Part shown: one piece after another, positions 1 to 64,000 of the stretch
How positions within the stretch are numbered: the first letter of the stretch is position 1
How the letters are laid out: every line of letters begins with the position of its first letter
Source: an uncultured Gammaproteobacteria bacterium
Lineage (GTDB): Bacteria; Pseudomonadota; Gammaproteobacteria; Magnimaribacterales; D2472
Length of the DNA stretch: 64,000 bases
Direction of reading: 5' to 3'
NCBI GenBank assembly: GCA_964417685.1
Contig: CAYQIT010000002.1
Span: 1,593-65,592, forward strand
The notes under the pieces: generated by a model
Told to the model about the DNA's origin: nothing
Database searches by the model: none
The model's input: the letters and a program-made list of their open reading frames with translations, nothing else
Made by a program: the position numbers and the translations under genes

Positions 1-2
1 TG

Positions 3-233
3 GTGTTTTTATTTATTATTGGGCTAATTGTTCTTGCAACTACAAACTTTGGATCTAATTCTATCAAACTCATGAGAGAGTCTAGAACAGAAATTCGCAA
101 AGTAGTATGGCCCACTCGAGTTGAAACTACTCAAACATTTTTAGTAGTTTTTATTTCAATAATTGTTCTTTGTTTATTCTTTTGGGGCTTAGAGGCACTT
201 CTAAGCTATTTAACTAAGTTGGTACTAGGATAA
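3..233 (+). CDS. secE: Preprotein translocase subunit SecE (5' end cut by window edge)
   Basis: EIRKVVWPTR SecE signature followed by a C-terminal TM helix; directly upstream of nusG. Confidence 0.92.
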   Translation: MFLFIIGLIVLATTNFGSNSIKLMRESRTEIRKVVWPTRVETTQTFLVVFISIIVLCLFFWGLEALLSYLTKLVLG

Positions 234-236
234 GTT

Positions 237-764
237 ATGGATTGGTATGTAATACAAGCTTATTCAGGCTATGAGCAAAAAGTTAAGACGGCTCTAGAAG
301 AAAAAATAGAGCTTAATAATCTTGGTGAGAAATTTGGAGAAATTTTAATACCAACTGAACAGATTGTTGAACTAAAAGGTGGCGCAAAAAAAACAACAGA
401 AAGAAAATTTTTCCCTGGCTACATTCTTATTCAAATGTTGTTAGAAGATGATTCATGGCAATTAGTCCAGTCAACACCAAGGGTTTCCGGTTTTGTAGGC
501 GGCACAAAAGACAGACCTCTTCCTATATCTGAAGAAGATGTTAATAACATTATAAACAGAATAGAAGTTGGAGAGGACGCACCTGCACCAAAAACGATTT
601 ACGAACCTGGTGAGGTTATTCGAGTTTGTGATGGTCCTTTCAATGACTTTAATGGTGTTGTTGAGTATGTTGATTATGAAAGGAATATCGTAAAAGTTTC
701 TGTTCAAATTTTAGGTAGAGCAACTCCGGTTGAGCTAGATTTTATTCAAATTGAGAAAACATAA
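237..764 (+). CDS. nusG: Transcription termination/antitermination factor NusG
   Basis: [12 protein letters not shown]-terminus, FFPGYILI, C-terminal KOW domain (GPFNDFNG...[10 protein letters not shown]). Confidence 0.98.
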
Positions 765-1198
765 TGGCAAAGGCAAAGAAAGTAGCAAATATTTTGAAAT
801 TACAAATCCCTGCAGGAGCAGCTAATCCAAGCCCTCCAGTTGGTCCAGCCCTTGGTCAGGTTGGTGTTAACATTATGGATTTCTGTAATGCTTTTAACGC
901 AGAAACCCAAAGTGCTGAGAAGGGACTTCCTCTTCCTGTTGTTATTACAGTATATGAAGATAAGTCATTTACATTTGTTGTTAAAACACCTCCTGCCGCA
1001 GTTTTAATAAGAAAAGCGTTAGGAATTCCAAAAGGAAGTGGAGAGCCTAATAGAGAAAAAGTTGGAAAATTAACAAGATCACAATTGGAAGATATAGCAA
1101 ATGCTAAAGAACCTGATCTTAATTCAAACGATATAGATGCCGCAGTGTTGATCATTGCCGGCACCGCTAGAAGCATGGGAGTAGATGTAGAGCTGTGA
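764..1198 (+). CDS. rplK: 50S ribosomal protein L11
   Basis: [13 protein letters not shown] motif; operon position. Confidence 0.99.
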
Positions 1199-1887
1199 GC
1201 AAATTAACTAAAAAACAAAAACTTATCTCAGAAAATTTAGATACAACTAAAACATATTCTATTTCTGAGGCTATGGAATTAATTAAGTCCGTTAAGTCTG
1301 AAAAATTTGAAGAATCAGTTGATATATCAATAAGACTTGGTGTTGATCCAAACAAATCTGATCAAAACGTTCGTGGAGCTGTAACCCTTCCGAATAGTTT
1401 AGGAAAGCAAGTCACTGTAGCCGTATTTGCAGATGGAGACCAAGCTGAAGCTGCAAAAGAGGCGGGTGCTGAACATATTGGAATGGATGATTTAGCTGAA
1501 AAGTTTACAAAAGAAAATCTTGTCGTAGATGTAGTTGTTGCTGCAAGCAGCGCAATGAGAGTTGTTGGAAAGCTCGGGCAAGTGCTTGGACCAAAGGGTC
1601 TTATGCCAAACCCCAAAACTGGAACTGTTACTGATGATGTGGCTTCTGCTGTTAGTAATGCAAAAGCTGGACAAGTTAGATTTAGAACAGATAAAAATGG
1701 AATTATTCATGGAAGCATAGGAAAAGTATCATTTGATGATGACAAGATTATAAGTAATGCTTCCGCATTAATTAGTGAATTAAAAAAATTAAAACCTGCA
1801 TCCGCAAAAGGTGTCTTCATTGGCAGTATTGCTTTAAGTAGCACTATGGGTCCAGGTGTAAAAGTTAACTCTTCGGAGTTGGTATAA
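1195..1887 (+). CDS. rplA: 50S ribosomal protein L1 (GTG start)
   Basis: [33 protein letters not shown] motifs. Confidence 0.99.
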
Positions 1888-1934
1888 GTTTTAAAGCTAT
1901 TTATATAGCTTTAGATAGTTGCGATTATTCGCAG

Positions 1935-1990
1935 CCGTCAAAGACCGTAGGTGTCGAAAGACTTAATTTCCTACGTAGGTGGTGTTCAAA
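1935..1990 (+). ncRNA. L10 (rplJ) leader, autoregulatory mRNA element
   Basis: AAGACCGTAGG-TGTC-GAAA-GAC-TTAA-TTT-CCTACGTAG matches the proteobacterial L10-leader pattern (GNRA-capped inner hairpin, TTAA bulge) in the rplA-rplJ spacer; flanking hairpins at 1892-1913, 1920-1933 and 2018-2029. Confidence 0.8.
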
Positions 1991-2047
1991 TTGTAATTAT
2001 GCAGTTTGTCGCCGAATAGCCGTAAGGCTTAAACAGGAGAAATTGCT

Positions 2048-2578
2048 GTGGCGTTAACAAAAAGTGAAAAAGAAAGAATAGTATCAGAGGTTAAAGAAGT
2101 TGCTTCCAAAGCATCATCATTAGTTATTTCTGATGCCAGAGGTATGAAGGTTTCTGAGCTCTCAGAGGTTAGAAAAAATGCTACCCAAGCTGGAATACAT
2201 ATCCAAATTATCAAAAATTCATTGGCTAAATTAGCTTTTGAAGGTACTGATTTTGGATGTTCCGACGAGGCTTTGGTTGGGCCATCATTATTTGCTTTTT
2301 CATTTGAAGAGCCAGGTGCAGCGGCTAAGCTGCTGAAGACCTATGCTAAGAATTTCGACAACCTTGAAGTGAAAGCTTTGGTTGTTGAGGGACAGCTTCT
2401 CGATGGTGCTCAGATTGATATCTTGGCAAAACTACCATCAAGAGAAGAAGCTCTTGGCTTGGTTGCATCAGTATTACAAGCTCCAGTTGGTAAGTTTGCA
2501 ACTTTATTAAACGAAGTTCCAAGCAAGCTAGCTAGAGTATTAACAGCAGTTAATGACAAGAAAAAGGCGACAGCCTAA
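2048..2578 (+). CDS. rplJ: 50S ribosomal protein L10 (GTG start)
   Basis: [18 protein letters not shown] motifs; AGGAG Shine-Dalgarno (SD) upstream. Confidence 0.97.
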
Positions 2579-2595
2579 TTATAAGGAGAAAAAAA

Positions 2596-2976
2596 ATGGC
2601 AACTACTAAAGAAGATATTTTAAAGGCAATTGAAGAAATGTCAGTAATGGAATTAGTTGAACTAATTTCAGATATCGAAGAAAAATTTGGTGTTACTGCA
2701 GCAGCAGCTGTAGCAGCAGCACCAGCAGCAGCAGGTGGCGGTGAGGCTGATGCAGCTGAAGAAAAGGATGAATTTGATGTTGTGTTAAGTGCAGCTGGAG
2801 ATCAAAAGGTCCAAGTAATTAAAGCAGTTAGAGCTATTACTGGCCTTGGTCTTAAAGAGGCAAAAGACATGGTTGATGGTGCTCCATCTACTGTTAAAGA
2901 AGGCGCAAGCAAAGACGATGCTGAAGAGATTGTTAAGCAATTAACTGAAGCAGGAGCTACAGCAGAACTTAAGTAA
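2596..2976 (+). CDS. rplL: 50S ribosomal protein L7/L12
   Basis: Ala-rich hinge, [20 protein letters not shown]. Confidence 0.99.
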
Positions 2977-3013
2977 ACATTAAATTAATAAATATATTTT
3001 ATAGGGCGCATTT

Positions 3014-6000
3014 ATGTCATACAGCTATACAGAAAAGAAAAGAATAAGGAAAAACTTTGGTACTTTTGCAAAAGTTATGGACTTACCAAACCTTGTTGAA
3101 ACTCAAACAAATTCTTATTCTGAATTTTTGCAAGCTGATGTGGCGCCAGACTCAAGAAATAATCAGGGTTTAGAGGAAGTTTTCAAATCTTTATTCCCTA
3201 TTAAAAGTGTTTCTGGAAATGCTGCTCTTGAATATGTTTCTTATGAATTAGGTAAGCCAGTATATGACGTTCAGGAATGCTTAATTCAAGGTTTATCTTA
3301 TTCAGCCCCGCTTAGAATTAAAGTAAAACTAGTTATTTATGATAGAGAAACAAATTTTAAAGAAGTAAAAGATATTAAAGAAGGTGAAGTCTTTATGGGA
3401 GAGGTTCCATTAATGACTCCGGATGCTTCTTTTGTTGTTAATGGCACAGAAAGAGTTGTGGTTTCTCAGCTTCATAGATCTCCTGGAGTTTTCTATGATC
3501 ATGACAAGGGCAAAACCCACTCTTCAGGAAAAGTTTTATATTCAGCTAGGGTGATTCCTTACAGAGGTTCTTGGTTAGATTTTGAATTTGATCCTAAGGA
3601 TATCTTATTCTCAAGGATTGATAGAAGAAGGAAAATACCAGCGACTATTATGTTGCGTGCATTAGATATGAGCACGCAAGAAATTCTAAATGAGTTTTAT
3701 GATGAAGATATTTATACTCTTGAAAAAGATGCGGTGAAGTTAACTCTTATCCCTGAAAGATTAAGAGGTGAAACTCTATCCGTTGATATTAAAGTCAGAA
3801 ACAAAGTTTATGTACCTGCAGGTAAAAGAATTACAGCTAGACACATCAGAGAACTGTCAACTTCTAAAATCAGCGAAATCAAACTGGATGATGAATACCT
3901 AGTTGGAAAAATTACTTCAAAAGATATTATCAATCAAGATACTGGTGAAGTGCTCGTTGAGGCTAATACAGAGATCTCCAATGAAGTTATTGAATTACTC
4001 AGAGAAAATAGCATTTCAGAAGTCCATTGCTTATTTATTAACGAATTAGATAAAGGTTCATACATATCAGATACTTTACGAGTTGATCCAACATCAAATA
4101 GATTAGAAGCGCTTGTAGAAATTTATAGAATGATGAGACCTGGCGAGCCTCCAACTAAGGATTCAGCTGAGACATTATTTGAGAACTTATTCTTTAACCA
4201 AGAAAGATATGATCTTTCTGAAGTTGGTCGAATGAAATTTAATAGAAGGTTAAAGTTAGAATCTTCTAAAGATAATCCCAATATCTTAGACAAAGAAGAC
4301 ATTATTGAAGTGATGAAAGGTATCGTGAACATCAGAGATGGACATGATATTGTTGATGATATTGATCATCTTGGTAACAGAAGAGTTAGATCTGTTGGAG
4401 AAATGACAGCTAATCAATTTAGAGTTGGTTTAATTAGAGTAGAGAGAGCTGTAAGAGAAAGGTTGAGCATGGCTGAAGCAGATGAGCTTGGTCCACAAGA
4501 CCTTATTAATGCAAAACCTGTGACTGCTGCCATCAAAGAATTCTTTGGCTCAAGTCAGCTATCACAATTCATGGACCAAAATAACCCTCTTTCTGAGATT
4601 ACTCATAAGAGAAGAGTTTCTGCTTTAGGGCCTGGAGGCTTAACAAGAGAAAGAGCTGGCTTTGAGGTTAGAGATGTTCATCCTACTCATTACGGCAGAG
4701 TATGTCCTATTGAAACTCCTGAAGGACCAAATATCGGTTTAATAAACTCTTTTGCTTCTTATTCTAGAACTAATCAATATGGTTTTATTGAAACACCATA
4801 CAGAAAAGTAACAAATGGCAAAGTAACTGACGAGATTATTTATCTTTCTGCAATTGATGAAGGTGAGCATGTTATAGCGCAGGCCAATGTTGCTTTAGAT
4901 AAAAACAATAAATTTGTAGATGATCTTGTTGCTGTAAGACATGCCAGTGAATTTGAGTTGATGTCACCTGACAGGGTTGATTTAATGGATGTATCTCCTC
5001 AACAAGTTGTATCTATTGCCGCTTCATTAATTCCATTCTTAGAGCACGATGATGCAAACAGGGCGTTAATGGGTTCAAATATGCAACGTCAGGCAGTTCC
5101 TGTTCTCAGAGCAGAGAAGCCTTTAGTTGGAACTGGTCTTGAGTCAGTTGTTGCAAGAGATTCAGGTGTGTGTGTTGTTGCAAAAAATAAAGGAGTTGTT
5201 GAAAGTGTCGATGCATCTCGAATAGTTGTAAGAGTTACGGACAAAAAAGCAGATTCTGCTGCAGATATTTATAACTTAATTAAGTACACACGTTCTAATC
5301 AAAACACATGTATAAATCAGAGGCCAATTGTTAAGGTTGGAGATTCAGTCAAAAAAGGAGATGTTCTTGCTGATGGTCCTTCAATTGACAATGGAGAGTT
5401 AGCTTTAGGTCAAAATATAAGAATTGCTTTTATGCCTTGGAATGGATATAACTTCGAAGACTCCATCCTGATATCTGAGAAGGTAGCAAGAGAAGATAGA
5501 TTCACTTCAATTCATATCCAAGAAATAGTTTGTGTTGCTCGTGATACAAAATTAGGATCAGAAGAAATTACCGCAGATATACCAAATGTTGGAGAAGGCT
5601 CTTTAAATAAGTTAGATGATTGTGGAATAGTATATGTTGGTGCAGAGGTTGAACCAGGCGACATTCTTGTAGGAAAAATAACTCCTAAAGGAGAGACTCA
5701 ACTTTCTCCAGAGGAAAAACTACTGAGAGCTATTTTTGGTGAAAAGGCATCAGATGTTAAAGATACATCACAAAGATCTAGTTCAAAAGGGACTGTGATA
5801 GGTGTTGAGGTATTTACTAGAGATGGTGTTGAAAAAGACGAGAGAACTCAAGCTATTGAGCAAGACCATTTAGATCAATCTAAAAAAGATGCTGATGATG
5901 AGGCTGCAGTTGTTGAAGAGGCAACAAGATCTAGAGTATGCGACCTTCTTAAAGGTGCGCAAGTTGTTAAAGGAGCTGGTCTTAAAAAAGGTACAAAGAT

Positions 6001-7075
6001 AACATTAGATCTTCTTTCTGAATTGCCTTTAAGTGAGTTATTTGCTGTAAGAACAGACAATGAGAACCTTAATACATCAATTGAGCAAACTGAGCAAACC
6101 TTTAAACAATATGTCAAAGGAATTAAAGAAAGATTTGAAGAAAAGAGAGAAAAAATCATACGAGGTCATGATTTAGCTCCAGGCGTTATAAAAATAGTAA
6201 AAGTATATTTAGCTATTAAAAGAAGAATACAGCCTGGTGATAAAATGGCTGGTCGTCATGGTAACAAAGGTGTTATTTCTGAGATCATGCCAGTAGAAGA
6301 TATGCCATATGATGAAAATGGTGATCCAGTAGATATTTGTCTAAATCCACTTGGTGTACCATCTCGAATGAATGTTGGTCAAATTCTAGAAACTCATATG
6401 GGATCAGCTGCTAAAGGTATTGGTAAGCAAATAGACTCAATGATTAAGGAAAATGCAAAACCAGCTGAACTTAAAACTTATCTTGAAAAACTATATAACA
6501 AAAATGCTGCTAATAAAGAAGATTTAGATGCATTTAATAACACAGAAATAGTTGAGTTAGCTAATAACTTAAGAGATGGTCTTCCGATAGCAACTCCAGT
6601 ATTTGATGGTGCAAAGGAATCAGAAGTTAAAGATCTTCTGAAATTAGCCAATCTTCCTGAATCAGGACAATTTACTTTATACGATGGTAGAACTGGAACT
6701 AAATTTGAAAGACCAGTAACCGTTGGATATATGTATATGATTAAGTTGAACCATTTAGTTGATGACAAAATGCATGCAAGGTCTACAGGATCATACAGTC
6801 TTGTAACCCAGCAACCTCTTGGAGGAAAAGCTCAATTTGGTGGACAAAGATTTGGAGAAATGGAGGTTTGGGCATTAGAAGCTTATGGAGCCTCATACAC
6901 ACTTCAAGAAATGCTTACAGTCAAATCAGATGATGTTTCAGGAAGAACAAAAATGTATAAAAACATTGTTGATGGTTCATTTGAGATGGATGCAAACATA
7001 CCAGAATCATTTAATGTTCTCAGTAAAGAGATTAAATCACTCGGCATTAATATTGAATTAGATTCAGAAAACTAG
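3014..7075 (+). CDS. rpoB: RNA polymerase beta subunit
   Basis: 1353 aa; [43 protein letters not shown]. Confidence 0.99.
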
Positions 7076-7084
7076 GAGATAAAA

Positions 7085-10000
7085 TTGAGAGACTTATTAA
7101 ACTTATTAAAAACTGGTCAAGATGATTTTACTACTATATCTGCAGGTCTTGCTTCACCTCAAGTTATAAAATCTTGGTCATTTGGAGAAGTAAAAAAACC
7201 TGAAACTATTAATTACAGGACTTTCAAACCAGAAAGAGACGGATTATTTTGTGCAAAGATATTTGGGCCAATAAAAGATTACGAATGTATTTGTGGCAAG
7301 TATAAGAGAATGAAGCACAGAGGTGTTGTCTGTGAAAAATGTGGAGTGGAAGTAACTCTTGCTAAAGTTAGAAGAGAAAGAATGGGTCATATTGACCTTG
7401 CTGCTCCAGTGGCACACATTTGGTTTTTAAAATCTTTACCATCAAGAATTGGGCTCTTGCTTAACGTTACTCTTAGAGAGATAGAGAGAGTTTTATATTT
7501 TGAGAGTTATATAGTTACAGATCCTGGATTAACTGAACTAGAAAAAGGCCAAATTCTTACAGAAGAAGAGTGGGTAGAAAAATATGAAGAGTTTGGTGAT
7601 GAATTTTCAGCTGGAATGGGTGCTGAAGCTGTTCAGGTTTTATTGGAAGAGTTGGACATAGATGATGAAATAAGAATTATTAGAGAAGAAATCCCTCAAA
7701 CTAACTCTGAAACTAAACTAAAAAAACTATCTAAAAGGTTAAAGCTGTTAGAGGCTTTCAAAGACTCAGGCAATAGACCTGAGTGGATGATAATGAATGT
7801 TCTTCCTGTACTACCACCAGACTTAAGGCCATTAGTTCCTCTTGAGGGCGGAAGATTTGCAACATCTGATCTTAATGACTTATACAGAAGAGTTATTAAT
7901 AGAAACAATAGGCTTAAGAGATTGCTTGAGCTAAGTGCACCCGAAATTATCGTAAGAAACGAGAAAAGAATGCTTCAAGAGTCTGTAGATGCTCTTCTAG
8001 ATAATGGAAGAAGAGGAAGGGTAATTACTGGTACTAACAAAAGACCACTTAAATCACTTGCTGATATGATTAAAGGTAAGGGTGGAAGATTTAGACAAAA
8101 CCTTCTTGGTAAGCGTGTGGATTACTCTGGAAGATCTGTGATTGTATCCGGCCCTACACTTAAGCTGCATCAATGTGGACTACCTAAAAAGATGGCTTTG
8201 GAGCTATTCAAACCATTTGTTTATGGCGAATTAGAGAGAAGAGAGCTTGCCACAACAATCAAGGCAGCTAAAAAATTAGTTGAAAGAGAAACTCCAGAAG
8301 TTTGGGAAGTGTTAGAAGATGTTATTAGAGAACATCCAGTAATGTTAAATAGAGCCCCAACACTTCATAGATTAGGTTTACAAGCATTTGAACCAAAGCT
8401 GATTGAAGGTAAGGCAATTCAGCTTCACCCTCTAGTCTGTGTGGCTTTTAATGCTGATTTCGATGGTGACCAAATGGCTGTGCACGTTCCATTGACTCTT
8501 GAAGCTCAACTCGAAGCTAGAGCCCTAATGATGTCAACAAATAATATTTTATCACCAGCTGACGGATCACCAATTATTAATCCAACCCAAGATGTTGTTC
8601 TTGGTTTGTATTATATGACCAGGGAAAACGCTAATGCTATTGGTAATGGAAGAGTCTTTAGTAATCCAGATGAAGTGTTAAGAGCATACGAAACAGAAAC
8701 ACTTTCAGTCCACTCTGCAGTTAAAGTAAGAATCAAAGATGCTGAGGGCAACTCTTCAATTGAAGATACAACTGTTGGAAGAATTATTATATGGAGAATT
8801 ACTCCTAAGGAAGTTGGTTTTGAAAATATAAATAAAGTTCTTAATAAGAAACTAATTTCAAAACTTGTTGATATCTCATATAGGAAAGCTGGCCTTAAGA
8901 AAACTGTAATTTTTGCCGATCAGTTAATGTACTTAGGATTTGATTTCTCAACTAGATCAGGCTCATCTATTGGAGTAAATGATTTTGTTATTCCTGAAGA
9001 AAAAGCAGGAATTATTGAGTCTTCTGAGAAAGAAGTTAAGGCTATTGAAAAGCAATTTGATTCTGGTCTTGTAACTAGAGGTGAAAGGTACAACAAGGTC
9101 ATCGATATTTGGTCAAGAGCTAATGAACAGGTTGCAAAAGCAATGATGGAAAAAATTAGTACTGAGCAAGCTACTTCTCCTGATGGAGAAAAGGTTGAAC
9201 AATCCTCATTCAATTCTGTATACATTTATGCAGACTCTGGAGCTAGGGGATCTCCTGCACAGATCAGACAGCTCTCCGGAATGAGGGGTTTAATGTCAAA
9301 ACCTGATGGTTCAATTATTGAAACACCTATAACTGCAAATTTCAGAGAAGGTCTTTCAGTACTTCAATACTTCATATCTACACACGGAGCTAGAAAAGGT
9401 TTGGCTGATACAGCGCTTAAAACCGCAAACTCAGGTTATTTAACAAGAAGGCTTTGTGATGTTTCTATGGACTCAGTTATTAATATTGATGACTGTGGAA
9501 CTTCAGACTCTATTATTGTTACATCAATAATTGATGGTGGTGAGATCATTCAAGCATTGACTGACAGAATTCTAGGTAGAGTTATTGCAGAGCCAATCAA
9601 TGACGCTGATGGAAATCTACTTTTTGCTGAAGGGACTATGCTAGATGAAGATGCGGTATCACAAATTGAATCGTTGAATTTATCATCTTTAAAAGTTAGA
9701 TCACCCATGACATGTGAGGCTTCTATTGGAGTATGCTCAAAGTGTTACGGTCGTGATTTAGCAAGAGGTCATTTGGTTCATAGAGGAGAGGCAGTTGGTG
9801 TTGTGGCTGCACAATCTATCGGAGAGCCTGGAACTCAGCTTACCATGCGTACTTTCCATATTGGTGGTGCAGCTTCAAGCTCATCTGAAGATAATGCTAT
9901 TTTTAATAAGAATGCTGGCGTTGTTAATTTTTCTGATGACATTAAGACTGTAACTAACAAAGATAAGCTGCAAGTAGTTGTTTCAAGAAATGCTATGTGT

Positions 10001-11266
10001 ACTATGGAAGACACACAGGGAAGAATTGTTGAGCAATATAAGGTTCCTTATGGTGCTACTCTTGAAGTTTCTGATAAAGCAGCGCTGGATCAAGGAACAA
10101 AAATTGCTTCATGGGATCCGTATACAAGACCAATCGTATCTGAGACATCTGGTAAAATTAAGTTTTCAGATATAGAAGATGGTGTAACTGTAAGATCTCA
10201 AACTGATGAATTGACAGGATTGAGCAGTATAGAGGTTATTGAAACATCAGAAAGGCCGTCTGCCGGTAAAGAGCTTGTTCCTTCAATTTCAATTGTTGAC
10301 TCGAAAGGAAAAACAGTTCTGATAGGAGATTTTAAAGCTCCTGCAACATACACTCTTCCAGCAAATGCTTTAGTAAACCTCAAAGATGGACAAAAGCTAA
10401 CAGCTGGTGAGGTATTAGCTAGAATTCCATTGGTAGCATCAAAAACAAAAGACATCACAGGTGGTCTGCCAAGGGTTGCTGATCTATTTGAGGCTAGAAA
10501 ACCAAAGGATGCAGCAGTATTATCTGAAGAGACCGGAATAATTTCTTTTGGAAAAGAAACAAAAGGTAAAGTTAGACTAGTTATTACTCCTGAAGGCGCA
10601 ACTAAAAAAGCTCACAATGTTGAAATGTTGATACCTAAACATAGAACCCTTTCAGTTTTTGAAGGAGAAAGAATCTCTAAAGGGGATATCATTTCTGATG
10701 GCCCATTAAGTCCACATGATATTTTAAGACTAAAAGGTATTCCTGAATTAACAAACTTTATTGTTAATGAAATTCAGGACGTGTACAGACTTCAGGGAGT
10801 TTCTATAAATGATAAGCATATAGAAACTATATTAAGGCAGATGTTGAGAAAAGCTTTAATTATAGATGGTGAAGATACTAAATTTATCCAAGGCGATCAG
10901 GTTGACTATGCTGAGCTTAAAGAAGAAAATGAAAGAGTCTTAGCAGCAGGTAAAACACCTGCTCAGTTTGAAAGAGTATTATTAGGGATTACTAAAGCAT
11001 CTCTTGCAACTAACTCGTTCATATCTGCAGCATCCTTCCAGGAAACAACTAGAGTCTTAACTGAAGCAGCTGTAACAGGTAAAAAAGATCATCTGAGAGG
11101 TCTAAAGGAAAATGTGGTTGTTGGAAGACTTATACCAGCTGGTACAGGTATGGAATTCCATGACAAACTAAGAAATAAAAAACAGTACGATCTTGATGAG
11201 CAAACATTATCAGCAGATGATATTGAGGCAGCATTGAGACAGGAACTGCAAGAAAATGAGGAATAA
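7085..11266 (+). CDS. rpoC: RNA polymerase beta' subunit (TTG start)
   Basis: 1393 aa; N-terminal Zn ribbon, NADFDGD active site, trigger loop QLTMRTFH; SD AGGAG overlapping the rpoB stop. Confidence 0.99.
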
Positions 11267-11268
11267 TG

Positions 11269-11301
11269 TTGACCGCGATCAATCTGCTCTATAAAATCGC
11301 G
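11269..11301 (+). promoter_or_regulatory. sigma70 promoter of str operon
   Basis: TTGACC (11269-74), 17-nt spacer, TAAAAT (11292-97), then CGCG discriminator. Confidence 0.75.
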
Positions 11302-11323
11302 ACCTAAACTAAAAATATATATT

Positions 11324-11695
11324 ATGGCTACAGTAAATCAATTAGTTAAAAAATCTAGAAAACCAAAAACTAGAAAAACAGATGTGCCAGCGCTTAAAGC
11401 TTGCCCGCAAAGAAGAGGTGTATGTACACGTGTCTATACAACAACTCCTAAGAAACCTAACTCTGCATTGCGTAAAGTTTGCAGGGTGAGACTAACTAGT
11501 GGTTTTGAAGTTACTTCATACATTGGTGGTGAAGGTCATAATTTACAAGAACACTCCCTTGTTCTTATAAGAGGCGGAAGAGTTAAAGACTTGCCTGGGG
11601 TTAGATATCATACCGTCAGAGGTACTTTAGATACTTCAGGGGTTGCTGGAAGAAAACAACGTAGATCCAAATATGGAGCAAAAAAAGGTAAATAA
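11324..11695 (+). CDS. rpsL: 30S ribosomal protein S12
   Basis: [25 protein letters not shown]. Confidence 0.99.
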
Positions 11696-11697
11696 TT

Positions 11698-12168
11698 ATG
11701 CCAAGAAGAAGAAGTCCCGAGAAAAGAAAAGTTTTACCAGATCCTAAATACAAGGATATTGTTTTAGCTAAATTCATGAACAACCTAATGAAAGATGGTA
11801 AAAAATCGACAGCAGAGAAAATTGTTTATGGTGCATTCGATCAAATCACTAAAACAACAAAAGAAGATCCTCTTGAGATATTTTCAAAAGCACTAAGCGA
11901 AGTCAGTCCAGTTGTAGAGGTTAAATCGCGAAGAGTTGGTGGAGCTAATTATCAGGTGCCTATTGAAATAAGACCATCAAGAAGACAGGCTCTTGCTATG
12001 AGGTGGATTGTTGATGCCGCTAGAAAGAGAAGCGAAAAGTCTATGCATTTAAGGCTTGCTGGAGAATTGCAAGACGCATCTCAAAAGAAAGGTTCTGCTG
12101 TTCGAAAGAAAGAAGAAGTTCATAAAATGGCAGAAGCTAACAAAGCCTTCTCTCATTTCAGGTTTTAA
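11698..12168 (+). CDS. rpsG: 30S ribosomal protein S7
   Basis: [31 protein letters not shown]. Confidence 0.99.
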
Positions 12169-12192
12169 TCAGATAATTTAAATTTAATTACT

Positions 12193-14295
12193 ATGGCTAG
12201 ACAAATTGTTTTAAATAAATATCGTAATGTTGGTATATGTGCTCACGTAGACGCGGGTAAAACTACAACTACAGAAAGAGTTCTATTTTATACAGGATTA
12301 TCTCACAAAATCGGTGAAGTTCACGATGGCGCTGCCACCATGGACTGGATGGAACAAGAGCAAGAAAGAGGTATTACCATTACATCTGCTGCAACTACAT
12401 GTTTTTGGAGTGGTATGGAGCAACAATTTCCTCAGCATAGAATAAACATTATTGATACTCCAGGCCACGTTGATTTTACAATTGAGGTAGAAAGATCATT
12501 GAGGGTGTTAGATGGCGCAGTTGTAGTATTTTGTGGGACATCTGGAGTTGAGCCGCAATCAGAAACTGTTTGGAGACAGGCTAATAGGTATGAAGTCCCA
12601 AGAGTGGTATTTGTTAACAAAATGGATAGAGCTGGTGCAAACTTTGAGAGAGTTGTTCAACAAATTAAAGACAGGCTACAAGCAAATATTGTTCCAATTC
12701 AATATAACATTGGTGCTGAAGATGACTTCAAAGGTGTTGTTGATCTAATAAATATGAGAGCAATATACTGGAATGAAGAAGATCAAGGTTTAACTTTCGA
12801 CTCCAAAGAAATTCCAGAAGATCTCCTAGATAAATGCACACAATTAAGAGAAGAAATGCTTGAAGCTGCTGCTGAAGCAAATGAAGAACTTATGGATGCT
12901 TATCTTGAGAGCGGTGATTTATCAGTAGAGCAAATAAAAGAAGGTTTAAGGATCAGGTCTTTAGCAAATGAGGTTATTGTTGGTTTATGCGGATCTGCTT
13001 TTAAGAATAAAGGTGTCCAAGCTATGCTTGATGCAGTAGTTGAATATTTGCCTGCGCCTGATGAAGTCAAAGCTATTAAAGGTGTAATACCAAACAACTC
13101 TCAAGAAGACGAAGAAGAAGATTCAAGAAAATCTTCCGATGATGAGCCCTTTTCAGCACTTGCTTTTAAAATCGCAACAGATCCATTTGTTGGAACTTTG
13201 ACTTTTATTAGAGTCTATTCAGGCGTGTTGTCAGTTGGTGATGCTGTAATCAATTCAACTAAATCTAAAAAAGAAAGAGTTGGGCGAATGGTTCAAATGC
13301 ATTCAAATAACAGAGAAGAAATCAAAGAAGTAAGAGCGGGGGATATTGCTGCATGTATTGGACTAAAAGATATTACCACTGGTGATACCTTATCAGATTC
13401 TAATAGCCCAATAGTATTAGAAAGAATGGATTTTCCTGAACCTGTCATATCTGTAGCAGTTGAGCCTAAATCAAAACCAGATCAAGAAAAAATGTCACTT
13501 GCGCTTGGAAAGTTAGCTCAAGAAGATCCTTCATTTAGAGTAGCAAGCGATGAAGAGTCTGGTCAAACCATCATATCTGGAATGGGAGAGCTCCACTTAG
13601 ACGTTCTGGTTGATAGAATGAGAAGAGAATTTTCTGTGGAGGCTAATATTGGTAAGCCACAAGTGGCATACAGAGAAACTATTAAAGAAACAGTTGAAGT
13701 TGAGGGTAAATTTGTTCGTCAAAGTGGTGGTAAAGGACAGTATGGTCATGTTTGGTTAAAGCTTGAACCATTAGGCTTAGACGATGAATACGAATTTGTA
13801 GACAAGATTGTAGGTGGAGTAATTCCAAAAGAATATATACCTGCTGTAAATAAAGGCATTCAAGAACAAATGCAAAATGGAGTTATTGCAGGTTATCCAT
13901 TGTTAGCTCTGAGAGCTACACTATATGATGGATCTTTTCATGATGTTGATTCTAATGAAATGGCATTCAAGATTGCGGGTTCAATGGCTTTAAAGGAAGG
14001 CGCTAACAAAGCAAAGCCTGCTTTGCTTGAGCCAGTAATGAAAGTTGTAGTTGTAACACCTGAAGAGCATATGGGTGATGTTGTAGGTGATCTCAATAGA
14101 AGAAGGGGAATAATATTAGGTATGGATGACATTACTTCTGGTAAAGAAGTTTCATCTGAAGTTCCTCTTGCAGAAATGTTTGGATATGCAACTGATTTAA
14201 GATCAGCAACCCAAGGTAGGGCAACTTTTACTATGGAATTTACTAAGTACGGTGAGGTCCCAAGTAATATAGCTGAGCAACTAAAAACCTCTTAA
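12193..14295 (+). CDS. fusA: Elongation factor G
   Basis: [27 protein letters not shown]-motifs; 700 aa. Confidence 0.99.
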
Positions 14296-14326
14296 AAATA
14301 TATAAAATAAAACTGCTTCATTTATA

Positions 14327-14360
14327 TTGACAGTTGGGTAATTAGAAGCTTAGAATACGC
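14327..14360 (+). promoter_or_regulatory. sigma70 promoter of S10 cluster
   Basis: TTGACA (14327-32), 18-nt spacer, TAGAAT (14351-56), then ACGC. Confidence 0.75.
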
Positions 14361-14423
14361 CACATTTTGCGATTTGCTTAATGTGAAAGAAAATTTTTAT
14401 AGGTATTAATTTAAAGGAAAAAA

Positions 14424-14735
14424 ATGGAGAACCAATCAATAAGAATAAGGCTTAAGGCTTTCGATTATAGACTGATTGATGCTTCAGCTAAATTAATAGT
14501 AGAAACAGTAAAAAAAACTGGAGCTGTTATTAATGGGCCTATTCCATTACCTGTTAAAAAGGAGAAAACAACAATCTTGAAATCTCCTCATAAAGATAAA
14601 GATGCAAGAGATCAATATGAGATTGTTACTTATAAAAGACTTATGGATATAGTCAAACCAACTGATAAAACAGTTGATGCTTTAATGAAATTAGATCTAT
14701 CTTCAGGGGTGGACGTTCAAATAAGCTTAGGCTAA
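14424..14735 (+). CDS. rpsJ: 30S ribosomal protein S10
   Basis: [29 protein letters not shown]. Confidence 0.99.
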
Positions 14736-14741
14736 TTCATT

Positions 14742-14783
14742 TATAACGCGAATGCGGCCATAGAGGGTTATAAGCCCCGTATA
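14742..14783 (+). ncRNA. Candidate structured cis-regulatory RNA (23S rRNA H18-H20-like) in rpsJ-rplC spacer
   Basis: Outer stem TATA(A)CG/CGTATA, inner hairpin GGGTT-ATA-AGCCC, GC-rich core TGCGGCCATAG in an otherwise AT-rich spacer; abuts the rplC SD (see finding). Confidence 0.6.
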
Positions 14784-14795
14784 TAGGAGAGAAAA

Positions 14796-15431
14796 TTGAG
14801 TTTAGGCTTAATAGGAAATAAATCTGGAATGTCTCGTCTTTTTCTTGAAGATGGAGAATCTGTTCCTGTTACCGCAGTATCTGTTTGCGGTAATTTTGTA
14901 GCTGATATCAAAACAACAGAAAAAGATGGTTATTCATCATTAGTTGTTTCAAAGACAAAGAAATCAAATAACGTAAATAAATCAAAGAGCGAGTTCTTCA
15001 AAAAGGTTAATCTAAATCCAGGTATTCTTGCAGAATTTAGGTGTGATTCAGATCAGGCTGAAGAATATGCTGTTGGTAAACATTTAACAGCTGATATGTT
15101 CAAAGTTGGTCAATATGTTGATGTTACAGGAACATCGAAAGGTAAAGGTTATGCCGGGGTCATTAAAAGACATAACTTTGCTATGCAAGACGCTACTCAT
15201 GGTAACTCACTATCTCATAGAGCTCACGGCTCAATTGGTCAATGTCAAACCCCAGGAAGAGTCTGGAAAGGTAAAAAGATGTCAGGCCATATGGGTAATG
15301 TGCAAAAAACTGTTCAGAACTTAAAAATAGTTGATTTAGATATTGAGAATAACATCATTTATATTAAAGGAGCAGTTCCAGGCTTCAATGGTGCAGACCT
15401 AAAAATTAAACCTTCGCTAAAAAGATCATGA
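14796..15431 (+). CDS. rplC: 50S ribosomal protein L3 (TTG start)
   Basis: [35 protein letters not shown]; SD AGGAGA. Confidence 0.99.
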
Positions 15432-16042
15432 AAATAGACTTATTATCAACAACAAAAAAACAGAACATAGATATATCTGATTCTGCTTTTGGAAGAGACT
15501 TTAATGAATCTCTTGTTCATCAGGCTGTTGTAAGCTACATGGCTGGTTCAAGACAGGGAACTTCTCAACAAAAGACTAGATCTGATGTTAGAGGTGGCGG
15601 TAAAAAACCTTATAGACAAAAGGGAACAGGAAGAGCTAGAGCAGGTACTATCAGAAGTCCACTTTGGAGAGGTGGTGGTGTAGCCTTTGCTTCTAGACCA
15701 AGAGACTATAGCAAGAAGATCAATAAGAAAATGTATAGAGCTGCTATAAGATCTATATTTTCTGAGTTACTTAGACAAGAGAAACTCGTTGCTATCGAAA
15801 ATCCTGTTTTAGACAAACCAAAAACAAAAGAAATAGCAAAATTTTTGAGTGAATTTTCATTAAGTAAGGTCCTAATTATTACTGATGAGATAGACATCAA
15901 TCTATTTTTATCTGTAAGAAATATTCCAAATGTAGATGTAATAACTGTGAGAGAGATCAATCCAGTTATTTTGCTCAAGGCTCAAAAAGTAGCAGTAACT
16001 GCCGAAGCATTTAAACAAATTGAGGAGTGGGTAGATGCATAA
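15428..16042 (+). CDS. rplD: 50S ribosomal protein L4
   Basis: [19 protein letters not shown]. Confidence 0.99.
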
Positions 16043-16331
16043 CGAAAAATTATACACATTGATTCAAGCCCCAATAGTTACTGAAAAATCTTCTCGATTA
16101 GGTGAAGAGCTTAAGCAATTTGTTTTTAAAGTAGATCTTTCAGCAAATAAAAGAGAGATCAAACAAGCCGTAGAAAAACTTTTTAAAGTTGAAGTTCTAA
16201 AAGTTACTACTTCAATAGTAAAGGGTAAAAAGAAAAGAAATAGAACGGGAATTTACAAGAGATCAAATTATAAAAAAGCTTTTGTAACTCTTGGAAAAGA
16301 TTCTGAAATACAACTTGAGGGTATTAATTAA
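16035..16331 (+). CDS. rplW: 50S ribosomal protein L23
   Basis: [31 protein letters not shown]. Confidence 0.97.
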
Positions 16332-16333
16332 TC

Positions 16334-17161
16334 ATGCCAGTAATAAAAGCAAAACCTACAAGTCCAGGAAGACGGGGCGTAATATCCGTCAAAACTGACT
16401 TATATAAAGGGAAACCACTCAAATCTTTAATTCAGCCTAAATCAAAAAATGGTGGAAGAAATAATAATGGCCGAATTACCGTAAGGCATCAAGGTGGCGG
16501 CCACAAACAACATTACAGAATTATAGACTTTAAGAGAAATAAATTAGATATTCCAGCTACTGTAGAGAGATTAGAATATGATCCAAATAGATCTGCTCAC
16601 ATAGCTCTCCTTAAGTATAAAGACGGCGAAAGAAGATATATTATTGCCCCATCTAAGTTAAATGTTGGCGATGAAGTTATTTCTGCTGAGAAGTGTGAAA
16701 TCAAAGTCGGCAATTCAATGAAATTAAAAGACATACCTCTCGGAACCAATGTTCATTGTGTGGAACTTAAACCACTGAAAGGGGCGCAGCTTGCAAGAAG
16801 TGCTGGCACTTCAGCCAGACTGATCGCAAAAGAGGGTATATATGCAACTTTAAGACTTCAATCAGGTGAAACAAGAAAGGTTCTTTGGGAATGTAGGGCA
16901 ACATTAGGAGTTGTATCAAACCAGGAAAATAATCTTAAGTCACTTGGTAAAGCTGGAGCTAAAAGATGGAGAGGTGTTAGACCAACTGTCAGAGGTGTTG
17001 CTATGAACCCTGTTGACCATCCACATGGTGGTGGTGAAGGTAGAACATCAGGTGGAAGACATCCATCAACGCCTTGGGGTGTTCCTACTAAGGGTTACAA
17101 GACTAGAAAAAATCAAAGAACTGACGATTTAATTATTAGAAGAAGAGGAAGTAGAAAGTAA
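16334..17161 (+). CDS. rplB: 50S ribosomal protein L2
   Basis: [30 protein letters not shown]. Confidence 0.99.
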
Positions 17162-17162
17162 A

Positions 17163-17435
17163 ATGCCAAGATCACTAAAAAAAGGTCCATTTATAGATTT
17201 ATCCCTTGAAAAAAAGGTTGAAGCAGCAGTTGCATCAAATGACAAGAGGCCAATTAAAACTTGGTCAAGAAGATCTATGATTAATCCATCTATGGTTGGA
17301 TTAACTATTGCTGTTCATAACGGAAGACAACATGTTCCTGTATATGTCAATGAGGATATGGTAGGTCATAAGCTTGGTGAATTTTCTCTTACTCGTACAT
17401 TCAAAATGCACTCAGGTGACAGGAAGGCTAAATAA
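17163..17435 (+). CDS. rpsS: 30S ribosomal protein S19
   Basis: [18 protein letters not shown]. Confidence 0.99.
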
Positions 17436-17773
17436 TGGAAACAAGAGCTTATTTAAAAGGAACAAGACTATCGCCCCAAAAAGCTGGGCTTGTTGCTGAC
17501 GCAATTAGAGGTAAATCAGTCCAAGATGCTATGGATTTTTTAGGCTTTAACAAACAGAAAGGCGCAGCTGTAATTAAAAAGCTTCTAGAGTCTGCTATTG
17601 CTAATGCTGAGCATAATGATAAAGCAGACATAGACTTATTATCAGTTAAATCAATTATCGTAAATCAAGGCATGAGACTTAAAAGAATGAAACCAAGAGC
17701 TAGAGGCAGAGCTGATAGGATTATTAAACCAACATGCCACATAGAAATTATTTTATCCGAGGGTAGTAAATAA
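17435..17773 (+). CDS. rplV: 50S ribosomal protein L22
   Basis: [23 protein letters not shown]. Confidence 0.98.
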
Positions 17774-18429
17774 TGGGACAAAAAGTAAATCCAACTGGCT
17801 TTAGATTAGGTACCAGTAAAAAGCAAAATGCTAATTGGTATGCAAAAGGAAAGGCTTTTTCTGAGAACTTAATTCAAGATCTTAAAGTAAGAGAATACTT
17901 TAAGGTAAAACTTAAGAATTCATCAATAAGCAAAATTGAATTAGAAAGATCTGCAGAAAATTTTGTTGTTTCAATTTTTACATCTAGACCAGGAATCATT
18001 ATTGGTAAGCGTGGTGAGGAGATAGAAAATTTAAAGAAAGCTGTTGAAAAAATTGTCAAGAAACCAGCTCAAATAAACATTAAAGAGGTAAAAAAACCTG
18101 ACCTAGATGCAACTATTCTTGCTGAAGGAATAGCTCAGCAATTAGAAAGAAGGGTAATGTTTAGAAGGGCAATGAAGAGAACAGTACAAAGCGCTCTGAG
18201 GCAAAGTGCTAAAGGTGTAAGAGTTGAAGTATCTGGAAGATTAAATGGTGCAGAAATTGCAAGAACCGAATGGTACAGAGAGGGAAGGGTGCCACTGCAT
18301 ACCTTAAGAGCTGATATAGATTATGGAACAGCTGAAGCATTGACTACTTACGGAATAATTGGTGTGAAGGTTTGGGTATTCAAGGGTGAGACCACTGAAG
18401 ATCCATATAAAGTTGATCAAGGAAATTAA
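17773..18429 (+). CDS. rpsC: 30S ribosomal protein S3
   Basis: [32 protein letters not shown]. Confidence 0.99.
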
Positions 18430-18434
18430 GCATT

Positions 18435-18845
18435 ATGTTACAGCCAAAACAAACAAAATTTAGGAAAATGCATAAAGGCAGAAATAGAGGCCTTGCACAA
18501 AATGGTAATACTGTTGCTTTTGGAAGATTTGGTTTGGTGGCTTCTGGCAGAGGAAGAATTACTGCTAGACAAATTGAAGCAGCCAGAAGAGCAATGACAA
18601 GACATATTAAAAGGGGCGGTAATATTTGGATAAGAATCTTTCCAGACAAACCAATAACCAAAAAGCCTTTAGAAGTAAGAATGGGTAAGGGTAAAGGAAA
18701 TGTCGAATACTGGGTTGCTTTAGTTCAGCCTGGAAAAGTGATGTTTGAAATGGCCGGAGTTTCTGAAGAATTAGCTAGAGAAGCTTTCAAGCTTGCATCA
18801 GCTAAGCTTCCAGTTAAAACCCATTTCATAAGCAAGGACGTATAA
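18435..18845 (+). CDS. rplP: 50S ribosomal protein L16
   Basis: [18 protein letters not shown]. Confidence 0.99.
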
Positions 18846-19052
18846 ATGAATAAAGAATTTGCTGAATTAAAAAACAAAAGCTCTAAAGAATTAGAAGCTG
18901 AGCTCATGGTTGCTAGAGAAGATCAGTTTACGCTGAAAATCAAACATAAAACTGGTCAATTGAATGAGACAAGTCAGCTTGGAGACGTAAAAAAGAAAAT
19001 AGCTAGGATTAAAACATTGATTAATGCTAATAAATTAAAGGATGAAAAATAA
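18846..19052 (+). CDS. rpmC: 50S ribosomal protein L29
   Basis: 68 aa, TGQL...KKKIARIKT; position between rplP and rpsQ. Confidence 0.95.
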
Positions 19053-19345
19053 TGGAAAATTCTAATCCAAGAATCTTGACAGGAGTTGTTACCAGTAACA
19101 AAGCTGATAAGACAATCACTGTTCAGATTGAAAGAAAAGTTAAGCATCCCTTGTATGGAAAGATTATTAAAAGATCAACTAAAGTCCATGCTCATGACGA
19201 AGAAAATAATGCATCAATAGGTGATGTTGTCACCGTTAAAGAATGTAAGCCTTTTTCTAAAACCAAAACATGGATTCTTGTTAATGATAATCAGGCTGAT
19301 AAATCTGAAACTGCAAAAGTTGCTGAAGTTGAGGAGAGTGAATAA
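19052..19345 (+). CDS. rpsQ: 30S ribosomal protein S17
   Basis: [26 protein letters not shown]; short acidic C-terminal tail. Confidence 0.98.
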
Positions 19346-19713
19346 TGATACAAATGCAATCACTTTTAAAAATCGCTGATAACAGCGGTGCTAGAAGCGT
19401 CATGTGTATAAAGGTTCTTGGCGGTTCAAAAAGAAGATACGCAAATATCGGCGACGTAATAAAAGTTGCTGTTAGAGAAGCTATCCCGACTGGAAAAGTT
19501 AAAAAAGGACAGGTTGTTGATGCGCTAATTGTAAGAACAAAAAAAGGCGTTAGAAGAAAAGATGGCTCTTTAATAAAATTTGATGAAAACGCAGCTGTTC
19601 TTATTAATAATCAGAAAGCTCCAATTGGAACGAGGGTGTTTGGGCCTGTTACAAGAGAATTAAGAGATGGCAAGCACATGAAAATATTGTCACTTGCCCC
19701 TGAGGTACTATAA
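19345..19713 (+). CDS. rplN: 50S ribosomal protein L14
   Basis: [21 protein letters not shown]. Confidence 0.99.
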
Positions 19714-19715
19714 AA

Positions 19716-20045
19716 ATGACAAATATTACTACTAAATTAAGAACTGGTGATGAGGTTGTTGTATTAGCCGGAAGAGATGTTGGTAAAACAGGAACTTTAA
19801 GAAAGATACTCAAATCTAAAAATAAAGGGATTGTTACAGGTGTAAATATGGTTAAAAAACATACCAAGCCAAATCCTGAAATGGGTGTCACTGGAGGAAT
19901 TGTTGAGCAAGAATCTTCCATTGATTTGTCTAATTTAGCAATCTGGAACTCTAAAACTAAGTTAAAAGATAAGATTGCTTATTCAGTTGATAAAGAAGGT
20001 AAAAAAATTAGATTATTCAAATCAAATAATAAAGAGATTAAATAA
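19716..20045 (+). CDS. rplX: 50S ribosomal protein L24
   Basis: KOW motif [16 protein letters not shown]; KKHTKP. Confidence 0.98.
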
Positions 20046-20584
20046 TGTCAAATTTAAAAGAAACATACAAAAAAGACCTTGTTCCAGCATTACAAGAAAA
20101 GCTTGGAATACAAAATGTCATGGCCGTACCCAAGCTTACTAAAGTTGTAATTAACATGGGAGTTGGAGAGGCTGCCAATGATAAAAAACATCTTGAATCT
20201 GCTGTGCAAAATTTAACTGCTATTGCTGGACAAAAACCTGTGGTAACAAAAGCAAGAAAATCAGTAGCAAGTTTTAAGATAAGAGAAGGTTGGCCTTTGG
20301 GCTGCAAAGTTACTCTTAGGGGTGACAAAATGTATGAATTTATGGAAAGGCTAATTAATATAGCAATTCCAAGAGAAAGAGATTTTAGAGGCCTAAATTC
20401 AAAATCATTTGATGGGCAGGGTAATTATAATTTTGGAATTAAAGAACAGATTATCTTTCCAGAGATTAATTACGACAATATTGACAATATTAGAGGTATG
20501 GATGTTTGTATTAATACATCTGCAACAAACAAAGAACATGCTAAGGCGCTACTAGAAGCTTTAGAGTTTCCATTTAAAAAATAG
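20045..20584 (+). CDS. rplE: 50S ribosomal protein L5
   Basis: [27 protein letters not shown]. Confidence 0.99.
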
Positions 20585-20594
20585 GTATAAATTT

Positions 20595-20900
20595 ATGGCA
20601 AAGAAATCAATGATTGCAAGAGAGCATAAAAGAATAAAAACTGTTGCGAAATATGCTGCAAAAAGAGCAGAACTTAAAGCAATATTTTCTGATCTCAGTT
20701 TGCCGAGCGAAGAGAGATATGAGGCATATAAGAAGTTTCAAAAACTTCCTAGGAATGCTAGTCCCTCAAGAGTTGTTAGAAGATGTCAGGTTACTGGAAG
20801 ACCTCATGCTGTATATAGAAAATTTGGGCTTAGCAGAATTAAGCTTAGAGAAGCAGCTATGAGAGGAGATATTCCAGGTTTAGTTAAATCAAGTTGGTAA
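20595..20900 (+). CDS. rpsN: 30S ribosomal protein S14 (101-aa, non-zinc form)
   Basis: [30 protein letters not shown]. Confidence 0.98.
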
Positions 20901-20904
20901 AATT

Positions 20905-21300
20905 ATGAGTTTTCAAGATCCTATTTCAGATTGTTTAACAAGAATACGTAACGGATTAATGCGTGGTAAGAAAGACGTGCATGCTCCCTACTCAAAACTC
21001 AAACATCAGTTGGTAGATGTTTTAGTTAGTGAGGGTTATCTCAAGGGCTGTGAGAAAGTCGAAAGCGATGGAAAGCCAGCTATAAAAATCACTTTAAAAT
21101 ACTTTAATGAAAAGCCAGTTATTCAAGATCTTATAAGAACTAGCAAGCCCAGCTTAAGAAAGTATTCAGCTGCCTCAGATCTTAAACAAGTTAAAAATGG
21201 TCTTGGATCATACATAGTATCAACTAATCAAGGCTTGATGACAGACAGAGATGCTAAGTCTAAGAATATTGGCGGCGAAATTTTGTGTGAGGTATTTTAA
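20905..21300 (+). CDS. rpsH: 30S ribosomal protein S8
   Basis: DPISDCLTRIRNG, SKPSLRKY, GGEILC. Confidence 0.98.
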   Translation: MSFQDPISDCLTRIRNGLMRGKKDVHAPYSKLKHQLVDVLVSEGYLKGCEKVESDGKPAIKITLKYFNEKPVIQDLIRTSKPSLRKYSAASDLKQVKNGLGSYIVSTNQGLMTDRDAKSKNIGGEILCEVF

Positions 21301-21846
21301 ATGTCAAGAGTTGCTAAAAATCCAATTACTATACCAGATGGAGTTACTCTAAATGTTGAGTCAAACTTAGTTAATGTCAAAGGCAAGCTTGGTGAGATGT
21401 CGTTTGAATTATCAGAATCAATTTCTTTGGACATCCAAGATAATATTGCATCAGTAAAATATGATGAGTCATCTAAACAATCTACTGCACTTGCAGGAAC
21501 ATCTAGAGCATTAATTAATAATATGGTTATTGGTGTTTCTGATGGATTTGAGAAAAAGCTTGAGCTTAAAGGAGTTGGATATAGAGCAAAGGCGTCAGGA
21601 AAACTGCTCGAACTAACTTTAGGCTTTTCACATCCTGTTAAATATCAATTACCTGAAGAAGTATCGGTTGAAACACCATCACAAACAGAAGTTGTTTTAA
21701 AGAGCTTTAATAAACAAGTTCTTGGTCAAGCTGCTGCAGAAATTAGGGCATTTAGACCTCCTGAGCCATATAAAGGTAAAGGGGTTAAATATGCAGATGA
21801 AAATATTAGAAGAAAAGAAGCTAAGAAAGCTGCTGGAGGCGCATAA
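21301..21846 (+). CDS. rplF: 50S ribosomal protein L6
   Basis: [20 protein letters not shown]. Confidence 0.99.
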
Positions 21847-22193
21847 TGAGTGTTAAAAATATTTCTAGGCTCAGAAGAGCAAAGAAAACTAGGATGAACA
21901 TAAGACATCAAGAAACACCTCGTCTTACTGTATATAGGTCCTCACAGCATTTTTATGCTCAAGTTTTTGATAGCTTAGGCTCTACAGTTATTGCATCTGC
22001 ATCAACAGTTGAAAAGGAAATCGAAGAAAAATCTAATAATGTTAAAGCTGCAGCTGCCGTAGGTAAGAAAGTGGCTGAACGAGCATTAGAGAGCGGAGTT
22101 AAAAAAGTAGTTTTTGATAGATCTGGTTACAAATATCATGGCCGAATAAAAGCACTTGCTGATTCAGCGAGAGACGCAGGCTTGGAGTTTTAA
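21846..22193 (+). CDS. rplR: 50S ribosomal protein L18
   Basis: [24 protein letters not shown]. Confidence 0.99.
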
Positions 22194-22201
22194 TAAATAC
22201 A

Positions 22202-22714
22202 ATGAAAGATAATAGAAATAATATAAACAATCAGCAACAAGATGCTCTTGAAGAAAAGTTAGTTCAAGTTAATAGGGTAGCCAAAGTTGTTAAAGGTGGA
22301 AGAATATTTGGATTTACTGCTCTGACTGTAGTTGGTGATGGCAATGGAAGAGTTGGCTTTGGAAGAGGTAAGGCTAAAGAAGTCCCAATTGCTATTCAAA
22401 AAGCCATGGAAAATGCACGAAGAAGCATGGTTGAGGTAGAGCTTAATAACACTACGATATGGTATCCAATCAAGGCAAAGCATGGCTCAGCTAATGTATA
22501 TATGCAACCTGCATCAGAGGGTACAGGTATTATTGCTGGTGGTGCCATGAGAGCAGTTCTAGAGCTTGCAGGAGTGCAAAATGTTTTAGCAAAGTGCTAC
22601 GGTTCAACCAATCCAGTTAATGTAGTAAGAGCAACTATTAATGCTTTGAGTGCTATGGAATCACCGGAAACAGTTGCTAGCAGAAGAGGAATTAAAGTAG
22701 AGCAAGTATCATGA
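22202..22714 (+). CDS. rpsE: 30S ribosomal protein S5
   Basis: [25 protein letters not shown]. Confidence 0.99.
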
Positions 22715-22896
22715 GCAAAGATAAAACAATAAATATAAAGCTAGTTAAAAGCGGAATTGGGAGAATGAAGTCCCATAAGCTTTGCATCAAAGGGCTTGGG
22801 TTTAAAAAATTAAATCAAACAGTAACTATTATTGATACTCCAAGCAACAGAGGAATGATTAATAAAATTTCAGATATGATTGAAATTCAGGAATAA
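22711..22896 (+). CDS. rpmD: 50S ribosomal protein L30
   Basis: 61 aa; [17 protein letters not shown]. Confidence 0.95.
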
Positions 22897-22900
22897 TAAA

Positions 22901-23347
22901 ATGAGCGAAACAGATAATAATTTAGCCCTCAATACTATATCCGATGTAGCAACATCTAAGGACAAAAAGAGAGTTGGAAGAGGTATTGGATCTGGTACTG
23001 GAAAAACAGCTGGTAGAGGTCATAAAGGTCAAAAATCAAGATCAGGAGGAAATGTTAGGCGCGGTTTTGAGGGTGGGCAAATGCCTCTTCAACAAAGATT
23101 ACCTAAATTTGGTTTCTCTTCAAGAACAAATAATCACCTTAAGGATATTAATCTTAAATTAATTAATGGTATGGAAAAGGTAACTATAGAGACTTTAAAA
23201 GAAAAAAAAGTTATAGGAAAGTCTATTAAGAAAGTAAAAATCTATGGAGATTTTGAAGTTACATCAAAAATGTCTGTAGAGGGTATTAAGGTAACAAAGG
23301 GCGCAAAAGCATCAATTGAAAAAGCTGGAGGATCCATTAAGGAATAA
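22901..23347 (+). CDS. rplO: 50S ribosomal protein L15 (start moved to ATG 22901; track gives 22880)
   Basis: RVGRGIGSG, RGHKGQKSRSG, FEGGQMPL. Confidence 0.97.
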   Translation: MSETDNNLALNTISDVATSKDKKRVGRGIGSGTGKTAGRGHKGQKSRSGGNVRRGFEGGQMPLQQRLPKFGFSSRTNNHLKDINLKLINGMEKVTIETLKEKKVIGKSIKKVKIYGDFEVTSKMSVEGIKVTKGAKASIEKAGGSIKE

Positions 23348-23349
23348 TC

Positions 23350-24645
23350 ATGGCTGAGCAAGGTGCAGGAATGAGTGATCTTTGGAAAAGACTACGATTT
23401 GTCTTCATGGCAATTATTGTCTATAGAATTGGTTCACATATACCGATACCTGGAATAGACCCAGATCGATTAGCTCAACTTTTTGAGCAGAACCAAGGAA
23501 CTATTTTAGATATGTTTAATATGTTCTCAGGCGGAGCCTTAGAGAGAATGAGTGTTTTTGCACTTAATGTTATCCCATACATATCAGCTGCAATTATTAT
23601 GCAATTATTCTCAAACTCTATTCCTTACTTAATAGAGTTAAAAAAGGACGGACAAGCAGGAAGAAATAAAATCACACAATATACAAGGTATGGCACAGTC
23701 ATTCTTGCATTTATTCAAGCTTCTGCTTTAGCTGTGACACTTTCATCCAGTGGACTAGCCTTTACACCTGGTACCTCTTTCTTTGTTTCCGCAGTGTTCT
23801 CAGTAGTAGCTGGAACAGTATTTTTAATGTGGTTAGGAGAGCAGGTCTCTGAGAGGGGTATAGGAAATGGAATTTCTATAATTATTGCTACAAGCATTTT
23901 AACAGGTATACCAGGGGCTATTGGCCAATCTCTTGAGCAAGCGAGGCAAGGGGATTTAAATATACTTCTACTTATTGGAATTGGTCTATTGGCAATGATT
24001 GTAATTGCAATTGTAGTATTCATCGAAAGAGGTCAGAGAAGGATCACTGTAAATTATGCCCAGCGCCAACAGGGCAGAAGAATGATGCAGGCTCAATCAA
24101 GCCATCTACCTTTTAAAGTTAATATGGCAGGAGTTATACCTGCAATTTTCGCGAGCACATTTCTATTATTTCCAGCATCTTTGTCAACATGGTTTGGTCA
24201 AAGCGAGTCACTTGGTTTTTTGCAAAGCATCTCTTTAGCTTTAAACCCTGGACAGCCTCTATATATATTAGTTTTTGCAACGCTTATAATTTCTTTTTGT
24301 TTTATATGGTTAGCATTAACTTTTAATACAAAAGAAGTGTCAGACAATCTAAAAAGATCTGGAGCATATATAGCTGGTATTAGGCCTGGTGAGCAAACAG
24401 CAAATTATATTGATGCTGTGCTTGCAAGATTAACTGTCTTCGGAGCAATATATTTAACACTTATATGCTTGCTTCCATTAGCCTTAATTAATTTTGCAGG
24501 TGTTTCTTTCTACTTTGGTGGAACCTCAGTCTTAATTATTGTTGTTGTATTGATGGATTTTATGGCTCAAGTTCAATCTCATTTGATGTCAGGACAATAT
24601 GCATCACTAATGAAAAAAGCAAATTTAAAAAACTACAAAAGATAA
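23350..24645 (+). CDS. secY: Preprotein translocase subunit SecY
   Basis: Multi-TM; [33 protein letters not shown]. Confidence 0.99.
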
Positions 24646-24646
24646 T

Positions 24647-24763
24647 ATGAAAGTTAAAGCATCAGTAAAAAAAATCTGCAGAAATTGCAAAATAGTTCGA
24701 AGAAATGGCGTTCTATTTGTTATCTGTAAAACAGACAAAAAACACAAACAGAGACAAGGATAA
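24647..24763 (+). CDS. rpmJ: 50S ribosomal protein L36 (zinc-ribbon form); below ORF-track length cutoff
   Basis: Manual translation [38 protein letters not shown] (38 aa, CxxC...C...H). Confidence 0.97.
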
Positions 24764-24766
24764 GAT

Positions 24767-25123
24767 ATGGCAAGGATAGCTGGAGTTAATATTCCTGAAA
24801 ACAAACATGTAGAGATTTCTCTTACACATATATTTGGAATTGGCAGAACTACTGCTCAGACGATATGTAAAGAGCTAAAGATTGACTATACAAGAAAAAT
24901 ATCTGACCTTACTGAAGATGAGATTGAGTTAATTAGGGTTTCAGTTGCTAAAATAAATGTAGAAGGCGATCTAAGAAGAGAGATAAGCACTAATATAAAA
25001 AGATTAATGGATCTCAAGTCATATAGAGGAGTAAGACACAGAAGAAAACTCCCAACAAGAGGTCAGAGAACTAAAACAAATGCCAGAACTAGAAAAGGCG
25101 CTAAAAAACCAATGAGAGGTTAA
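24767..25123 (+). CDS. rpsM: 30S ribosomal protein S13
   Basis: [24 protein letters not shown]. Confidence 0.99.
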
Positions 25124-25128
25124 TAAAG

Positions 25129-25506
25129 ATGGCAGTAAAAGGAAAAAAATCCAAAAAGATTGTTACTGATGGAGTGGCGCATATTCACTCTTCTTTCAAC
25201 AATACAATTGTAACCATAACTGACAAGCAGGGTAATACTGTTTGCTGGGCAACATCTGGAGGCTCAGGTTTTAAAGGCTCAAGAAAAAGCACACCTTTTG
25301 CTGCACAGATAGCTGCTGAAAAGGCTGGAAATACTGCAAAAGAGTTTGGAATGATTAATTTGGATGTAAAAGTTAAAGGTCCTGGCGGGGGAAGAGAGTC
25401 TGCTATTAGGTCTTTAAATGCATGTGGATTAAAAATTAAAAGTATAACTGACGTCACCCCATTACCACATAATGGGTGTAGACCATCTAAGAAAAGAAGA
25501 GTTTAA
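25129..25506 (+). CDS. rpsK: 30S ribosomal protein S11
   Basis: [23 protein letters not shown]. Confidence 0.99.
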
Positions 25507-25517
25507 CGGAGAAGTAA

Positions 25518-26138
25518 ATGGCTAGATATAGAGGACCATCACTAAGACTTTCAAGAAGAGAAGGGACTGATCTTTTCCTTAAAAGTGGAGTAAGAGCAAT
25601 TGAATCAAAATGTAACATGGACTCGCCTCCTGGAGCTCAGGGTGCTAGAAGAGGAAGGTTGTCTGATTACGGTTTACAGCTAAGAGAAAAACAAAAAGTT
25701 AGAAGAATGTATGGAGTTTTAGAGAAGCAATTTAGAAATTACTATAAAAAAGCAGCATCTCAAAAAGGAAATACAGGTGAAAACCTATTATCTTTGCTTG
25801 AAAAAAGGCTTGATAATGTTGTTTATAGAATGGGCTTTGGATGTACTAGAGCAGAAGCTAGGCAAATGGTTTCTCATAAAGCATTTAAGGTTAACGGACA
25901 GGTTGTAAATATACCTTCTTATCAGGTTCAAGATGGCGATGAAATTGAAGTAAGAGAGAGAAAAAAATCACATCTTAGAATCGCTTCTGCATTAAAAATA
26001 GCAGCTTCACGTGAAGAGTGTGATTGGGTTGAAGTTGATGATAAAAATTTAAAAGGGGTATTTAAATCAGCTCCAGATAGAGCAGATTTAGGAACAGAAA
26101 TTAACGAAAATCTTATTATTGAGCTTTACTCAAAATAA
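25518..26138 (+). CDS. rpsD: 30S ribosomal protein S4
   Basis: [26 protein letters not shown]. Confidence 0.99.
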
Positions 26139-26159
26139 GAAATAAAGGCGGATAAAATT

Positions 26160-27125
26160 ATGCAAACATCAGTAATAGATTTACTAGTCCCAACAGAAAT
26201 TCAAGTTGATGACATTTCACCAACTTTATCCAAGGTCACACTTGAACCTTTAGAGAGAGGTTTCGGCCACACTCTTGGCAATGCGCTTAGAAGGATTTTA
26301 TTATCATCTATGCCTGGAGCAGCAGTTACAGATGTTGTTATTGATGGTATTACTCATGAATACAGCACTATTGAAGGTGTTAGAGAAGATGTTATTGATA
26401 TTCTTCTAAATATCAAAGATATGCCTGTTAAAGTGATTGAAGGCGACACTGCAGAAATTGTGCTTGATGTAACAGGTCCATGCGATGTGCTTGCATCATC
26501 ATTTGAAGTGCCAGGCAATGTTGAACTTGTGGATCAAGACTTTCACGTTGCATCAATAATTGACAAAGTAAACTTAAAAATGACTTTAACCGTTAAAACA
26601 GGGAGAGGTTATGAGCCAGCAGACCTTCGAGACGATGAAGATAGAGTGGTTGGTGGTTTAAAAGTAGATGCTTCTTACAGCCCTGTTAAAAGAATTTCGT
26701 ATAATGTTGATAATGCAAGATTTGAAAAAAGAACTGACTTAGACAAGCTATTAATTGAGCTTGAAACGGATGGAACCCTTGATCCAAAAATGGCTATCGA
26801 GCATGCAGCTACTATATTCCAACAACAGCTTAGCGCATTTGTTGATTTAGATGCAATTGCAGAGCAGGAAGCTAAAAAAGATCAAAATGATTTTGATCCA
26901 TTGCTACTCAGATCAATTGAAGAGCTTGAGCTAACAGTACGTTCTACCAACTGTCTGAAAGCTGAGAGCATATTTTTAATTGGAGATTTAATACATAGAT
27001 CAGAATTTGACCTTTTGAAAACCCCTAATTTTGGAAAAAAATCGCTTAACGAAATCAAAGATGTATTAGCATCAAAGAACTTATCATTAGGCATGACAGT
27101 TGAAAATTGGCCACCATTAGGATAA
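26160..27125 (+). CDS. rpoA: RNA polymerase alpha subunit
   Basis: [22 protein letters not shown]; alpha[19 protein letters not shown]. Confidence 0.99.
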
Positions 27126-27131
27126 AAAAAG

Positions 27132-27542
27132 ATGAGACATAGAAAAGCAGGAAGAAAACTAAATAGAAATTCATCGCATAGAAAGGCTCTATTTAAAAAT
27201 CTTTCGATAGCACTTATTGAGCAAGATATTATTAGAACAACTCTGCCAAAAGCAAAAGAGCTTAGAAGATTTATTGAGCCACTAATTACTCTTGCAAAAG
27301 TAGATAGTGTTGCAAATAGAAGACTGGCTTTTAATAAACTTCGTTCAGACTCAGCTGTGGGAAAACTATTCTCTACTGTTGCTGTTAATTCAAAAGATAG
27401 AAATGGCGGTTACACAAGAATAATTAAAGCTGGTTTTAGGCCTGGTGATAAGGCTGATATGGCATATATCGAACTTGTTGACAGAGACCTTGGTAATGCT
27501 GATCAAGATACCCCAGAAACTGAAGAAAACTCAGCAGCTTAA
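27132..27542 (+). CDS. rplQ: 50S ribosomal protein L17
   Basis: [28 protein letters not shown]. Confidence 0.99.
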
Positions 27543-30361
27543 CTTAAGATTTGTTTTAGAAAGGTTCCTGTATAGGAACCTTTTTTGTTTGCCACATCCT
27601 CTGGAGTCCCACTTGCAACAATAGTTCCACCTTCGCTTCCTCCTTCCGGCCCAAGGTCAATTATCCAATCAGCTGTTTTGATGACATCTAAATTGTGTTC
27701 AATGACAACAATGGTATTTCCTTGATCTTTTAATCTTTTCAATACATTCATCAATAACTCTATATCTGCAAAATGAAGACCTGTTGTAGGCTCGTCAAGT
27801 ATAAAGAGGGTTTTGCCTGTGCTTCTTTTAGAAAGTTCTTTTGCAAGTTTTATTCTCTGCGCTTCTCCTCCCGAGAGAGTTATGGCCGACTGACCAAGCG
27901 TAATATAGCCTAAACCAACGTCATTTAAAGTAACTAGTTTATTTTTTATAGCAGGATGAGCGTCAAAAAAAGCTAAGGCTTCTTCTACTGTCATATTCAA
28001 AATATCACTTATATTTTTATCCTTGAATTTAACCTCTAAGGTTTGTTCATTGTATCTATGCCCATTACATACATCACACATAACATACACATCAGCTAAA
28101 AAATGCATTTCTACTTTAGTCATGCCATCCCCTTGGCAAGCTTCACATCTTCCACCTTTTACATTAAAACTAAACCTACCAGGTTTATAACCTCTTGATC
28201 TAGCCTCAACGGTTTGTGATAGTAGATCTCTAATATGAGAAAATAGTCCTGTGTATGTTGCTGGATTAGATCTAGGAGTTCTTCCAATAGGAGACTGATC
28301 AATGTTGATTACTTTGTCTAGATTCTCCAATCCATCAATCTTTTGGCATTTAACTTCCTTAGTCAGCTTTGATTTATTTAAAATAAATGAACTTAATGGA
28401 AGGAGAGTTTGGTTTATTAATGATGATTTGCCCGAACCGGAAACCCCAGTAATACAAGTAAAAAGCCCAACAGGTATTTGAGCTGAAACATTTTTTAGAT
28501 TATTTTCTTGAGATTTGATAATGTGAATGAACTTATCAGATGGTTTCTTTCGAATGCTTGGAATTGAAATTTGTTTTTCACCAGAAAGATATTTTGCAGT
28601 TATAGAATTTTTATTATTTAGAATTTCTTCTAAAGCTCCCTCTGCGCAGATTTCTCCGCCATGCTTACCAGCACCTGGTCCAATATCTATAATATGGTCA
28701 GCACATCTAATAGCCTCTTCATCATGTTCTACAACAATGACTGTATTACCTAAATTTTTTAGGTTGTTGAGAGTTTTTATTAATTTTTCATTATCTCTTT
28801 GGTGCAATCCAATCGATGGCTCATCAAGGACGTAAGTAACACCAACAAGACCAGATCCAATTTGTGAAGCCAACCTTATTCTTTGTGCTTCACCTCCAGA
28901 GAGGCTCTCAGCACTTCTCTCTAGTGTTAGATAACTAAGACCAACATCCTCCAAGAAAGTTAACCTGTCAGTTATCTCTTTTAATATTTTCTCAGCAATT
29001 TTGAGCTCAGATCCATCTAACTTCATATTCTCAATGAATGCCAACGCATCATTGATTCTAAGAGAAGTGATTGAACCTATAGCTGTATCATTTATAAAAA
29101 CATTTCTAGCTATTTTATTTAATCTTGAGCCATTGCAAACATTACATGCACTTTTAGACATAAGTTTTGATAGTTCCTCTCTTATGTATTCAGAATCAGT
29201 TTCTTTAAACCTTCTTTCAGTGCTGGGAATAATACCTTCAAACTTGTGCTTTCTAACAATTCTACTTCCACTCCTAAACCTATGAGAGAAGTCAACTTTA
29301 TCTTTTGAACCCCATAATATAATTTCTTTTATCTCATTTGGATAATCTTTCCATAGAGTGGTAAGGCTAAAGTTATAATGAGCAGCTAAGCATTTTAGTT
29401 GGTAAAAATAAAATCTATTTCGTCTAGTCCATCCTTTTATAGCACCATTACTTATAGATACTTCTTCATCCTGAATTAATCTTTTCTCATTAAAATATTG
29501 GATTACTCCAAGACCATCACATTTTTCACATGCCCCATATGGGTTATTAAATGAAAACATTCTTGGTTCCAACTCTGGGATGCTATAACCACACTGCGAG
29601 CATGAAAAGTTTGATGAAAATAATTTTATTTCTTTGTTTGAATTTATTTCTTCAACTTCTACAAGACCATCAGATAACAAGAGTGAAGTCTCAATTGATT
29701 CAGAAAGTCTTGATCTGGTTTCATCAGTTTTTTTTAAAATTATTCTATCAATGACTGCAGCAATATCATGCTTCTTGTTTTTTTCTAATTCAGGAAATTC
29801 CTCAATTGGGTAAACTTCACCATCGACTTTTACTCTTACGTACCCAGCCTTTCTTAAATCTTCATAAACAGCATGATGTTCTCCTTTCTTACCTCTAATC
29901 ACTGGAGCTAACACTATTAACTTTGAGCCCTCTTTCATTTCAAAGATATCATTACATATTTCCGTAACAGTCTTTGCAGCAAGCTCTTCATTGTGGTCAG
30001 GGCAAGTAGGAATACCTATTCGTGCATATAATAGTCTTAGATAATCATAAATTTCAGTAACAGTTCCAACTGTTGATCTTGGATTATGAGATGTTGCCTT
30101 TTGTTCAATTGATATAGCTGGTGATAGGCCTTCAATTTGATCAACATCTGGTTTTTCCATCATTGACAGAAACTGTCTTGCATATGTTGATAAGGACTCA
30201 ACATATCTTCTTTGACCTTCGGCATATAGAGTGTCAAAAGCAAGAGAAGACTTTCCTGAACCAGAAAGTCCAGTAATAACTATTATTTTATTTCTAGGTA
30301 TCTCAAGGCTTATATTTTTCAAATTATGTGTTCGAGCACCTTTGATGTAAATATTGTCCAT
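27539..30361 (-). CDS. uvrA: Excinuclease ABC subunit A
   Basis: 940 aa; two Walker A ([16 protein letters not shown]), two LSGGEAQRI, Zn-finger CxxC pairs. Confidence 0.99.
27561..27586 (+). terminator. Intrinsic terminator of the ribosomal superoperon, lying inside the uvrA coding sequence
   Basis: AAGGTTCCT-GTAT-AGGAACCTT hairpin running into TTTTTT, 18 nt past the rplQ stop. Confidence 0.75.
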
Positions 30362-30431
30362 AAGAAAGAAATAATCCGTGATGAAAAAATTATTTTGAGT
30401 TAAACTTCATAGATCATTATAAGAGGTAATT

Positions 30432-30872
30432 ATGAGTAGAGGCGTAAATAAAGTTATTTTAGTTGGAAATTTGGGTCAGAAACCAGAAATGAGATATACG
30501 GCGACTCAATCCGCAGTTGCTAATCTTTCAATAGCTACTACTGAATCCTGGAAGGATAAAGAGAGTGGTGAGATGAGAGATAAAACAGAATGGCATAGGG
30601 TCGTATTTTTTGGAAAGCTAGCAGAAATTGTTGAAAAGTATCTTGATAAAGGTTCAAGTGTTTACGTAGAAGGAAAGCTTCAAACTAGAAAATGGCAGGA
30701 CAAGAATGGAGCTGATAGATGGACAACTGAAATCGTTGGTAATGAATTAACAATGCTTGGATCTAGATCGCAAAACGATGCAGGGATGTCAAGCAATAAT
30801 CAGACTGAATCACCATTTCCATCTGAAGGTGATTCTGGATCAGGCCTAACAGATGACGATATTCCTTTTTAG
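30432..30872 (+). CDS. ssb: Single-stranded DNA-binding protein
   Basis: [14 protein letters not shown] fold, TEWHRVV, C-terminal DDIPF. Confidence 0.99.
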
Positions 30873-30884
30873 GATTTAACCTAG

Positions 30885-31754
30885 TTGAAGTTTGATACCA
30901 TTCTCTTTGAAGAGAAAGATTCCATAGCATTAATAACCTTAAATAGGCCAAAAAAACTTAATGCTTTTAATCAATCAATGCTTTTTGATTTATTAAAGGT
31001 ATTTGATCATTGTGACCAAAGCGATTCCATAAAAGCTATCATAATAACAGGATCAGGAAGGGCATTCTGTGCAGGAGCTGATCTATCCTCTGGTAAAAAT
31101 ACTTTTAAAAGCGAATTTGATAATACAGGTAAGTATGATGAGGATTTTAATAGAGATTCTGGAGGAATTTTAACTCTTAGGATGTATAGAAGCCTAAAGC
31201 CTATTATTGCAGCTTGCAATGGACCGGCTGTAGGTGTTGGAGCAACTCTCCAATTGGCAGCTGATATTCGAATAGCATCTAACAATGCTGCTTTCTCATT
31301 TCCATTTGCTAAAAGAGGGATTGCTCCTGATGCATGCTCCAGCTGGTTTTTGCCTAAAATAGTTGGCATATCCAAAGCCTTAGAATGGTCATATTCTGGA
31401 GAGCTGATTAGTTCAGATGATGCATTTGCAAGTGGGCTTATTTCCTATATTTCCTCTACAGAGGATTTAATAAAAGATGCTATAAAAGTAGCAACAAAAT
31501 TTATTAAAACCTCGTCCCCGGTATCAATTGCGCTAACTAGACAAATGATGTGGTCATTATCATCGAGGTCAACTCCTGAAGATGCTCATAAAATCGATTC
31601 AAAAGTCATTGAAGCAAGAGGTTTATCTGAAGATGCTGCTGAAGGAGTGATTTCATTTTTGGAGAAGAGGAATCCTAGCTTTAAAAACCTAGTTTCAAAA
31701 GATATTCCAAATATTTTTCCATGGGACGAATCACAATTTAGAAAAGAGGACTGA
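30885..31754 (+). CDS. Crotonase/enoyl-CoA hydratase-isomerase family protein (TTG start)
   Basis: TLNRPKKLNA, AFCAGADL, KPIIAACNGPAVG, EGVISFLEKR. Confidence 0.9.
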   Translation: MKFDTILFEEKDSIALITLNRPKKLNAFNQSMLFDLLKVFDHCDQSDSIKAIIITGSGRAFCAGADLSSGKNTFKSEFDNTGKYDEDFNRDSGGILTLRMYRSLKPIIAACNGPAVGVGATLQLAADIRIASNNAAFSFPFAKRGIAPDACSSWFLPKIVGISKALEWSYSGELISSDDAFASGLISYISSTEDLIKDAIKVATKFIKTSSPVSIALTRQMMWSLSSRSTPEDAHKIDSKVIEARGLSEDAAEGVISFLEKRNPSFKNLVSKDIPNIFPWDESQFRKED

Positions 31755-31755
31755 A

Positions 31756-32835
31756 ATGTTATTTAATGAATACAAGTTAAAAAATACAACTCTTAGAAAT
31801 AGAATTGTAATGGCGCCCATGACTCGAAGTATGTCACCAGGAGGCGTCCCAACAAAAGACGTTGTTGATTATTATCAAAGAAGAGCCAGAGCTAACGTTG
31901 GTTTGATTATTACTGAAGGAATAGAAATTAGCCATGCTGCTTCAAGTGCATACCCTAATGTACCTAGGCTGGATAGCAAGAAAGCAATTGCTGGTTGGAA
32001 AGAGGTGGTTAGTGGAATAAAAAATACCGGTGGAGCAGTTGTAGGACAATTATGGCATTGTGGCGGATTCAGAAAGCCAGGCATGGGGCCAAATCCTGAT
32101 GTGCCAGGTCATACAGCATCAGGATTAACTCGCCCAGGTAAGAATGTAGCTCATCCAATGACAATTGATGATATAAATCAAACAATTGATGCTTATGCTG
32201 CTGATGCAAAGCGTTGTGAAGAGATTGGCTTTGATGGCATTGAAATTCATGGTGCTCATGGTTATTTAATTGATAACTTTTTATGGGAGGGAACAAATAT
32301 CAGGGATGATGACTATGGAGGCTCAATAGAAAACAGGGCAAGATTAGCTACAGAAATTGTTGAGGCAATTAGATCAAATGTTAGTGATGATTTTATTGTT
32401 GGTTTTCGATTTTCACAATGGAAGCAACAAGACTACAAGGCACGCTTAGCAAATAATGATAAAGAGTTAGCTGAAATGCTGAAAGGACCAACTAATTCAG
32501 GTTTAGACTACATTCACTCGAGCATGAGAAGGTATTGGGAGCCAGAATTCAAGAAGTCAGATCATAATCTTGCTTATTGGACAAAGAAAATCTCAAAACT
32601 TCCCACAATAAGTGTTGGTAGTGTAGGTCTTGATTCAGATTTTATAGATATGACTGCTCCAGCCAAACCATCAAATATTAAAAAAGTTATTGAAGATATA
32701 AATGATGGTAAATACGATTTAGTAGCAGTCGGTCGAGCATTACTAGCAGATCATGAATGGGCTCTAAAAATGGAGCAGGGTAGATTAGATGATATTAAAC
32801 CTTATAACGAGGACACTTTAAAAACTTATTTTTAG
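31756..32835 (+). CDS. NADH:flavin oxidoreductase (Old Yellow Enzyme family ene-reductase)
   Basis: NRIVMAPMTR, QLWHCG, EIHGAHGYL, YGGSIENR, VGRALL. Confidence 0.92.
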   Translation: MLFNEYKLKNTTLRNRIVMAPMTRSMSPGGVPTKDVVDYYQRRARANVGLIITEGIEISHAASSAYPNVPRLDSKKAIAGWKEVVSGIKNTGGAVVGQLWHCGGFRKPGMGPNPDVPGHTASGLTRPGKNVAHPMTIDDINQTIDAYAADAKRCEEIGFDGIEIHGAHGYLIDNFLWEGTNIRDDDYGGSIENRARLATEIVEAIRSNVSDDFIVGFRFSQWKQQDYKARLANNDKELAEMLKGPTNSGLDYIHSSMRRYWEPEFKKSDHNLAYWTKKISKLPTISVGSVGLDSDFIDMTAPAKPSNIKKVIEDINDGKYDLVAVGRALLADHEWALKMEQGRLDDIKPYNEDTLKTYF

Positions 32836-32836
32836 T

Positions 32837-34045
32837 TTAATATTCTGAAAAAATCAAAGTTGCATTTGTTCCACCAAACCCGAATGAGTTACTCATTGCG
32901 CAGGAAATTTTTTGCTCTCTAGTTTCTTGATTTATATCCAAGCCATTAGCCTCATCAACCAAGTTGCCGATATTAATCGATGGAGCTATAAAGTTTTCAT
33001 TGATCATCATTATTGTATAAATTGCTTCTTGAACTCCTGTTGCACCCAAAGAATGACCAGTCATAGACTTTGTAGAGCTAATAGTTGGAATATTATTTTC
33101 AAAGACCTTTTTTATTGCATTGAGTTCAGCTAAGTCACCTACAGGTGTGCTAGTACCATGTGCATTAATATAATCAACAGATTTTTTTGATGTTGTCAGA
33201 GCACCTCTCATGCATCTTTCTGCTCCCTCTCCAGACGGGGCGACCATATCGTACCCATCTGAGTTAGCAAAATACCCAGATAATTCTGCAATTATATTAG
33301 CACCTCTATTTTTTGCATGATCCTCGTCTTCTAAGACAAGAATACCAGCACCTCCTGATATAACAAATCCATCCCTATCAATATCAAAAGCCCTTGATGC
33401 AGCAGAGGGATTATCATTGAAGTTTGATGAAAGGGCGCCCATTGCATCAAACATACATGAAGAACTCCAGTGCTCGTCTTCTCCACCTCCAACAAGGACA
33501 ATATCTTGTTGACCAGATTTTATTAAGTCTGCTCCGTGACCAATGCAGTGCGCGCTTGTTGAGCAAGCAGATGAAATTGAATAGTTCACTCCTTGAAGTT
33601 TTAAGGCTGTTCCCAATATAGCTGCTACTGTACTCCCCATAGTTTTTGTTACTGCATAGGGGCCAATCCTTTTTGGGCCTTTATCCCTTGTTATATCTGC
33701 TGTAACAACTTGAGCTTTTGTTGACGCACCACCAGATCCTGCAACAATCCCAACTCTAGGATTTGATAGCATCTCATCACTAAGACCTGACATATCAATA
33801 GCATCTAGCGCTGCTAGATAAGCATATGCTGGGGCTTCTCCCATGAATCTTAAAAGTTTCCTATCAATAACTTCTTTAAGATCAATATCAATACTTCCAG
33901 ATATCTGGCTCCTAAAGTTCATATCTGCATATGTCTGATTCTTTACTATCCCAGACTTTCCATTTTGCAAACTATGCAGGACATCTTTATATGAATGGCC
34001 TATACATGACTTTATTCCAATTCCTGTTACTACAACTTTTTTCAT
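32837..34045 (-). CDS. fabB: 3-oxoacyl-ACP synthase I
   Basis: SISSACSTSAH (Cys), NAHGTST, TGHSLGA catalytic triad, NSFGFGG; adjacent to fabA. Confidence 0.93.
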   Translation of the reverse strand: MKKVVVTGIGIKSCIGHSYKDVLHSLQNGKSGIVKNQTYADMNFRSQISGSIDIDLKEVIDRKLLRFMGEAPAYAYLAALDAIDMSGLSDEMLSNPRVGIVAGSGGASTKAQVVTADITRDKGPKRIGPYAVTKTMGSTVAAILGTALKLQGVNYSISSACSTSAHCIGHGADLIKSGQQDIVLVGGGEDEHWSSSCMFDAMGALSSNFNDNPSAASRAFDIDRDGFVISGGAGILVLEDEDHAKNRGANIIAELSGYFANSDGYDMVAPSGEGAERCMRGALTTSKKSVDYINAHGTSTPVGDLAELNAIKKVFENNIPTISSTKSMTGHSLGATGVQEAIYTIMMINENFIAPSINIGNLVDEANGLDINQETREQKISCAMSNSFGFGGTNATLIFSEY

Positions 34046-34047
34046 AA

Positions 34048-34569
34048 TTAAAAATTACTTGTATCTTTAAATAATCCCACTTTAAGATTTTCAGCAGAAT
34101 AAACTTCTCTATCATCAACATACATTTTTCCATGAGCCAGGCCAAGAACTGCACCTCTGTTAATAATCCTTTTTATATCTAACTCATATCTTACTATTTT
34201 AGAAGTTGGTAAGACTTGCCCAAAAAACTTAACTTTTTCTGCACCTAAGGCTCGACCAACTCCAGACAATCCAGACCATAAAAGAAAAAAGCCCAGTAGC
34301 TGCCACATAGCATCCAATCCAAGACAACCAGGCATAACAGGATCTTCCTTGAAATGACAATCAAAAAACCATAGTTCAGGGCTTATATTTAATTCGGCAA
34401 TTATTTTGCCTTTATTAAACTCACCTTGGTCATCATTGATCAATTTAATTGAATCAAACATAAGCATGTTATCTGAAGGAAGCCTTCCATCTCCTTCATT
34501 AAATAATTTACCATTGCCACAATCAATTAAGTCTTGTTTTGAGTATTGGTTTTGAGGAACAAACATCAC
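34048..34569 (-). CDS. fabA: 3-hydroxydecanoyl-ACP dehydratase/isomerase
   Basis: [23 protein letters not shown] with the FabA-specific His/Asp pair. Confidence 0.96.
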
Positions 34570-35426
34570 TTATCTCTATTAATAGAATTACTTAACAAGT
34601 TTAACATCTCATCTCTTACAGTTTTAATTTTAATTCGATGTGCTGATTTTTCTGCTGAATGAAAATAATTCATCGCAAGCTCATGGGTGGACTTAATACC
34701 GCCAAGGTCTGAGATTAAAGAATAAAGCTTGTTGTTATCTATAAAATCTTTTTTTAAAAAGCCCTTAAGAAGTTTTTCTTGAGCTTTATTTGCATTTTTA
34801 TAAGCAAAGTAAAATGGGTAAGTAATCTTTTTTTCTTTTATGTCTTGAAAATTAGGTTTGCCTGACGAGCTTTCAATCTTATAATCGAGCAAATCATCCT
34901 TTATTTGAAATAATATCCCTAAATTTTTTGAAAAATTGGTTGAATTTTTTATATATGAAGCATCTCCATTAGCCAAGATGGCGCCTGATCTTGCTGCTGC
35001 TTCGAATAGTCTTCCTGTCTTAAAGTAGCTTATCTTTAAGAGATTTTCTAAAGATATATTAATATTATTTATACCATCTAACTGGATTAGCTCTCCTTTT
35101 GAAATTTCATTCGTTGCATTAGAAAGCTCTTTTAGGATTCTCATATCATTTAATTCAACCATTAACATAAATGCTTTTGAGTAGATGTAATCACCTATAA
35201 GTACACTGTGCGAATTAGTCCATATGTTATTAACAGACGCTGCACCTCTCCTAGTTTGAGACGAGTCAACCACATCATCATGAACCAAAGTTGCTGTATG
35301 AAGAAGCTCTATAACGGATGCAAGCTTAAGTCTTTTATTAGCTTTTCTTTTATCTATTGATGAGGTAATTAACGATAGTTTTGCTCTAACTTGTTTGCCA
35401 TTTGATTGAAAAATATAATCATACAA
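34566..35426 (-). CDS. ispB: Octaprenyl/polyprenyl diphosphate synthase (frame stays open upstream; true start probably ~35507, see finding)
   Basis: [12 protein letters not shown] and FQIKDDLLD aspartate-rich motifs; divergent from rplU. Confidence 0.9.
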
Positions 35427-35541
35427 CTCAGATATAATTTCCTCTTCAATAATCTCATTTTTAAGAAGACTTTTTACCTTAGATAGTTCTTTATTTATAT
35501 TAATGATTTGAAAAACCCTCTTTAAAATTAATTAAAGCAAA

Positions 35542-35547
35542 ATTATA
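35542..35547 (-). promoter_or_regulatory. Putative -10 element for ispB-fabA-fabB
   Basis: TATAAT on minus strand ~22 nt upstream of the GAGG SD-like sequence; no clear -35. Confidence 0.45.
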
Positions 35548-35555
35548 CATAAGTA

Positions 35556-35584
35556 TTGATAAATTCTTCATTAAAGCGTATATT
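35556..35584 (+). promoter_or_regulatory. sigma70 promoter of rplU-rpmA-obgE
   Basis: TTGATA, 17-nt spacer, TATATT. Confidence 0.6.
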
Positions 35585-35607
35585 TTGCCACCTTTAGAGA
35601 TATTAAT

Positions 35608-35928
35608 ATGTATGCAGTAATAGAAACAGGCGGAAAACAACACAAAATTGAAAAAGGCATGAAATTGCCTGTAGATTTGTTAAAAGAAGAACCAGGTTCA
35701 AAGGTAACATTTGATAATGTTCTTTTATATGTTGATGGTGACAAAGTTGAGATAGGTCAGCCTTATCTCTCCAATGTTAAAGTGACCGCAGAGGTTGTGG
35801 ACATTGTTAAATCTGAGAAACTATCCATACTTAGATTCAGAAGAAGAAAGCATAGTATGAGAAAACTTGGACATAGAGCAAAACATTCACAAATTGAAAT
35901 TAAAGATATTAAGATAGAGAGTAAATAA
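35608..35928 (+). CDS. rplU: 50S ribosomal protein L21
   Basis: [17 protein letters not shown]...GHR. Confidence 0.98.
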
Positions 35929-36185
35929 TGGCACATAAGAAAGCAGGTGGTTCAAGTAAGAACGGAAGAGATTCCAACGCCAAAAGACTTGGCGTAAAAA
36001 GATTTGGTGGACAAACAGTTAAAGCTGGAGAGATTCTTATACGCCAAAGAGGAACCAATACTCATCCTGGAATTAATGTTGGCATTGGTAAAGACGACAC
36101 ACTTTTTGCAAAAACTGCTGGAACTGTGCAATTTACTTACAAAGGACCTAAAAGCAGAAAAACAGCCAACGTTATTCCTGTATAA
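35928..36185 (+). CDS. rpmA: 50S ribosomal protein L27
   Basis: [21 protein letters not shown]. Confidence 0.99.
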
Positions 36186-36196
36186 AAACCTAAATC

Positions 36197-37216
36197 ATGA
36201 ACTTCATTGACGAGGCCTTTCTCGAAGTAAGGGCTGGAAATGGAGGAGCTGGTGCGTCTAGTTTCAGAAGAGAGAAATACATACCATTTGGTGGACCAGA
36301 TGGAGGTGACGGCGGAAAGGGTGGAGACATTATTTTTCAAGTCAATAAAAATAAAAATACTCTAATTGATTTTCAAAACAAAAAAGTTTTTATAGCTAAA
36401 AATGGTAGACCTGGTTCAGGTAAAAATAAATCAGGTGCTGCAGCAGAGGATCTTGTTATAGACGTGCCAAAGGGTACAGTTATTTATGATGATTTGTCCA
36501 ATGAGCAATTGTTAGATTGTTGTGATGATGATGTTTCTTACACTGTTGCTGTGGGCGGTGACGGCGGTCAAGGAAATGCTAGATTTAAGTCAAGTACAAA
36601 TCAAGCGCCAAGAAAGTTTACTTTGGGTTTTGAAGGAGAAATAAGATCAATAAGACTTGAACTTAAGTCTTTAGCAGATGTTGGCTTGGTTGGATTTCCT
36701 AATGCAGGAAAATCAACCTTTTTAAATAAGGTTTCATCTGCAAAACCAAAAATTGGAAGCTATCCGTTCACAACCTTAAGACCTCACCTTGGTACTATTA
36801 GAGGTAACGACTCTAGTTTTGTAATAGCTGACATACCAGGACTAATTGAAGGCGCATCAGAAGGGGCTGGGCTGGGCATTAAATTTCTCCAACATATCTC
36901 AAGAACTGGGTTGTTGCTAATATTTGTAGATTTATTTTCAACAGAAGAAAATAATCATATTCAGCAAATCGAACTATTAAAAAAGGAGCTAAGCCTCTAT
37001 AAAGAAGACCTAACTCAAAAGGTTTCATGGATAGTATGTAATAAAATTGACCTTATCAACGATGAAGAAATAGAAGGTATATCTAATAATATTCAGAACC
37101 AGCTCAAAATAAGTAAAAAAGATATATTCTTTATCTCAGCCGCAACAGGAGCAGGTACAGAAATTCTTCTGAAGTCTTTAGAAGAGGTGATAGTGAGAAG
37201 TAAAGAGGATCTCTAG
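36197..37216 (+). CDS. obgE: Obg family GTPase ObgE/CgtA
   Basis: Gly-rich Obg fold GGPDGGDGG; GFPNAGKS, YPFTT, DIPG, NKID. Confidence 0.98.
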   Translation: MNFIDEAFLEVRAGNGGAGASSFRREKYIPFGGPDGGDGGKGGDIIFQVNKNKNTLIDFQNKKVFIAKNGRPGSGKNKSGAAAEDLVIDVPKGTVIYDDLSNEQLLDCCDDDVSYTVAVGGDGGQGNARFKSSTNQAPRKFTLGFEGEIRSIRLELKSLADVGLVGFPNAGKSTFLNKVSSAKPKIGSYPFTTLRPHLGTIRGNDSSFVIADIPGLIEGASEGAGLGIKFLQHISRTGLLLIFVDLFSTEENNHIQQIELLKKELSLYKEDLTQKVSWIVCNKIDLINDEEIEGISNNIQNQLKISKKDIFFISAATGAGTEILLKSLEEVIVRSKEDL

Positions 37217-37476
37217 CCTAGGTTCTTAATAGCTTTTGTCAGTCTGCTTTTAGTTCTTGCTGCAGCATTTTTGTGTATTACTTTTTTTGATGCTGATGAG
37301 TCAAGTACTTTTTCCGCCTTAACAAGCAGTTCTTTAGCTTTTACAGAATCATTAGCTTCAATAGAAGCTCTGACTGCTTTTACTGCAGTTCTCACCACAG
37401 ACCTTTGTGCATGTCTTAACTTATAAGTTTGAGCATTTTGTTTAGCTCTTTTACTTGCTTGTTTTGAGTTCGCCAT
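37213..37476 (-). CDS. rpsT: 30S ribosomal protein S20
   Basis: MANSKQASKRA, IHKNAAARTKSRL. Confidence 0.98.
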   Translation of the reverse strand: MANSKQASKRAKQNAQTYKLRHAQRSVVRTAVKAVRASIEANDSVKAKELLVKAEKVLDSSASKKVIHKNAAARTKSRLTKAIKNLG

Positions 37477-37503
37477 AATTCTATATATTTAAAAAGAATG
37501 CGT

Positions 37504-37532
37504 AGTTTAATGATCTAAGCAGTATATGTCTA
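37504..37532 (-). promoter_or_regulatory. sigma70 promoter of rpsT
   Basis: Minus strand TAGACA, 17-nt spacer, TAAACT, then ACGC. Confidence 0.65.
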
Positions 37533-37548
37533 TATAAATGTAAATAAT

Positions 37549-38058
37549 TTATTCCATGAGTTTTCTAGCTTTATTTATGCAATCTCCAGCAGGATTCCAA
37601 AACCATCCTTTAGGATCCCAAGCTCTTCCATGCGCAAGAAATATACATTGTGAATAAGCTTTCTTTGCTAGCTCAATTTCACCCAGTTTCTCGTGAGCAA
37701 CTGCTTTGGCCCAAAGAGCCATTGAAACATCATTTACAGCCCAATTCTTGTGAATTTTTTCTTTCTCGTTTCTGGTTACTCTTCCAACTGGAGGATACTT
37801 AACTTTGTTTGCATCGAGTTCTTTTTGCATGATTACAGCTTCCGTTGCAAAAACATTGAAACATGCATCAACAACCTTAATAGATTCTGCATATTTATTC
37901 TGGGAAAATAGTTCAATAGCTTCTCCAGCCCATAACGCAGAGTCACCTACGTCAGGATCAGTTGAATAACAGTTAAAATGACTATGATTGCCATCAGCAT
38001 TAATGTTAGTAGAAAATAGAACCACCAAGAGTGATATATATAAATTATTGAGATTCAT
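37549..38058 (-). CDS. Hypothetical secreted helical (TPR-like) protein with WDPKGWFW motif
   Basis: 169-aa ORF filling the ssrA-rpsT gap; hydrophobic N-terminal signal peptide ending INA; TPR-like helix pair ALWAKAVAHEKLGEIELAKKAY; four Cys. Confidence 0.8.
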   Translation of the reverse strand: MNLNNLYISLLVVLFSTNINADGNHSHFNCYSTDPDVGDSALWAGEAIELFSQNKYAESIKVVDACFNVFATEAVIMQKELDANKVKYPPVGRVTRNEKEKIHKNWAVNDVSMALWAKAVAHEKLGEIELAKKAYSQCIFLAHGRAWDPKGWFWNPAGDCINKARKLME

Positions 38059-38117
38059 AATTATTTTTTAAATTAATTTCGAGTTAAAGATATATTATTG
38101 ATAGAGTCTTTGCAACA

Positions 38118-38466
38118 TGGTGGAGGCGGCGGGAATTGAACCCGCGTCCATTAATCCTTCAGCCTAACTTCTACATGCATAGCTCACCCAATTGGCTTTT
38201 TAACTTTATCGACCCGAGGAGCAGGGTGAAAAAGCGAGCTTGATTAAGTTTAACCAAACTGTGTCCAAGCAACACAGCTTGGCTAGACTATGTGTTTTGC
38301 CGATGCTTCAAACCATAGTCAATTCTTGCATCGGTTAGCATTAAGCTGCTAAAGCGTAGTTGTCGTTATTTGCAACTAAATTTTTTGTAGTATGTTTTAC
38401 AAGAATTACCACAATCTTGGCATGCGCTTCGGAGTCCAGTAGAAATGTCGAACCCTGTTCGCCCCC
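38118..38466 (-). ncRNA. ssrA: tmRNA
   Basis: 5' GGGGGCG pairs with 3' CGCCTCC-ACCA (G3.U70 alanine identity); T-arm GCGGG-TTCAATT-CCCGC; tag ORF 38373-38341 encodes ANNDNYALAA*; 20 nt downstream of smpB. Confidence 0.97.
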
Positions 38467-38478
38467 ATGGGGTAGAGA

Positions 38479-38484
38479 ATTATA
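38479..38484 (-). promoter_or_regulatory. Putative -10 element for ssrA
   Basis: TATAAT 12 nt upstream of the mature tmRNA 5' end, just after the smpB stop. Confidence 0.5.
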
Positions 38485-38486
38485 CA

Positions 38487-38960
38487 TTATCTATTCGTTT
38501 TTGATGAATTTTTAAGAATCCTGCCTTGGCTTCTTTCCCAGTCTCTTTTTTTAATATCTTGTCTTTGATCTACTAGTTTCTTACCTTTACCAGTAGCAAT
38601 ATCGCACTTAACATGATTATTTTTCCAATACATATTAGTCATAATAATTGTAAGACTCTTTTCACCTTTAAGCTTTTGTAGTTGAGCTATTTCTTTTTTG
38701 TTCAATAATAATTTTCTTGTCCTAAGGGGATCTACATCAAAATTTTTTAAAGATGAAGGAGGGTCAATTTTTATACCTATAAGCCATGCTTCATTCTTTT
38801 TAAAAGTAACGTAACTATTCTTAACATCTACTTTTTTTTCTCTTAATGATTTTACCTCCCAGCCCTCAAGCACAATTCCAGCTTGAAAAGATTCGCCAAG
38901 TTTATAGTTTCTTGTTGCAGTTTTATTCCTTACAATTAAATTGGAATTATCTTTAGACAT
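38487..38960 (-). CDS. smpB: SsrA-binding protein
   Basis: AGIVLEGWEVKSLR, RTRKLLLNKKEI, GKGKKLVDQRQDIKKRDW. Confidence 0.98.
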   Translation of the reverse strand: MSKDNSNLIVRNKTATRNYKLGESFQAGIVLEGWEVKSLREKKVDVKNSYVTFKKNEAWLIGIKIDPPSSLKNFDVDPLRTRKLLLNKKEIAQLQKLKGEKSLTIIMTNMYWKNNHVKCDIATGKGKKLVDQRQDIKKRDWERSQGRILKNSSKTNR

Positions 38961-39012
38961 ATCATTATTATGTCTTTTGATACATCATGTGCAACTAAAA
39001 GATAATAAAAAA

Positions 39013-39474
39013 TTGGATATCAATAACTTAAAATCAACATATGGCCATTTGGGCTTTATACCATTTGCCATATTTTCCATTATCCCATGGGTATTTGGTT
39101 GGACCTATGCTGAAATTTCAATTAAGTGTCAATTATTATATGGAGGAGCAGTTTTAAGTTTTCTTTCAGGTATGACTTGGGGGTGGGAAGATAATCAACC
39201 CCATCAAAAATTTAATTTATCTATGGGTATAGTCTTTAGCCTAATAGGTATTGCAATTATTTTTATGGTCTTTTTTGAATTAATATTTTTTGCACTTATA
39301 GCCTCAATGATCGTCTTTCAATTGTTTTATCGTTTTGAAAAATCATCACATGATTTTAAGGAAAAGAATGATGATTATAAAAAATTTAGAAAGATGTTAT
39401 CTTTATTAGTATCAATTAGTTTTTTGATATCATTTGCATATTGGATAAACCCTTACAGTAACCCTATAACTTAA
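39013..39474 (+). CDS. DUF3429-like membrane protein (likely TTG start 39013; track start 38941 overlaps smpB)
   Basis: LGFIPF, YGGAVLSFLSGMTWG pattern, several TM helices, C-terminal Y..FR..L. Confidence 0.7.
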   Translation: MDINNLKSTYGHLGFIPFAIFSIIPWVFGWTYAEISIKCQLLYGGAVLSFLSGMTWGWEDNQPHQKFNLSMGIVFSLIGIAIIFMVFFELIFFALIASMIVFQLFYRFEKSSHDFKEKNDDYKKFRKMLSLLVSISFLISFAYWINPYSNPIT

Positions 39475-39481
39475 AAACATT

Positions 39482-40837
39482 ATGGAATTAGAAAAACAAC
39501 TTAAATCGCATGGTTCATGGATAGGTAAATGGACTTTTATATTAGCTGCCAGTGGATCGGCCGTTGGCCTAGGTAATATTTGGGGCTTTCCCTACAAGGC
39601 TGGAACAAATGGGGGAGGCGCCTTCGTTTTAATTTATCTTACGTGTATTTTGATAATAGGGCTTCCAATTATGATAAGTGAGGTTGTTATTGGAAGAAGG
39701 GCTGGAAATAGCCCAGTTAATGCAATGAGGAAGATGGCAATTAATTCAAACAGAACTCCTCTTTGGAGGTTTGTTGGATGGAGTGGAATTCTTGCTGGAA
39801 TTCTTATCTTATCTTTTTATAGTGTTATAGCTGGTATATGTTTAAATTATATTTTTATTTCTGCAAGTTCATTAGGAGACATAAGCTCAACTGATCAATT
39901 TGGTAGCGTAATATCATCTCCTGTAAATCTAATGTTTTGGCATACACTTTTTATGGTTTTAACCGCCTTGATTGTATCTGCAGGAATTAAAGACGGTATT
40001 GGAAAAATGGTAAAAATTTTAATGCCTATGCTTGGTTTCTTGATGATATTCATGGTTATTTATGCAATGGTTAACGGTGATTTTAGTCAAGCAATGAACT
40101 TTCTATTTGCTCCTGACTTCTCAATCGTTACCTCCGACACCTTATTACAAGCAATGGGACAAGCATTTTTTAGTTTAGGATTGGGAATGGGTTCTATTAT
40201 GGCTTACGGAGCTTATATGGCTAAAGATCAAGATATTTTTAGTAATTCAACTTCAGTAGCATCACTTGATACCATGGTAGCAATAATTGCAGGTATAGCT
40301 ATATTCCCTATTATATTTGCATTTAATTTAGAGCCAAATAGCGGTCCTGGTCTTGTTTTCGTATCTATGTTATCTGCATTTAATCAAATGCAGTTTGGCT
40401 ATATTATTGGGCCACTATTTTTTATACTACTTTCTATTGCTGCGCTAAGCTCCTCTATTTCTTTGCTTGAACCTGGAGTAGCCTATCTTTCTGAAGAAGA
40501 TATTCTGTCAAGAAGAAAGTCTGCAGCTTTGATATCTTCTGTTGCATGGGTATTGGGAATTGGGTCCGCTCTTAGTTTTAATATTTGGTCTGATCTAACA
40601 TTTATATCTGATAGAAATTTTTTAGATTCTATAGAGTTTATCACCAACCAGATACTTCTCCCTGTGGGAGGAATGTTCATTGCAATTTTCGTTGGTTGGT
40701 TTATGTCAAAATCTATTATTAAAGATGAGATAGGAAGAATTAATCCAATTTTATTTAATTTGTGGTTATTCTTTGTAAAGTTCATTGCTCCAACAGGGGT
40801 TGCTCTTGTTATATTTTTTCAATTTTTTCCAATTTAA
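39482..40837 (+). CDS. Sodium-dependent transporter, NSS/SNF (LeuT) family
   Basis: GSAVGLGNIW.FPY, GGGAF, QAFFSLGLGMG, GPGLVF, AALSSSISLLE. Confidence 0.95.
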   Translation: MELEKQLKSHGSWIGKWTFILAASGSAVGLGNIWGFPYKAGTNGGGAFVLIYLTCILIIGLPIMISEVVIGRRAGNSPVNAMRKMAINSNRTPLWRFVGWSGILAGILILSFYSVIAGICLNYIFISASSLGDISSTDQFGSVISSPVNLMFWHTLFMVLTALIVSAGIKDGIGKMVKILMPMLGFLMIFMVIYAMVNGDFSQAMNFLFAPDFSIVTSDTLLQAMGQAFFSLGLGMGSIMAYGAYMAKDQDIFSNSTSVASLDTMVAIIAGIAIFPIIFAFNLEPNSGPGLVFVSMLSAFNQMQFGYIIGPLFFILLSIAALSSSISLLEPGVAYLSEEDILSRRKSAALISSVAWVLGIGSALSFNIWSDLTFISDRNFLDSIEFITNQILLPVGGMFIAIFVGWFMSKSIIKDEIGRINPILFNLWLFFVKFIAPTGVALVIFFQFFPI

Positions 40838-41254
40838 ATGGCGAGAAGTATTTCTTATGCAAGAAAGATTTCAGAGCCAATAGATAGAGCATTTGAAATA
40901 ATTTCTACATATGAAAACTACAAGAACTTTATTCCTGGCTGCATTGATTCAAGAGTTATATCTGAAGAAGGAGATATTCAAGTTGGACAGCTTGAGTTTG
41001 AGATGTTTGGCAAGAGTTATTTAATTGAATCAAAAAATAAGCAATCTGATTTCAAGCTTGAAATTGAGCAAATTAGAGGGCCTTTTGAAAGCTTCAAAGG
41101 TTGCTGGAGTCTTATTGAAAAAGAAAAAAAAACAGAAATTTCTTTTAATGCAGTCTTTACGTTACCTTTCCTTATAAATGCAGTAACACCTGACTCATTA
41201 ATTAACAAATTATCTGAAACAATCATTGAATCATTTATTGCAAAATTATCATGA
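40838..41254 (+). CDS. ratA: RatA/PasT (Coq10-like START domain protein)
   Basis: YKNFIPGC, GPFESFKGCW; conserved position near smpB and bamE. Confidence 0.85.
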   Translation: MARSISYARKISEPIDRAFEIISTYENYKNFIPGCIDSRVISEEGDIQVGQLEFEMFGKSYLIESKNKQSDFKLEIEQIRGPFESFKGCWSLIEKEKKTEISFNAVFTLPFLINAVTPDSLINKLSETIIESFIAKLS

Positions 41255-41529
41255 AAGTATTTTTTTCATACTCTAATAGCAAAGAAACTTATCTCTATGA
41301 ACTTGAGGTTGCGTCTGGTACCACAGCATCCCAATTATTAGAAGTTGATCTGGTTAAAAAGCTCTCTTCAGCATTTCCAAAAGATTACAAAATAGGAGTT
41401 AATAGCGAACTGCTGGATGGAGAATTTAGACCTACCCCAGAAAAATATAGGTTAAAAGAGGGGGAAAGAGTTGAGATTTACAGATTTTTAAAACAAGATC
41501 CAAAAGAGAGAAGGAGAAAAAATATTTAG
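41251..41529 (+). CDS. ratB: RatB/RnfH family ubiquitin-like protein
   Basis: LKEGERVEIYRFLKQDPKERRR C-terminal signature. Confidence 0.85.
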   Translation: MKVFFSYSNSKETYLYELEVASGTTASQLLEVDLVKKLSSAFPKDYKIGVNSELLDGEFRPTPEKYRLKEGERVEIYRFLKQDPKERRRKNI

Positions 41530-41867
41530 TTTTCTTTAGATGGCCTTTCTAAAATCCAGCTATCAACTAGACCCTCTTCATTAAAAAAAATTGATAACTT
41601 TTGCTCAGTTATCTTTACCTCCCCAATGGTTACAGAATTAAAATAATCCCATCTATTATTTTTATGGAATGGATCCATAATTACTGCTTTACCAAACAAG
41701 AAATCTACTTGAGTTTTTGTCATTCCCTTCTCAAGTTTATTTATTTCCTTTTCTTCAAATATATTCCCTTGCATTATTGGAACTTTATATGGCTCAAAAA
41801 AAGTACACGATGATGTAACTGCAATCATTAGTACAGTAAAAAATAATTTTGTATTGAGTTGTTTCAT
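41526..41867 (-). CDS. bamE: Outer membrane protein assembly lipoprotein BamE (ATG 41867; track TTG 41873)
   Basis: Lipobox TSSC, QGN, GMTKTQV, DPF..NRWDY. Confidence 0.92.
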   Translation of the reverse strand: MKQLNTKLFFTVLMIAVTSSCTFFEPYKVPIMQGNIFEEKEINKLEKGMTKTQVDFLFGKAVIMDPFHKNNRWDYFNSVTIGEVKITEQKLSIFFNEEGLVDSWILERPSKEN

Positions 41868-41943
41868 GTGCAAGATGGATTATACTTTGTAAAAATGTTT
41901 AAGTCTTATCTAATCATTAATTAGACATTAGAAATAGAAAAAA

Positions 41944-42348
41944 ATGCCAAAAAAGAATAAAGAATTACAAAAAGCCGGACTTAAAGCGACTTTACCAAGA
42001 ATTAAAATCCTTGAAGTTCTAGAATCTAAGGGTCACCTCAGTGCTGAAGATATTTATAAGGAATTAATTATTTTAGATGAAGATGTTGGCTTAGCTACAA
42101 TTTATAGAGTATTAACTCAGTTTGAGTCTGCTGGCATTGTGATAAAGCATAACTTTGAAGAAGGGCATGCTGTCTATGAAATCGTTTCTGATGAACATCA
42201 TGACCATATGGTTTGTATTGAAACAGGAAAGATTTATGAGTTTCATGATGAGGTTATTGAGAGAAGACAGTCTGAAATTGCCAAAGATCATGGCTTTGAA
42301 ATCGTTGACCATAATATGGTTTTATACGTCAAAAAATTAGAATCATAA
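41944..42348 (+). CDS. fur: Ferric uptake regulator (no CxxC)
   Basis: GLKATLPR, GLATIYRVLTQF, HHDHMVC; divergent from bamE. Confidence 0.97.
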   Translation: MPKKNKELQKAGLKATLPRIKILEVLESKGHLSAEDIYKELIILDEDVGLATIYRVLTQFESAGIVIKHNFEEGHAVYEIVSDEHHDHMVCIETGKIYEFHDEVIERRQSEIAKDHGFEIVDHNMVLYVKKLES

Positions 42349-42361
42349 ATCTAAAAATACT

Positions 42362-42387
42362 CTTGAACTAATAATTTGTACCCATAT
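42362..42387 (+). promoter_or_regulatory. Putative sigma32 heat-shock promoter of grpE-dnaK-dnaJ
   Basis: CTTGAA (42362-67), 13 nt, CCCATAT (42381-87); spacer at the short end of consensus; no CIRCE. Confidence 0.6.
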
Positions 42388-42410
42388 ATACATCGTATAG
42401 AGGGTAAATT

Positions 42411-42935
42411 ATGTCAAAAGAAACTAAAGAAGAAGCTACAGATTCATTAGTCGAAGAGCAAACTGATGTTAATGAAACTATCGAAACAGATAGCTATGAA
42501 GAGCTTCTTGAAAAAAAAGATAATCTTGAAAAATTATTGCTTAGAGCAACTGCTGATCTTGATAATGCCATAAAAAGAACTTCCTCCGAGGTTGATAAGG
42601 CTCATAAATATGGTGTTGAGAGGCTTCTAAATGAACTTCTTCCAGTGGTTGATAATTTAGAACATGCTTTAGAAAAGTTATCTGACGATGCATCAAAGGA
42701 AGATAAAGAAGGGATCGAATTAACTTTAAAATCTTTTGAATCTGCTCTTGATAAATTTGGAATGAGACCTATTTATCCTGAAAATGAACAATTTAATCCA
42801 GAAAAACATGAGGCAGTTTCAGTTGTTCCTGATGAGGGCAAAGATGATGGCTTGGTGGGAGAAATATTTCAAAGGGGTTGGGAGCTCCATAATAGAATTT
42901 TAAGACCGGCCAGAGTGACGGTAATTAAGAATTAA
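42411..42935 (+). CDS. grpE: Nucleotide exchange factor GrpE
   Basis: LLPVVDNLEHAL, FNPEKHEA, RILRPARV. Confidence 0.98.
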   Translation: MSKETKEEATDSLVEEQTDVNETIETDSYEELLEKKDNLEKLLLRATADLDNAIKRTSSEVDKAHKYGVERLLNELLPVVDNLEHALEKLSDDASKEDKEGIELTLKSFESALDKFGMRPIYPENEQFNPEKHEAVSVVPDEGKDDGLVGEIFQRGWELHNRILRPARVTVIKN

Positions 42936-42951
42936 AAAATAGAGGTAAATT

Positions 42952-44874
42952 ATGTCAAAAATTATTGGAATTGATCTAGGAACCACAAATAGTTGTGTTG
43001 CTGTAATAGAGGGCCAACAACAGAAAGTTATTGAAAATGCTGAGGGAGGGAGAACAACTCCATCAGTTATTGCATATACAGATCAAGACGAAGTTCTTGT
43101 TGGAATGCCAGCTAAAAGACAATCAGTAACAAATCCTGAAAACACCTTATATGCTATTAAAAGGCTTATTGGTAGAACATTTGATGATAATGTTGTCAAA
43201 AAAGATGCTGACATGGTGCCTTATAAAATTATAAAAGCTGATAATGGCGATGCTTGGGTTGAAGCATCTAATAAAAAATTAGCTCCACCTCAAGTAGCTG
43301 CTGAAGTATTGAAAAAAATGAAGAAAACAGCTGAAGATTATTTAGGCCATGATGTAAAAGAAGCTGTGATTACAGTTCCAGCATATTTTAATGATGCACA
43401 GAGACAGGCAACAAAAGACGCTGGAAAAATAGCTGGCCTTGATGTCAAAAGAATTATAAACGAACCGACAGCTGCAGCATTAGCTTATGGTTTAGATAAG
43501 CATAAGGGTGATTCTACTGTTGCTGTATATGATCTTGGTGGGGGAACATTCGATATATCAATCATCGAAATATCTGATGTCGATGGAGAGCATCAGTTTG
43601 AGGTACTTTCAACAAATGGAGATACGTTCTTAGGAGGTGAAGATTTTGATCTAAGGCTAATAGATTATTTTGTTGATCAGTTTAAACAAGAATCTGGATT
43701 TGACTTGAAAAGTGATCCTCTTGCCTTGCAGAGACTAAAAGAAGCTGCTGAAAAAGCGAAAATTGAACTATCATCATCTGATCAGACTGAAGTTAATCTT
43801 CCCTATATTACCGCAGACAGTTCTGGCCCAAAACATTTTGTCCACAAGATCACTAGAGCAAAATTAGAGTCTTTGGTTGAAGATTTGGTCGATAAAAGTT
43901 TAGAGCCATTAAAATTAGCTTTAACAGATGCAAAGATAGAAAAATCTGAAATATCTGAGATTTTGCTAGTTGGCGGACAAACTAGAATGCCGTTGGTGCA
44001 AAAGAAAGTTGCAGAATTTTTTGGCAAAGAAGCAAGAAAAGATTTAAACCCTGATGAAGCTGTAGCTGTTGGAGCTGCAATTCAAGGGTCTGTTTTATCT
44101 GGAGATACAACAGATGTTCTTCTTTTGGACGTGACACCACTCACTCTTGGAATTGAAACTCTTGGCGGCGTTTCAACTCCTCTTATTGAGAAGAATACAA
44201 CAATCCCAACTCAAAAATCACAGACTTTTTCTACTGCTGAAGACAACCAAACGGCTGTTACAGTGCATGTTATTCAAGGTGAAAGAACACAAGCATCACA
44301 AAATAAATCCCTTGGTCAATTTAACTTAACTGATATACCGCCTGCACAAAGAGGCACACCTCAGATAGAAGTTTCATTTGATTTAGACGCTAATGGAATT
44401 TTAAATGTATCAGCAAAAGATAAGAATACTGGAAAAGAGCAATCAATTGTTATCAAAGCGTCAAGTGGCTTATCAGATGAAGATATTGAGAAAATGGTCA
44501 AGGATGCAGAAGCTAATGCCGAAGATGATAAGAAATTTGAAGAATTAGTAAAGACTAAAAATAATGCAGACATGTTGGTTCATGCTACAAGGAAAACAAT
44601 TTCAGAATCAGGCGATAAATTGACTGATGAAGAAAAAGACCAGGTAGAAAACGCTGTTAAGTCATTGGAAGAAGCCATTAAGAGTGAAAATGTTGAGTCT
44701 ATTGAAACATCAACAAAAGAACTCAATGATGTTTTAACACCACTTACACAAAAGCTTTATACGCCAGATGAAGGTGCGACTGCATCAGATTCAGAAGGAG
44801 ATGCTTCATCAGATGAGGCGGGTGATAATACCGTTGACGCAGAATTCGAAGAAGTTAAAGAAGAAGACAAATAA
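42952..44874 (+). CDS. dnaK: Chaperone DnaK
   Basis: [33 protein letters not shown] tail. Confidence 0.99.
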
Positions 44875-44877
44875 CTT

Positions 44878-45978
44878 ATGTCCAAAAGAGACTACTATGA
44901 AGTCTTAGGAGTCTCTAAGGGCACCTCAGGTCCAGAGTTAAAAAAAGCTTTCAAAAAGAAAGCTATGAAATTTCATCCTGATAGAAATCCTGATAATCCT
45001 GAAGCAGCAGAAAAATTTAAAGAAGCTGCTGAGGCATATGATGTTTTATCAGATTCTCAAAAAAAATCAGCATATGATCAATTTGGCCATTCTGGTGTTG
45101 ATGGAATGGGCGGTGGCGGACCTAATTTTAATGATATAAATGTCGGAGATATTTTTGGTGATATCTTTGGAGATGTTTTTGGAACTAGATCATCTTCTAG
45201 AAGACCGCAAAGAGGTCAGGATCTTCAATACAATATTGAATTAACTCTGAAAGAAGCAGTCCTAGGAGTTCAAAAGAAAATAAAAATTCCTTCTCATAGA
45301 GAATGTCCTGATTGTAATGGAAGTGGTGCAGCAAAAGGCTCTAGCCCAAGCACTTGCACGAATTGTAATGGCGCTGGGCAAGTAAGAATGCAACAAGGAT
45401 TTTTTTCGGTTCAACAAACTTGTTCAGTTTGCTCAGGGACCGGGCAGGTTATTAAAAATAAATGCAAAACATGTAGAGGTGTTGGAGCAATAAAAGATAA
45501 CAAAACCTTATCAGTAAACATTCCATCAGGTGTTGATAATGGAGACAAAGTTAGACTAAGTGGTGAGGGTGAGTGGAAAAAAGGCGGTCGGTCAGGAGAC
45601 TTATATGTAGCAATAAGAATTGCTGAAAACCCAATTTTTCAAAGAGATGGAAGAGATTTATATATTGATGTTCCCATATCATTCGAAACTTCAATTGTTG
45701 GCGGCTCTATTAAAGTCCCAACACTTGAAAATTTTATATCTCTCAAAATTCCTGCTCAAACCCAGACAGGTAAAGTATTTAGAATAAGAAATAAAGGTGC
45801 ATCCATAGTAAGAGATAGCAGAAGAGGAGATATTCTATACAGGGTAATAGTAGAAACTCCATCTAGCTTAAATAGAAAACAACTAAAGCTTCTTAGTCAG
45901 TTCACATCTAGCCTCGATGAAAATAATTACCCAGGGACAGACTCGTTCAATAAAATTTCATCAAATTTAAATGATTAA
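44878..45978 (+). CDS. dnaJ: Chaperone DnaJ
   Basis: J domain with HPD; four CxxCxGxG repeats. Confidence 0.99.
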   Translation: MSKRDYYEVLGVSKGTSGPELKKAFKKKAMKFHPDRNPDNPEAAEKFKEAAEAYDVLSDSQKKSAYDQFGHSGVDGMGGGGPNFNDINVGDIFGDIFGDVFGTRSSSRRPQRGQDLQYNIELTLKEAVLGVQKKIKIPSHRECPDCNGSGAAKGSSPSTCTNCNGAGQVRMQQGFFSVQQTCSVCSGTGQVIKNKCKTCRGVGAIKDNKTLSVNIPSGVDNGDKVRLSGEGEWKKGGRSGDLYVAIRIAENPIFQRDGRDLYIDVPISFETSIVGGSIKVPTLENFISLKIPAQTQTGKVFRIRNKGASIVRDSRRGDILYRVIVETPSSLNRKQLKLLSQFTSSLDENNYPGTDSFNKISSNLND

Positions 45979-46627
45979 CCTCTACTTAAACGGAGCTTCT
46001 GGAAGAATGGGGGTCGCTGTTAAAAGTATTATTTCAGAAACCAATGATTTTAATTTGCTTGATAAGGATTTATCTGATGAGCATGACTGTATTATAGATT
46101 TCTCTAGACCAGATTCATGTATCAATCTAATACTAGAACGTAAAAATAAGAAAATTTTAACTCCATTAATTATTGGAACTACCGGATTTAATGAGCAACA
46201 ACTAGGAGTAATTGAGGAGGCTGCAAAATTTTCCCCAATTCTTTTATCTTTTAATATGAGTCAAGGGATATCTAATTTAAAAAAAGGAATTAAGAAAATT
46301 ATCAAAGATTTAAATAGCTCAACTATATGCACTATAAATGATTATCACCATGTTAATAAAGTTGATGCACCTTCTGGCACAGCTATAGAGTTAAAAAATT
46401 TTATAGAAGAAAAAGATAAAAATAAATTTATTGAGTCAATAGAAATTAAGTCTTTCAGAGAAGGCGATTTCTTTGGCATACATGAGGTAGATTTTAAAAG
46501 TAACGAAAATCATGTAACTTTAAAACATAAGGCATTATCTAGACTGATATTTGCAGATGGGGCATTGCGGGCCGCTAAGAAAATTATCAATAAAAATCCA
46601 GGATTATATAATTTAGAGTCAATTTAA
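45971..46627 (+). CDS. dapB: 4-hydroxy-tetrahydrodipicolinate reductase (compact, 218 aa)
   Basis: GASGRMG, IIDFS, IGTTG, HHVNKVDAPSGTA, FADGAL. Confidence 0.93.
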   Translation: MINLYLNGASGRMGVAVKSIISETNDFNLLDKDLSDEHDCIIDFSRPDSCINLILERKNKKILTPLIIGTTGFNEQQLGVIEEAAKFSPILLSFNMSQGISNLKKGIKKIIKDLNSSTICTINDYHHVNKVDAPSGTAIELKNFIEEKDKNKFIESIEIKSFREGDFFGIHEVDFKSNENHVTLKHKALSRLIFADGALRAAKKIINKNPGLYNLESI

Positions 46628-46692
46628 AATTAAATGATAATTTCCTTTTAAATCAACAATAACTTATATAAAATACTCGAACTTTAATCACG

Positions 46693-46760
46693 AAGACCTT
46701 ACAAAGATATTGCTTGGGTGCTCAATGAGTTGGCAATACAAAGGTTGGAGAATTTAACCC
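46693..46760 (+). ncRNA. rpsB (S2/t44-type) leader
   Basis: Nested stems ACCT/AGGT, TATTGC/GCAATA, CTC/GAG with GGGTG internal loop and downstream GGAG...AACCC, the layout of the gammaproteobacterial rpsB 5' UTR. Confidence 0.75.
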
Positions 46761-46774
46761 TAAGGAGAATGAAA

Positions 46775-47689
46775 ATGAGCGTTGTTTCAATAAAAGACCT
46801 GCTTCATGCAGGAGTCCATTTTGGTCATCAAAAAAGATTCTGGAATCCAAAAATGGATAAGTATATTTTTGATACTAGAAAAAAAATCAACATTATAGAT
46901 CTTGAGTTAACACAAGAACATTTGAGTGCAGCTGCTTCTAAGGCAGAAGACATTTGTTCTAAAGGTAACAAAATTTTATTCGTAGGAACAAAGAGATCTG
47001 CAAGTAAAACTATCAAAGAAGAGGCATCTAGGCTTGATTTGCCATATGTAGATAAAAGATGGCTTGGTGGAACACTTACTAATTGGAAAACAATTAGAGG
47101 ATCAATTAGAAGGTTACAGGATATTGAAGAAATGATTTCTTCAGGAAGAATTGAAAAGCTAATCAAAAAAGAGGCTGTTGAGATTCAAAAAGAATATGTA
47201 AAACTCCAAGCAAGCGTTGGTGGTATTAAGGATATGAAAGGCCTTCCAGATGCAATTTTTGTCATTGATGTTAAATACGAAAAAATTGCAGTATTAGAGG
47301 CAAAAAAAATGGGCATCCCAGTAATGGCTCTTGTTGATACCAACTCTAATCCAGATGGAATAGATACTGTTATACCTGGAAATGATGATGCTATAAGATC
47401 TATTAGATTAATCACTAAGATTATCGCAGATGCGTGTGAGAGAGGTCTCGAATCTTCTAAGGGCTTTGTAGCAAAATCTGAATCTAGCACTCCAATAATT
47501 CAAAAAGCAAAAAAAGACGAAGTCAAAACTGAAGAAGTTGTTGAGAATATAGAAGAAGTTAAGGAAGAAGCCAAAGAAGTCTCAGAAACTTCTAGTGAAA
47601 ATGTTGAAGAAACAGAAGTTAAAACTAATGAGGTTGAGAGTGATGCAGAATTAATCGAAACTGAAGAAGAAAATAAAGAGGAAAATTAA
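46775..47689 (+). CDS. rpsB: 30S ribosomal protein S2 with acidic C-terminal tail (start at ATG 46775 after AAGGAG)
   Basis: [29 protein letters not shown]. Confidence 0.98.
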
Positions 47690-47690
47690 G

Positions 47691-48548
47691 ATGGAAATTA
47701 CAGCAGCCTTAGTAAAGCAACTTAGAGATATGTCTGGTGTTGCTATGATGGATTGTAAGAAAGCTCTCGTGGAGTGTGAGGGTAATCTTGATAATGCATT
47801 AGATTTATTAAGATCAAATAGTGCTTTGAAAGCAGAAAAGAAAGCGTCAAGAGTGGCAGCAGATGGAGTGCTAAAAGCTTATATTGGAGATGAATACTCC
47901 ACGATCGTAGAAATTAATTCTGAAACTGACTTTGCTGCAAAAGATTCTAAGTTTATTGAATTCACCAATGAAGTTGCTGATTTCATAACATCAAATAAAG
48001 TAGAGGACATCACTGTTTTACATGAATCAGAAATTGAATCTAAAAGAAAAGCCTTAGTGCAAGCAATTGGTGAGAATATTCAAGTAAGAAGATTAGAGAC
48101 TTTAACCTATTCAAACAATTTAAATACAGGTTTGTACATTCACTCTGACTCAAAACTTGCTACTGTTGTTGTTTTAGATGGTGGTAATGATGACCTTGCA
48201 AAGGATATTGCCATGCATGTTGCTGCAACTAATCCAATTTGCTTATCTTCTGATCAAATTGATCAAGATGTCTTGGAAAGAGAGAAAGCAATTTATCTAA
48301 CACAAGCCAAAGAATCAGGAAAACCTCAAGAAATCATGGATAAGATGGTAGAAGGTAAATTAAAGAGATTTTTATCAGAGGTTTCTCTAGTTTCTCAAGC
48401 CTTTGTTAAAGATCCTGACACAACCATTGAAGCATTACTCAATAGCAATAATGCAACAATCCAAGCCTATTCAAGACTAAAAGTTGGAGAGGGTATAGAA
48501 GTAGAGACTAAAAATTTTGCTGATGAGGTTGCAGAACAGTTAAAATAA
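47691..48548 (+). CDS. tsf: Elongation factor Ts
   Basis: [24 protein letters not shown]. Confidence 0.99.
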
Positions 48549-48552
48549 TTCG

Positions 48553-49266
48553 ATGTCTGAATTAATTTACAAAAGAGTTCTCGTGAAATTTAGCGGGGAG
48601 TCTGTTGCTGGTCAAGATGAGCATGGTATTGATCCAGCTATATTGGATCAAATGGCAGATTCAGTAAAAACGTGTATAAAACTAGGTGCCCAAATTGGAG
48701 TTGTAATTGGCGGCGGCAATTTATTTAGAGGTGAAAAGCTTAATAAAGCTGGAATGGATAGAGTAGCTGGCGATCATATGGGTATGTTGGCTACAGTCAT
48801 GAACGGTATAGCTTTTAGAGATGCTTTGGAAAGAGCTGGAATTAAAACAAGAGTAATGTCAGCAATTGCTATGCCCGGAATAGTTGAGCACTATGACAGA
48901 AGGCTAGCAATCCAATTACTTAATGATGGTTTTGTTGTTATTTTTACCGCAGGAACAGGAAATCCATTTTTTACAACTGATACCGCTGGATGTCTTAGAG
49001 CTATTGAAACTCAGTCTGAAATAATGCTTAAAGCTACTAGAGTAGATGGTGTTTACGATTCTGATCCAGAATTAAATGAAAATGCAGTTTTATTTGATAA
49101 ATTAACTTTTGATGATGCTATTACTAAAAACTTAAAAGTAATGGATGCTACAGCTCTTACTTTAGCTAGAGACCATCAGTTACCAATGAAGGTTTTTAAT
49201 GTAAATGCAGATGAAGCTTTAAAAAATATCATTTGTGGCGAAAATATAGGTACACTTATATCTTAA
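48553..49266 (+). CDS. pyrH: UMP kinase
   Basis: [23 protein letters not shown]. Confidence 0.99.
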
Positions 49267-49267
49267 T

Positions 49268-49822
49268 ATGGAAGAATTAATAAATAACACTTCTAAGCGA
49301 ATGGAGAAATCTCTTAGTTCGCTTTCTTCAGCTTTCAACAAGATTCGAACAGGGAGAGCAAATCCTGCTTTATTAGATGATGTTAAAATTGATTACTATG
49401 GCAACCCAACCCCTCTTAATCAGGCTGCTAATATTAGTGTTGAAGAGGGAAGATCATTAGTAATTTCTCCGTGGGATAAAAGCTTAATTCCTGAAGTTGA
49501 GAAAGCCATTCTTAATTCTAACCTTGGCCTTAATCCAAGCACATCTAGTGATTTGATAAGAGTTACTATGCCTTCATTGACCGAAGAAACAAGACAAGAT
49601 TACATAAAGCAAGCTAGGTCGGAGGCAGAGAATGCAAGAATATCAATAAGGAATATTCGAAGAGATTCAAATACATCTGCAAAAGAAGAGCAGAATAATG
49701 GAGACATTTCAGAGGATGACCTCAGAAGAATTGAAGATAGAGTTCAAAAAGAAACAGATAAATATATTTCACTTGTTGATGAAGAGTTAAAGGCAAAAGA
49801 AGCAGACCTTTTAGAAATATAA
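49268..49822 (+). CDS. frr: Ribosome recycling factor
   Basis: IRTGRANP, LTEETR, RNIRRD. Confidence 0.99.
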   Translation: MEELINNTSKRMEKSLSSLSSAFNKIRTGRANPALLDDVKIDYYGNPTPLNQAANISVEEGRSLVISPWDKSLIPEVEKAILNSNLGLNPSTSSDLIRVTMPSLTEETRQDYIKQARSEAENARISIRNIRRDSNTSAKEEQNNGDISEDDLRRIEDRVQKETDKYISLVDEELKAKEADLLEI

Positions 49823-49830
49823 TAAGCCTT

Positions 49831-50559
49831 ATGGCTAAAACCCTTAAACTAAGCCAATCTAACCAACTTAAAAATGTTGCTATTATTATGGATGGTAATG
49901 GTAGATGGGCGAAATCAAATGCACTTCAGGTCAGCAGGGGTCATGAAAAAGGAGTTGCAGTTGTAAAGGATATTGTTGAAGAATCTATAAATCAAGGTAT
50001 AGAGTCTCTTACATTATATGCCTTTAGTTCTGAAAACTGGGGCAGGCCACCACAAGAAATAAATTCAATTAAAAAACTAATATTAAAAGCTATTGATGAT
50101 CAAGTTCCGGATCTAATTGAGCAAGAGGTATCTTTAAGTTTCTTTGGTGAGCTGGATAAATTTGGAAAAAATATTTTAGAAAGAATAGAATTTGCTCAAA
50201 AGTCTACAAAATTTGAAAAATCTAACTTGAGACTAAATATAGCGTTGGGTTATGGCGGACAACAAGATATATTAAATATAGTTAAAAAAGCTTCAAAAGA
50301 TATTCAGAATAATATAATTTCAATTGATGAAATCAATCATGATTATATTCTGAAAAAATCATTAGTTCCCGAAAGCGAGATTGATCTATTAATAAGAACG
50401 GGCGGAGACAATAGAGTCAGCAATTTCCTTTTATACCAAATAGCTTATTCTGAGATAATGTTTACCAATGAATATTGGCCAGATTTTTCAAAACAGAAAT
50501 ATCAAGAATTAATAACTAAATTTAAAAAAGTGAGTAGACGTTTTGGAAAAAGAATTTAA
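49831..50559 (+). CDS. uppS: Undecaprenyl diphosphate synthase
   Basis: IIMDGNGRWA, YAFSSENW, IRTGG..RVSNF, RRFG. Confidence 0.98.
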   Translation: MAKTLKLSQSNQLKNVAIIMDGNGRWAKSNALQVSRGHEKGVAVVKDIVEESINQGIESLTLYAFSSENWGRPPQEINSIKKLILKAIDDQVPDLIEQEVSLSFFGELDKFGKNILERIEFAQKSTKFEKSNLRLNIALGYGGQQDILNIVKKASKDIQNNIISIDEINHDYILKKSLVPESEIDLLIRTGGDNRVSNFLLYQIAYSEIMFTNEYWPDFSKQKYQELITKFKKVSRRFGKRI

Positions 50560-51361
50560 ATCAAATTTTTTAACTAGAAGCATTACTGCAGTATTGTTAA
50601 CACTCCCAATTGTTGGAATTGTTTACTTTGAAAATACATATATTCTTCTTACGTCTGTATTTTTGCTTTTATATGCATCAAATACAGAGTGGCTAAATAA
50701 CTCTAATAATCAAATTCTATTTGGTAAAGTACTATTTCTGATATTACTTTTTAGTTATCTTTTTGCTTCAGTAAATCTAATCCAATTAACAATCCTGATT
50801 TCAGTTTTATTTTGGTTGGTCTTTAGCATATATCTAGTTTTAGGTAAAACCTCCAAGCTATCTTTAGTTAGTTTTGATAATATTTATATAAGGTTTCTAA
50901 CCCTCTTGTCATTTTATTCTTGTTCACTCTATCTAGTGAAAGTAACCGACATTTTTGTATTTTCAAATTTCATTTTATTTTTTATATTAATTATTAATTC
51001 AGCAATATCTGATAGTTCTGCATATTTGGTGGGATCCTCAATAGGAAATACCCCATTATTTCAAGATATTAGTCCAAATAAATCCTTAGAAGGTTTCTTA
51101 GGAGGCCTTGGGGGGTGTTTTCTTTTTGGTGCTGGTATTTATTATATATTTGAGATTCCTGCAACATTCATTATTGTTCTTGTTATCGGGTCGTTTTTTG
51201 CATTTGTTGGAGATTACTTTTTTAGTTTCTTAAAAAGAAAATCTGGAATTAAGGATACTGGTAATATTCTCCCTGGCCATGGAGGTCTATTAGATAGAAT
51301 TGACTCTCATCTATCATCATTTCCAGTACTGATTTTCCTAATTATATTGCTATACACATGA
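50543..51361 (+). CDS. cdsA: Phosphatidate cytidylyltransferase
   Basis: DSSAY, ISPNKSLEG, KDTGNILPGHGGLLDRID. Confidence 0.96.
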   Translation: MEKEFKSNFLTRSITAVLLTLPIVGIVYFENTYILLTSVFLLLYASNTEWLNNSNNQILFGKVLFLILLFSYLFASVNLIQLTILISVLFWLVFSIYLVLGKTSKLSLVSFDNIYIRFLTLLSFYSCSLYLVKVTDIFVFSNFILFFILIINSAISDSSAYLVGSSIGNTPLFQDISPNKSLEGFLGGLGGCFLFGAGIYYIFEIPATFIIVLVIGSFFAFVGDYFFSFLKRKSGIKDTGNILPGHGGLLDRIDSHLSSFPVLIFLIILLYT

Positions 51362-52512
51362 AAAATATTTTAATACTAGGGTGCACCGGAAGTGTTGGCG
51401 AAAGCACTCTAAAGGTTATTGAAGAAAATAGGGATAGTTTTAGGTTAATAGGCATGTCTTTTCATAGCAATTCTGCAAGAGCTATAGAAATTATTGAAGA
51501 ACACGCACCTGATTTTGTCTATACCAACATAGAAGACTCAAAAACTGCTATTAAAGATATGTCAAAAACATCGTTTGAAATTCTTTCTGGATCAAATGAC
51601 TTAGAGAAACTATTAACCATAGATAATGTAGATATTATAATATCGGCAATCTCAGGTTTTGCTGGCCTTGAAGCAACTATATTAGCTGCAAAAACTGGTA
51701 AAAGAATATTACTTGCAAATAAAGAAAGTATCGTTGTTGCCGGTGATCTCTTAATACCCCTTGCAAAAGAGCATAAAACACAAATCATTCCGATAGATAG
51801 TGAACATAATGCTATTCATCAGTGTTTATTGTCATGCACAGATTCTAATGATATTTCTGATATTGTTATTACTGCTTCCGGAGGGCCTTTTCTCAATCAT
51901 TCGCTTGATGAGCTGTCAACGGTATCCATAAAACAGGCTTTAGCACATCCCAATTGGTCAATGGGATCTAAAATATCTATTGATTCGGCGACACTTGTAA
52001 ATAAGTGTCTCGAGTTAATTGAGGCAAAATATCTTTTTAATCTAGATGAGTCAAAATTTAGTTTAATTGTTCACCCTCAAAGTATCATTCATTCAATTGT
52101 TACTTTCAAAGATGGCTCAAGCATTTCTCAGATGAGCAACCCAGATATGAGAGTTCCTATAGCAAATGCATTATCTTTCGACAGAAAAGTCCCTTTTAAA
52201 TTTAAGCCGTTAGATTTTAGTGGAATGAGACTAGATTTTTTACCTTTTCCTGATGATAGAATTTTTCTTGAGGAAATGGCAAGAACTGTCTGTAGTGATG
52301 GAGGGTTGCTTGGAACAATTTTTAATGCTGCCAATGAGGTTGCTGTGGCTTCATTTTTGAAAGAAGAGATAAAGTTTTCTGATATTTATTCAGTTATAGA
52401 AAGAACTTTTGACACTAAATCTATGTCAAACAATATTGATCTTGAATCAATTTATGAAATGGATAAAGAAACACGCATACAGGCTAAGAAGGTGATAGAA
52501 TCACTACCTTAA
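51358..52512 (+). CDS. dxr: 1-deoxy-D-xylulose 5-phosphate reductoisomerase
   Basis: LGCTGSVG, LANKE, PIDSEH, TASGGPF, AANE. Confidence 0.98.
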   Translation: MKNILILGCTGSVGESTLKVIEENRDSFRLIGMSFHSNSARAIEIIEEHAPDFVYTNIEDSKTAIKDMSKTSFEILSGSNDLEKLLTIDNVDIIISAISGFAGLEATILAAKTGKRILLANKESIVVAGDLLIPLAKEHKTQIIPIDSEHNAIHQCLLSCTDSNDISDIVITASGGPFLNHSLDELSTVSIKQALAHPNWSMGSKISIDSATLVNKCLELIEAKYLFNLDESKFSLIVHPQSIIHSIVTFKDGSSISQMSNPDMRVPIANALSFDRKVPFKFKPLDFSGMRLDFLPFPDDRIFLEEMARTVCSDGGLLGTIFNAANEVAVASFLKEEIKFSDIYSVIERTFDTKSMSNNIDLESIYEMDKETRIQAKKVIESLP

Positions 52513-52524
52513 AATAACTTATTT

Positions 52525-53880
52525 ATGTCAACTTTAATATATATATCTTCTTTCTTGGTGCTTATAGGCATCTTGGTAACAATTCACGAATATGGACATT
52601 TCATTGTTGCAAGAATGTGTAAAGTGCATGTTCAAACATTCTCGCTAGGAATGGGGCCAATAATTTATAAGAAGAAAGATAAACATGGAACTGAGTTTGC
52701 TCTTTCTGCATTGCCTCTAGGCGGTTATGTATCAATGATTACTGATAAATTGATAGAAGTAGAGCCAGAAATAAAAAATGAATTAACGCCTGAGCAATTA
52801 AAGAATACTTTTGATTCAAAGCCCAAGTGGCAAAGAGCGTCAATTATGTTTGCAGGCCCTCTTGCTAATTTTATTCTTGCAATACTTGTTTTCAGTATTG
52901 TCTTTATGAACACAATTAATCCTAATAATGTAGCTACAGTAAAAACAATTTCCAGTGAAATTGAATTCCAATCTTCTAATGTAATTGTTGAAGGCGATGA
53001 AATAATAGGGATTAATTCTCAAGCTATATCTGATCCAAAAGATATTCCTTTAGAGCTTCTTTCATATGCTGGATACTCAGGTGAGATTGAAATTACTTTA
53101 AAGAACAGAGAAAGTGGTAACGAATATAACTCGTTTGTATTTGTAAATGATTTTCTTGGTACCTCAGAGCTGCAAAAAGACCCAATTTCATCTTTGGGAA
53201 TTGAATTGGAATATAAGAATCTTGCAATTATTGGAAAAGTTTCAACAGATAGTCCTGCTTATATTGCAGGAATTAGAAGTGGTGATTTGATAACTAACAT
53301 AGATTCCAACAAAATTAATTATATCCAAGACATAAACAATCTGATTAAAGATAAACCTGGAGGACTTATAAATCTGACCGTTGAAAGAGATGGCGAATCA
53401 ATTTTTAAACAGATTCAGCTTAGCTCTATAGAAGATGCAGAAGGTCAGCTAATCGGTTCTCTTGGCGTTCAGTTTGGTACTTCAAGGGGGTTTTTAAGTT
53501 CTTTAGCCAAAGGAGCATATGAAACTTATAATCTAAGTCTAAAAACTCTTCAATTTATTGGAAAAATGCTTACAGGTAATATGGGGGCCGAAAACCTCTC
53601 TGGGCCAATTGGTATTGCTCAGATGGCTGGGGATACTGCTAAAGCAGGCGTAATACCCTTTTTATATTTAATGGCGTTATTAAGTATTAGTTTAGGAGTT
53701 CTTAATTTATTACCATTGCCAGTTCTTGATGGAGGTCAATTAGTTTTGCTAGGAATTGAGGCTGTAAGGGGGAAACCACTGCCTGAAAAAGTCGAAAGTT
53801 ATGTTTTCACTGTAGGGGCAATTATGGTTGGGATGCTTATGATTTTTGCAGTTTTTAATGATATTTCTAGGTACATTTAA
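52525..53880 (+). CDS. rseP: RIP metalloprotease RseP
   Basis: HEYGH, AGPLAN, PDZ region, NLLPLPVLDGG. Confidence 0.97.
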   Translation: MSTLIYISSFLVLIGILVTIHEYGHFIVARMCKVHVQTFSLGMGPIIYKKKDKHGTEFALSALPLGGYVSMITDKLIEVEPEIKNELTPEQLKNTFDSKPKWQRASIMFAGPLANFILAILVFSIVFMNTINPNNVATVKTISSEIEFQSSNVIVEGDEIIGINSQAISDPKDIPLELLSYAGYSGEIEITLKNRESGNEYNSFVFVNDFLGTSELQKDPISSLGIELEYKNLAIIGKVSTDSPAYIAGIRSGDLITNIDSNKINYIQDINNLIKDKPGGLINLTVERDGESIFKQIQLSSIEDAEGQLIGSLGVQFGTSRGFLSSLAKGAYETYNLSLKTLQFIGKMLTGNMGAENLSGPIGIAQMAGDTAKAGVIPFLYLMALLSISLGVLNLLPLPVLDGGQLVLLGIEAVRGKPLPEKVESYVFTVGAIMVGMLMIFAVFNDISRYI

Positions 53881-53890
53881 ATAGTAAATT

Positions 53891-56314
53891 ATGTCTAACT
53901 TAAAAAAATTATTTTTTGCCCTCATGCTAACAATTAATTTGTCTGCTTTTGATGAGTTTTTAGTAAGCGATATAAGAATAATAGGATTACAAAGAGTATC
54001 TACTGGAAGTATTTTTAATGTAATACCTATAAGTGTTGGAGATAAGATAGATGCTAGAAAATCAAGAGACATTGTGAAATCTCTTTTTTCTACCGAGCAA
54101 TTTGACGATATTCAAATAGGAAAAGATGGGAATACATTGGTTATTACCGTAGCAGAAAGACCATCGATTTCCGGCATAGATATTTCTGGTAACAAGGCTT
54201 TAAAAACAGAGCAGCTGATGGAAAGTCTTGATGGCGTTGGTGTAAAAGAAGGAGAAGTATATAAAAGATCAACCCTTGAAAAAGTTAAATCAGAGCTTGT
54301 ACGATCATACTCATCAAATGGAAGGTATGGAGCCAACGTAGATATTCAAGAGAGCTTGAAAGCCAGAAATACAATTGAAATTTCTATTGAAGTTGATGAA
54401 GGCGAAAGTGCTGCGATAAAAAAAATCAACATTATTGGAAATGAAGTTTTTTCAACAGAAGATCTTTTAGAAGGGTTTGAATTATCTGAAGGATCATTTT
54501 TTAGTTTTATCAGAAATGACAACCAATATTCTAAAGAAAAGCTTCAAGGTGACATAGAAACCCTTGAATCATTCTATTTAGATAGGGGTTATTTAAAATT
54601 TTCAATTGAGTCGTCTCAAATAAGTTTGTCTAGAGATAAAAAATCCATTTTCATTGATTTTAATGTTTTTGAAGGAGATCAATACACTATTTCTGAGGTA
54701 AATGTAATTGGAGATATACCCTTTGATGAAGAAGCGTACTTGCCAATAACATCCTCGCAAGAGGGCGAAATATACTCTCAAGGTCAAATAACAGCGATTG
54801 AAGATTATTTTAAAAAAATCCTCGGTAATCAGGGTTATGCTTTTGCAGAAGTTAGCGGCGTTCCGGAAACGGATGATGATAATAAAACAGTAGACTTAAC
54901 TTATAACATTATCCCAGGAAAGAGAACCTATACTAGAAAAATCCTCTTTACTGGCAATGAGATTACTCAAGATTATGTTCTTAGAAGAGAGATGCGACAA
55001 TTTGAAGGGGCATGGACCTCTGATGACAACATTGAAGCAGGTAAAATTCGTTTAGAGAGACTTGGATTCTTTAAAGAGGTTAGTGTGGAAACTATCCCAG
55101 TCCCATTAACTGATGATCAAATTGATGTCGTTTATTCTGTAGAGGAAGAAAGCACTGGTTCAATTGGTGGTAATGTTGGATATAGTGATTTTGGTCTTCA
55201 GCTTGGATTTAATCTACAAGAACAAAATTTTATGGGTACTGGCAATACTTTGAGCCTTGGTATTAACAAGAATATTTATAGCGAGATGTACAATTTTGCT
55301 TTTATGGATCCTTATGCAACTGTTGATGGAGTGAGTGTTGGTTACAACCTATATTTTCGCGAAACTGATTATGGCGAATATAATGTTGCTAATTATCTTA
55401 CAAATTCAGAAGGGCTGGGTGTTCAATATGGGTACCCAATATCAGATACACAGAGACTTGGCTTCAATTTAACATATGATAAAACAGATATTAGTATAGG
55501 TACTCTTCCCGCCAGGGAGATTTATGATTTTGTTGCATCTGAGGGCAATGTATTTGATACCGTTAGTGCTAATTTTGTATGGTCAAGAGTAACGCTAAAT
55601 AGAGGGCTATTTCCAACCGATGGATCCTCAACAAGTGTTAGTCTCATGACAACACTGCCATTTAGTGACCTCAACTATTACAGAGCCAGCATTCAACAAA
55701 AAACATATCAACCTCTTGGATTTGGTAATTTAGTTTTTGGTTTCTCTGGAGAGCTTGGTTATATGGATGCATATGGTGACTCTGAAGAAACACCATTCTT
55801 TCAGAATTTCTATGCAGGTGGCCCAAGATCTTTGAGGGGTTTTGAATCAAACACATTAGGGCCAAGGAGCACACAAGCACCATGCTACGAATTTAATTAT
55901 GCTGAAGGAACGTGCCCGAATTTAATTGATACGGATGGAGATGGTGAAGCAGATGCTCCATATGAAAATCCATATGCAAACACTACATCTCGTTATTATG
56001 ACGCTCCAATAGGTGGTAATGTAAAGGTGGAAGGAAGCCTCCAGCTAATTTTTAGGTTGCCATTCATTGAAGATCAAAGGTCTATGAGATCAGCTTTCTT
56101 TTTCGATTTCGGTAATGTTTTCTCGGATAATTGTAAAGAATATCAGTACAACTGCTATAAACCAGATCTTGGAGAGTTAAGATACTCATATGGTGTTGGC
56201 GTGACTTGGATCACTGGCTTTGGCCCTATGAGTTTTGCAATTTCAAAACCAACTAACGCAGGTCCACAAGAAAGAACTGAAGAATTCCAATTTACTGTAG
56301 GAAATGTTTTTTAA
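53891..56314 (+). CDS. bamA: Outer membrane protein assembly factor BamA
   Basis: POTRA repeats, LRGF in loop 6, C-terminal FQFTVGNVF beta-signal. Confidence 0.98.
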   Translation: MSNLKKLFFALMLTINLSAFDEFLVSDIRIIGLQRVSTGSIFNVIPISVGDKIDARKSRDIVKSLFSTEQFDDIQIGKDGNTLVITVAERPSISGIDISGNKALKTEQLMESLDGVGVKEGEVYKRSTLEKVKSELVRSYSSNGRYGANVDIQESLKARNTIEISIEVDEGESAAIKKINIIGNEVFSTEDLLEGFELSEGSFFSFIRNDNQYSKEKLQGDIETLESFYLDRGYLKFSIESSQISLSRDKKSIFIDFNVFEGDQYTISEVNVIGDIPFDEEAYLPITSSQEGEIYSQGQITAIEDYFKKILGNQGYAFAEVSGVPETDDDNKTVDLTYNIIPGKRTYTRKILFTGNEITQDYVLRREMRQFEGAWTSDDNIEAGKIRLERLGFFKEVSVETIPVPLTDDQIDVVYSVEEESTGSIGGNVGYSDFGLQLGFNLQEQNFMGTGNTLSLGINKNIYSEMYNFAFMDPYATVDGVSVGYNLYFRETDYGEYNVANYLTNSEGLGVQYGYPISDTQRLGFNLTYDKTDISIGTLPAREIYDFVASEGNVFDTVSANFVWSRVTLNRGLFPTDGSSTSVSLMTTLPFSDLNYYRASIQQKTYQPLGFGNLVFGFSGELGYMDAYGDSEETPFFQNFYAGGPRSLRGFESNTLGPRSTQAPCYEFNYAEGTCPNLIDTDGDGEADAPYENPYANTTSRYYDAPIGGNVKVEGSLQLIFRLPFIEDQRSMRSAFFFDFGNVFSDNCKEYQYNCYKPDLGELRYSYGVGVTWITGFGPMSFAISKPTNAGPQERTEEFQFTVGNVF

Positions 56315-56370
56315 TTGAGTATTTTTCAATAGTTTTAATATAAAATATAAGATTCCAATGAGGGGTAAAC

Positions 56371-56910
56371 ATGAACAATAAACTTAAAATTAACTTAATC
56401 GCTTTAACAGCTTTGATGTTATCTTTTCCTGTCTTTTCAGCTGACGGAGTAGCCGTTATTGATATGAGAACTGCGGTTCTGTCAACTCAAGCTGCTCAAG
56501 ATGCATTTAAAGCTCTTGAAGAAGATGCTGATTATGCTGCAAACTTAGAAGAAGCAAGATCAATCCAGGCTGAAAGACAGTCTATGGCAGAGAATTTACA
56601 AAAAGACGCAGAGACTTTATCTCAGGCTGAAATTGCAGAAATTCAAAGAGACATTCAAGAAAAAGGTAAAGATCTAGAATTTTTAGCTGGAAAAATCCAA
56701 GCTGCACAGGAAGAAACTGCGCAAAGAGTTTTTGCTGAAAATGGTCCAGCTATGCAAAAAATAATCGGTGAACTTATAGCTGCAAAACAAATCTCAGTTT
56801 TATTGGCAAAAAATGAAGCTCTACTTTTTAGTGACCCAGCAATAGATTTGACTGATGATGTTACTTCTATGCTTGATGTTCAAGCTACTGAGACCGCTAC
56901 AACTGAGTAG
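56371..56910 (+). CDS. skp: Skp/OmpH periplasmic chaperone
   Basis: Signal peptide, VAVID beta-strand, long helical body, IDLTDDV; between bamA and lpxD. Confidence 0.88.
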   Translation: MNNKLKINLIALTALMLSFPVFSADGVAVIDMRTAVLSTQAAQDAFKALEEDADYAANLEEARSIQAERQSMAENLQKDAETLSQAEIAEIQRDIQEKGKDLEFLAGKIQAAQEETAQRVFAENGPAMQKIIGELIAAKQISVLLAKNEALLFSDPAIDLTDDVTSMLDVQATETATTE

Positions 56911-57848
56911 TGACTGCTCACCAAGGTTTTACTTTATTAGAGTTATCAAAACTCATAAATGCTAAATTAATCGGCGATGGCAAAGCTATCGTCGATAACC
57001 TTTCAACTATACAGAACTCTAATAAGACTTCTCTAACCTTTTTATCAAATAAAAAATATTCTAAATACATAAAAACCTCTGAAGCTAAAGCATTTATTGT
57101 TCATCAAGATTTCGTTGAAGAGGATGACAAAAAAAATTTTTTAGTCACTGAAGATCCATATCTTTCCTATGCTTTGGCCTCTAAACTTTTTAGCCCTTTT
57201 TACAATGATCCAAATAACAATGGAATTCATTCAACAGCAATCGTGTCTTCAGATGCAAAGATAGGAAATAATGTATTCATCGGTGCAAATGTGTACATTG
57301 GGCCTAATTGTGTCATTGGTGATAATTCATGCGTACAGCCAAATGCATCTTTGGTTTGTAATGTTAAGCTTGGATCAAATTGCAATATATTTCCTGGCAC
57401 TGTTTTAGGATCTGATGGGTTTGGTTATGCTCCAACAAAAAATGGTTATGTAAAAATAGAGCAACTTGGCAATCTCGTAATTGGAGATAATGTAGAGATT
57501 GGAGCAGGGTGCACAATAGATAGAGGCGCCCTTGATGACACAATTATTCGTGATGGAGTTAAATTAGATAATCAGATTCATATTGCTCATAATGTTGATC
57601 TGGGTAAAAACTCAGCTATAGCAGCATGTTGCGCTATTGCTGGTTCAACTGTAATCGGAGAAAATTTTAGAATGGGGGGATTGTCAGGTGTATTGGGTCA
57701 TCTTGCTATTACTGATAATGTATCTGTAGGAGCACATACACTTATTACAAAAAATATTTCTGAGGGTGGAGAATATATAGGTATAATGCCGGCACAAAAC
57801 CCAAAAGACTGGGCAAAATCATCAATATTCATTAAAAGAAGGAAATAA
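56910..57848 (+). CDS. lpxD: UDP-3-O-acyl-glucosamine N-acyltransferase (GTG start)
   Basis: Hexapeptide repeats, GSDGFGY, IDRGAL, KLDNQIHIAHNV. Confidence 0.97.
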   Translation: MTAHQGFTLLELSKLINAKLIGDGKAIVDNLSTIQNSNKTSLTFLSNKKYSKYIKTSEAKAFIVHQDFVEEDDKKNFLVTEDPYLSYALASKLFSPFYNDPNNNGIHSTAIVSSDAKIGNNVFIGANVYIGPNCVIGDNSCVQPNASLVCNVKLGSNCNIFPGTVLGSDGFGYAPTKNGYVKIEQLGNLVIGDNVEIGAGCTIDRGALDDTIIRDGVKLDNQIHIAHNVDLGKNSAIAACCAIAGSTVIGENFRMGGLSGVLGHLAITDNVSVGAHTLITKNISEGGEYIGIMPAQNPKDWAKSSIFIKRRK

Positions 57849-57852
57849 ACCC

Positions 57853-58293
57853 ATGTCATCCGCCACCGCAGAAGTTCTAAAATATCTTCCACATAGAGAG
57901 CCGTTCTTGTTTATTGATGAGGTCATAGAAATTGATCTTGGAAATTCAATACATGCTATAAAAAAAGTTCTTCCGGAGGAAGATTACTTAAGAGGACATT
58001 TCCCAGGAAATCCAATTATGCCTGGAGTAATAATCATTGAAGCGCTAGCTCAAGCCTCAGGCATATTAGGTTTCAAGACAATGGATAAAACCCCTCAAGA
58101 AGGATCATTGTATGTTTTTGCAGGCGTTGATAATGTTAGATTCAGGAAAAGAGTTAGACCTGGAGATACATTGCATCTCTTTAGCAAAGTCGTTAATGTA
58201 AAGAGGGGTATATGGAAATTTGATGTTAGAGCGGAAGTTAATGATGAATTAGCTTGCTCAGCAACAATTATGTGTGCGGACACACCAGTATAA
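57853..58293 (+). CDS. fabZ: 3-hydroxyacyl-ACP dehydratase
   Basis: LPHREPFL, GHFPGNPIMPGVIIIEALAQ. Confidence 0.98.
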   Translation: MSSATAEVLKYLPHREPFLFIDEVIEIDLGNSIHAIKKVLPEEDYLRGHFPGNPIMPGVIIIEALAQASGILGFKTMDKTPQEGSLYVFAGVDNVRFRKRVRPGDTLHLFSKVVNVKRGIWKFDVRAEVNDELACSATIMCADTPV

Positions 58294-59072
58294 TGACAAT
58301 ACATGAGACAGCAGTTATCCATCCTAATGCAAAGATAGACGAGACTTCTTCAGTTGGCCCATTTTGTATTATTGGAGAAGATGTAGAAATTGGACCGAAT
58401 TGCATACTTCATTCACATGTTGTTATTAAAGGGCCTACCTCTATTGGTCCAGAAAATATTTTTTTTCAATTCTCAAGCATTGGAGAAGATACTCCTGACA
58501 AAAAATTTAAAGGAGAAAAGACCCAATTGATTGTAGGTAGCAACAATACCTTTAGAGAAGGTGTAACTGTCCATAGAGGCACTATTCAGGATAAGGGTAT
58601 TACTAGCATTGGAAACAATAATTTAATAATGGCCTATGCTCACATAGCACATGACTGTGTAATAGGTGACCACAATGTATTTGCAAATAATGCTGCTCTT
58701 GCTGGTCATGTAAAGGTGGGTAGTTTTGTAACTATTGGAGGCTATACTGCAATTCATCAATTTTGTAATATTGGTGATTATTCCTTTACCGGAATGAGCA
58801 CTTCAGTAACAATGGATGTGCCTGCTTTTGTAAAAGTTGCTTCCAATCCTGCAAGGGTGATAGGCCTTAACTCAGTAGGATTATCAAGAAATGATATTAA
58901 TGACGAAGTGGTATCTCTCTTAAAAAAAGCATACAAACTAATTTATCGTAAATCACTAAAGCTTGATGAGGCTCTTTTTAAACTAGAAGAACTTCAACAA
59001 AAACATTCAAATGAGTACTTGTCGATATTAATAGAGTCTATAAAGATATCTTCAAGAGGCATCACTAGGTAA
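58293..59072 (+). CDS. lpxA: UDP-N-acetylglucosamine acyltransferase (ATG overlaps fabZ stop; track start 58254)
   Basis: Hexapeptide repeats, HIAHDC, LAGHV, HQF. Confidence 0.98.
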   Translation: MTIHETAVIHPNAKIDETSSVGPFCIIGEDVEIGPNCILHSHVVIKGPTSIGPENIFFQFSSIGEDTPDKKFKGEKTQLIVGSNNTFREGVTVHRGTIQDKGITSIGNNNLIMAYAHIAHDCVIGDHNVFANNAALAGHVKVGSFVTIGGYTAIHQFCNIGDYSFTGMSTSVTMDVPAFVKVASNPARVIGLNSVGLSRNDINDEVVSLLKKAYKLIYRKSLKLDEALFKLEELQQKHSNEYLSILIESIKISSRGITR

Positions 59073-60185
59073 GTGACCTTAGCTAAAGATATATTAAAGA
59101 TTGGTATTGTTGCTGGAGAACATTCTGGAGATATTTTAGGATCCCAGCTTATCGAAGAATTGTCCAAATCAAGAGAAATTAAGCTATTTGGAGTCGGTGG
59201 ACCTAAAATAGAATCTCATGGCTTAGAATCAATGTTTGATTTTAAACATCTGCAAATCATGGGTCTTATAGAGCCTTTATTGAACTATAGGCAATTAACA
59301 TCCAATAGAAAAAAGCTTATCAAAACCTTCACTGAAAATAAAATAGATATATTTATAGGAATTGATTCACCCGACTTTAATATAGGAATTCATAAAGCGC
59401 TTAAAAAGCAAGATATTTGCAAGAATATTCAATTAGTTAGTCCTTCTGTGTGGGGTTGGAGACAGGGTAGAATTAAAAATATAAAGAAATTTATTGATCA
59501 TACTGTTTGTTTATTTGACTTTGAGCATAAGTTTTATACTAGTAAGGAACATAGCAGTTCGCATCTTGGTCACCCCCTTGCTGATATTCACTCTAAAGAT
59601 GATGAGCAAATAATAGGAGAATATTCCCTCGATCCTAGGATGAACTTTATTGCTATTCTTCCTGGAAGTAGAGAATCAGAAATAAATCATATGATGCCGA
59701 CATACATTGATTTTATGAAGCTACAAATAGAGTCAGATGAAAACACATTTTTTTTGATACCTGTAGCTGATGACGCAGCAAAACTTAATATCGAAAATCA
59801 TTTATCAAAAATAAATATGCCATTCTTAGTTAAAAAGGATGCCACAAAAGATTTTTTGTCACTATCGAAAAAATCAGTTATTACTTCAGGTACTGCATCG
59901 CTTGAAGCAGCATTATTAAATGCAGGACCAGTAATATGCTACAAAACAAATCAAATAAACTTCAGCATAATCTCCAGTATGCTTAAAGTTGAATTTATTG
60001 GTCTTCCAAATCTCTTGCTAAAAAAAGAAGCATATCCTGAACTACTCCAGGCTAAATGCACCGGTAATTTAATTTTTGATGTTATGCATTCTCATCACTT
60101 TGAAGACTTGTCTTATGAACTTAAATTAGCTTTAAAAGGTGATGGCCTTGCAGAAACTGCATCAAAGATTCTCAATCTAAATTGA
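59073..60185 (+). CDS. lpxB: Lipid A disaccharide synthase (GTG start)
   Basis: AGEHSGD, IDSPDFN, SPSVWGWR, LPGSR, SGTASLE. Confidence 0.97.
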   Translation: MTLAKDILKIGIVAGEHSGDILGSQLIEELSKSREIKLFGVGGPKIESHGLESMFDFKHLQIMGLIEPLLNYRQLTSNRKKLIKTFTENKIDIFIGIDSPDFNIGIHKALKKQDICKNIQLVSPSVWGWRQGRIKNIKKFIDHTVCLFDFEHKFYTSKEHSSSHLGHPLADIHSKDDEQIIGEYSLDPRMNFIAILPGSRESEINHMMPTYIDFMKLQIESDENTFFLIPVADDAAKLNIENHLSKINMPFLVKKDATKDFLSLSKKSVITSGTASLEAALLNAGPVICYKTNQINFSIISSMLKVEFIGLPNLLLKKEAYPELLQAKCTGNLIFDVMHSHHFEDLSYELKLALKGDGLAETASKILNLN

Positions 60186-60730
60186 AGAGTTTAATTGCTG
60201 GAGTCGATGAAGTCGGAAGAGGTTGTTTGGCTGGACCAGTAATAGCAGCAGCAGTTATTTTAAAAAAAAATATTGCAGGTTTAGATGACTCAAAGAAACT
60301 CTCCAAAATTAAAAGAGATAATTTAAGTAAGCTAATTTTAGAAAACTCATATTTTGCATATGGTATTGTCTCACCTATAGAAATTGATGAAGTAAATATT
60401 CATAATGCATCTTTATTAGCAATGAAAAGAGCTATACTAAATCTGAGTATTAAGCCGAGCAAAGTTTTAGTTGATGGTCTTTATTTACCAGATATAAAAT
60501 TTGATAAAGAAGCGATAATTGGGGGAGATTCTCTAGTTGAAGAAATAAGTGCCGCTTCAATAATAGCAAAGGTATATAGAGATAATTTAATGTTGAATTT
60601 AGATAAAAAGTATCCCCATTATGGCTTAGCAAAACACAAAGGCTATCCAACAAAATTGCACAAAGAAATGTTAAGTAAGTATGGTGCATCCAAGATACAT
60701 AGAAGATCATTTAAGGGGGTAGAGCGATAA
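60182..60730 (+). CDS. rnhB: Ribonuclease HII (TTG start)
   Basis: GVDEVGRG, DSKKLS, AASIIAKV, HKGYPT. Confidence 0.98.
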   Translation: MKSLIAGVDEVGRGCLAGPVIAAAVILKKNIAGLDDSKKLSKIKRDNLSKLILENSYFAYGIVSPIEIDEVNIHNASLLAMKRAILNLSIKPSKVLVDGLYLPDIKFDKEAIIGGDSLVEEISAASIIAKVYRDNLMLNLDKKYPHYGLAKHKGYPTKLHKEMLSKYGASKIHRRSFKGVER

Positions 60731-63700
60731 ATGAGTTCACCTTTCTCTCATCTTAGAGTTTCATCTGAGTTTAGTATCACTCATGGATTGCTGACAATTG
60801 ATCAAATTGTAGATAAAGCAAAAGAATACTCTACACCGTCAGTCGCCTTAACTGATAATTTAAATATGTTTGGCTTAGTTAAGTTCTTTAATAAATGTGA
60901 GGCTGCTGGCATAAAACCAATTTCAGGTTCATCAATCAAAGTAATATTTGATGGAGATGACATGCCATATGAGCTTTTATGTCTCGCTAAAAGCAATAAG
61001 GGTCACAGAAGTCTGATGAAGATTATTTCCAAGGCACATAATAACTATAATTTTTCTTCGCCTATTATTTCATTCAAAGATCTTTGCGAGCTTAAAGACG
61101 ATTTGATTGTTATATCAGGTGGGAGGTCTAGTCATATTTTTGAGCTTGTTAGGAATGAAAGAGTTCAAGATTTAGATTTAAAACTGGAGAGTTTTATGAA
61201 GAATTTTGGTGATGATTTTGTCTTAGAAATACAAAACACCAAAAGATTAAACGAAATAGACTATATAAGAAAAATTTTACCTATTGCAGCGTCAAGGAGC
61301 ATTCCAGTGATAGCTACTAATGATGTGATGTTTGCTCATAGGGATGATTATGACATTCATGAAACAAAGGTATGTATTAATACAGGTAGAACGCTCGATG
61401 ATCCTAATAGAGAGAAAGTATTTTCCTCAGAGCAATATTTTAAATCTTCTGATGAAATGCATGAGTTATTTGGGGATTTTGAAGAAGTTCTGTCTAATAC
61501 AAATGAAATTGCAAAAAGATGTAATGTTTCCATAGACACCAAAGAATATTTTTTACCAGAGTATCCAGTTCCTAATGAGCATAACTTTGATTCATTTTTA
61601 AAAGAACTTGCAACAAAGAACTTAAAACAATTTATAAATGATTTAGATGAATCTGTTCAAAATGAATATTTAAAAAGATTAGATTATGAGCTTGATCAAA
61701 TAAAGACAATGGGGTTTTCTAGTTACTTTTTAATTGTTTATGACTTTATTGAATGGTCAAAAAATAATGAAGTTCCTGTTGGTCCTGGAAGGGGATCAGG
61801 CGCTGGTTCTTTGGTAGCTTTTGCTATAGGCATCACTGCACTGGATCCAATTGAGCATGGGCTTTTATTTGAAAGATTTTTAAATCCAGAAAGACTCTCT
61901 ATGCCTGATTTTGATATTGACTTTTGTATGGAAAAAAGGGACAAGGTTATAGATTATGTTAGTAATAAGTATGGTTCTGGAGCCGTCTCACAAATTGCAA
62001 CATTTGGGACTATGGCAGCAAGGGCGGTTGTTAGGGATGTTGCTAGGGCTCTTGGAAGGCCATATGCTTTAGGCGATAGAATTTCAAAAATGATTCCCTT
62101 TGCTCCTGGGATGACATTAGATAAAGCTAGAAAAGAGCAGCCTATATTTGAACAAACTATAAAGAATGATTCTGAGGTTAGAGAGGTTGTTGATTTATCC
62201 TATAAGCTTGAAGGAATTGCAAGGAATGTAGGAAAGCATGCTGGAGGAGTTGTAATAGCACCTGGCAGTATCTCTGATTTCTGCCCAGTCTACAATGACC
62301 GTCAATCTCAATCAGTTATGACGCAATTTGATAAAGATGATGTTGAAAAAATAGGTTTAGTTAAGTTTGATTTCTTAGGCCTTAGAACACTAACAGTTAT
62401 TGATCGAGCTTTAAAATCAATTAACTCTTCCAATTCAAAAAAAGAAATTGATCTTAACAAGATTCCTTTAAACGACCCTAAAGTTTTTGAATTATTAAGC
62501 TCAGGTAAGACTATGGCAGTTTTCCAGCTAGAATCATCGGGGATGAGGGATCTTATAAAAAGATTACAGCCAACTAAGTTTGAAGAAATAGTAGCTTTGC
62601 TAGCTCTCTATAGGCCGGGGCCACTTGACTCAGGTATGCATGATCAGTTTGTAGATAGAAAACATGGAAAGACCCCTGTTACTTACCCCCACGAGCTTTT
62701 AGAACCTGTACTTTCAGAAACCTATGGCGTGATTTTATATCAAGAGCAAGTTATGGAAGCCGCTAGAGTCTTGGCGAATTTTTCTTTAGGCGAGGCAGAT
62801 ATCTTAAGAAGAGCCATGGGTAAAAAGAAAGTTGAGGAAATGGAGCAGCAAAGAAAGTACTTTAAAGAAGGTTGTGAAAAAAATAACATCAAACCTGCTG
62901 TAGCTGAAAGGATTTTTGATCTAATTGAAAAGTTTGCAGGGTATGGATTTAATAAATCTCACTCTGCCGCATATGCTCTAATTTCATATCAAACAGCTTA
63001 TTTAAAAACATACTATCCAGAACATTTCATGGCTGCTGTCCTGTCTACAGAGCTAGGTAATACAGATAAAATTTATGCCCTTACCCAAGAATGCAAAAGA
63101 ATGAATATTGATGTTTTAAATCCAAATATTTTATCTAGCAGTAAGCGATTTATTGTCAACAAAAGCAATCAAATAGAGTATGGGCTTGGAGCAATCAAGG
63201 GGGTTGCAGACTCTTTTATAAAACATGTATGCAAAATTAGAGAAACTAATAAATTTAAAGATTTATGGGACTTTTCAAAAAAAGTTGACATTAAACTTGG
63301 TGGGAAAAAATCTCTTGAAGCGCTTGCTCAATCAGGAGCTTTTGACAAGATCGCTCCATCAAGAACAATAGCTATAGCAAGTGTTGTAGATATGTTGAGA
63401 GATGGTTCAAATAAGTTAAATAGTAATGAGCAGAAATCAGGTGATTTATTTGCAAACATCGAACAAGATTTTGATCCATATGCAAAATATAAAGATTTTA
63501 AAGAGTTATCCCTTAGCGAACAGCTATCGCTTGAGAAAAAATCTTTAGGTTATTATCTGTCGGGCCATCCAGTAAATGCAATAAAAAAACAAATAGATGT
63601 ATTAAGGTCATCCTTGATAGGAAACTTAAACATAGATAGCAAAAAAGGATCTATTGTTGGCTTAATTAACTCTGTGAGGCAGATAAGGGATAGATCTGGA

Positions 63701-64000
63701 AAGCCATTAACTTTTGTAAATTTTGATGACGGCACAGGCACGATGGATGGAGTAATTGCAAGTGATGTTTTGGAAAACTGTCATAAAATTCTTAAAGAAG
63801 GGGCTATATTAGTTCTTAAAGGCGCCATAGAAATAGATGATTATCGCTCTAAAGAAATGGGCATTTCATCTTTTAGAATGCGGGTAAAAGATATTAAATT
63901 GGTTGATGAAGAGCTAAGTAAAAAGTTAAAAACAATAGAGATAGATCTATCTTTATCCAAAATAAGAGATCTTGATGAACTTTCTAAAATTATTTCAAGT
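60731..64000 (+). CDS. dnaE: DNA polymerase III alpha subunit (3' end cut by window edge, so absent from ORF track)
   Basis: ATG right after the rnhB stop; PHP domain, GRGSGAGS, MPDFDIDF, KFDFLGL, GYGFNKSH, C-terminal OB fold; 1090 codons in frame to the window end. Confidence 0.97.
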   Translation, partial: MSSPFSHLRVSSEFSITHGLLTIDQIVDKAKEYSTPSVALTDNLNMFGLVKFFNKCEAAGIKPISGSSIKVIFDGDDMPYELLCLAKSNKGHRSLMKIISKAHNNYNFSSPIISFKDLCELKDDLIVISGGRSSHIFELVRNERVQDLDLKLESFMKNFGDDFVLEIQNTKRLNEIDYIRKILPIAASRSIPVIATNDVMFAHRDDYDIHETKVCINTGRTLDDPNREKVFSSEQYFKSSDEMHELFGDFEEVLSNTNEIAKRCNVSIDTKEYFLPEYPVPNEHNFDSFLKELATKNLKQFINDLDESVQNEYLKRLDYELDQIKTMGFSSYFLIVYDFIEWSKNNEVPVGPGRGSGAGSLVAFAIGITALDPIEHGLLFERFLNPERLSMPDFDIDFCMEKRDKVIDYVSNKYGSGAVSQIATFGTMAARAVVRDVARALGRPYALGDRISKMIPFAPGMTLDKARKEQPIFEQTIKNDSEVREVVDLSYKLEGIARNVGKHAGGVVIAPGSISDFCPVYNDRQSQSVMTQFDKDDVEKIGLVKFDFLGLRTLTVIDRALKSINSSNSKKEIDLNKIPLNDPKVFELLSSGKTMAVFQLESSGMRDLIKRLQPTKFEEIVALLALYRPGPLDSGMHDQFVDRKHGKTPVTYPHELLEPVLSETYGVILYQEQVMEAARVLANFSLGEADILRRAMGKKKVEEMEQQRKYFKEGCEKNNIKPAVAERIFDLIEKFAGYGFNKSHSAAYALISYQTAYLKTYYPEHFMAAVLSTELGNTDKIYALTQECKRMNIDVLNPNILSSSKRFIVNKSNQIEYGLGAIKGVADSFIKHVCKIRETNKFKDLWDFSKKVDIKLGGKKSLEALAQSGAFDKIAPSRTIAIASVVDMLRDGSNKLNSNEQKSGDLFANIEQDFDPYAKYKDFKELSLSEQLSLEKKSLGYYLSGHPVNAIKKQIDVLRSSLIGNLNIDSKKGSIVGLINSVRQIRDRSGKPLTFVNFDDGTGTMDGVIASDVLENCHKILKEGAILVLKGAIEIDDYRSKEMGISSFRMRVKDIKLVDEELSKKLKTIEIDLSLSKIRDLDELSKIISS

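Follow-up and report, generated by a model that had tools for sequence, protein, structure and literature searches.

Why should a short spacer between two ribosomal protein genes read like a piece of 23S rRNA, and what could such a copy do in an mRNA? The question is raised by a stretch of 64,000 nucleotides (referred to as the window) from a SAR86-cluster gammaproteobacterium of about 35% G+C, whose nearest uL3 proteins, up to 92% identical, come from SAR86 genomes throughout. Its genes run in the order fusA (12193-14295), rpsJ, a 60-nt spacer (14736-14795), rplC, rplD, rplW and rplB, with rplN and rplX further on. The gene for uS10, rpsJ (14424-14735, plus strand; Pfam Ribosomal_S10), lies 5' of the putative operator, while rplC (uL3; 14796-15431, plus strand; Pfam Ribosomal_L3) is the first gene under the proposed control. 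The proposed repressor and its possible co-ligand are encoded by rplD (uL4; 15428-16042, plus strand; Pfam Ribosomal_L4, 243 bits) and rplX (uL24; 19716-20045, plus strand; Pfam ribosomal_L24 and KOW), respectively. A first-pass annotation of this DNA had suggested that the spacer mimics helices H18-H20 of 23S rRNA and that free uL4 and/or uL24 binds it to repress rplC onward. Its description of the surroundings was accurate in that the spacer is 60 nt long, that rplC has a weak TTG start at 14796 and a Shine-Dalgarno sequence (AGGAGA, 14785-14790, plus strand, read from the sequence), and that rplD and rplX follow in the operon, as confirmed by Pfam for both. The 50-nt string it quoted is present at 14741-14790, and its start had been placed one nucleotide too far downstream, at 14742.

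The rplD start overlaps the rplC stop (ATGA), and the cistrons 3' of rplC overlap or nearly abut. An open reading frame at 19052-19345 (presumably rpsQ) ends on the first base of rplN (19345-19713), so the S10 and spc gene strings are fused, leaving no space between them in which a separate spc promoter region could lie. At the other end of the operon, fusA is followed directly by rpsJ without a tuf gene in between, and the 128-nt gap carries a near-consensus promoter-like site (TTGACA-18-TAGAAT, 14327-14356, plus strand; 11/12 consensus matches in a consensus scan only). In the E. coli str operon, tufA comes after fusA. No terminator-like site was found in 14200-14900 and no rRNA gene in the 64-kb window, where a tmRNA gene (RF00023, 174 bits; 38118-38466, minus strand) is the sole Rfam family at gathering score.

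To compare spacer and rRNA in both directions, one covariance model was built from rpsJ-rplC spacers only (the spacer model) and another from 23S fragments only (the 23S model; E. coli nt 295-343 plus 14 SAR86 23S variants). E. coli rrlH and SAR86 rRNA operons, located via the SAR86-1245 16S probe sequence, served as 23S references, with 74 SAR86 rRNA loci reaching into the 5' part of 23S. With both strands searched and filters off, the top match of the 23S model in the 64 kb was 14741-14784 (27.1 bits, E 4.8e-6), whereas the second-best match reached only 13.3 bits (E 0.13), leaving 14741-14784 as the sole significant one. The same interval, on the plus strand, was the sole hit of the spacer model (55.2 bits). 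Conversely, the spacer model found nt 295-343 of E. coli 23S exactly (rrlH locus positions 354-402; 38.6 bits, E 8e-10), as well as H18-H20 of SAR86 23S at up to 33 bits. Rfam rRNA models recognised related spacers too: LSU_rRNA_bacteria aligned the Gilvimarinus spacer to model positions 309-400 (35.2 bits, E 3.4e-7), and the archaeal LSU model matched that of Stutzerimonas. In none of these three comparisons had the site been chosen beforehand. The matches to 23S stop at the 44-49-nt junction, which is flanked by the rpsJ stop on one side and the rplC ribosome binding site on the other; no rRNA similarity past H18-H20 into the flanking helices was seen, and the posterior probability of the LSU alignment declines beyond the junction. 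Thus, the proposed likeness to 23S rRNA was recovered by model searches in both directions and by the Rfam LSU models, and the spacer is a specific mimic of 23S H18-H20.

Written in segments, the window spacer reads UUAUAA-CGC-GAAU-GCG-GCCAUAGA-GGGU-UAUAA-GCCC-CGUAUAU, as compared with GUGGAA-GCGUC-UGGAAA-GGCGC-GCGAUACA-GGGU-GACA-GCCC-CGUACAC for E. coli 23S nt 295-343 and GCAAAA-yAUwC-UGGAAA-G...-GCCAUAGU-AGGU-GAUA-GCCC-UGUAUGy for SAR86 23S. The element thus forms a mini three-way junction equivalent to H18/H19/H20, the helices of which were re-derived from homology and covariation. An H18-like outer stem, P1, is made of a 5' strand at 14742-14745 pairing with 14780-14783; A14746 (equivalent to A300) lies opposite G14779 (G338), which together with the 3' strand UAUA makes up 14779-14783 and is contained in the hits of both models. 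P2 (14747-14756) is a truncated H19 analogue, CGC-GAAU-GCG, with its stem at 14747-14749/14754-14756 and a GAAU loop. The junction strand GCCAUAGA (14757-14764; 23S nt 317-324) contains a lone pair, C14759-G14763, closing an AUA triloop, and leads into P3 (14765-14778), an H20 analogue with GGG/CCC pairing at 14765-67/14776-78 in the rRNA register and a loop of the form U-xxx-AGC; all of these features are on the plus strand. The folding sketched in the first-pass annotation was correct in outline and shifted in detail. The outer stem drawn at 14742-48/14778-83 is upheld as P1, some coordinates being off by 1-2 nt; the small hairpin placed at 14749-56 spans 14747-14756; and the five-base-pair hairpin of 14765-77 (14765-69/14773-77) is the thermodynamically preferred alternative, differing from the rRNA register.

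The element does not track the rRNA of its own host exactly. Over the stretch from GGCCAUAG to GUAU, the spacer and SAR86 23S share 22 of 26 aligned positions, and a single base is inserted. The first-pass annotation had given a match of about 26 of 29; the resemblance itself holds, but it is slightly lower with SAR86 23S because the latter has A325-U337 where the mimic retains G325-C337 (window 14765/14778). This A325-U337 pair (AGGU...GCCCU), which is G-C in E. coli and in the bacterial consensus, represents a compensatory change in H20 of SAR86 23S. A closer copy of the E. coli sequence is carried by Pseudomonas, whose element reads GUGUAA-CGCUC-UGAAAU-GGGCG-GCCAUAGC-GGGU-GAAA-GCCC-CGUACAC, is 49 nt long and is gapless and collinear with E. 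coli nt 295-343 (23S model, 55.1 bits, E 5.6e-15). The Stutzerimonas spacer scored 55.1 bits as well, also gapless over 49 nt. The first-pass annotation had also named a similar spacer in Pseudomonas whose outer stem had undergone compensatory changes, and a pattern scan indeed found it.

That scan, restricted to one genome per species, returned at least 120 matches, and among the matches listed 117 of 120 were followed by a uL3 N-terminus, one was cut by the end of the locus and two were chance; the taxa include Pseudomonas, Stutzerimonas, Marinobacter, Cellvibrionaceae, Porticoccaceae, Spongiibacteraceae, Endozoicomonas and Marinobacterium. Among the 80 genomes nearest by uL3, 78 have the motif directly 5' of rplC (SAR86, Pseudohongiellaceae, Nitrincolaceae, Saccharospirillaceae, Halieaceae and others), and the spacer model gave exactly one match per locus in 100 loci (655 kb in total), always 5' of rplC. 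An extra sample of 82 loci was centred on an element-less lineage; Moraxellaceae and Halomonadaceae remained outside the direct survey. Forty-one of the 82 loci carry the element (Marinomonas, Microbulbifer, Amphritea, Motiliproteus, Marinospirillum and others). It was not found in the loci of this sample from OM182/Azotimanducaceae, Vibrio, Photobacterium, Aliivibrio, Pseudoalteromonas, Moritella, Aliidiomarina, Thioalkalivibrio, Woeseiaceae, Methylophaga, Thiotrichaceae and Berkiella. Overall, the element stands directly 5' of rplC in about 240 sampled genomes, including SAR86, Pseudomonas, Marinobacter, Cellvibrionaceae, Halieaceae and Marinomonas, and is absent from E. coli, Vibrionaceae, Alteromonadales-type genera, Chromatiales-type lineages and the OM182 clade. 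The median rpsJ-rplC spacer is 109 nt with the element versus 21 nt without it, and the 32-nt E. coli spacer gave no match to the models. The pattern of presence and absence, together with the short spacers where the element is lacking, therefore identifies it as a clade-specific insertion of SAR86 and the broadly defined Pseudomonadales. The streamlined genomes of SAR86 keep it at minimum size in a spacer of 60 nt.

Two records outside the Gammaproteobacteria by name, 'Pontibacter sp. JAM-7' and 'uncultured Verrucomicrobiaceae', also carry the mimic next to a gammaproteobacterial-type uL3 (69-71% identical to the query), and are probably mislabelled or contaminated assemblies. Most non-SAR86 lineages possess in addition a GC-rich hairpin directly 5' of P1 that SAR86 is without; in Pseudomonas this hairpin (CUAAGAC-ucg-GUCUUAG) includes the stop codon of rpsJ. 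Since no U-run follows, the hairpin does not resemble a terminator.

If the junction is under selection as an RNA structure, its helices should be maintained across these taxa. In an alignment of 83 distinct elements, 94.0% of cells formed standard pairs, as compared with 84.4% in shuffled alignments (none of 500 reached the observed value) and 23-59% when the pairing partners were slid. A model-guided alignment of 100 elements agrees, and the ranges over both alignments are 94-96% for the observed pairs, 84-87% for shuffles and 21-60% for slid partners. In eight pairs both bases have changed, and every one of these pairs is in P1 or P2. Three of the five P1 pairs covary (GUGUA/UACAC, UUUUA/UAAAA, GUGCA/UGCAC and AUGUA/UACAU across taxa), and all pairs of P2 do so (CGC/GCG, UGC/GCA, CAC/GUG, CGAC/GUCG and CUAC/GUAG). 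The anticipated conservation and covariation in relatives are thus both present, the element being conserved across the whole order. By contrast, no covariation was detected in P3 and the junction, where positions are invariant, and the pairing there rests on rRNA homology.

The distribution of invariant and variable positions is equally structured. GCC-AUAG in the junction strand, which is the same in the 23S of SAR86, shows little or no variation among the 83 distinct elements (A, 98%), with the last base alone varying. In P3, GGGU and AGCCCC are invariant, while the counterparts of nt 329-331 differ among elements in both identity and count. Mapped onto 23S, the invariant positions are A299, A300, G317-C319, U321-G323, G325-U328, A332-C337 and U339; they agree with the bacterial consensus except for G317, where the consensus has A but 23S of both E. 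coli and SAR86 has G. The length and loop of H19, nt 324 and the H20 loop nt 329-331 vary freely. P2 ranges from 3 base pairs to hairpins of about 60 nt: the H19-like arm consists of 3 base pairs and a tetraloop in SAR86, and it has grown to about 30-60 nt in Saccharospirillaceae, Halieaceae and some others with the junction unchanged. This arm appears to point away from the recognising partner. Such a pattern is what selection on the junction core as a recognition surface would produce.

Folding energy does not contribute to this support. Folded as a single sequence, the spacer of the window gave no significant result (z = -0.42) and no P1; the AU-only P1 of the window stays outside the minimum-free-energy fold, with -4.5 to -5.8 kcal/mol for the junction versus -8.1 kcal/mol for P2 and P3 alone, whereas in Pseudomonas the junction is the minimum-free-energy fold. 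RNAalifold on a plain MAFFT alignment recovered P3 only, in a register shifted by one, and a model-guided alignment, biased in favour of the model, was needed for P1 and P2 to emerge. The structural evidence therefore comes from homology and covariation. That the SAR86 junction is not the most stable fold fits with its closure needing a protein clamp.

The placement of the element points to the level at which it may act. The first-pass annotation had noted that the stem ends next to the rplC ribosome binding site, and this is general: the distance from the end of the element to the Shine-Dalgarno sequence is 0-1 nt in 53 SAR86 loci and has a median of 3 nt (range 0-9) in 143 other loci, with the rplC start codon 10-21 nt 3' of the element. 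This tight spacing points to translational control. The rplC start is TTG in the window and in 52/52 SAR86 loci (AAAUUGAGY), and ATG in all other lineages; a weak start codon beside the operator may sharpen competition with a repressor. An attenuator can be ruled out here, as there is no terminator.

Which protein could recognise such a junction is suggested by work on the rRNA itself. The H18/H19/H20 fragment of 23S rRNA (nt 281-359) specifically binds only uL4 and uL24, the affinity of uL4 being about 25-fold above that of uL24 with a cooperativity of about 6-fold, and each of the two proteins clamps a junction that has already formed (Geffroy et al. 2019, PMC6426284). This agrees with the ligands that had been named for the nt 295-343 region. 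In E. coli, uL4 autoregulates the S10 operon through a leader 5' of rpsJ (PMC3616713, PMC10931766), and this type of leader has been reported not to be conserved in Pseudomonas (PMC10931766). Mimicry, conservation, covariation, position and taxonomic distribution are observations, and we consider that they are best explained, with fair though not full confidence, by translational autorepression by uL4 through the junction mimic, possibly assisted by uL24; binding, repression and coupling are inferred. The element would act as an mRNA copy of the primary uL4/uL24 site, placed right in front of where ribosomes bind at rplC. Whenever more uL4 is made than free 23S rRNA can take up, the surplus would occupy this decoy junction, probably in cooperation with uL24, and clamp shut the weak P1, whose 3' strand runs up to the Shine-Dalgarno sequence. 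Access of the 30S subunit to rplC would then be blocked by the bound protein, and repression would be expected to spread by translational coupling to rplD, rplW, rplB and beyond, an expectation for which overlapping or nearly touching cistrons are the sole basis. Lying 5' of the site, rpsJ (S10/NusE) would escape repression, and the system would replace the E. coli-type S10-leader L4 attenuator in this order. All parts of the earlier interpretation that can be tested computationally are supported, while binding by uL4/uL24 and repression of rplC onward stay at the level of inference, without experimental evidence in any organism.

The same observations could belong to a larger and more speculative scheme, which we offer only tentatively and would not expect to hold in full. 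A captured rDNA fragment might now serve as a sensor of two proteins, responding only when uL4 (from the S10 operon) and uL24 (from the spc operon) bind it cooperatively, so that the output of both large ribosomal protein operons would be integrated at one intercistronic switch. It would then supply the long-missing S10 feedback in Pseudomonas and throughout the Pseudomonadales/SAR86 radiation, with an evolutionary origin separate from that of the L4 attenuator of enterobacteria.

Alternatively, uL24 rather than uL4 could be the ligand, with free uL24 repressing rplC onward from a gene about 4.9 kb downstream in the fused S10-spc string. Sequence alone cannot decide between the two proteins because all three junction strands are conserved. 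H18-H20 is the primary rRNA site of uL24, which makes more contacts and stabilises the fragment more strongly than uL4 (PMC6426284), and rplX belongs to the same tightly packed gene string, in which the open reading frame ending at 19345 overlaps the rplN start; against this, the affinity of uL24 for the isolated fragment is about 25-fold lower, and operators usually sit near the gene of their own regulator, which favours rplD as the second cistron after the site. We know of no precedent for uL24 as a regulator. Apart from its affinity and gene position, uL4 has a known regulatory role in the S10 operon and cross-links to nt 320-325, in the most conserved strand of the mimic. A switch run by uL24 is thus improbable in our judgement. 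As a ligand, uL3 was rejected: its rRNA site is not known to be H18-H20, and according to published work no proteins other than uL4 and uL24 bind the fragment.

Ranked lower again is a structured RNA without any feedback function, such as an RNase processing or stability element separating rpsJ from the distal operon, or a site for co-transcriptional loading of assembly proteins. A conserved and structured element would suit such a role, rpsJ (S10/NusE) may need to be expressed unlike the rest of the operon, and the GC-rich hairpin just 5' in many non-SAR86 lineages could be accommodated. However, it leaves unexplained why the uL4/uL24 core is copied base for base with free variation where rRNA makes other contacts, a terminator is absent, and the tight Shine-Dalgarno spacing speaks for translational control. 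Finally, a non-functional relic of an inserted rDNA fragment or a chance resemblance is scarcely credible and effectively refuted by the covariation. The gapless collinearity of Pseudomonas and 23S over 49 nt is compatible with rDNA copying, but one position is kept across SAR86 and many Pseudomonadales families, two helices compensate around invariant junction bases, streamlined SAR86 genomes keep the element in a spacer of only 60 nt, and chance expectation is far exceeded (E 4.8e-6 to 5.6e-15).

Uptake of uL4 by the junction mimic, as the preferred reading has it, would bear on a textbook system, in that feedback by ribosomal proteins is known through RNA operators that come mainly from E. 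coli and have a narrow distribution. How the S10 operon is regulated in Pseudomonas was left unexplained in the sources we consulted, and the element is a concrete candidate that occurs in culturable Pseudomonas model species, Marinobacter and Marinomonas as well as in abundant uncultured marine SAR86. As an rRNA mimic it is unusually complete: the entire three-helix junction is reproduced, with the rRNA base at each invariant position, and the element offers a natural minimal substrate for studies of uL4/uL24 rRNA recognition and early 50S assembly. If the inferred regulation is correct, it also illustrates how the placement of an operator can leave S10/NusE outside ribosomal feedback.

No family in Rfam 15 matched the element; around the spacer nothing relevant appeared at E<=10, two weak lncRNA hits being noise, and six relatives scanned against Rfam gave only sub-threshold LSU rRNA matches and no dedicated family. 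The first-pass annotation had left open whether the element was catalogued, and no Rfam family covers it. A Pseudomonas rpsL leader (RF01773, 139.8 bits), which lies upstream of the rplC element in one of the Pseudomonas loci (6085-6220 of that locus, minus strand), is, unlike the element, catalogued. Targeted full-text literature searches, which did not cover several older key papers, returned no earlier description of the element, and we found no such switch described for Pseudomonas and its relatives.

How, then, does the element compare with what is known? Its closest likeness is 23S H18-H20, the minimal uL4/uL24 fragment, with which it shares the segment-by-segment architecture and identical junction nucleotides to the point that models of either detect the other. 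It differs in sitting in an mRNA between non-rRNA flanks, in having H19 shortened in SAR86 and expanded in Halieaceae and others, and in letting the H19 loop UGGAAA, conserved in 23S, and the H20 loop nt 329-331 vary freely. With the E. coli S10 leader it has in common the operon, the presumed regulator uL4 and the principle of an mRNA competing with 23S domain I for free L4; as far as the account in PMC10931766 goes, a 23S fragment competes with the S10 leader (Stelzl et al. 2003). However, the E. coli leader lies 5' of rpsJ, with its last hairpin overlapping the rpsJ start, a placement that the element, being 3' of rpsJ, does not meet; since the site lies between rpsJ and rplC, S10 would not be controlled by it. 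The E. coli leader is a multi-hairpin structure with a terminator and the element a compact three-way junction; the intrinsic terminator on which L4/NusA-dependent attenuation depends is lacking, and control would therefore be translational only. The first-pass annotation had likewise set the element apart from the S10 attenuator. Their distributions differ as well, the element being found in the broad Pseudomonadales and SAR86 and the E. coli-type leader in Enterobacterales, Vibrio and Haemophilus.

An archaeal parallel in placement is the L4 r-leader candidate of Archaeoglobi, directly 5' of rplC-rplD, which its authors rate as uncertain (Eckert & Weinberg 2020, PMC7247131); it is in Rfam but gave no match here. 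The operators of uS8 (rplE, spc operon) and uS7 (rpsL-rpsG, str operon) are internal rRNA mimics through which one cistron is blocked directly and, by way of coupling, the genes distal to it as well (PMC10931766). Like them, the element is intercistronic and mimics the rRNA site of its presumed regulator, although protein, rRNA site and operon are different and the regulator gene lies downstream of the operator. Three properties expected of a ribosomal protein operator are present: a site in the mRNA by the ribosome binding site, resemblance to the rRNA site of a protein from the same operon, and a covarying structure. With protein binding and repression inferred, we class the element as a new operator family among the known rRNA-mimicking ribosomal protein operators, one that copies a whole three-helix junction instead of the single irregular helix mimicked by the uS8 and uS7 operators.
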